Notes: generated by a model not told the origin, from the letters alone. A stretch of DNA of 32,000 nucleotides from Pirellula staleyi DSM 6068 (GCA_000025185.1 CP001848.1:300001-332000), one strand, 5' to 3'. Positions 1-32,000 are shown, counted from the stretch's first letter. Numbers and translations: made by a program.

Positions 1-903
1 CCCCTCCTCGTCGGCTTCCTTCAGATGTGCGGAACGATCGGCTGGCTCGGGATTCCCCTGAACCCAGCCAACATGATCGTGCTGCCGCTGCTCCTGGGCA
101 TCGGCGTCGACGATGGTGTGCACCTAGTGCACGAAATGCGACGTTCGCGAGGACGCTTCAAGCTAAGCAACTCCACCGCCGTCGCCGTCATCCTGACCAG
201 CACCACCACGATGGCCAGCTTCGGCAGCATGATCCTTGCGCGACACCGGGGTCTGCAAACCCTCGGACAGGTCCTCACCATTGGTGTACTCTGCTGCCTT
301 AGCATGTCTCTGTTGGCGTTTCCCGCACTGCTGACTTGGCTTACGCGGCACCGCGAAGAGCTCGACGAAGACGAAGAAGACATCCTGCAGCTGGCGCGCG
401 GCACCACGACACCACCAACCGACGTCGATGTGCCATCGATCCCCTCGACATTTGCCGTCCCCCCTGCCAAAAGCCCAACGCGCGTGATCGACGAGCCCCC
501 ACCAGTCGAGGAGCCTGCGCCGCAGCCGATGGTCGATGTGTCTCCGGCAGTGAAGCGTCCTCAGCGCACGGAAACTTTTTTCCAGACGACACTTACAGCA
601 CACCAAGCTCCTCCAGAATCGGCCCCAGAACCGGCCCTCGAAGAACCTCTCCCGGAAGAGATCGAGTCGCTGCTGGATTCGTTAACGCGAGGGGGAGCTT
701 CTGTCGACGATAGTAGTTCCCTGGAGTATGCCCAAGGGGACGGATCCAGCCAGCAGTACCTCCCGGAATCGTCGGTCGAACCGCTCGCCGACGAGTCGTC
801 GGATGGCATTTTGGGCCCTCGCCGGCTCATCACGCCCGCCAGACGTATTTTGCCAACCCGCCAGAGCCCTGGTGAAGGCGAAGCAAACCCCGACGAGGTC
901 TAG
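1..903 (+). CDS. RND/MMPL-superfamily exporter, C-terminal fragment (5' end outside window) with long acidic/Pro-rich tail
   Basis: Frame 1 is open from base 1 (PLLVGFLQ precedes the listed Met at 25). GIPLNPANMIVLPLLLGIGVDDGVHLVHEMRR plus two further hydrophobic helices resemble the last TM bundle of MMPL/RND transporters. The last ~170 aa are P/E/D/S-rich low complexity. Stop at 901-903. Confidence 0.6.
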   Translation, partial: PLLVGFLQMCGTIGWLGIPLNPANMIVLPLLLGIGVDDGVHLVHEMRRSRGRFKLSNSTAVAVILTSTTTMASFGSMILARHRGLQTLGQVLTIGVLCCLSMSLLAFPALLTWLTRHREELDEDEEDILQLARGTTTPPTDVDVPSIPSTFAVPPAKSPTRVIDEPPPVEEPAPQPMVDVSPAVKRPQRTETFFQTTLTAHQAPPESAPEPALEEPLPEEIESLLDSLTRGGASVDDSSSLEYAQGDGSSQQYLPESSVEPLADESSDGILGPRRLITPARRILPTRQSPGEGEANPDEV

Positions 904-993
904 CTTTAGATGCTCCTCTTGCTTCCCGCGCGACAAGGCTTCCCTAAGGTCGCTTGCCGTGGTAGCTTGATGAGTTCTACAAAACCCTAAAAC

Positions 994-1050
994 CTTCGCC
1001 GCAGGTCTCAGAAACAAGACTTACTCGGCGAAGTTACATCGTTTTTGTTT
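994..1050 (+). terminator. Compound hairpin plus T-rich tract between the RND gene and the small basic peptide gene (terminator or mRNA leader)
   Basis: CTTCGCCG (994-1001) pairs perfectly with CGGCGAAG (1026-1033). An inner 6-bp stem pairs AGGTCT (1003-1008) with AGACTT (1017-1022), including one G-U pair. GTTTTTGTTT lies at 1041-1050, but 8 nt after the stem, so this is not a textbook terminator. Confidence 0.25.
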
Positions 1051-1068
1051 CCCGAAAGAAGGTTCGTC

Positions 1069-1167
1069 ATGGCCAAGCCACATCGCTCGCACAAAAAAGC
1101 CAACCACGGCAAACGCCCTGCCAACGCCAAGGCGCGTCGCGCCAAACGACGTAAGGTCCGCACCTAA
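1069..1167 (+). CDS. 32-aa highly basic peptide, possible small ribosomal protein (bL37-like)
   Basis: Not in the ORF track because it is under 60 aa. ATG at 1069 with GAAGG ending 6 nt upstream, TAA at 1165-1167. Translation is MAKPHRSHKKANHGKRPANAKARRAKRRKVRT, and 17 of 32 residues are K/R/H. The only competing ORFs are poor-looking antisense frames. Confidence 0.5.
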   Translation: MAKPHRSHKKANHGKRPANAKARRAKRRKVRT

Positions 1168-1321
1168 TTCCGGTGTCCCTTCGTCCTGGCTCCAGCGTAA
1201 AACTGCGTCGCTCGTTTCCTCTCCTTGTTGCACTCACCGCTCCACAGGTTGATCCACAACTGCGCTCGTAACCACCACAACGTGGTTGTGCCAAAAGTGC
1301 CTGTCGGCAGGGAAAAAACAC

Positions 1322-1852
1322 GTGGCTGAGAAAGACTTTCTCGTCGATTTCACCCAACTCGACTTCGATAACCCCGTCGCCCGCATCGAGGACATCCGCA
1401 AGATCAATCCTCAGCGCCACGAGATGGAGCAGCTATCGGCGGTCGTTTGGATCGATCACGAAGAGATCGCCGCTGTTGGCTATAAAGACATCACCGCCAG
1501 CGACTTTTGGGTCCGTGGTCACATGCCCGGAATGCCCTTGATGCCAGGCGTCGTGATGCTCGAAGCCATTGCGCAGCTCTGCAGCTTCGTCACGCAGAAA
1601 CTCGACCTGCTGGGATGCGAGATGGTCGGCTTTGGTGGACTCGAAGAAGTCCGCTTTCGCGACCCTGTAGTTCCCGGCGATCGGCTGATCCTGATGTGCC
1701 GCAAGGACAAAGTCCGTCGCGGTCGCATGATCGTGTGCCGCTTCCAGGGAGCTGTCGGCGATCGAATCGTGCTCGAGGGGGTGCTCAAGGGTGTGCCGAT
1801 TCCGATCGAAGCCCTCACCAAATACCGCATTAAAGAAGAACCTCAAAGCTAG
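1322..1852 (+). CDS. FabZ/FabA-family (hot-dog fold) 3-hydroxyacyl-ACP dehydratase
   Basis: FWVRGHMPGMPLMPGVVMLEAIAQL matches the GHFP..P.MPGV...EA.AQ catalytic signature of FabZ. The ORF track starts at TTG 1286. I prefer GTG 1322 because AGGGA lies about 10 nt upstream, but the start is uncertain. Confidence 0.8.
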   Translation: MAEKDFLVDFTQLDFDNPVARIEDIRKINPQRHEMEQLSAVVWIDHEEIAAVGYKDITASDFWVRGHMPGMPLMPGVVMLEAIAQLCSFVTQKLDLLGCEMVGFGGLEEVRFRDPVVPGDRLILMCRKDKVRRGRMIVCRFQGAVGDRIVLEGVLKGVPIPIEALTKYRIKEEPQS

Positions 1853-1960
1853 TCGCTATGGGAAATAGCAGGCTGCCAAAGCCTCGTCCCGCAGGTTTCA
1901 TTTGAGATGCTGTGGTTGATACTTAGTGCATGAAATTCTGTGCGCCGGAGAAGAGACACC

Positions 1961-2824
1961 ATGGGCCGCCGCGCACTCCCGAAAATCAACCCGACGATCG
2001 ACTATAGCGCGTGGTTTATCGACGGTAAGCAGCTCCCCGACGACTGGAAGCTGGCTTCTCTCTTTGCGAAAGATCAGCCTCTCGAAATCGAAGTAGGGAC
2101 CGGTAAGGGACTCTTCATCAATTCCGAATCGGGCCGCGTTCCGACGCACAACTATCTCGGCATCGAGATCGCACAAAAGTACGCCCGCTTCTCCGCCTCT
2201 CGCCTCTGCACCAGTGGACGCACCAACGCCATCATGATGGCGGGCGATGCCACCGCGCTGTTCAAAAAGTTCGTCCCCGATCAATCGCTCGCGGCTGTCC
2301 ACGTCTACTTCCCCGACCCTTGGTGGAAGAAACGCCATCGACGTCGTCGGGTCCTCAATCCGCATTTCATGCGCGACATCGAGCGCACCTTGAAGATCGG
2401 CGGCACACTCCATTTCTGGACCGATGTGCAAGAGTATTTTGAATCGGCGCTCGCCGATCTCGCCACGTCGACCTATCTCGAAGGTCCATTTGAGGTAGCT
2501 GAAATCGCTCCCGAACACGACCTCGACTATCGGACCCATTTCGAGCGACGGAAGCGCCAACTCGACTTACCGATCTACCGCAGCGAGTTCCGCAAAGTGA
2601 AAGCCGAATGCTGCGCCGCGCCACTCGTTTCGCTCGAAGAGAGCGAAGGAATCGACGATCCTGGGATGAGTAGCGACGACTCCGCTATGCTCGATTTCGA
2701 AGGAGAGAGTCAGCTGGAGTACGACGCCACGACGATCGACTCCACCGACATCGACGACGACAATGACGGTCCCAATCACATCACTAGTGACGACCGCTCG
2801 CGCCGCGACACCCTCGACGATTAA
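1961..2824 (+). CDS. trmB: tRNA (guanine-N7)-methyltransferase TrmB with an acidic C-terminal extension
   Basis: EIEVGTGKG SAM-binding motif and VHVYFPDPWWKKRHRRRRV, the TrmB hallmark FPDPW.KKRH.KRR. The track ORF starts at GTG 1940. ATG 1961 has GGAGAAG upstream and is preferred. Confidence 0.9.
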   Translation: MGRRALPKINPTIDYSAWFIDGKQLPDDWKLASLFAKDQPLEIEVGTGKGLFINSESGRVPTHNYLGIEIAQKYARFSASRLCTSGRTNAIMMAGDATALFKKFVPDQSLAAVHVYFPDPWWKKRHRRRRVLNPHFMRDIERTLKIGGTLHFWTDVQEYFESALADLATSTYLEGPFEVAEIAPEHDLDYRTHFERRKRQLDLPIYRSEFRKVKAECCAAPLVSLEESEGIDDPGMSSDDSAMLDFEGESQLEYDATTIDSTDIDDDNDGPNHITSDDRSRRDTLDD

Positions 2825-2864
2825 TCCCTCCGCTTTCGTCGTTCTTTATGCTGAAGCTTCGTAG

Positions 2865-2885
2865 GTCGGCTACCCCGTAGCCGAC
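2865..2885 (+). terminator. Perfect 9-bp GC-rich hairpin 40 nt after the trmB stop
   Basis: GTCGGCTAC (2865-2873), loop CCC, GTAGCCGAC (2877-2885). No U-tract follows, so the terminator function is tentative. Confidence 0.3.
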
Positions 2886-3011
2886 ACCGGGCCAGCACTT
2901 CGATTCTGCAGCACTATCCGATTGGCTTGCCCACTCTGATTGTCACGTTGATCGACTTGGACAACCGTCGCCCGCGCACGCCACGACTGGTTCGTCAATC
3001 AAACGTATCAC

Positions 3012-3202
3012 CACAGAGGACACGAGGAGCACGAAGAGAAAAAGTGCCCACGGATGGATGTGGCAATTCCGCTAGAGGTGATTGAAGTTCAGCAGTGCCT
3101 ATCTTCAAAACCGGCTGCCGATATCCAAGCTGAAAGAAAATGCTGCTGCGATTCAGCTCCTGTTTTTTGGTTCCTATCTTCGTGCTCTTCGCGACCTTCG
3201 TG
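3012..3202. repeat. Imperfect inverted repeat pair, each arm built from three 9-bp-period units, flanking a ~139-bp core (MITE-like or structured-RNA element)
   Basis: Left arm is CACAGAGGA CACGAGGAG CACGAAGAG (3012-3038). Right arm is CTTCGTG ct CTTCGCG ac CTTCGTG (3178-3202). The reverse complement of the right arm matches the left at 21 of 26 positions by hand alignment, including a perfect AGCACGAAGA 10-mer. Confidence 0.5.
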
Positions 3203-3341
3203 GTTGCTTTCTCCCCGCGCGCGCCCCCACTCCATTCTTGTTGCGTTGATCGCCCTCAGAAATCATATTGCGCGTAGCAGAGCTCTTCTGTCATGATTCC
3301 GCCGGGCATCGGATCCCCATCGCTTGCTGTGAGTACCAACC

Positions 3342-4112
3342 ATGGCCGACAACCCTTATGAAGCTCCTGAGCACTACGCGCAAAAGCCCGCCAAGCCAGT
3401 GATGACAGCGGGAGCGATCGTGGTCAACGTACTGGTGATCGTGGGAATAGCTGGCATGTTGGTTGCCTTACTATTGCCAGCCACTCGAGGTGCTGGTGAA
3501 GCAGCACGTCGCATGGCCTGCAGCAACAATCTCAAAATGATTGGAATTGGACTGCTGAACTATCATGATACCTATGGCGAGTTTCCACCGGCATATACCG
3601 TGGATGACCAAGGGAAGCCGCTACATAGTTGGCGCACGCTGATTCTTCCTTTCATCGAGCAGAACAAGCTTTACGAATCGATCGACCTCACCAAACCTTG
3701 GGACGATCCCGTCAACAAGCTGGCGATGGAAACACAACTTCGCGTCTTCCAATGTCCGTCGTCATCTCTGAAGGGAAATCTCACCAGTTATCTAGCTGTC
3801 GTCACTTCGCAAAGTGCGTTGCGCCCTGTGGAGTCGAAGAGCATTGTCGAGATGCCCGATGGAACCGTTTTTACCTTGCTAGTGATGGAGTTTTCGCTCG
3901 ATAAAGCGGTGCCGTGGGGCTCGCCAGAGGACGCCAACGAAGCGATGGTACTGAATTTTGGTAGCGCACCGCTCATACCTCACAACAGCGTCGCTCATGC
4001 CTTACTCGCCGACGGATCGATTCGAGCGATCCCGAAGGCAACGAGCGTTTCTACACTCTCGGCGCTCATCACGATCGATGGGAATGAGGCCTTGGATTAC
4101 GACTCGTTCTAA
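3342..4112 (+). CDS. DUF1559 / H-X9-DG pseudopilin-like protein without a recognisable prepilin leader
   Basis: LLLPATRGAGEAARRMACSNNLKMIGIGLLNYHDTYGEFPP, LILPFIEQ, KPWDDPVN, FQCPSS, and C-terminal H-NSVAHALLA-DG (H-X9-DG). The N-terminus is MADNPYEAPEHYAQKPAKPV followed by one hydrophobic helix. No G-F-T-L-x-E is present. Confidence 0.85.
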   Translation: MADNPYEAPEHYAQKPAKPVMTAGAIVVNVLVIVGIAGMLVALLLPATRGAGEAARRMACSNNLKMIGIGLLNYHDTYGEFPPAYTVDDQGKPLHSWRTLILPFIEQNKLYESIDLTKPWDDPVNKLAMETQLRVFQCPSSSLKGNLTSYLAVVTSQSALRPVESKSIVEMPDGTVFTLLVMEFSLDKAVPWGSPEDANEAMVLNFGSAPLIPHNSVAHALLADGSIRAIPKATSVSTLSALITIDGNEALDYDSF

Positions 4113-4804
4113 GTGACAGCCGATGGTTGAACTCGGCCCGCACGATGCCAACGCCATAGCTCAAAGATTACGAGTGGCACCAGCCAGCTGATCCAAACCG
4201 AAGCGGGATAGATCCAGGTGGCATTGAATTCCCAAACGGTGGCGAGGCCGCCAAGGATACGAATAACAACGGCAGACAGCAGCAAGAGATAAGTGCGCTG
4301 CATCCAGTGCTGATGTTCTAAAAACTGACGCCGAATGGCAAAGCGCCAGCCGATGATCGTGCAAAGTGCGGTCGCAATGGCCAGCAGTGCGAGCCCCACC
4401 GCAGCGATGGTGCCCGTGGCTGCATACCACGACATCCAGAGCCCGCTAGGTGTGAGCAGCAGCAAGATGTTGGCGACTTGCACTCGACCAAGCCAGCGGT
4501 GCCACGTTGGAAAGTGGCAGCGAAGCGTTGTGCTTACGAGCAGCAGCGTGAGCACCAGCGAAAGAGGACCGGCGAGCAGGTGCACGTAGAAGGCGATGCC
4601 ATAGGCGCCCCAGAAATAGGCTTCGCGCCCCAGCAGAAAATCGGCATCGAAGTTCGGTGGCAGATAATCGACGTAACCCAGCACCACACTCGCCGTCGTC
4701 TTCAGCACCAGTGCGCCAATCGCCAACATCAGAAGTCGAATTGCGAACACTGTAGGGAAGTTGGCCGACAACATCAGCTGGTCATGTTCTGCTGACGCTA
4801 TCAA
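4109..4804 (-). CDS. Polytopic integral membrane protein, possibly DUF2306-like
   Basis: About six hydrophobic helices. The segment HLLAGPLSLV...TWHRWLGRVQV resembles the H..GP...R...HR..GR pattern of DUF2306, but the family call is weak. Its stop codon overlaps the stop of the convergent 3342-4112 gene. Confidence 0.65.
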   Translation of the reverse strand: MIASAEHDQLMLSANFPTVFAIRLLMLAIGALVLKTTASVVLGYVDYLPPNFDADFLLGREAYFWGAYGIAFYVHLLAGPLSLVLTLLLVSTTLRCHFPTWHRWLGRVQVANILLLLTPSGLWMSWYAATGTIAAVGLALLAIATALCTIIGWRFAIRRQFLEHQHWMQRTYLLLLSAVVIRILGGLATVWEFNATWIYPASVWISWLVPLVIFELWRWHRAGRVQPSAVT

Positions 4805-4844
4805 CCTGCCGTGTTATAGCGTCAGCCTTAACGACGATTGGCAA

Positions 4845-5303
4845 TTAGAAGCCGAGTTGGTCGAAGGTTTTATCCATCACGACCTTACGCTTCCCTTTTT
4901 CGGCTTGGTCGAACTTACCCCAGTCGCCACCAACACCCTTGTAGAGTGTCTTCACGCCGGAATCGAGTCCCTTGATGAGCTTGTCGATCTGCTCGCGCCA
5001 AGACTCGATCTCGGAGGCGAGCTCTTTCTTTTCGTTTGCCTTCAGATCGCCATCGTCGATGTCGTCGAGATGCTTGGTTGTTACGAACTTATCAAAGGCC
5101 TCGTCGAGCTTCTTGAGAGCGTCTTGATATTTTAGGAGGTCTTCGGCGAGGTAAGTATCGGCAAACTTATCGCGTGCTTTGACCGCTGCCGAGATGTACT
5201 TACCCACCGAGGCGTCGGCCTTCTTGAAGAAGCCACTGCTCTTGATGCCAGCATTGCTTTTGAGTTTCTTCCACAGCTTCTTGTCGAGATCGTCGAGATT
5301 CAT
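4845..5303 (-). CDS. Hypothetical K/D/E-rich, predicted all-helical soluble protein
   Basis: The open frame has coding-like codon usage. ATG 5303 (MNLDDLDKKLWKK...) is preceded by AGAGGGA. The track ORF extends to 5330. I recognise no family motif. Confidence 0.6.
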   Translation of the reverse strand: MNLDDLDKKLWKKLKSNAGIKSSGFFKKADASVGKYISAAVKARDKFADTYLAEDLLKYQDALKKLDEAFDKFVTTKHLDDIDDGDLKANEKKELASEIESWREQIDKLIKGLDSGVKTLYKGVGGDWGKFDQAEKGKRKVVMDKTFDQLGF

Positions 5304-5407
5304 GGTCACTATCCCTCTGGTAATCAGCAATCAGCAGCTGCGTCCATTTTCCAACTGTTTCGCAGATGGCTGAATGTTTGGTGCCAATATTTCGCCAGGC
5401 GCGCATG

Positions 5408-5436
5408 ATTATTGGCGACTCGGAAGAAAAAAGCAA
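5408..5436 (-). promoter_or_regulatory. Sigma70-like promoter candidate for the 4845-5303 / 4109-4804 genes
   Basis: The minus strand reads TTGCTT (5436-5431), a 17-nt spacer, then AATAAT (5413-5408), about 100 nt upstream of ATG 5303. The planctomycete promoter consensus is poorly known. Confidence 0.25.
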
Positions 5437-5516
5437 AAAATGTCTCGCAAAAGATAGTGCGAGAGCTCTGCCGCTGGCTCGAGAGGAGTTGGCAGCGGTC
5501 CCTTAAGAAGAGGGCT

Positions 5517-5539
5517 CACTGCTGGACAAGCCAGCAGTG
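5517..5539 (-). terminator. Hairpin downstream of the DUF1553-DUF1501 gene pair
   Basis: Perfect 9-bp stem CACTGCTGG (5517-5525) / CCAGCAGTG (5531-5539) with a 5-nt loop, 55 nt after the DUF1501 stop. The minus-strand RNA continues AGCCCUCUUCUU, which is moderately U-rich. Confidence 0.4.
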
Positions 5540-5593
5540 GCACCCCCAGAAAGACATAGCATCGACGATGCACCAGCACGAGTCGATCGATTG

Positions 5594-6994
5594 CTAGGCG
5601 ATGATCTTGGTGGCGATGTTGCCGTGGACATCGGTGAGACGGAAATCGCGACCGCTGTAGCGGTAGGTCAGCCGCGTGTGGTCGAGCCCCATCAAGTGCA
5701 GCATCGTGGCATGGAGATCGTGGATGTGCATTTTGTCGTCAGTAGCGGCGATACCGTGCTCGTCGGTCGCACCGTAACGCAGGCCACCTTTCACACCACC
5801 ACCAGCCATCCACATCGAAAAGCCGGTTGCGTTGTGGTCGCGTCCGTCGTCGTTTTGTGCATGCGGCGTGCGGCCAAACTCGCCACCCCAAACGACCAGC
5901 GTATCTTTGAGCATGTCGCGACGTTTCAAGTCTTCCAGCAGCGCGTGCATCGGCTGATCGATCGCGGTGCAGTTGGCTGTGAGCCGCGTGCGAAGTCCGT
6001 TGTGCTGATCCCAACCTGGATGCGAGAGTTCAACGAACCGGACCCCTGCTTCGCAGAAGCGACGAGCGAGCAAACATTGTCGCGCGAAGTTGTCGGTCGC
6101 TTTGTTACCGATACCATACATGTCGAGCGTTTCTTGCGATTCGTCGTCGATTTCCATCAGCTTTGGAACAGCCGACTGCATGCGAAACGCGAGTTCATAC
6201 GACTCGATAATCCCCTCGAGTTGCGGATTCACCGTGTCGCCTGAGAGGCGTTCGCGATTGATCGCTTGGACGAGGTCGAGTTGCTTGCGCTGCTGTTCGC
6301 GCGAGAGTCCGCGGCTGGCAATGTTCGGAATGGTTGCCTTGGCGAGCGATTCCCCTTCACCACCGATGCGCGTCCCTTGATAGGCGGCTGGCAGGAAGGA
6401 ACTACCGTAGTTCTGCGCACCACCGATGCGCGAGACGGGATTAAGCGTGATGAAACCAGGAAGCTCTTGGTTCTCGGTACCGAGTCCGTAGAGCACCCAC
6501 GCACCGACGCTCGGCCGCACGAACTGAAAACTGCCGGTGTGCATTTGCACGGCTGCTTGCGGATGGTTCGGCAGATCGGTGTGCAGACCGTTGAGGATGC
6601 AGAGATCGTCGGCGTTTTTGGCGAGATTCGGGAAGAGCTCGGAGATCGGCAGTCCGCTGCTGCCCGCTGGTGTGAACTTGAAGGGGGACTTCATCAGCTT
6701 GCGGCTTTTGCCCCCCTTGGCACCGACAGCGCCGGGAGATTTTCCGTCATCTTTTTCGAGCGCCGGTTTGTAGTCGAACATGTCGACGTGCGAAGGTCCT
6801 CCCTGCATGAACAGGAAGATCACTCGTTTTGCTTTGGGCTCGAAATGAGGCTGTTTGGGAAGAAGCGGATTCGCGTCGGCCTGTGTAGCACGCGCGAGAT
6901 TTGCTTCAGCCATTAAGCTACTGAGTGCGAGATATCCAAATCCGCAAGCGGAGGTGCGGAGCATGTCGCGACGAGTGAGAGGGGTGTCGAACAT
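5594..6994 (-). CDS. DUF1501 domain protein (sulfatase-like fold, Tat signal)
   Basis: Twin-arginine leader MFDTPLTRRDMLRTSACGFGYLAL. Characteristic motifs GGPSHVDMFD, HPGWDQHN, WGGEFGRTP and DGRDHN. Sits in the standard position downstream of a DUF1553 gene. Confidence 0.9.
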   Translation of the reverse strand: MFDTPLTRRDMLRTSACGFGYLALSSLMAEANLARATQADANPLLPKQPHFEPKAKRVIFLFMQGGPSHVDMFDYKPALEKDDGKSPGAVGAKGGKSRKLMKSPFKFTPAGSSGLPISELFPNLAKNADDLCILNGLHTDLPNHPQAAVQMHTGSFQFVRPSVGAWVLYGLGTENQELPGFITLNPVSRIGGAQNYGSSFLPAAYQGTRIGGEGESLAKATIPNIASRGLSREQQRKQLDLVQAINRERLSGDTVNPQLEGIIESYELAFRMQSAVPKLMEIDDESQETLDMYGIGNKATDNFARQCLLARRFCEAGVRFVELSHPGWDQHNGLRTRLTANCTAIDQPMHALLEDLKRRDMLKDTLVVWGGEFGRTPHAQNDDGRDHNATGFSMWMAGGGVKGGLRYGATDEHGIAATDDKMHIHDLHATMLHLMGLDHTRLTYRYSGRDFRLTDVHGNIATKIIA

Positions 6995-7126
6995 TGCAAA
7001 CTTCCTTGCGCGAAACCAAGTTCGCTAGCAAACTGACCTACGGAAAAAATCGAGAGAATAACGGGATATAAGAACAACGCATGAGTGCAGTGAGAGGTAC
7101 TCACCACACTCACAAAGATTGCTTGT

Positions 7127-9700
7127 TTAATAGGCGAGGCGAAATTCTGCGGTCGAAAAGAGTGCATGAACCACATCGGTCCATGCAGCTTGCTCGGCTA
7201 CTGCACTGTCACTGGCAGCTTTGCACGACTCGACATGCTCGAGCACTTTGGCAAGCTCCGCTGGCGAGGGATTGCGTGCTAGTACACGTTCAAACGCGAG
7301 TCGAGCGCGAGCTGTGTTATCGAGTCCCGACTGATTAACGATCAAGGTTGCCGTCCGCTGCGAAGCTTCTGCAACCACCGGGCTGTTCATCAGAAATAGT
7401 GCCTGAGTCGCGACAGTGGTTACGTCGCGTTGTCCCACCACCATCTCTGGATCAGCGACATCGAAAATCGATAGCACATCGGGAAGCATGCCACGTACGA
7501 GGGGCAAATAGACCGAGCGAAATTTAACGTTCGACTTCAATGCGTCGGCTTTCAGTCCACGACCAAACTCCCCTTCGCCCACTTTCGTGACTAGCGAAGC
7601 CGCAGGACGAGTGAGGTCGAGCTCACCCGAAGCTGCCAGCAAGCAGTCGCGAATCACTTCAGCTTCGAGTCGCTTGCGACTCATGTGCCAAACGAGTTTG
7701 TTATCGGGATCGACTTCATAAGCAGCGGCGCTGTGTTCGCTGGAAAGTGCATAAGCGCGGGTGAGCACCACTTCACGAACGAGTGACTTAATCGACCATT
7801 GATTTTCCATGAAGCGCGAGGCGAGATAGTCGAGCAATTCGGGATGCGTCGGAAGCTCACCCATCGCGCCGAAATTATCGACGGTTTCGACCAGCCCGCG
7901 GCCAAACAGGTGTTGCCAAACACGATTCGCAAACACGCGCGCGGTGAGTGGATTGTTTTTGCTCGTCATCCATGCAGCGAGTTGCAGACGACCACTTTGT
8001 TGCGGGTTGACGCTCGGTGCCATCGGCGTCGTGATCACGCGCACATAGCCGCGTGGAACTACATCGCCGAGGTCGGAAACTTCACCACGAATATTCACGC
8101 GCACATCGTGGATGTCGCTGGCATCGCGAACTGCCATCACAGGCTCGCCCGGAGGGGCTAGTTTTGCTTCGAGCGCAGCGATTTGGCCGCGAATTTCGGC
8201 CAGTTCTTTCGTCAAGCGATTGACGGCGGTTAGTGCTGGATTCTTCTTTTTATTCTTCGCAGACAACTTCTCTTCAGCGGTCAATTTCTTTTTCGGTTTA
8301 TCGGCAGCAGGACCAGCCTCCTGACGAGCGGCGACCAATTGTTTTTGCAGCTGCTCTTCGCTGGTGCGGAGCTGCGCGAGTTGCTTCCGCTCATCGGCCG
8401 ACAGCGTTTGTTTCTTCGCGGGATCGATGAGCGAGAGCGCCTCGCCCTTGTAGCCCGTTTGATTGTTGCCAGGCTTCACCCCTGCAAAAACTTCAGTGCT
8501 TCGAAAAATCCCGACCATCGCGTAGTACTCGGTGGTTGGAATCGGATCGAACTTGTGATCGTGACAGCGTGCGCAGGCGACACTCAGTCCGAGCACAGCG
8601 CGCGTGCTGACGTCGAGTTGCTCGTCGGCCACGTCCATCAAAAACTGTTCGCGATTCCGTTCATTCAAGCTCTTTGGACCGATTGCCAAAAAACCAGTGG
8701 CGGTGAGATGCTCGTTCTTCTCCGCGTCGTCTTTGGCGGGCAACAGATCCCCGGCCAGTTGTTCTTTCAAGAACTCGTCGTATGGCTTGTCGGCGTTAAA
8801 ACTGTCGATCACATAATCGCGATAGCGCCAGGCGTGGGGATAAGCAACGTTCCGTTCCTTGCCGGTCGATTCGCCATAGCGAGCCAGATCGAGCCAGTGA
8901 CGTCCCCAGCGTTCACCAAACTGTGGCGAGGCGAGGAGACGATCGACCACAGCGGCGCGAGCTTTGAGATTCGAGTTGGCCTGGAAAGCTGCGATCTCTT
9001 CATGCGTCGGAAGTAGACCGGTGAGATCGAGTGTGACTCGCCGCAGCCAGGTGATGGGATCGGCATCTTTGACTGGGGCAAGATTCGCGGCTTCGAGTTG
9101 CGCGAGAATGTAGCGATCGATTTCGCTGATGGCCCAGGTAGGATTTTTCACGGCTGCAGGAGGGACCACTTTGACAGGCTGGAACGACCAAAACTTGCGG
9201 GCGTCGGCGAGATTGATTTTGCTTCCGACGGTGGTGGCCTGCGCCGCGCGAGGATCGGGCGCGCCACGCGAAATCCAATGTTCAAAGTCGGCCAGCACGC
9301 TGTCGGGGAGTTTCTTCCCCGGAGGCATCTCCATGCCGTTCTCGTGACGCATCGCTTGCAGCAACAGGCTTGCTGCAGCATCGCGCGCCACCACCGCTGG
9401 TCCCGAATCGCCACCCTTGCGAATGCCGAGCTTCGTATCGACACGCAGCCCCCCCTTCACTTCCTTGCTGCTGGCCGAGTGGCACTGGTAGCAGTTCGAA
9501 ACGAGGACAGGGCGAATCTTCTTCTCGAAAAAATCGAGGTCGGCGGCTGTGATGCGGCCATCCGCTTTCGCCGTAGGATCGCTTTCAGCAGCACTCCCTG
9601 GCGTGACAACACCGAGCGTGAGCAGCACAAAAGCCAAAACGGCATGGCGTGTGTAGTACAAAAAAGTCATGGCCACGGTTGGCGTCCTTGAAGACAGCAC
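7127..9700 (-). CDS. PSCyt1 / DUF1549 / DUF1553 domain protein (planctomycete cytochrome-c-like)
   Basis: N-terminal signal peptide, CYQCHS (CxxCH) motif, [12 protein letters not shown] (DUF1549 hallmark), a K-rich coiled-coil insert, and a long DUF1553-type C-terminus. The start is GTG 9700 or ATG 9670. Confidence 0.9.
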
Positions 9701-10065
9701 GAAGTTCTTGAGGAACTGGGGGGACTGCAGGGAGCGGCACTATTTTTTCTTTGCAATTTACTTTGCAAACGCCCCGCGAGAGGTAGTCTTTGAGCCGTAA
9801 ATTCGCCCCCAGGAAATAGATGCGCCGCGAGATGCGAATATTGTGGATCGGACAAGTGCCTGCGCCACGTTTTGCAACCAACACGCTGAACGAATTTTGA
9901 GTGCCTACGCTCCACCAGCCCTCGCGCTGGGCCTGTGGCGTATAATCGCTCGTGCGATCGCCTCCGAAGCCTTGCGAGCCATTTCACGCTAAACGTTTCA
10001 AAGAAAATCACTTACAGCGCCGCCGCCAATCACTTGAGCCTGCCAGCCGCAAAGTAATTCACGCC

Positions 10066-10560
10066 ATGTCGTTTCAATTTCAATGTCCGCAGGGGCACTT
10101 GCTCGAAGGCGAGCCATCGCAAGCGGGTCAGCAGTGCGTTTGCCCGATGTGCGGCATGCTGTTTTTGATCCCGCAGCCAATCGCTCAGCCAGAGGGACCG
10201 CAGTTTGCGATTAATCCCGGGGGAGGAGCTCCAGGACAGCCCGCTGCACCTCCGTTTGATCCTTCGAAGCCGCAAGAGCCCGAGCTATTCCACATCCCCT
10301 GCCCCAACGGACACGAGCTTGAAACACCCGCCGAGATGCTCGACCAAGAGGTCCTCTGCCCGCAATGTCAGGTGCAGTTTCGACTGCGCAAGCGGGATAG
10401 CGTGGAGTTCAAAAAGAAGAAGGAAGAGCAAGACCGCATCCGCGAAATCAAGCTCGGCAACGCCTGGCTCAACTGGGCCATTGCCGCAGCGGTGCTAGTT
10501 GGCATCGGTCTCGTGGGGCTGATCATCGCATCGCAAATGGGACGTACCCCACCGCCATAA
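10066..10560 (+). CDS. Double zinc-ribbon protein with C-terminal transmembrane anchor
   Basis: MSFQFQCPQGH...CVCPMCG..LIP and IPCPNGH...CPQCQ form two ribbons. They are followed by a K/E-rich helix and a hydrophobic anchor, WAIAAAVLVGIGLVGLIIA. The track ORF starts at GTG 9952, but those 38 aa look non-coding (R/K/P-rich). ATG 10066 is preferred. Confidence 0.7.
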   Translation: MSFQFQCPQGHLLEGEPSQAGQQCVCPMCGMLFLIPQPIAQPEGPQFAINPGGGAPGQPAAPPFDPSKPQEPELFHIPCPNGHELETPAEMLDQEVLCPQCQVQFRLRKRDSVEFKKKKEEQDRIREIKLGNAWLNWAIAAAVLVGIGLVGLIIASQMGRTPPP

Positions 10561-10617
10561 AACCCAACGCTGCGGGGGGGGACTTTTAGACGATTGGGCT
10601 ACGAGCTTACGTGCAGC

Positions 10618-11391
10618 CTACTTGGTGGGCTTCTTCACATCTTTGTCGAGTTCGAACGAGCCACGAATCTCGACTTTCAAGCTCCCGTCGTTATCCGCAG
10701 GATTCGTGTCATACATCCGCAGCGACAAGCGACCACTGCGAGGCGTTTGAAACTGCTTTCCTGCTCCGACGACAAACGGCTTCACTTCTTTGGGGTCTCC
10801 CCCTTCGATCCTGCCAATCAAACAGCCAGGATTAAAATCGCGTAATTCCTCGGGAATTGCCAGTCCATCGGCATTGGTTTCCGCTTGCAGATGGAAGGTC
10901 CAAGTTCCGCTGACGGTGATGGTGACCGGCCGGCCGTAGATGAGGGTGAGACCACAATCTTGCCACCCTTCGTTCGCGTTGATAGTGACGACATGGGATT
11001 GCGCCGAGGCTTCTTTATTGAGCATCTCCGCAAGTTTGGACTTGGCTGGAGCATACTGCGGGACCAGCTTGAGAATCTCCTCGTACACTTGTCGCGCTTT
11101 GCCCCAGTCCTTATCCCCTTCGTACTCGTTGCCGAGTTTCTCGGCCTTCTTCACGAAGTCCAGGTGGAGCGCGAGCAAACGCTGATCGTCGGGAAGTGGA
11201 CGTGGCGGCTCTTCCTTCGCTTTCTTTTTGTCGCGCTCCTGCGCGTGGGCCACGAGGCTGCTCTCAAAACCATTCCACGGCTCGAGTGCTGAGTACGAAA
11301 TCACCGCCAGCAGCAGCGCCACGATCGACTTGAAGCTCATGGTCGAGCGCATCGTGCGCGAAGCGATTCGGGAGAGGATCGAGGAAACCAT
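10618..11391 (-). CDS. Secreted protein: signal peptide, helical (TPR-like) region, C-terminal LecA/PA-IL-like beta-sandwich domain
   Basis: Signal-like MSFKSIVALLLAVISYSA. The C-terminal GRPVTITVSGTW...NPGCLIGRIEGG...GRLSLRMYDTNPADNDGSLKVEI parallels by eye the GDVITIVAAGWA...FCGALVMKIG...[25 protein letters not shown] pattern of Pseudomonas LecA. The start could be Met 1, 14 or 18. Confidence 0.65.
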   Translation of the reverse strand: MVSSILSRIASRTMRSTMSFKSIVALLLAVISYSALEPWNGFESSLVAHAQERDKKKAKEEPPRPLPDDQRLLALHLDFVKKAEKLGNEYEGDKDWGKARQVYEEILKLVPQYAPAKSKLAEMLNKEASAQSHVVTINANEGWQDCGLTLIYGRPVTITVSGTWTFHLQAETNADGLAIPEELRDFNPGCLIGRIEGGDPKEVKPFVVGAGKQFQTPRSGRLSLRMYDTNPADNDGSLKVEIRGSFELDKDVKKPTK

Positions 11392-11602
11392 GATGAGATC
11401 TCGAGAGGCGTTTTACATCGTCCACGCACGATTGCCGTCTGGCGACGGACCTGCGATGGACTAGTTCTGATTCGTTTCAACTACCTGCAGTTTATTCCAA
11501 GAAGGGGCGACAAGTCGTGGTTTTCGTCAACTTTTGAACTTCGAGCCCCAGCCGACGCTGTTGCTGGAAAACCTCCACACGAGTGCTGAATCGCCCCCAC
11601 GA

Positions 11603-11620
11603 TTTGCGTATACTCGCAAA
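11603..11620 (+). promoter_or_regulatory. Palindrome enclosing a -10-like hexamer upstream of the first zinc-ribbon/DUF1559 gene
   Basis: TTTGCG TATACT CGCAAA has 6-bp perfect arms around TATACT. It lies 118 bp upstream of ATG 11732. The -35 is only weak (CTGAAT). Confidence 0.25.
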
Positions 11621-11731
11621 ACTTCCAATTTGGCCCCCTCGCCCATCAGCCTCGCGCTCTTCTTCCGCTGCTAGTGCGACATCAGGCTTCTCCTTCTGCT
11701 TTCAACCCCTCTCCCCTGATCGAGTTTCTAC

Positions 11732-12652
11732 ATGACGATCCAGTTCTCCTGCCCTCACTGTGCCAACCCAATGTCGGTCGACGATGAGTTTGCGGGACGA
11801 ACCGGCCCCTGCAAGTCTTGTGGTCAGTCGATCACCATACCGGCTTTGGGAAACACCTTTGGATTCCAGATCAACGCGGGACCGAGTCCTGCCAAATCAT
11901 CCACACCGCGGAAGAAAAGTAGCCTCGGACTGTTCTTGATGCTGGGCGGCATTGCTGCTGTCGGTGCGCTGCTGATATTCGGCGTGGGTATGGCCTACCT
12001 TAACGCCCGAGCAACCACGAATCGCTTGATTGCCTCCAACAATCTCAAGCAACTTGTCATCGCGATGCACAACTATCACGACCAATACGACGCCTTTCCA
12101 CCCGCTGTGGTCTGCGACAGCGAAGGCAAACAACTCTACAGCGGCACTGTGTTGCTGCTCCCCTTTTTGCAGACTCCCCAAGGTGATCTCCTCGCCTCGA
12201 TGTTCGATCTATCGCGCGCGTGGGACGATCCAGCGAACATCGGCGTGAGCCAGATACCTCTCGACCTCATGATCGATCCCAGTGCTCCACGCACCACGGC
12301 GGCCGCGACCAACTATTTCTTTGTCACCCCCGACTACAAACGGGCCATCCCGGCCGGCATGGAAGCTCCCGGAAGAGTTGAATTAGGGACAGGCCCCGAA
12401 GCTTCCCTGAGGCTTCAAGACTTTACGGACGGAACATCGAACTGCTACCTGATTGTCGATGCGATCATTCCCAACCAAAGTTGGGCCGAGCCGATGCCTC
12501 TCCTAGCCAGTGAGCTGCAAAACGGCTTTCCGCCATCGCCGCATCCCGAATTCACTCTCGTCGCGATGGCCGATGGTTCGGTCCAACAAATCGAGCACTC
12601 CACCCCTGCGGCTCAAATTTATAGTGCGGCTGTTTTCAATGATGGCCAGTAA
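11732..12652 (+). CDS. Zinc-ribbon / TM / DUF1559 (H-X9-DG) fusion protein, paralog 1
   Basis: MTIQFSCPHC...CKSCGQSITIP, a linker, helix LGLFLMLGGIAAVGALLIFGVGMAYL, then SNNLKQLVIAMHNYHDQYDAFPP, LLLPFLQ, WDDPAN, DGTSN, SWAEP, and H-PEFTLVAMA-DG. Confidence 0.85.
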   Translation: MTIQFSCPHCANPMSVDDEFAGRTGPCKSCGQSITIPALGNTFGFQINAGPSPAKSSTPRKKSSLGLFLMLGGIAAVGALLIFGVGMAYLNARATTNRLIASNNLKQLVIAMHNYHDQYDAFPPAVVCDSEGKQLYSGTVLLLPFLQTPQGDLLASMFDLSRAWDDPANIGVSQIPLDLMIDPSAPRTTAAATNYFFVTPDYKRAIPAGMEAPGRVELGTGPEASLRLQDFTDGTSNCYLIVDAIIPNQSWAEPMPLLASELQNGFPPSPHPEFTLVAMADGSVQQIEHSTPAAQIYSAAVFNDGQ

Positions 12653-12656
12653 CGAG

Positions 12657-12731
12657 CGAATAGTCCCCTGTTGAAATTCACTCCCCTCCATCAGCGTAAG
12701 CTGGGCGGGGAGAGTTGCCGGGGACTATTCG
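12657..12731 (+). terminator. Long compound hairpin immediately after paralog 1 (terminator, attenuator or mRNA-stability element)
   Basis: The outer 12-bp perfect stem pairs CGAATAGTCCCC (12657-12668) with GGGGACTATTCG (12720-12731). The inner 11-bp stem, with 2 mismatches, pairs CACTCCCCTCC (12679-12689) with GGCGGGGAGAG (12704-12714). It starts 5 nt after the stop codon and is followed by ATTTCGCTT. Confidence 0.3.
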
Positions 12732-12838
12732 ATTTCGCTTACCAAATCGAGTACGATCTGCGGTGGGTGGTTAGCCAGCTTCTCGAGCCTGCTCGCAGAA
12801 GGGCCTTCTCCAATCTTTGATCTCACCGAGGTAGTCGT

Positions 12839-13738
12839 ATGCCAATCGCATTTTCGTGTCCCAACTGCGGCAAGCAGATGAATGTGCCCGATCAATACGC
12901 GGGACAAACCGGACCATGTGCGGCTTGTGGCAAAACGATGACGATCCCAGGAGGCTTTGCACCACCTCCACCCGCCGGCTACTCCGGTGTGGGACCAGCA
13001 GCCCCACCAGCCTCGAAAAGCAGTGGTGCACTACCGGTGGTGCTAATCGTCCTGGTGGTGGTCGGGATTGGCGTTCTCGGCTGTGGTGGTGTGATGGCCG
13101 CGCTTCTCATCCCTGCCGTCTCGAGCGCCCGCCAAGCTGCTAAGGCGATGCAATCGTCGAACAACCTCAAGCAAATCACCCTGGCGATGCACAACTATCA
13201 CGATGTCTACGGATCGCTGCCGCCAGCAGTCGTGCGCGATGCTTCAGGGCAGCCACTCTACAGTGGCCGCGTGCTGCTCCTGCCATTCCTCGAGCAATCC
13301 TATCTCTACGATAATTTTGATAAGAACAAAGCCTGGAACGACCCAGCCAATACGATGGTGAGTCAAACCGTCCTCAAGGTGTTCCAAGACCCTTCGACCG
13401 ACAACCCCATGAGCCCCGCGAGCAACTATTTCTTTATCGTGGGCCCGGATGCATTGTTTCCTGAGGATGGCTCGGCACATAGCTTTGCCCAAATCACCGA
13501 TGGGACAAGCTTAACGCTGGCGTTTATCAACGCGAACATTCCGAACAACAGTTGGGCCGAGCCGGTGGAAATGCATCAGGATGCGCTGGCTGCTGGACTT
13601 CCAGCTTCTCCTTATCGGCAAGGTGTCTTCACTGCCTTTGCCGATGGTTCGGTTCGCGCCCTGCCGCCAACCACCTCGCCCACCGATTTGCGCGCCATGA
13701 CCACGCGCAACGGCGGCGAACCTGTCATGATTCCCTAA
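12839..13738 (+). CDS. Zinc-ribbon / TM / DUF1559 fusion protein, paralog 2 (Tyr in place of the H of H-X9-DG)
   Basis: MPIAFSCPNC...CAACGKTMTIP, a P-rich linker, a hydrophobic helix, LLIPAVSSARQAAKAMQSSNNLKQITLAMHNYHD, LLLPFLEQ, WNDPAN, DGTS, SWAEP, and Y-RQGVFTAFA-DG. GAGG lies 8 nt upstream of the ATG. Confidence 0.85.
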   Translation: MPIAFSCPNCGKQMNVPDQYAGQTGPCAACGKTMTIPGGFAPPPPAGYSGVGPAAPPASKSSGALPVVLIVLVVVGIGVLGCGGVMAALLIPAVSSARQAAKAMQSSNNLKQITLAMHNYHDVYGSLPPAVVRDASGQPLYSGRVLLLPFLEQSYLYDNFDKNKAWNDPANTMVSQTVLKVFQDPSTDNPMSPASNYFFIVGPDALFPEDGSAHSFAQITDGTSLTLAFINANIPNNSWAEPVEMHQDALAAGLPASPYRQGVFTAFADGSVRALPPTTSPTDLRAMTTRNGGEPVMIP

Positions 13739-13858
13739 ACAAAAACTTGTCCCAAGCTTTAACCGTCCAGCGTTTCGACGAGCCAGCTTGCTTCGACCGC
13801 GCCGCGCAACTGCCTTCCGACTCGCTTCTCCTCTTAACGATCTCTTCTAGGTGCCCCG

Positions 13859-14758
13859 ATGACCATCACGTTCCGCTGTCCTCATTGTGGTAAAGAAACG
13901 CAGGTTGCCGATCAGTATGCGGGACAATCGGGACCCTGCGCTGCTTGCGGCAAGACGATCACCATTCCAGCCCCTGGGCACCCCCTCTCGGGCCCGCCGC
14001 TGCCTGGCTTCTCTGCTGCTCCTCTGCCGCCACCCAAGTCCTCCTCGGGAGGATCGACCCTCATCCTCGTGCTGGTGGGTGTGATCGGTGGGTTGGTGGT
14101 CTGCGGTGGCATTCTCGTTGCCCTGCTTCTCCCGGCTGTTCAAGCTGCACGCGAAGCAGCACGACGATCACAGTCGACAAACAACATGCGGCAAATTGGC
14201 CTGGCGATTCACAACTATCACGACACCTACAATTGCTTGCCACCCGCTGTGATCTACGACAGCAGCGGTCGGCCGATGTGCAGTGGCTTCGTCGCTCTGC
14301 TGCCATTCCTGGAGCAAGGGGCGCTGGCCAACCGATGGGACTACAGCAAACCGTGGAACGATCCGGTGAACATGCCGCTTTCGATGACGGTCATTCCCTA
14401 CCTGAAAGATCCCAGCAGCACGAATCCCAATCCGGCTCACACCGATTATTTGTTTATCGATGGGCCCGGCACAGCACTCGATATCACGAATGGTTACAAC
14501 CGAATCTCTTCGGTCACCGACGGCCTGTCGAACACCATGGCTGTTGTCGAAGCCAAGACCAGCAACGTTAGCTGGGCTGAGCCGGGATCATTTAACATTG
14601 CTCAGTTCGCGGGTGGATTGCCTCCAGGCAATCACCGCCGGGGAAATATTGTGCTGATCCTCGACGGTTCGGTGCGATTTATCGACTCCAATTCTGCCTC
14701 GCCTGAAATGCTCCACGCCCTGTCGACCATGGATGGTGGCGAGACGGTGGCCTACTAA
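13859..14758 (+). CDS. Zinc-ribbon / TM / DUF1559 (H-X9-DG) fusion protein, paralog 3
   Basis: [10 protein letters not shown]...[11 protein letters not shown], a P-rich linker, [84 protein letters not shown], and [12 protein letters not shown]. Confidence 0.85.
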
Positions 14759-14812
14759 GCTGATCTCAGCCAGCTAAGTGATAACGCCAACCAATCTACT
14801 GATCGATACGCG

Positions 14813-16078
14813 TTACCGATCGATTTGACGGAGCGCGGCGAGCAGGCGTTCGACCTCGTGATGCGTGTTGTAGTGCACCATGCCGACACGTAGCATGCCA
14901 GCGGGCTCGCGTCCGAGTCGCTCGCTGAGATTCAAGGCGTAGTAGTTGCCGTGCCATGCAAACAGGCCCCGCTCGCCCAACTCGATCGCAAGTTGTCGTG
15001 GCGTAATCGTAGTGTGAATGAGCGAGAAAGTAGCGACGCGCTCCTCGAGTCGCGCTAGATCGGTGATTCCCATCACACGATAGTGCGAAAGCTCACGCAT
15101 CCCGCGCAAGAATTGCTCTGCGAGCGAGCGCTCGTGGGCTGCGATCCGGGCATAGCTTTGCGCGAGCTTTTCGCGGCGCGATTGCTGGCCGGATGAAACG
15201 CCCTCCACAGCGGCATGCAAATTGGCCAGGTATTCGATGCACGCCAGCACTCCAGCAATCGATTCGTGGCTCTGCGTGCCGGTCATCCATTTGCCCGGAA
15301 GATCGGTGGGACTGGGGCGCACTTTGTAAGCCTCGAGCGACTCGAGTAGTGCCCGTTTACCCCACAGAATGCCCGTGTGAGGGCCAAAGAACTTGTACGC
15401 GCTGCAGGCCAGAAAATCGCAGCCGATTTGCTGAACGTCGGGAAGTTGATGCGGCGACAGATGAACTGCATCGATGTAGACGAGTGCTCCCCCGCGCTGG
15501 GCTCGCGCTGTGATTTCGCGAATCGGGTTCACACCCCCGGTGCTGTTCGAAGCAGCTCCCACCGCCACCAGCCGCGTGCGCGGCGAGAGGATGGCATCGA
15601 GCTGCGACAAATCGAGCGTGAGGTCCTCGTCGCGCACATCGATCCAGCGAACGGTCACTCCCGCATCGCGCGCGGCGAGTACCCACGGGCTTACGTTGGC
15701 ATCGTGATCGAGCCGCGTCACGACGATTTCGTCCCCCGGTTTCCAGGTTCGCGCAATCGCGCGGCTGATGGCGAACGTCAGCGAGGTCATATTCTGACCA
15801 AAGATGATCTCGCCAGGATCGCTCGCGCCGACGAACTCCGCGCACGCCAGGTGGGCCGCATCGAGCATCGCATCGCTGGCGATCGCGGTGGCAAATAGTC
15901 CACCATGATTCGCGCTGTTCTTCGACAGATAATGCACCATCGCATCGATCACTGGCTGCGGCACCTGTGTCCCCGCAGGGCCATCGAAGTACGCCGCAGG
16001 TTCCCCCGCCACTTCCACCGCGAGAGCAGGAAACTGCGCACGAATCTTGGTTAGCTGCTCGTGAGTAAATCCGTTCAC
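14813..16078 (-). CDS. Class V aminotransferase-fold (SufS/CsdA-like) PLP enzyme lacking the catalytic cysteine
   Basis: PLP-lysine context ACSAYKFFGPHTGILWG. The C-terminus GLFAWHGNYYALNL...VGMVHYNTHHEVERL aligns by eye with E. coli SufS GIAVRTGHHCAMPL...LAMYNTHEEVDRL. GTG start at 16078 with AGGAA 7 nt upstream. Confidence 0.85.
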   Translation of the reverse strand: MNGFTHEQLTKIRAQFPALAVEVAGEPAAYFDGPAGTQVPQPVIDAMVHYLSKNSANHGGLFATAIASDAMLDAAHLACAEFVGASDPGEIIFGQNMTSLTFAISRAIARTWKPGDEIVVTRLDHDANVSPWVLAARDAGVTVRWIDVRDEDLTLDLSQLDAILSPRTRLVAVGAASNSTGGVNPIREITARAQRGGALVYIDAVHLSPHQLPDVQQIGCDFLACSAYKFFGPHTGILWGKRALLESLEAYKVRPSPTDLPGKWMTGTQSHESIAGVLACIEYLANLHAAVEGVSSGQQSRREKLAQSYARIAAHERSLAEQFLRGMRELSHYRVMGITDLARLEERVATFSLIHTTITPRQLAIELGERGLFAWHGNYYALNLSERLGREPAGMLRVGMVHYNTHHEVERLLAALRQIDR

Positions 16079-16174
16079 AAACCAATTCCTCGAATGAAAG
16101 GAAAGAGCCGAGTGGAAAGAACAGAGGCTTAAGAAAGAGGCGTTTTCGCCAAGGAAACAGGCGTGTCTTGCCCT

Positions 16175-17455
16175 TTACGCCAGGTTTCGCTGATCGACAA
16201 ATCGTCGACCTTTTCCTTCGTAGCGTGGAAGCGAGCCGAGCTTAACGCAGGCCACTTCGATTTTCAGACCGAGTCGCAGATGTAGCTCGCGCATGATCCG
16301 CTCGGGAGTTTCGAGTCGATCTTCGACTTCGATCGTCAGGGCGTCCATCGCGCCAGCTTTACGAACCAACACGCGATACTCAACTACCTCCGGGAAGCTG
16401 CGCAAGATCTGCTCGATCGCAGTCGGGAAGATATTCACGCCACGCACGATGAGCATATCGTCGACGCGCCCGAGCACACCCCCTTCGAGCAACACGAGTC
16501 CTTTGCCCGACTCTGGAAAACGAGGGCGCACAAGATCTCCGGTGCGATAGCGAACGACAGGACTTCCCATGCGACCAAGCGGCGTGAGAACAAGTTCGGA
16601 GAGTTCATTATCGGTGGCCGCTTCACCCGACTCGAGCGACAAGAACTCGGCGACGAACTCAACTTCGTTCACTAGCAGCCCGCGCGACTGTGGATCACTA
16701 AAGCCCCAAGGCCCCACTTCGCTCGCGCCGGCATGGTCGATCAGTTTGGCATTCCAGGCGGCCTCGATCCGTTTGCGAATCGCCGGAATCGAGCCTCCCG
16801 GCTCTCCCGCCACAATGATGCGCCGCACTTCGAGTCCAGCCGTATCGATTTGGTTATCTGCGGCCACCTCCGCGAGATGCTGTGCGTAACTGGGGGTGCA
16901 GAGTAGCACGGTCGCTTGGCACGAACGAATCATCTCGAGTCGAGCCAGCGTGCTCATCCCCCCCGAGGGAATCACCAGTGATCCGCGGGCAATGGCCGCA
17001 TCGTGAGCACTCCAAAAACCGATGAAAGGTCCGAACGAAAAAGCGAGGAAGACGCGGTCTTCGGCACCCACTTCAGCAGCGTCGAGAATGTATTGCCAGC
17101 AGTCGATCCACCAGAGCCAATCGTCGGGGGTATCGAGGACTGCGAGCGGCCGGCCGCGTGTGCCGCTCGTTTGGTGATAGCGGGTATAGCACGAGAGCGG
17201 ATAGGTCAAATTGGCTGCAAACTCGCCCGGGAAGCGGCTGCTGGCGAGCTCTTCTTTGTACGTAAAGGGACACTCGGCAAACGCTTCGAGCGACGGAAGC
17301 GGCAGGTCGACCGACTGCAGCTTATCGGCGTAAAAACGATTGTGCGGCACCACGCTCGCCAGCAGCTGATTGAGCTTCTGGAGTTGATGGGCGCGGATCG
17401 TTTCGCGCGGGGCGCTACGGGCGGTTTGTCGCTCTTCGGCTGTGGTTCGTAACAT
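16175..17455 (-). CDS. Phenylacetate-CoA ligase (PaaK) / coenzyme F390 synthetase-family adenylating enzyme
   Basis: YHQTSGTRGRP P-loop-like motif, YRTGD, and GRVDDMLIVRGVNIFP (PaaK-family GR.DDM.I.RGVN.FP). The track ORF starts at 17617, but the first 54 aa are R/S/G-rich and non-homologous. ATG 17455 (MLRTTAEERQ) is preferred. Confidence 0.85.
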   Translation of the reverse strand: MLRTTAEERQTARSAPRETIRAHQLQKLNQLLASVVPHNRFYADKLQSVDLPLPSLEAFAECPFTYKEELASSRFPGEFAANLTYPLSCYTRYHQTSGTRGRPLAVLDTPDDWLWWIDCWQYILDAAEVGAEDRVFLAFSFGPFIGFWSAHDAAIARGSLVIPSGGMSTLARLEMIRSCQATVLLCTPSYAQHLAEVAADNQIDTAGLEVRRIIVAGEPGGSIPAIRKRIEAAWNAKLIDHAGASEVGPWGFSDPQSRGLLVNEVEFVAEFLSLESGEAATDNELSELVLTPLGRMGSPVVRYRTGDLVRPRFPESGKGLVLLEGGVLGRVDDMLIVRGVNIFPTAIEQILRSFPEVVEYRVLVRKAGAMDALTIEVEDRLETPERIMRELHLRLGLKIEVACVKLGSLPRYEGKGRRFVDQRNLA

Positions 17456-17643
17456 AGATGTCGATAATACGACTCTCGCAATCGCGAAACCAGTACCGCT
17501 GAAGTTCGCCGGAGTCGACTCTGCCCGGTTGCTCACTTCCGCTCGAGCCGGGATAACTAGCGGTCCCACCTTGGTTTTGCTTCCGCGCCGGTTGCCCGAT
17601 CGGCGCTTGGCGATCATTCGTACGTCAGCCGTAGTAAGTCTTT

Positions 17644-19041
17644 ATGTCACGCTCTCCCAAAACGCCTGCCCCTCAATCGGCCGATGATTCGAGCCAGCTC
17701 GCCTCGACCTCCACGGGCCGCGGCAGTTTGCTCGTCATTTTTCTGACGGTGTTTGTGGATCTCTTAGGGTTTGGCATGGTGCTTCCCATCGTGCCACTTT
17801 ACGCCAAATCGTTTAGCGAAAAGTACGCACTCGAGGCATGGCAAACCGGTCTGCTGATCGGCGCGCTGATGTCGAGTTTTTCCCTGATGCAATTTTTACT
17901 CGTCCCGTTTTGGGGGCGTTTGAGCGACCATTATGGTCGTCGGCCGATCATTCTGATTGGTCTGGCAGGGGCAACATTTTTCTACGCCCTGTTTGGTGTG
18001 GCGACCGCGATGCAAAGCCTGACGCTGATGTTCGTCGCGCGTATCGGAGCTGGCATCGCTGGCGCAACGATCGCCACCGCGCAGGCTTACATTGCCGACA
18101 GCACAACGACCAAAAATCGCAACAAAGGTATGGCTTTGATCGGTGCCGCGTTCGCGCTCGGCTTCACACTCGGCCCGACACTTGGTGGCGTTGCGATTCT
18201 TGCTGGTGGCGCAATACATCTGAGTCCTTGGCCCGGCTATGCCGCTGGCTTGTTCTCGGGTGTAGCGCTGCTGCTTGCTATTTTCTGTCTCCCCGAGTCG
18301 CTTCGTCCCGGCAGCGAAAAGGCCCACTCAAAACTGTTCGATCGCGAGGCACTCGCGGCCGCACTACGGATCCCCACGATCGGCACCTTGCTGCTGACAT
18401 CGTTCCTCGCCGTCTTCTCGTTCGGCAATTTCGAATCGACGTTGTCGCTGCAAATCGACACGATGGTGCAGAAGCAAACGTCGCCTGAAACAACCCCGGC
18501 GTTCCTCGCATCGCTCTTACGTTTTGCGAACTGGCTGGGGCACGAGAGCCCCGACAATGTGAAGCTGATTGTGGTGCTCGCGGTATTTGCTTATCTCGGC
18601 TTAGTCCTCACGATTGTGCAAGGATTTGTCGTCCGCCGTCTCGCGGGAAAAGTACCCGAAACAACGATGGCGATCATTGGCAGCGTGCTTGCCACTGTCG
18701 GGTTTTTAATCCTGGGGCTTGCTGCGATGCGTGCCGATTTTCACTTGCTTTTGATTGCGATGGCGGTGGAAGTATCGGGCTTTGCGCTCGTGAATCCGTC
18801 GCTTCAGTCGCTTATTTCGCGGCGCAGTGATCCAGCGGTACAAGGGGGAATTTTGGGACTCGCGCAAAGCACATCGTCGCTAGCGCGTATCTTGGGTCCC
18901 GTGTTTGGAAACTATCTTTTTTCACGCAGCGTTGGTGCGCCGTTCTGGGCAGCTGCCGTGCTGATGGTGCTGGCCGTGGTGATGATGTTCTTTACGATCG
19001 GCGCAAAGCAAGACTTCACCCCTGAAACCAAAGCGGTTTAG
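17644..19041 (+). CDS. MFS transporter (DHA1 / drug-H+ antiporter-like)
   Basis: About 12 hydrophobic helices. MFS motif A is GRLSDHYGRRPIILIGL. Divergent from the PaaK-like gene across a 188-bp intergenic region. Confidence 0.85.
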   Translation: MSRSPKTPAPQSADDSSQLASTSTGRGSLLVIFLTVFVDLLGFGMVLPIVPLYAKSFSEKYALEAWQTGLLIGALMSSFSLMQFLLVPFWGRLSDHYGRRPIILIGLAGATFFYALFGVATAMQSLTLMFVARIGAGIAGATIATAQAYIADSTTTKNRNKGMALIGAAFALGFTLGPTLGGVAILAGGAIHLSPWPGYAAGLFSGVALLLAIFCLPESLRPGSEKAHSKLFDREALAAALRIPTIGTLLLTSFLAVFSFGNFESTLSLQIDTMVQKQTSPETTPAFLASLLRFANWLGHESPDNVKLIVVLAVFAYLGLVLTIVQGFVVRRLAGKVPETTMAIIGSVLATVGFLILGLAAMRADFHLLLIAMAVEVSGFALVNPSLQSLISRRSDPAVQGGILGLAQSTSSLARILGPVFGNYLFSRSVGAPFWAAAVLMVLAVVMMFFTIGAKQDFTPETKAV

Positions 19042-19059
19042 CCGAGCTTGAGCAGCCTC

Positions 19060-20607
19060 TTATCGCCAGCGAAGAATCGATTTGAGTAGCCAGGCAACAC
19101 TGGGTGTGAGTCGCGTCTTGTTAAACTGATCCCCGAGTCGCTTGAGCATTTCGATTTGGGTGGGATAGCAATGCACCACGCTGGCGAGCGTGCCAAGCGG
19201 TAGTTTTTGGGTCACCAGCAGCGACAGCTCGCCGATCATGTCCCCCGCATTCCGAGCCACGATCGTCGCGCCTAATACCTTGCCAGTCCCTTTCGCGCAG
19301 TGCACCAGTGCGAAGCCTTGCGTATCCCCTTCGATTGCCGCACGATCGTTACGCGTGATCTCTTCGCGATACGAAGTGAACGGAATGTTCTTTTCGCTGA
19401 GTTGGCTGGCGGTGAGGCCAATGCTTGCGATCTCGGGATCGGTGTAGGTGCAGCGCGGGATGACGAGTTGCGACAGCCGCTTGCTCCCAAAAAAGAAGGC
19501 GTTTTGTAGCACCGCGCGCGACATCGCGTCGGCTGCATGGGTGAAGAGCTGTCGACCAATCACGTCGCCCGAGGCATAGATTTTCGGATTAGACGTTTGC
19601 AAAAAATCGTTCACTTCAATCCCACGCGAGGTGTACTTCACACCAGCCACCTCGAGCCCCAGATCCGCCACGTTCGGCTGTCGTCCGGCAGCAATCAGGA
19701 TTTTGTCGACAACAATTTTTTGCGGCCCTGCTGCTTGGCCGCCAGCGAACTTCAGCTCGACTTCGATAACGCCGTGCTGCTGCGATGTGCGAGCCACTTC
19801 GCACGCGGTGTAAACGGCAATCGATTCGTTGGCAAACTGCTGGGCAACGATCGCTGAAGCATCGGGCTCGTCGTGAGGGAGTAAACGATCAGGGCGCTGC
19901 ACGATCGTGACACGGCTTCCCAGCCTCGCGAACGCCTGGGCAAGTTCGCAGCCAATCGGCCCACCACCGACGACCAAAAGCCGCTGAGGTAACTCGGTGA
20001 GCGAAAACACCGTTTCGTTGGTGAGATAGCCCACGTCTCGTAGCCCCGCAATTTCAGGAATCGCCGCACGACCTCCCGTGGCAATGCAAGCGCGACGAAA
20101 CCGAAGTGTTTGGCCACCGACTTCGATCGTCTCGGGGCTTGTGAACTTCGCCCCGCCGAGGTGCACATCGACACCTAGCTTCGTAAAGCGCTCGGCCGAA
20201 TCGTGCTCGCTGATCGCTGCCCGGCGCGCTCGTAGACGCTGCATGACTGCGGCGAAATCAACTTGCACTTCTCCCTGAAGATTCACTCCGAGATGAGCTG
20301 TGTGTCGCGCGTCATAAGCAGCTTGCGCACTTGCCAGCAGGGCTTTGCTCGGGACACATCCGAAGTTCAAACAGTCGCCGCCCAGCAGATGCTTTTCGAC
20401 CAGCGCACTAGCTGCGCCGAGCCCAGCCGCGCCGAGGGCGGCGATGATTCCAGCGGTTCCGCCTCCAATCGCCACCATGTTGTAGACCGGCTTGGCACTA
20501 GGATTTTTCCAGGCCGGAGGATGCGTGCGCGCGACGAGCAACTGGTTATGTTCATCGCGCGGCTCGATCACAACCGCGTGCTCTCGGGGGTTCTCGCTGG
20601 GCATCAT
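19060..20607 (-). CDS. FAD-dependent pyridine nucleotide-disulfide oxidoreductase (dihydrolipoyl dehydrogenase / mercuric reductase-like class I)
   Basis: AIGGGTAGIIAA FAD-binding motif, redox-active GGDCLNFGCVPSK, second Rossmann VVGGGPIGCELA, and dimerisation-domain VHCYPTQIE. I saw no MerA-type N-terminal metal-binding domain. Confidence 0.85.
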   Translation of the reverse strand: MMPSENPREHAVVIEPRDEHNQLLVARTHPPAWKNPSAKPVYNMVAIGGGTAGIIAALGAAGLGAASALVEKHLLGGDCLNFGCVPSKALLASAQAAYDARHTAHLGVNLQGEVQVDFAAVMQRLRARRAAISEHDSAERFTKLGVDVHLGGAKFTSPETIEVGGQTLRFRRACIATGGRAAIPEIAGLRDVGYLTNETVFSLTELPQRLLVVGGGPIGCELAQAFARLGSRVTIVQRPDRLLPHDEPDASAIVAQQFANESIAVYTACEVARTSQQHGVIEVELKFAGGQAAGPQKIVVDKILIAAGRQPNVADLGLEVAGVKYTSRGIEVNDFLQTSNPKIYASGDVIGRQLFTHAADAMSRAVLQNAFFFGSKRLSQLVIPRCTYTDPEIASIGLTASQLSEKNIPFTSYREEITRNDRAAIEGDTQGFALVHCAKGTGKVLGATIVARNAGDMIGELSLLVTQKLPLGTLASVVHCYPTQIEMLKRLGDQFNKTRLTPSVAWLLKSILRWR

Positions 20608-20645
20608 GGCGGTCCCTTACTCGTCGATGACTGAAGCTGATTCAT

Positions 20646-23513
20646 TTAGCGCGAGAGAACCGACTTCAAAAATTTCGCGGTGTTGCTGAGCTTGTTTTCG
20701 GCAACTTCTTCGGGTGTTCCTGTGGCGACAATCTGCCCACCACCGGCGCCCCCTTCGGGTCCCATGTCGATGATCCAGTCGGCCGATTTCATCACATCGA
20801 GATTGTGTTCGATCACAACCACGGTGTTGCCGCGATCGACCAGTTTTTGCAGCACGCCGAGTAGCAAACGAATGTCGTCGGTGTGAAGTCCCGTCGTTGG
20901 TTCGTCGAGCAGATAGAGGGTGTTACCACTATCCACGCGGGCCAGTTCGGTTGCGAGCTTAATGCGTTGCGACTCGCCACCACTGAGTGTGGTGCTCGAT
21001 TGACCGAGGCTCAAATAGCCCAGTCCGACCGACGACAGACACTCGAGATAGCGGTGAATCGCTGAAAAACTGCTGAAAAAATCTGTTGCCTCTTCGATCG
21101 ACATGGCCAGTACATCGGCAATCGACTTGTCGCGAAATTTCACCGCCAAAGTTTGCGGCGAGAATCGTTTGCCACCGCAGTGATCGCATTCCACGAACAG
21201 ATCGGGAAGGAAATTCATCTCGATTCGTTTGAGGCCTTGCCCCTGACAATGTTCGCAGCGACCACCGGTCACATTGAAACTAAAGCGACTCGCTTTGAAA
21301 CCGAGTTGACGTGCTTCCTTGGTTTGCGCGTAGACTTTTCGAATCTCGTCAAACGCGCCGATGTAGGTCGCGGGATTGCTGCGCGGTGAACGACCAATCG
21401 GCGATTGATCGATACCGATCACACGATCGATGGTCTCGAAGCCATTGAGCGATTGATGATCGAGTGGACGCGGCGCGATGCCACCCAGTTTGCGAATGAG
21501 CGCGTGCGCGAGGGTTTCGGTGATCAGCGTGCTCTTGCCACTGCCACTCACGCCGGTGATTGCCACGAGCGTGGCAAGCGGAATGTGCGCAGTGACGTTC
21601 TTCAAATTGTTCGCCGTCGCACCTTCCACTGTCAGCATCCGCTGCTTGTTGGTCTTGCGTCTTTCCTTGGGAATTTCGATCTTTTTCGTCCCCGCGAGAT
21701 ACTTCCCGGTGATCGATTCTTCACAAGCAGCGACGTCGGCTGGCGTCCCTTGCGCCACCACGGTGCCACCATGCGAACCCGCGCCGGGACCAATGTCGAT
21801 CAGCCAATCAGCCTCGCGCATCATTGTTTCATCGTGCTCAACGACAATCACACTCGTTCGCTGCTGCTGAAGTTTGCGGAGCGCAGCAATCAGGCGATCG
21901 TTGTCGCGCGGATGAAGGCCAATCGAAGGTTCGTCGAGGATGTAGCAAACACCGGTGAGACCACTGCCAATTCCCGAGGCTAATCGAACACGCTGAAACT
22001 CGCCGCCACTGAGCGTATCGGTGCTGCGAGCGAGGGTGAGATAGTCGAGACCTACTTGCGAAAGAAATCCCAGCCGCGCGACGAGATCCGCCAGGATCGG
22101 CTCGGCCACTTCTTCATCGTCGCCGAAGAATTTCAGCTTCTCGATAAACGTTCGTGCATCGGCAATGGCGAGGCTCGTCAGTTCGTGAATGTTTTTGCCT
22201 GCGATGCGTACAGCAAGGGCCTCGGGACGGAGTCGCGAACCATCACATGCTGGACAAACCAGGTTGCCACGATAGCGTTCGAGTTCTTCTTTACGCGCGG
22301 CGTCGGTCGCGGTTGCATACTCCTGCTCGAGCAGATTCAGCAGCCCAATGAAGCCCTTCTCGTCACCTTGCAGAAGGGTTGCGAATCGTTTTTCCGTTAA
22401 GGAATTCCAAGGTGTCGCTGCATCGGCACCAATCGATTCGAGATACTTCATTAGCGCGCTACGCAACTTTGCTAGTGCGGCATTCTTCATCCCCTTCCAC
22501 GGCTTTACGACCCCAGCGGTGAGCGAAAGTGAAAGATCGGGGAGGACTAACTCGCGATCAAACTGCGGGCGAGTGCCCAGACCTTCACAGGTGGGACACG
22601 CACCATAGGGACTGTTGAAACTAAACGTGCGCGGCTCGATTTCTTCGAGGCTGACATCGCAGTTCGGGCAAGCATAAAGCGTGCTATAGATCCGCTCGGT
22701 CCAAAGTCCTTCGGTACTCTCGCCTCGGTCCTGCGCATCTTTTTGTACCGTGGGATCGAGGTAGCAAACGCCGAGCACTCCCTCGCCATGACGCAAAGCA
22801 AGTTGCACCGATTCGGCGAGTCGACTGCGCACTCCTTCGCGCAAGATGATGCGATCGACAATCGCTTCGATCGTGTGATTCTTGCGCGGATCGAGTGCCG
22901 GTATCGACTCGAGGTCGAGCACTTGTCCGTCGACACGCACGCGCACTAAACCAGCAGCCCGAATTTTTTGAATCGCTTCGGCATGCGCCCCTTTGCGACC
23001 ACGCACCAGCGGCGCGAGAAGCATCAGACGTGTTCCCTCGGCGAGCGAGGAAAGCGATTGCTCGATCTGCTCGGCCGATTGCTGACGAATCGGTTGACCA
23101 CAGCCATGACAACAGATCTCGCCCAGGCGCGCGTAGAGAAGTCGCAAAAAGTCGTAGATTTCGGTCGAGGTGGCCACCGTCGAGCGCGACCCTTGCACGC
23201 CGGGCCGCTGGTCGATGCAAATGGTCGGCTGCAAGCCTTCAATCAGGTCGACATCGGGGCGCTCGAGTTGGTTGAGGAACTGCCGCGCGTAGGTCGAGAG
23301 ACTTTCGATGTACTGCCGCTGCCCCTCGGCAAACAGCGTGTCGAACGCCAGGCTACTTTTTCCGCTACCACTTTTGCCTGTGATCACCACCAGTTGATCG
23401 CGCGGGATATCGAGATCGATGTTCTTCAGGTTGTGCGTACGCGCGCCGCGAATGCGGATCACGCGCGCGGCTTGCTCAGAGCGTGACGTCGGCTGTGGCA
23501 TGGCGAGCGACAT
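20646..23513 (-). CDS. uvrA: Excinuclease ABC subunit A
   Basis: 955 aa. Two ABC modules with Walker A GKSGSGKSSLAF and GVSGSGKSTL, and LSGGE signatures twice. Zinc-finger Cys pairs are CPNC..CPTC, CPAC and CEHCQGQG..CDHCGG. N-terminal IRIRGARTHNLKNIDLDIPR. Confidence 0.95.
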   Translation of the reverse strand: MSLAMPQPTSRSEQAARVIRIRGARTHNLKNIDLDIPRDQLVVITGKSGSGKSSLAFDTLFAEGQRQYIESLSTYARQFLNQLERPDVDLIEGLQPTICIDQRPGVQGSRSTVATSTEIYDFLRLLYARLGEICCHGCGQPIRQQSAEQIEQSLSSLAEGTRLMLLAPLVRGRKGAHAEAIQKIRAAGLVRVRVDGQVLDLESIPALDPRKNHTIEAIVDRIILREGVRSRLAESVQLALRHGEGVLGVCYLDPTVQKDAQDRGESTEGLWTERIYSTLYACPNCDVSLEEIEPRTFSFNSPYGACPTCEGLGTRPQFDRELVLPDLSLSLTAGVVKPWKGMKNAALAKLRSALMKYLESIGADAATPWNSLTEKRFATLLQGDEKGFIGLLNLLEQEYATATDAARKEELERYRGNLVCPACDGSRLRPEALAVRIAGKNIHELTSLAIADARTFIEKLKFFGDDEEVAEPILADLVARLGFLSQVGLDYLTLARSTDTLSGGEFQRVRLASGIGSGLTGVCYILDEPSIGLHPRDNDRLIAALRKLQQQRTSVIVVEHDETMMREADWLIDIGPGAGSHGGTVVAQGTPADVAACEESITGKYLAGTKKIEIPKERRKTNKQRMLTVEGATANNLKNVTAHIPLATLVAITGVSGSGKSTLITETLAHALIRKLGGIAPRPLDHQSLNGFETIDRVIGIDQSPIGRSPRSNPATYIGAFDEIRKVYAQTKEARQLGFKASRFSFNVTGGRCEHCQGQGLKRIEMNFLPDLFVECDHCGGKRFSPQTLAVKFRDKSIADVLAMSIEEATDFFSSFSAIHRYLECLSSVGLGYLSLGQSSTTLSGGESQRIKLATELARVDSGNTLYLLDEPTTGLHTDDIRLLLGVLQKLVDRGNTVVVIEHNLDVMKSADWIIDMGPEGGAGGGQIVATGTPEEVAENKLSNTAKFLKSVLSR

Positions 23514-23808
23514 GGGAATAGGCCGTGATACAAGCGGTGAACGATGCGGAATTCAAACCGACCTCGTAGTATACCGCTGCTGTACACCAGGATGCGGCAC
23601 TGAACTGCGGTGAGCACGCGATTGACTGGCGGGAAGTGCTGCGTTGGTCGCGAGTTGCGATGGTGCAATGGGTGTGGGCGCAAGCCTGCCCGACAGGAAT
23701 TGCTGTTCGAACAATCTTCTGCTTCTCATAGGTCGGCTGGCGTGGTACTCTCTGGAATCTTGCCTGACCGCCTCTCCGCTCACCTCGCAATTTACTGGGA
23801 CTTTCTGC

Positions 23809-25362
23809 ATGAGTGCTGCTCCCTCGCTCGCCCCGCCGCCAAGTAAGTGGACGACCGTCACGTGGCTGGTGTGCATCATCGCGTCGATCGGTTTTGCATT
23901 TGATATCTACGAACTCCTGATGCTCCCGCTGATCGCCCGACCAGCCCTGATGGAGCTCGGTGGCTTTGCTCCAGGAACTACCGGATTTTCGAACTGGGTC
24001 GGTATCCTGTTTTATGTTCCCGCCGTTGCGGGTGGCATTTTTGGTTTGCTCGGTGGCTACCTCACCGACTTGCTCGGACGTCGACGGGTTCTCACCTGGA
24101 GCATCTTGCTCTACGCATTTGCTGCGTTCGCCGCCGGTTTCTCGACCAACCTCTACATGCTGCTGTTTTTCCGATGTCTTGTGTTCATCGGTGTTTGCGT
24201 CGAATTCGTCGCTGCTGTCGCATGGCTCGCCGAACTCTTCAAAGACCCTCAGGAACGCGAAGGTGTGCTCGGGTTCACCCAGGCGTTCTCGTCGATCGGC
24301 GGTTTGATGGTGGCACTGGCCAACGGCATTGCGATTGCCTGGGCTGTGGGACAGCCCGCACCGCTGCTGTTCGGCATCACGCTTCCCGCCTTCCAGTTGC
24401 CTGAAATTCCCGGCTTGCTGGGCACCATTAAAGACCCCACCGCTGCCTGGCGCTACACCCTGATGTCGGGCCTGATTCCAGCCATTCCGCTGATTATCAT
24501 TCGCCCGTTTCTTCCAGAGTCGCCAGCCTGGGCCAAAAAACGGGAATCGGGAACGCTTCGTCGACCATCGATCGCCGAACTGTTCGAGCCCAAACTGCGC
24601 CGCACGACCATCGTCGTCACGCTGATGTTTGCCTGCAGCTTTGGTGCTGCGTTCGGTGCCATTCAGCAGATGCCGCAAATCGTGCCCGGTTTGCCCGACG
24701 TGCAGGCGGAAATTAAAGCAGCTGTCGCGAAAGATTTTACCCCGGAACAGCGCGAAGCTTTGCAAACGAAACTCGCCGGAGAAGGTAAATCCGAAGAGGA
24801 AATCAAGAAGGCGATCGGCGCTCAGACCGGCAAAATTTCAGGTCCGATCATTCAGAAAAAGGCCTCGCATGCTACGAAAATCCAAGAGATTGGTGGCTTG
24901 ATTGGTCGCTTTGCGATCGCCGGCTTGATGCTGCTGATTGTCAGCAGGCGTGCCTTACTGCGGATCTTTTTGATTCCCGGCCTGGTGATCATGCCGCTCG
25001 TGTTTGGCTGGGCTGCAGTCACCAGCCTTAGCTACCTCGAATACGGCATCTTCATTGCTGGCTTTTTGACAGTTGCCCAGTTCAGCTTCTGGGGGAACTA
25101 TTTGCCGCACGTCTACCCGGTCCATTTGCGTGGCACAGGCGAAAGCTTTGCCGCCAACATCGGTGGACGCCTCATCGGCACCAGCTTCGCCGCTGTCACA
25201 CAGTGGCTGGCGCTCTATTTGCCCAATGCTGACAAATCCCCCATCGTTGCCGCACACAACGTGGCCTACGTGGCTGCTGGCGTGGCATTCGCCGTGTACC
25301 TAGTGAACTTTATCGCTACATTCTGGCTCCCCGAGCCCGATATGACGAAGCACGACGACTAA
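23809..25362 (+). CDS. MFS transporter with an extended K/E-rich hydrophilic loop
   Basis: Multiple hydrophobic helices, GYLTDLLGRRRVL (motif A), and PESPAW (sugar-porter-like). The track ORF starts at 23644, but those 55 aa are Cys/Leu-rich junk. ATG 23809 (MSAAPSLAPPPSKWTTVTW) is preferred. Confidence 0.8.
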   Translation: MSAAPSLAPPPSKWTTVTWLVCIIASIGFAFDIYELLMLPLIARPALMELGGFAPGTTGFSNWVGILFYVPAVAGGIFGLLGGYLTDLLGRRRVLTWSILLYAFAAFAAGFSTNLYMLLFFRCLVFIGVCVEFVAAVAWLAELFKDPQEREGVLGFTQAFSSIGGLMVALANGIAIAWAVGQPAPLLFGITLPAFQLPEIPGLLGTIKDPTAAWRYTLMSGLIPAIPLIIIRPFLPESPAWAKKRESGTLRRPSIAELFEPKLRRTTIVVTLMFACSFGAAFGAIQQMPQIVPGLPDVQAEIKAAVAKDFTPEQREALQTKLAGEGKSEEEIKKAIGAQTGKISGPIIQKKASHATKIQEIGGLIGRFAIAGLMLLIVSRRALLRIFLIPGLVIMPLVFGWAAVTSLSYLEYGIFIAGFLTVAQFSFWGNYLPHVYPVHLRGTGESFAANIGGRLIGTSFAAVTQWLALYLPNADKSPIVAAHNVAYVAAGVAFAVYLVNFIATFWLPEPDMTKHDD

Positions 25363-25418
25363 TCGCCACCTGCGAACCTAGGAAAAATACGCAGGATCTG
25401 CTGCCTGGCGATCCTGGC

Positions 25419-25448
25419 TTGACCCGTCTTGTGAATATCCCGTATCCT
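25419..25448 (+). promoter_or_regulatory. Sigma70-like promoter candidate upstream of acpP-fabF
   Basis: TTGACC (25419-25424), an 18-nt spacer, then TATCCT (25443-25448), about 250 nt upstream of acpP. This is a motif match only. Confidence 0.2.
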
Positions 25449-25700
25449 TTGTCGTTTCCTGGGAGCAACTGCGCCCGGCGAGCAGCTTGCTGGCACCTTA
25501 TGCAAACAGCGGTGCTCACGATAAGATACGTGCCTGCAAATTGAAGAACTGGTAGACAGTGCCTGTTTCCTTCATGGCAACAGGCGTAAGAATTCTCGGA
25601 ACCATTCCCGTTACGAGCCGGCCTCGGCGATTGCACCGTGCAATCGGTTGTGGGCGTCTTGTGCGAGTTATCTATTTTTTGAATCAGGAGGACGGTGAAC

Positions 25701-25940
25701 GTGGCATCCGTCGCAGAACGAGTGATTGATATCGTCGCCGATCAGTTGGGCGTCGACAAAGAAAAGATTACGCCCGAAACCTCTTTCGTGAACGACCTTG
25801 GGGCCGACTCGCTCGACACCGTCGAACTGGTGATGGAACTGGAAGAAGAGTTCGACATCAACATTCCAGATGACGCCGCCGAGAAGATCCAAACCGTTGG
25901 TCAGGCGATCAAGTTCATCGAAGAAGCTCAGAATTCCTAA
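25701..25940 (+). CDS. acpP: Acyl carrier protein
   Basis: [21 protein letters not shown] contains the phosphopantetheine Ser in DSL. AGGAGG lies at 25686-25691. GTG 25701 is 9 nt downstream and preferred. The track start, GTG 25695, is only 3 nt from the SD. Confidence 0.95.
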
Positions 25941-25958
25941 GCACGAACGGTTGGGCGG

Positions 25959-27263
25959 ATGAAACGTCGTGTTGTCGTAACGGGCCTGGGGATCATTACG
26001 TCCCTGGCCTGTGAAGTCGATCAGTTCTGGCAAAAACTGCTCGCTGGTGAGAGTGGCATTCACGAGCTGCGCTGTATCGATCGCATCGATCGCTTCAAAG
26101 TTCGCTTTGGTGGCGACGTATGGGATTGGGATGCCGAACGCTACCCCGGTGTTTTCCTGGATCGTAAGGAAATCAAACGGGTCGATCGCTTCACGCAGTT
26201 TGCCATGGTTGCTGCCCATCAAGCGATGGTCGACAGCGGCATCACCCCTCGCGACGGCGACGTCTCGCAAGAGCTTGCTGCCCAGCAACTCGCAGCCGCC
26301 GGCATTAATGCCGAGCGAGCAGGTGTGATTCTTGGTAGCGGTATCGGCGGTCTGCACGAAATCGAAGACCAGGTCCATCGCGTGATGGAAAAAGGGGTCG
26401 ATCGTGTCAGCCCGTTCACTGTCCCCAAGATGATGCTTAACGCCGCTGGCGGAAACATCTCGATCCGCTACGGACTCAAAGCTGCCAACTACTCGGTAGC
26501 GACAGCTTGCGCGTCGGCCAACAACGCCATCGGCGATGCGATTCGGACCATTCAATACGGCGATGCCGATTTCATGATCACCGGCGGCACCGAAGCCGCG
26601 ATCACCGAAATGGGGCTCGCTGGCTTTCAGAACATGAAAGCCCTCTCCACGCGTAACGAAGCTCCCACTAAGGCTAGCCGGCCGTTCTCAGCCGATCGCG
26701 ATGGATTTGTCCTCAGCGAAGGTGCTGGCCTGGTTGTGCTCGAAGAATACGAAAGTGCTAAACGCCGCGGCGCTCGCATCTACTGCGAAATGCTCGGCAG
26801 TGGATTTAGCGCCGATGCAGGCCACATCACCGCCCCCGACGAAGGTGGCACCGGTGCTGGTCGCGCCATGTCGATTGCACTCGCGAATGCGGGCCTCGCC
26901 CCCACCGACATCAGCTACATTTGTGCCCACGGCACCAGCACGCCGCTGGGTGATCAGGCCGAAACCAACGCCATCAAGCGCGTTTTTGGCGAGCATGCTT
27001 ACAAGACTAGTGTGTCGAGCATCAAGAGCCACCTGGGTCACACCCTCGGCGCTTGCGGCGGCATTGCCTTGGTCGCATGCGTGAAGGCTGTCCAGGATCA
27101 AATCGTCCCCCCGACGATCAATCTCGAAACGGCCGATCCTGGTTGCGACCTCGATTTCACGCCGCACGAACCTCGTCGTCGCCCCATCGACTACGTGATC
27201 AGCAACAGCTTCGGCTTCGGCGGCCACAACGCGACCATCGCCCTTGGTCGCCTGAAAGAATAG
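25959..27263 (+). CDS. fabF: Beta-ketoacyl-ACP synthase II
   Basis: RVVVTGLGIITS N-terminus, active-site Cys in VATACASANNAIG, and catalytic His motifs CAHGTSTPLGD and KSHLGHTLGACG. Sits immediately downstream of acpP. Confidence 0.95.
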   Translation: MKRRVVVTGLGIITSLACEVDQFWQKLLAGESGIHELRCIDRIDRFKVRFGGDVWDWDAERYPGVFLDRKEIKRVDRFTQFAMVAAHQAMVDSGITPRDGDVSQELAAQQLAAAGINAERAGVILGSGIGGLHEIEDQVHRVMEKGVDRVSPFTVPKMMLNAAGGNISIRYGLKAANYSVATACASANNAIGDAIRTIQYGDADFMITGGTEAAITEMGLAGFQNMKALSTRNEAPTKASRPFSADRDGFVLSEGAGLVVLEEYESAKRRGARIYCEMLGSGFSADAGHITAPDEGGTGAGRAMSIALANAGLAPTDISYICAHGTSTPLGDQAETNAIKRVFGEHAYKTSVSSIKSHLGHTLGACGGIALVACVKAVQDQIVPPTINLETADPGCDLDFTPHEPRRRPIDYVISNSFGFGGHNATIALGRLKE

Positions 27264-27311
27264 GCGAGAGGCGAGAGGCGAGAGGCGAGAGGCGAGAGGC
27301 GAGAGGCGAGA
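27263..27311. repeat. Perfect heptanucleotide microsatellite (GGCGAGA)x7
   Basis: Seven uninterrupted GGCGAGA units counted base by base from 27263 to 27311. The first G is the last base of the fabF TAG stop. A partial unit GA follows. Confidence 0.95.
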
Positions 27312-27532
27312 GAAAGCAAACTCGCTCGCGCTGTTTAGTTTCGATGCGCTGCTGAATTTTTCTCAATGGCACTGGCACTCTGGCCAGTGCTGATTGATGT
27401 CGCTCTGCACGGTATTCACATGGCCCCAACCTCCCTTCCGGCCCCTTTGCCCTTGCTCCGTGCGGGCGATTTCTCTACTAGAGGCTGGTGCGACTCCGTC
27501 GAGATTTTGGACGTTGATGCGGGGATGGGCCG

Positions 27533-29242
27533 ATGCGATTATCAGCAGTTTTTTTCGTGGCAGCGATGCTAGCAAGCGTGCTCGGCAACAGCTCGCGCGC
27601 GATGGCCGACGATACGTACCCCTTCGAAGCCTTCATCGTCGCCGACGAGGCCGACATCTACAGCGGGCCGGGGCGCCGCTTCTACACCACACAAAAGTTG
27701 CCACGCGGCACTCGCATTGAAGTCTTCCGCCGCGACGTCGCCGGCTGGCTCGCCATTCGTCCTCCCGAAGAGAGTTTCAGCTGGGTTGTGGCCGATCATG
27801 TGGAAGTTGGCGACGAGCCCAACTTAGCCATCGTCGTGACACAAACACCAAGCTGGATTGGGACCGAAATTGAGCGGGTTCGCGAACACAAACATCATCT
27901 GATGCTGGAGCCGGGGGAGGAGCTTTCGATCCTCGGCAAACGGCAAGTTCCACAAGAGGATGGCGAGTCGCAAACGTGGCTGAAAATCGCGCCACCGGCC
28001 GGAGAATTCCGCTGGGTTCATCCGCGCGATATCAGCCGCAGTAAGCCCGAGGAACTCCAGGCAGCAGCGCAGCAGTTGGCCGATGGTCGGCGGCTCGATC
28101 GGGCCTTGGATTTGGATAGCGACGCGCGAAATCAGCTGGGGATGGTCGAAGTGCCACTTCCCCGCCGAGAGCAACTCGAAGAAGTGGAAAATGAGTCGCG
28201 CAGCGACGTGCAGTTGGCATCGGCCGAAATTCCGCTCGATGACTACGAACAACCGGCCACAGAGCAACAACCGGCTGGGCGAATGCCCAGCGGCGCGCGG
28301 CATGCCGAGGAGCATGGCAGCGGCATTCAGTTGACCGATCTCGAGCCCACCACGAAAAAACCACTAGCCGCGCGCGACATGATTTCTCAGCGTTTTCCTG
28401 TTCAGCCTGCGGCCTATCAAGGGGAGCCCTCGCTCGATAGTGCATCCCCTATTTCGTCCGACGGTTTCCGCCCTCGGACAGGTTCGCGACCACGCGCATC
28501 TGACATTGTCACCACCCCCACAAGCACACCTCCCACCACGCGCTCGCGTTCGATGACACCGATCAACCGCACCACTGGCGCACCGGCACTGCTGGGGGAT
28601 GCCGCAGCCGACGAGCGAGTTGCTACTCGCACAAGCTCCGTACCAGCAGCATCACGCGCGAGTGAAGCACTCACATCATCGACCGGCAGTTCTATCGACG
28701 ATCAGTTGGCTGCCATCGATGTCGAATTGTCGCTGATGCTTGCCCGCGATCGGCGCGAATGGAATCTGATTGCGCTCGAGCGCCAAACCCTAGCCATCGT
28801 CGATGGGGCCGAGAACCCTGTCGATCGTGGCCGTGCTCGCTTGATGCTCGAAAAGATCCGCGATTTTGCGACGAAGTTCAAACTCGATACGCTGGCCGAT
28901 TTGGGAGTCGATTCAGCCACAGGATCGACGTCGAAGATTCCTGATGCACCGGTATCGGCCGCTGCTCCTGCAACAGCAGCAAGCGCTGCGACCGACCCTA
29001 AGTACGATGCTGTCGGTTGGCTCAAGCCGGTCGTATCGCGGCAGCATCAAGCGGCCCCTTTTGCGATTGTCGATAGCACGGGCCGACCAATCTGCTTTGT
29101 CTCGCCATCGCCGGGGCTGAATCTGAATCGTTACGTCAACAAGCAAGTGGGGCTTTACGGCCGCCGCGGTTATCTCGAAGCCCTTAAAACGCCGCACGTC
29201 ACTGCCGAACGCGTGATCAGCCTCGAGCGTCATTTGCGCTAG
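27533..29242 (+). CDS. Secreted protein with two N-terminal bacterial SH3-like domains, a long disordered S/T/P/A-rich region and a conserved-looking C-terminal domain
   Basis: Signal peptide MRLSAVFFVAAMLASVLGNSSRAMA. ADIYSGPGRRFYTTQKLPRGTRIEVFRRDVAGWLAIRP is SH3b-like, with a second similar unit (LEPGEELSILGKR...QTWLKIAP). The last ~75 aa are globular (GWLKPVV...FAIVDSTGRPICFVSP...YVNKQVGLYGRRG). Confidence 0.7.
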   Translation: MRLSAVFFVAAMLASVLGNSSRAMADDTYPFEAFIVADEADIYSGPGRRFYTTQKLPRGTRIEVFRRDVAGWLAIRPPEESFSWVVADHVEVGDEPNLAIVVTQTPSWIGTEIERVREHKHHLMLEPGEELSILGKRQVPQEDGESQTWLKIAPPAGEFRWVHPRDISRSKPEELQAAAQQLADGRRLDRALDLDSDARNQLGMVEVPLPRREQLEEVENESRSDVQLASAEIPLDDYEQPATEQQPAGRMPSGARHAEEHGSGIQLTDLEPTTKKPLAARDMISQRFPVQPAAYQGEPSLDSASPISSDGFRPRTGSRPRASDIVTTPTSTPPTTRSRSMTPINRTTGAPALLGDAAADERVATRTSSVPAASRASEALTSSTGSSIDDQLAAIDVELSLMLARDRREWNLIALERQTLAIVDGAENPVDRGRARLMLEKIRDFATKFKLDTLADLGVDSATGSTSKIPDAPVSAAAPATAASAATDPKYDAVGWLKPVVSRQHQAAPFAIVDSTGRPICFVSPSPGLNLNRYVNKQVGLYGRRGYLEALKTPHVTAERVISLERHLR

Positions 29243-29287
29243 ACTTCGAAGAGTCGCAGACTTGCCTTACATGTGCCTGACAGCGGG

Positions 29288-30538
29288 CTATCGTCGCAGC
29301 GCCGGATCGCTCGTCGTTTTGAGGATCGCGCGAGCTGTCGTGCGAACTGCCGGATCGGCATCGGTGGCCAGATGCAAGAGCCAAGGACGTGGATCGATGC
29401 CACGCATACTCGGGAGCGATTCGGCCAGCGCGAGTCGCTTCGCAGGGTCGCTCGAAACCACCACGAGTGCCAGCTGCAAATGCTGCGACTCATAGCCACG
29501 CGCTCGCAGCTCCTCCTCCGCCGCTCGCGCGAGATGCTCGTCGGTCGATGAAAGCCGCTGCATCACTTCCAGATCGGCGAGGAGCGTCAAGTAGTCATAG
29601 CGACGATCGATCGTGGCACCGACTTCGCGATTGGTGGGCTCGTCGGGTTTCTCAGCTGACTCGATCACTTCAGCTCGAGGGGCCACAAAAGGGCCCGGCT
29701 CGGCCGGTACAATTTCGCGTGGCTGATCTCCGAGCTCTGCCGCTTGCGGAACTTGGCCTGGATTAATCGTCAGAGAGGGAGGGAGCGAAGGTCCCACGAC
29801 GGTTGGGAGTCGATCATCCCCCTCAGGCGCAACGGGCAAGTTGCTTCCCGCGATCGGTGGAATGGCGATCGCATTGCCTTCGTCCATCGAGCGTTCGCGC
29901 GACGCATCTCCTACGATCTCGCGAGGCAAAACGGCGTTTGCTATGCGAAGTTCGTCTGGCACCTCTTTCAGGGGCAACGTGACGAGGACTTCACAAGTTG
30001 CCAGCAGCTCAGCCGCTCCAGCAGGATCGTCGGGAAAGGGCCAGCGCAGCAGCTTTTCGCCGATCGTGACTACCCGTTGCCGCTGATCGGCCGACAAATC
30101 GGGAGCCAGCTCGACGAGCAGTTTGGCGAGACGGAGCACACGCTGCTGCGCCATCGAAGGTGGAAGATGTTGCCACTCGCTGAGCTGCGCATCGATCGCG
30201 CGCGAAGCGGCGAGTGTCACCTCTGCCCGCTCGCTTGCCAGGAGTTCGACCAGTGCAGCGATGCCAACGTCATCGATGGCTGTGACCATCGCCACACGGG
30301 TTTGTAAGTTGTCGGGGCTGGCCAGTTCGACGTCGCGCACGAGCTGCGAGATGTAGGCTGCCTCGGTCCACTCGCGCGATTTCCACCACACGATCGGCGC
30401 GCCGATGGTGAAGCAAATTGCGCCGGCCAGTGCGCTAGCGATCCACCACCGCTGCGTTCGGCGCGGAGCGGCAGCGTCCATTTGTGCCGCGAAATGCTGC
30501 TCTGTCGGGCGTTTGGTGCGGTGAGTTGATCGCTTCAT
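29288..30538 (-). CDS. Membrane-anchored hypothetical protein with HEAT-like repeats
   Basis: N-terminal basic segment plus one TM helix (WWIASALAGAICFTIGAPIVWW). The C-terminus HLATDADPAVRTTARAILKTTSDPALRR and an upstream SSDPAKRLALAESL resemble HEAT repeats. Confidence 0.65.
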   Translation of the reverse strand: MKRSTHRTKRPTEQHFAAQMDAAAPRRTQRWWIASALAGAICFTIGAPIVWWKSREWTEAAYISQLVRDVELASPDNLQTRVAMVTAIDDVGIAALVELLASERAEVTLAASRAIDAQLSEWQHLPPSMAQQRVLRLAKLLVELAPDLSADQRQRVVTIGEKLLRWPFPDDPAGAAELLATCEVLVTLPLKEVPDELRIANAVLPREIVGDASRERSMDEGNAIAIPPIAGSNLPVAPEGDDRLPTVVGPSLPPSLTINPGQVPQAAELGDQPREIVPAEPGPFVAPRAEVIESAEKPDEPTNREVGATIDRRYDYLTLLADLEVMQRLSSTDEHLARAAEEELRARGYESQHLQLALVVVSSDPAKRLALAESLPSMRGIDPRPWLLHLATDADPAVRTTARAILKTTSDPALRR

Positions 30539-30831
30539 GCCAGGGCCATGCTTTGGGCTACTTTAGAGGTCGTTGGGCTAAGCACAGTGTGGCGCATCAG
30601 GCAGGGATGCACCAAGATCGATTTCTCAATCCGACAGGCCGCGCAAAGCATGGTGCTAGCAGTGCTGGTTCTTGTAGATGATGAATCATGAAGATTTTTG
30701 CTGGTCCAGTGAGCGTGGACCGGCCGAATTATCCCTAGGACCGGCAAATTCTGCCGGGCTTGCCTTCTGCGAAATTCCGCAGAGGTTTTGGCGGCGACAT
30801 CACCTTCCTGCATCGACAGCGGAGCTAGCAA

Positions 30832-31731
30832 ATGGCCGAGAACAACAGCCTGCTGCCAGATTCGACTGATCGCTCGCGTGAACCGTCGAGGAGTATGTCC
30901 TTGGATCGCCGAACTTTTGTCAGTTCCTCGGTGGTGGCTTTAGCAACTGCGATGTCGCGCACGCTGTGGGCCTCTCCCGAACCGCAGGCCGATAGCAGTC
31001 GACAATCGCGCGAAGATGCGCTCGCTGTGCTGCCTCTGAGCAAACTCAACGCAGCGACGCAGCGGAAAATTGTCGATGTCGTCGATCATCCGAGTGTCTA
31101 TCGCCGCATGCCCGCGAAGCAAATCGACTGCGATCCCGATCTCTACTTGTTCCTGATTCGCCATCCGGAAGTGGTGGTGAACATCTGGAAGATCATGGGC
31201 GTGTCGAATATGCGTGCTGAACGTGTCGCCCCCTTCCAGTGGAAAGGTGACGACGGCGCAGGAACGCTGTGCGATGTCGAGCTTTGCTACGGCACGCAAG
31301 ATATGCATCTGATCTACAGCGAAGGCTTTTACGAAGGCCCGCTCTTTCGCAAGAAGATGAACGCCAAGTGCGTGCTGCTCTTGCAAAGTGAGTACGAGCG
31401 CGGCACCGATGCCAAAACCTACATTGGCAATCGACTCGACGTCTTTTTGCTCATCGAGAACGCAGGGGTCGATCTCATTGCGAAGACACTTCAGCCATTA
31501 GTGGGAAGTGTAGCGGATGCGAACTTTCAGGAGACGACCAAGTTCCTGAGCAAGCTGTCGCAGACTGCTGAACGAAACGGGCCAGGCATGCAGAAGTTGG
31601 CCGAGCGTCTCGAGGATGTAAAGCCCGAGGTGCAGGCCGAGTTTGCCCGCGTGAGTGCTGCCGTGCATGCTCGCGCTGCTTCGCGTGAAGGTGGCGTGGC
31701 ACAAGCGCAGTCGCAGCAGCGCACGCGATAA
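30832..31731 (+). CDS. Hypothetical protein with possible Tat-type signal
   Basis: Long open frame with coding-like codon usage. Internal Met at 30895 gives MSLDRRTFVSSSVVALATAMSRTLWA, which has a twin-Arg, a hydrophobic core and A-x-A-like ending. I recognise no family. Confidence 0.65.
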   Translation: MAENNSLLPDSTDRSREPSRSMSLDRRTFVSSSVVALATAMSRTLWASPEPQADSSRQSREDALAVLPLSKLNAATQRKIVDVVDHPSVYRRMPAKQIDCDPDLYLFLIRHPEVVVNIWKIMGVSNMRAERVAPFQWKGDDGAGTLCDVELCYGTQDMHLIYSEGFYEGPLFRKKMNAKCVLLLQSEYERGTDAKTYIGNRLDVFLLIENAGVDLIAKTLQPLVGSVADANFQETTKFLSKLSQTAERNGPGMQKLAERLEDVKPEVQAEFARVSAAVHARAASREGGVAQAQSQQRTR

Positions 31732-31754
31732 GTGTTCGCCGCAACAGCCCCTGT

Positions 31755-32000
31755 TCAGTTGCAATCAGTGGCTTTGTTTTCGTCGTTTTTGCCTGGGAAA
31801 ATCGCGTATTTCCAGCGCAGCGTTCGGCCGCGTGGATTTTCCGGCAGCGAGATCGCAGCGGTGATTGTCAGCAGATCTCCCACCATCGCCAAGGCTGGTG
31901 GGGGAGCGATCCCTGCGGAAGTAGTCTCGAGCCGCAGCAACACCTCGCCTGTGGTGCTCACCAGATGGGCTTCGGTCGGTGAAACAACGACCAGTCTTCC
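31755..32000 (-). CDS. 3' end of a minus-strand gene continuing beyond the window edge (function unknown)
   Basis: The frame containing the listed 68-aa ORF stays open up to base 32000 (GRLVVVSPTEAHLVSTTGEV...). Codon usage is similar to neighbouring genes. Stop at 31755-31757. Confidence 0.35.
   Translation of the reverse strand, partial: GRLVVVSPTEAHLVSTTGEVLLRLETTSAGIAPPPALAMVGDLLTITAAISLPENPRGRTLRWKYAIFPGKNDENKATDCN

Follow-up and report, generated by a model that had tools for sequence, protein, structure and literature searches.

A Cys4 ribbon in place of the prepilin signal in a family of DUF1559 proteins from Pirellulales

Three tandem genes in Pirellula staleyi

The stretch of DNA analysed here (the window, 32,000 nucleotides) comes from Pirellula staleyi DSM 6068. 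It contains three same-strand ORFs whose products exactly match P. staleyi proteins and are referred to below as paralogs 1, 2 and 3 (Table 1). A preliminary description, made from the DNA alone, had read them as a tandem triplet of fusions between a zinc ribbon, a membrane helix and a DUF1559 body that had lost the prepilin leader; the lengths and positions it gave are exact. The Pfam search that it proposed places all three in DUF1559/SBP_bac_10 (PF07596), with 83.3, 116.3 and 128.1 bits for paralogs 1, 2 and 3, respectively, at a gathering cutoff of 23.3 bits.

Paralog 1 is the most divergent of the three copies and has a disordered insert of 20 residues in its head (residues 204–223), while paralog 3 lies nearest to the family consensus. 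Between pairs, amino-acid identity is 0.39–0.48 and nucleotide identity 0.51–0.52, with pS of 0.66–0.79 (dS from 1.6 to saturated) and dN of 0.53–0.63. The heavy synonymous divergence described earlier is thus borne out, and its comparison with the nonsynonymous divergence supports an old duplication with the proteins under constraint. As to the direction of evolution implied by a leader being 'lost', a crude tree calculated from the body only gave no resolution.

Relatives were sampled as 206 unique members for the cysteines, 187–188 members for the signal region, and 79 loci. Two neighbours of the triplet deserve mention. Psta_0234 is possibly an associated gene: in Anatilimnocola aggregata an orthologue immediately precedes the triplet, and the first ribbon of Psta_0234 aligns over its full length with the ribbon profile of the family, although at only 5.3 bits and with genes of this type present in only 2 of the 79 loci. 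The divergently transcribed gene encodes a 257-residue protein that matched no Pfam family. Its orthologues adjoin family genes in four of the loci (E 1e-42 to 1e-84), making it a recurrent neighbour within one subclade.

Table 1. Position of the genes and protein segments in the window
Feature	Position	Strand	Description	Basis
Psta_0234, upstream neighbour	10066..10560	+	164 aa; two CPxGH...CPxC ribbons, C-terminal membrane helix	sequence
257-aa protein	10618..11391	-	divergently transcribed; N-terminal hydrophobic signal-like segment	
Paralog 1 (Psta_0236, ADB14932)	11732..12652	+	306 aa ORF	PF07596 E 3.8e-23
Paralog 1 ribbon	11732..11842	+	residues 1-37, CPHC-X16-CKSC	AlphaFold fold; family-invariant cysteines
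Paralog 1 pilin-type helix	11924..12088	+	residues 65-119	AlphaFold helix; sequence
Paralog 2 (ADB14933)	12839..13738	+	299 aa ORF	PF07596 E 3.4e-33
Paralog 2 ribbon	12839..12949	+	residues 1-37, CPNC-X16-CAAC	alignment
Paralog 2 hydrophobic segment and remaining long helix	13028..13207	+	~residues 64-123	limits inferred by alignment with paralog 3
Paralog 3 (ADB14934)	13859..14758	+	299 aa ORF	PF07596 E 8.4e-37
Paralog 3 ribbon	13859..13969	+	residues 1-37, CPHC-X16-CAAC	AlphaFold four-strand fold
Paralog 3 tether	13970..14050	+	residues 38-64, Gly/Pro/Ser-rich, ends PPKSSSGG	AlphaFold pLDDT; family identity
Paralog 3 pilin-type alpha-1 helix	14051..14230	+	residues 65-124; membrane span 65-87	AlphaFold
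Paralog 3 DUF1559 head	14231..14755	+	residues 125-299; WNDPVN, DGLSNT, SWAEP, H-X9-DG	PF07596; AlphaFold

Ribbon, tether, helix and head

The proposed order of ribbon, tether, helix and head is reproduced with high confidence by the AlphaFold models of paralog 3 (pLDDT 90.6, pTM 0.73) and paralog 1 (pLDDT 85.3). At the N-terminus, the Cys4 motifs claimed for the three copies are all present, and the identities counted by hand proved right on recount (27 of the first 37 residues between paralogs 2 and 3, and 21 of 37 between paralogs 1 and 3). In the paralog 1 model this region forms four strands (residues 2–6, 13–17, 24–26 and 33–35) with pLDDT >90, and the paralog 3 model likewise shows four strands above that value. 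All four cysteines are present in 206/206 unique family members; few parts of the protein are as well conserved as the ribbon (79% pairwise identity family-wide), whose dN is 0.17–0.30 versus a largely saturated dS. The invariant cysteines and the predicted four-strand fold together support a Cys4 ribbon, which would be expected to bind zinc. No zinc-ribbon model of Pfam or NCBIfam reached its cutoff in the three proteins, the curated ones scoring below it (PF13717, E 0.11 and 0.78; TIGR02098, E 0.39). Membership of the MJ0042-type or zinc_ribbon_4-5 group (PF13717, PF13719 and TIGR02098, the ZitP kind) was rejected on these scores.

The tether is predicted to be poorly ordered, with pLDDT <50 over residues 46–64 of paralog 3. 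Its pairwise identity across the family is 34%, and the motif [YF]A([YF]A)P recurs in the linkers of the family. The extension in front of the hydrophobic helix, previously put at 64–65 residues, is indeed similar in every copy but measures 63–64 residues; the modelled helices of paralogs 1 and 3 both start at residue 65. In paralog 3 the helix is unbroken over 60 residues, and in paralog 1 the predicted membrane span corresponds to its initial, hydrophobic ~23 residues.

This helix fits the alpha-1 of the pilin fold, an extended helix of ~50 residues whose N-terminal half is hydrophobic and bears Gly14 and Pro22; the AlphaFold helices span residues 65–124 in paralog 3 and 65–119 in paralog 1. 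The equivalents of Gly14 and Pro22 are retained in 79% and 100% of the family, respectively. Furthermore, geopilin, PilE1, gonococcal pilin and PilA4 match the paralog 3 helix weakly through their own N-terminal helices, and residues 68–127 of paralog 2 give sub-threshold matches to GspG and PilV. Conservation is uneven along the helix, with a pairwise identity of 79% in the predicted periplasmic part versus 34% in the membrane span, so that its first half is the least conserved part.

The body motifs NNLKQ/NNMRQ, HNYHD, LLPFLEQ, W(N/D)DPxN and DG(T/L)SN are present as described. Two further claims held in part. A 14-residue body motif is intact in paralog 3 only, while paralog 2 reads LIPAVSSARQAAKA and paralog 1 has diverged to MAYLNARATTNR; likewise, the C-terminal H-X9-DG is found in paralogs 1 and 3, whereas paralog 2 has tyrosine for histidine (Y-X9-DG). 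The corresponding model, TIGR04294 (cutoff 19 bits), stayed below cutoff in all three, the sole score being 15.5 bits in paralog 2. Within the family, the His and the Gly of this motif are each conserved in at least 90% and the Asp is invariant. The head of paralog 3 is modelled as an alpha/beta fold with six strands (pLDDT 95–98), and heads share 53% pairwise identity across the family. When paralog 3 was searched against the PDB with Foldseek, no match was obtained at E≤0.001. The pilin matches span only about 62–70 columns. The head (~175 residues) gave no significant match to a solved pilin or other solved structure, and a pilin-like character beyond the helix found no confirmation there.

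Missing prepilin signal and spread of the family

Canonical planctomycete DUF1559 proteins (PF07596 with PF07963/TIGR02532 and TIGR04294) share with the triplet the body with its hallmark motifs, the C-terminal H-X9-DG (in paralogs 1 and 3), and the helix segment down to NNLKQ...NYHD with Gly14 and Pro22. The difference lies in front of the helix. Canonical members have a short basic leader followed by G↓FTLVELLVV, with G(-1), F1 and E5, whereas the three proteins begin with a Cys4 ribbon of 37 residues, followed by the tether, and have none of these residues. Indeed, PF07963 (N_methyl) and TIGR02532 returned nothing at E≤1 in paralogs 1–3, while a canonical DUF1559 neighbour used as control scored 31.3 and 27.1 bits on the two models and also passed the HX9DG model. 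The class III prepilin signal is thus missing in all three, as the preliminary description maintained. The same holds across the family: the motif G-F-T-L-x-E occurs in 0/187 members, the frequency of an acid at the Glu5 equivalent is 0.000 (n=188), agreeing with the claimed absence of Glu5, and an acid within 28 residues upstream of LLPAV is found in 1/187. Aligned by Pro22, the family has V/I/A in place of G(-1) and F1. A ten-residue stretch of paralog 3, taken earlier for a vestige of the signal, belongs to the poorly conserved first half of the helix and is not itself conserved. Nor was there an internal class III site from which a downstream start could recreate a prepilin leader. Directly before the hydrophobic core, the residue is G, S or T in 164/187 members (Gly in 109/187), and judging from this composition a tolerant peptidase might still cut at the Gly/Ser-rich run.

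The ribbon–DUF1559 design is real and recurs in hundreds of related proteins; it is not known to have been the subject of any study. By sequence comparison it represents a large Pirellulales family and not a local oddity: 115 of the best 120 database matches to paralog 3 cover 99–100% of its length at 46–59% identity, and in 18 of the 79 loci family genes stand as tandem pairs or triplets. No conserved partner gene was found beside the family genes in these loci. The receptor or sensor role suggested in the preliminary description gained no support from the neighbourhoods, where neither regulators nor sigma factors nor transporter genes recur; one ABC ATPase-like ORF family is seen in 8/79.

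The ribbon itself reaches further. Its profile matches 10,537 cluster representatives at E≤1e-3, and the best 149 of these include 52 DUF1559 fusions, 43 proteins with multiple ribbons and a membrane helix, and 15 with other one- or two-helix membrane tails. Fusions to DUF4870, DUF4190 and GYF_2 membrane proteins are also found. As far as profile matches tell, the ribbon is a portable module carried by unrelated membrane proteins, one small ribbon thus being common to many membrane protein families of Pirellulales. The best Foldseek match to the paralog 3 ribbon is the zinc finger of ZitP (2nb9; probability 0.97, E 0.35, TM 0.63), which is also matched at the profile level (E 0.019), as is, over its full length, GltJ (7zok, E 0.047). 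By these matches, which are weak, the only relatives of known structure that cover its full length are the ribbons of ZitP and GltJ. In both bitopic proteins, the ribbon is N-terminal and cytoplasmic, and binds cytoplasmic partners (PMC5182065, PMC5182063, PMC11135422).

Membrane anchoring and possible roles

On balance, we lean towards the view that the three proteins are permanently anchored, single-pass, N-in pilin-like proteins of the inner membrane whose ribbon docks a cytoplasmic partner. In this arrangement, the first 37 residues would remain in the cytoplasm as a Cys4 zinc ribbon, followed by a disordered tether of ~27 residues; the N-terminal third of the 55–60-residue helix would serve as an uncleaved signal-anchor; and the rest of the helix would lie with the DUF1559 head in the periplasm. 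Because G(-1), Phe1 and Glu5 are missing, normal cutting by prepilin peptidase, N-methylation and extraction into a filament should be impossible, and the protein would therefore stay anchored. The positive-inside rule is uninformative here since the periplasmic flank of the span, AAREAARR, is itself basic. The predicted topology therefore rests on homology with prepilins and on the expected cytoplasmic location of a Cys4-zinc domain. By analogy with ZitP, which binds PopZ, and GltJ, which binds its own linker and MglB, the ribbon may act as a protein-docking handle through which the head in the periplasm would be tied to a conserved partner in the cytoplasm. Since many other membrane proteins of Pirellulales start with the same ribbon, this partner is probably a hub that they share. 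In addition, the periplasmic half of the helix (to NNLKQ...HNYHD) is conserved as strongly as in canonical DUF1559 proteins, which makes it probable that the anchored proteins have kept the contacts of their canonical pseudopilin-like paralogues.

Several other readings of the same data should be weighed. The ribbon and tether could be a giant prepilin leader that is cut off at the Gly/Ser run, leaving a mature pseudopilin in the membrane and setting the ribbon free in the cytoplasm. The small residue directly before the hydrophobic core and the retained Gly14 and Pro22 are in line with this, as is a sister DUF1559 subfamily in the window that has a long conserved leader, NPY[ED]SP[ED]T, then ~12 residues and the true class III site G↓F[RT]L[VI]ELL. 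However, the family has V/I/A at G(-1) and F1 and never an acid at the Glu5 position, the prepilin models are silent where the control is matched, and the poor conservation of the N-terminal half of the helix leaves no recognisable cleavage motif; moreover, the Cys4 ribbon motif and a class III signal never occur together in the 269 proteins examined. We consider such a leader quite unlikely. An annotation artefact, with an internal true start and the ribbon either untranslated or a decaying relic, had nothing in its favour and is scarcely credible given the ribbon's invariant cysteines in 206 homologues, its low dN, the near full-length database matches, and the lack of an internal class III site to recreate.

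Many anti-sigma factors combine a cytoplasmic zinc domain, one membrane helix and a periplasmic domain. This shared layout and the strong conservation of the ribbon would suit a transmembrane receptor that signals in the manner of anti-sigma factors or one-component systems, its head binding a periplasmic ligand and its ribbon holding and releasing a transcription factor. We regard it as improbable. Zinc-binding anti-sigma (ZAS) factors have an H-x3-C-x2-C motif in a helical domain and an adjacent ECF sigma gene, a pattern that the three proteins do not show: the residue four places ahead of the first CXXC is not His, the ribbon is all-beta in the models, and no sigma factor or regulator recurs at the loci. 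Membrane domains of the DUF4870 and DUF4190 types, which have no sensor part, carry the same ribbon as well. Alternatively, the proteins might be plain membrane-tethered periplasmic binding proteins for a solute or polymer, as the name SBP_bac_10 suggests, with the ribbon a partnerless folding or topogenic cap. The head retains all DUF1559 hallmark residues, the loci yielded no partner gene, and the archaeal bindosome joins a pilin-type N-terminus to solute binding (PMC3047682). Yet the ribbon, at 79% identity, is better conserved than the head (53%) and recurs with little change on unrelated membrane proteins, which exceeds what a passive cap needs, and no transporter recurs apart from the ABC ATPase-like ORF family noted above; we find this reading doubtful too. 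The bindosome of Sulfolobus offers a precedent, by analogy only, for a pilin-type N-terminus on a binding protein rather than a fibre subunit. Its sugar-binding proteins carry class III signals (PMC3047682), are cut by the class III peptidase and are assembled by the Bas proteins.

To return to permanent anchoring with ribbon docking, a bolder, rather unlikely extension is that the ribbon serves in the cytoplasm as a shared 'address tag' for a single Pirellulales hub protein, the ribbon–DUF1559 proteins being the membrane-fixed base, nucleator or stopper of DUF1559 pseudopilus-like assemblies. If true, the periplasm would hold a pilin-type structure whose connection across the membrane to the cytoplasm is built in, a feature present, to our knowledge, in no described type IV filament system. 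If the proteins do stay anchored, the pilin-type helix would be reusable as a permanent membrane anchor. With the GspG, PilE and PilA pilins and pseudopilins, the three proteins share a long alpha-1 whose first third is hydrophobic, Gly14/Pro22, a globular head, and, along the helix, a weak similarity in sequence and fold; unlike them, they have no class III signal, no Glu5, and a predicted folded cytoplasmic domain in front.

DUF1559 is among the largest paralogous families of planctomycetes, with 68 copies in Planctopirus limnophila, two of them essential (PMC10632474), and 74 in Rhodopirellula baltica (PMC2754498); the function of canonical members is likewise unknown (PMC10632474, PMC2754498). 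A conserved subfamily in which a putative docking ribbon replaces the pilin signal thus provides, by way of the ribbon's partner and the location of the proteins, an experimental handle on the periplasmic role of DUF1559 heads.

Of the two ribbon proteins of known partnership, ZitP, a bitopic regulator of pili and polarity in Caulobacter crescentus, resembles the triplet in its ~37-residue N-terminal CXXC-Xn-CXXC ribbon, single membrane helix and periplasmic domain. Its ribbon belongs to zinc_ribbon_5 (PF13719) with X19 spacing, in contrast to X16 and no passing Pfam ribbon model here, and its periplasmic domain is DUF3426 rather than a pilin-like DUF1559. We know of no PopZ link for Planctomycetes. 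The likeness to GltJ (AgmX) of Myxococcus xanthus, built as ribbon, linker, GYF domain and membrane helix, is weak and consists in an N-terminal ribbon, cytoplasmic in GltJ and predicted to be so here, which a flexible linker joins to a membrane-embedded part (in GltJ, a machine component); the three proteins lack GYF, have a tether of only ~27 residues, and carry an unrelated periplasmic part. Ribbon–GYF modules are common in planctomycetes (PMC11135422), and one of the 79 loci encodes a ribbon, GYF_2 and DUF4190 protein whose ribbon matches the profile used here (E 4e-8).

The triplet and its missing prepilin signal

ORF calls reproduced exactly the coordinates, strand and lengths that the preliminary description had given for the three tandem genes, paralogs 1–3. 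These genes are annotated in public genomes, as hypothetical or DUF1559 protein and nothing more, and hence the sequences are not new. All three proteins match PF07596 (DUF1559/SBP_bac_10) far over the cutoff (E = 3.8e-23, 3.4e-33 and 8.4e-37 for paralogs 1, 2 and 3), in line with the earlier assignment, and the alignment agrees with the Cys4 motifs and the hand-counted identities reported before. Most of the body motifs described for the triplet are likewise present in the alignment, the exceptions being H-X9-DG in paralog 2, where Tyr replaces His, and a 14-letter motif that is intact in paralog 3 and altered in paralogs 1 and 2. The HX9DG model reached its cutoff in none of the three proteins, and curated zinc-ribbon models from Pfam and NCBIfam gave sub-threshold matches only.

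Features of the window, with accessions from exact-sequence look-up
Feature	Coordinates	Strand	Content
Fourth DUF1559 protein	3342-4112	+	256 aa; neither ribbon nor class III signal
DUF1501 + PSCyt1/PSCyt2/PSD1 gene pair	5594-9700	-	
Psta_0234	10066-10560	+	164 aa; two CPxGH...CPxC ribbons; membrane helix at the C-terminus
257-aa protein	10618-11391	-	Signal-like N-terminus, helical part, beta-rich C-terminal part; no Pfam family
Paralog 1	11732-12652	+	306 aa; ADB14932 = Psta_0236
Paralog 2	12839-13738	+	299 aa; ADB14933
Paralog 3	13859-14758	+	299 aa; ADB14934
Ribbon codons, paralogs 1 and 3	11732-11845, 13859-13972	+	38 codons
Tethers, paralogs 1, 2 and 3	11843-11923, 12950-13027, 13970-14050	+	
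ORF	27533-29242	+	569 aa; no Pfam family at E<=0.001
ORF	30832-31731	+	299 aa; no Pfam family at E<=0.001

The AlphaFold2 model of paralog 3, computed with a 119-sequence family alignment, has a mean pLDDT of 90.6 and shows a ribbon of four short strands within residues 2–35, a disordered stretch (46–64), a single unbroken helix (65–124) and an alpha/beta head. The model of paralog 1, a divergent copy, has the same layout (pLDDT 85.3) with 20 extra, disordered residues (204–223); by these two models, the single architecture claimed for the three copies holds. PDB profile searches turned up no structure related to the DUF1559 head.

N_methyl (PF07963) and TIGR02532 matched none of the three proteins at E<=1, as expected from the loss of the prepilin signal noticed earlier. 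The positive control, a canonical DUF1559 gene (one starting with a class III prepilin signal) from a related locus, scored 31.3 bits with PF07963, 27.1 bits with TIGR02532 and 30.4 bits with HX9DG. In canonical neighbours, the N-terminal stretch reads ...R(G/A)|FTL(V/I)ELLVVIAIIGIL(I/V)ALLLPA(V/I)QAAREAARR. When the ribbon family is aligned on the invariant Pro22 equivalent (pilin numbering), the Glu5 equivalent is acidic in a fraction of 0.000 of 188 members, the G(-1) and F1 equivalents are V/I/A, and Gly14 and Pro22 are retained in 79% and 100%, respectively. The class III motif occurs in 0/187 members, and only one of the 187 has an acid within 28 residues N-terminal to LLPAV; all four cysteines are present in 206 of 206 unique members. 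Because Glu5 is never acidic and G(-1)/F1 are V/I/A while Gly14 and Pro22 are retained, the family helix is, judged by its residues, a pilin alpha-1 helix without the features for cleavage, methylation and filament assembly.

Distribution, age and conservation of the family

The ribbon-DUF1559 proteins extend far beyond this locus: they form a large family. In the paralog 3 search, 115 of the 120 best matches span 99–100% of the query; identities are 46–59%, save for one 99%-identical cluster-mate, most lengths are 283–300 aa, and the N-termini are nearly invariant, with one S/T-variable position noted. The source names read 'DUF1559 domain-containing protein' or the automatic 'PulG / RPC12-RpoP'. 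Furthermore, a ribbon-profile scan covering one genome per species yielded 298 confirmed ribbon-encoding stretches, and the 76 loci kept from it carry titles almost all from Pirellulales or other planctomycete lineages, including Pirellulaceae, Thermoguttaceae, Bremerella, Anatilimnocola and Ca. Anammoximicrobium. In 79 loci the ribbon is present in 112 ORFs, 97 of them complete ribbon-helix-DUF1559 proteins, with one copy in 54 loci, two in 11 and three in 7. Two family-bearing loci, L055 (CAWCAN010000009.1) and L068 (JABMRB010000142.1), derive from bins assigned to Chloroflexia and Candidatus Nealsonbacteria, respectively; since every other match is planctomycete, these labels are probably binning errors.

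The literature searched treats DUF1559 as a very large paralogous family without known function, and we found no paper in it on the ribbon variant, on H-X9-DG in planctomycetes or on Psta_0234/0236/0237/0238. The architecture as a family, the missing signal and the common ribbon appear undescribed. To specialists in type IV filaments the variant comes as a moderate surprise, and the family provides a practical entry into the DUF1559 problem.

Between paralogs, identity is 0.39–0.48 for amino acids and 0.51–0.52 for nucleotides, pS is 0.66–0.79 (dS from 1.6 to saturated), and dN is 0.53–0.63 overall and 0.17–0.30 for the ribbon alone. In the NJ tree the three P. staleyi copies are scattered, not one group. 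These divergences, together with the separation of the copies, bear out the old duplication under constraint proposed earlier. In other triplets (loci L012, L056 and L044), copies match by position across species; for the window triplet no one-to-one orthology emerged, its copies falling in different parts of the tree. Nor did a single origin of the ribbon fusion emerge from a body-only NJ tree, which places six canonical proteins within the ribbon group. The ribbon codons of paralogs 1 and 3 have pS 0.475 and third-position identity 0.63, as compared with pS 0.66 for the whole genes, a difference that over only 38 codons could reflect chance or past gene conversion.

In the family alignment the ribbon has a pairwise identity of 0.79, the tether and the predicted membrane span 0.34 each, the predicted periplasmic half of the helix 0.79 and the head 0.53; the alignment was built from the best matches to paralog 3, which biases the absolute identities and not the between-region contrast. 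The best-conserved parts are thus two: the ribbon, presumably cytoplasmic, and the helix segment that canonical DUF1559 proteins also have. In the otherwise variable tether, [YF]-A-([YF]-A)-P recurs, often with P-x-K-S-S-G after it. This element, possibly a linear binding motif, occurs in 78/188 members, where composition-preserving shuffles give 7.6 +/- 2.6, a count inflated in the family by shared ancestry, and the window tethers carry looser versions (GFSAAP......ASKSSG and FGFQ...PAKSS). A GYF-ligand role was also considered, and PPG[YFWML] in the tether (11/188 members, 2.7 expected) was too rare to build on.

The ribbon as a portable module and its possible role

The ribbon is a portable module. 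At E<=1e-3 its 38-residue profile matched 10,537 of 1.84 billion cluster representatives, and at E<=1e-10 it still matched 737. Among the best 149 matches, 52 are DUF1559 fusions, 43 combine multiple ribbons, with as many as nine stretches matched, with membrane helices, 20 are multi-ribbon proteins in which no helix was found, and 15 join a single ribbon to some other tail of one or two helices. Among the loci retrieved, a DUF4870 protein (L007) and a DUF4190 protein (L062) begin with almost identical ribbons, and a GYF_2+DUF4190 protein (L044) begins with a more divergent ribbon that the profile also matches. Some proteins (P0121, P0123, P0142 and others) carry up to nine ribbon copies followed by one C-terminal membrane helix, and no Pfam family covers these tail-anchored, multi-ribbon proteins.

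Among solved structures, only the ZitP zinc finger (2nb9; Foldseek prob 0.97, TM 0.63, E 0.35; profile E 0.019) and the GltJ/AgmX ribbon (7zok; profile E 0.047) matched across both knuckles. The C2H2 fingers that topped the PDB profile matches (Aart, consensus finger) aligned over the 'YxCPxCGKxFS' knuckle only and were discarded. ZitP is bitopic; its cytoplasmic N-terminal ribbon binds PopZ and its periplasmic domain is required for pilus biogenesis (PMC5182065, PMC5182063). In GltJ the ribbon acts as a switch element in the cytoplasm, with its own linker and MglB as partners, and ribbon-GYF modules are noted on membrane receptors of planctomycetes (PMC11135422). These weak similarities do not establish family membership, though the analogy, as an analogy, is informative.

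On balance, we lean towards N-in, uncleaved, permanently anchored pilin-like proteins in which the helix would serve as signal-anchor and the putatively zinc-binding ribbon would dock a conserved cytoplasmic partner, probably common to other ribbon-headed membrane proteins. In the periplasm, the head and the conserved helix segment would do what they do in canonical paralogues. The domain content, the absent signal, the conservation and the distribution are computed results; topology, zinc binding, non-cleavage and docking are inferences. That the N-terminal part is instead a giant cleavable leader is improbable; a Gly/Ser-rich run preceding the helix speaks for it, and against it, among 269 proteins examined none combined the Cys4 ribbon motif with a class III site.

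An anti-sigma-like receptor is unlikely, and is weakened by the neighbourhoods: no partner gene is universal beside the family in the 79 loci. The largest neighbour 'cluster' proved spurious, produced by antisense ORFs, and the remaining ones reflect local subclade synteny. We give about the same small chance to a plain tethered binding protein with the ribbon as a passive cap; the ribbon is as conserved as any region and recurs on other proteins. An annotation artefact is hardly credible for an N-terminus so nearly invariant.

Neighbouring genes

The window and Anatilimnocola aggregata (L001) have a common gene order: DUF1501, then PSCyt/PSD1, the two-ribbon, putatively tail-anchored protein, and the triplet. 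Conserved synteny of the DUF1501 and PSCyt/PSD1 pair with the ribbon-DUF1559 cluster was seen in L001 and L024 only. Psta_0234, which looks tail-anchored from its sequence, has an orthologue directly upstream of the A. aggregata triplet (L001 7538-8005) and was found in 2/79 loci only; its first ribbon aligns weakly with the family ribbon (5.3 bits). Orthologues of the 257-aa protein adjoin ribbon-DUF1559 genes in L002, L008, L014 and L067. A promoter/terminator scan of 9700-15000 gave counts no higher than in shuffles.

Relatives of the fourth DUF1559 protein form a subfamily whose long, conserved leader begins M-x-x-NPY[ED]SP[ED]T and, some 12 residues further on, meets a true class III site, G|F[RT]L[VI]ELL. 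NPY..P is present in 78/120 of them, and the G-F-x-L-x-E site is gone from the window copy and its two nearest relatives (P0271, P0272). Taken with the ribbon, this leader subfamily implies that DUF1559 proteins bear at least two kinds of conserved, presumably cytoplasmic, N-terminal extension.
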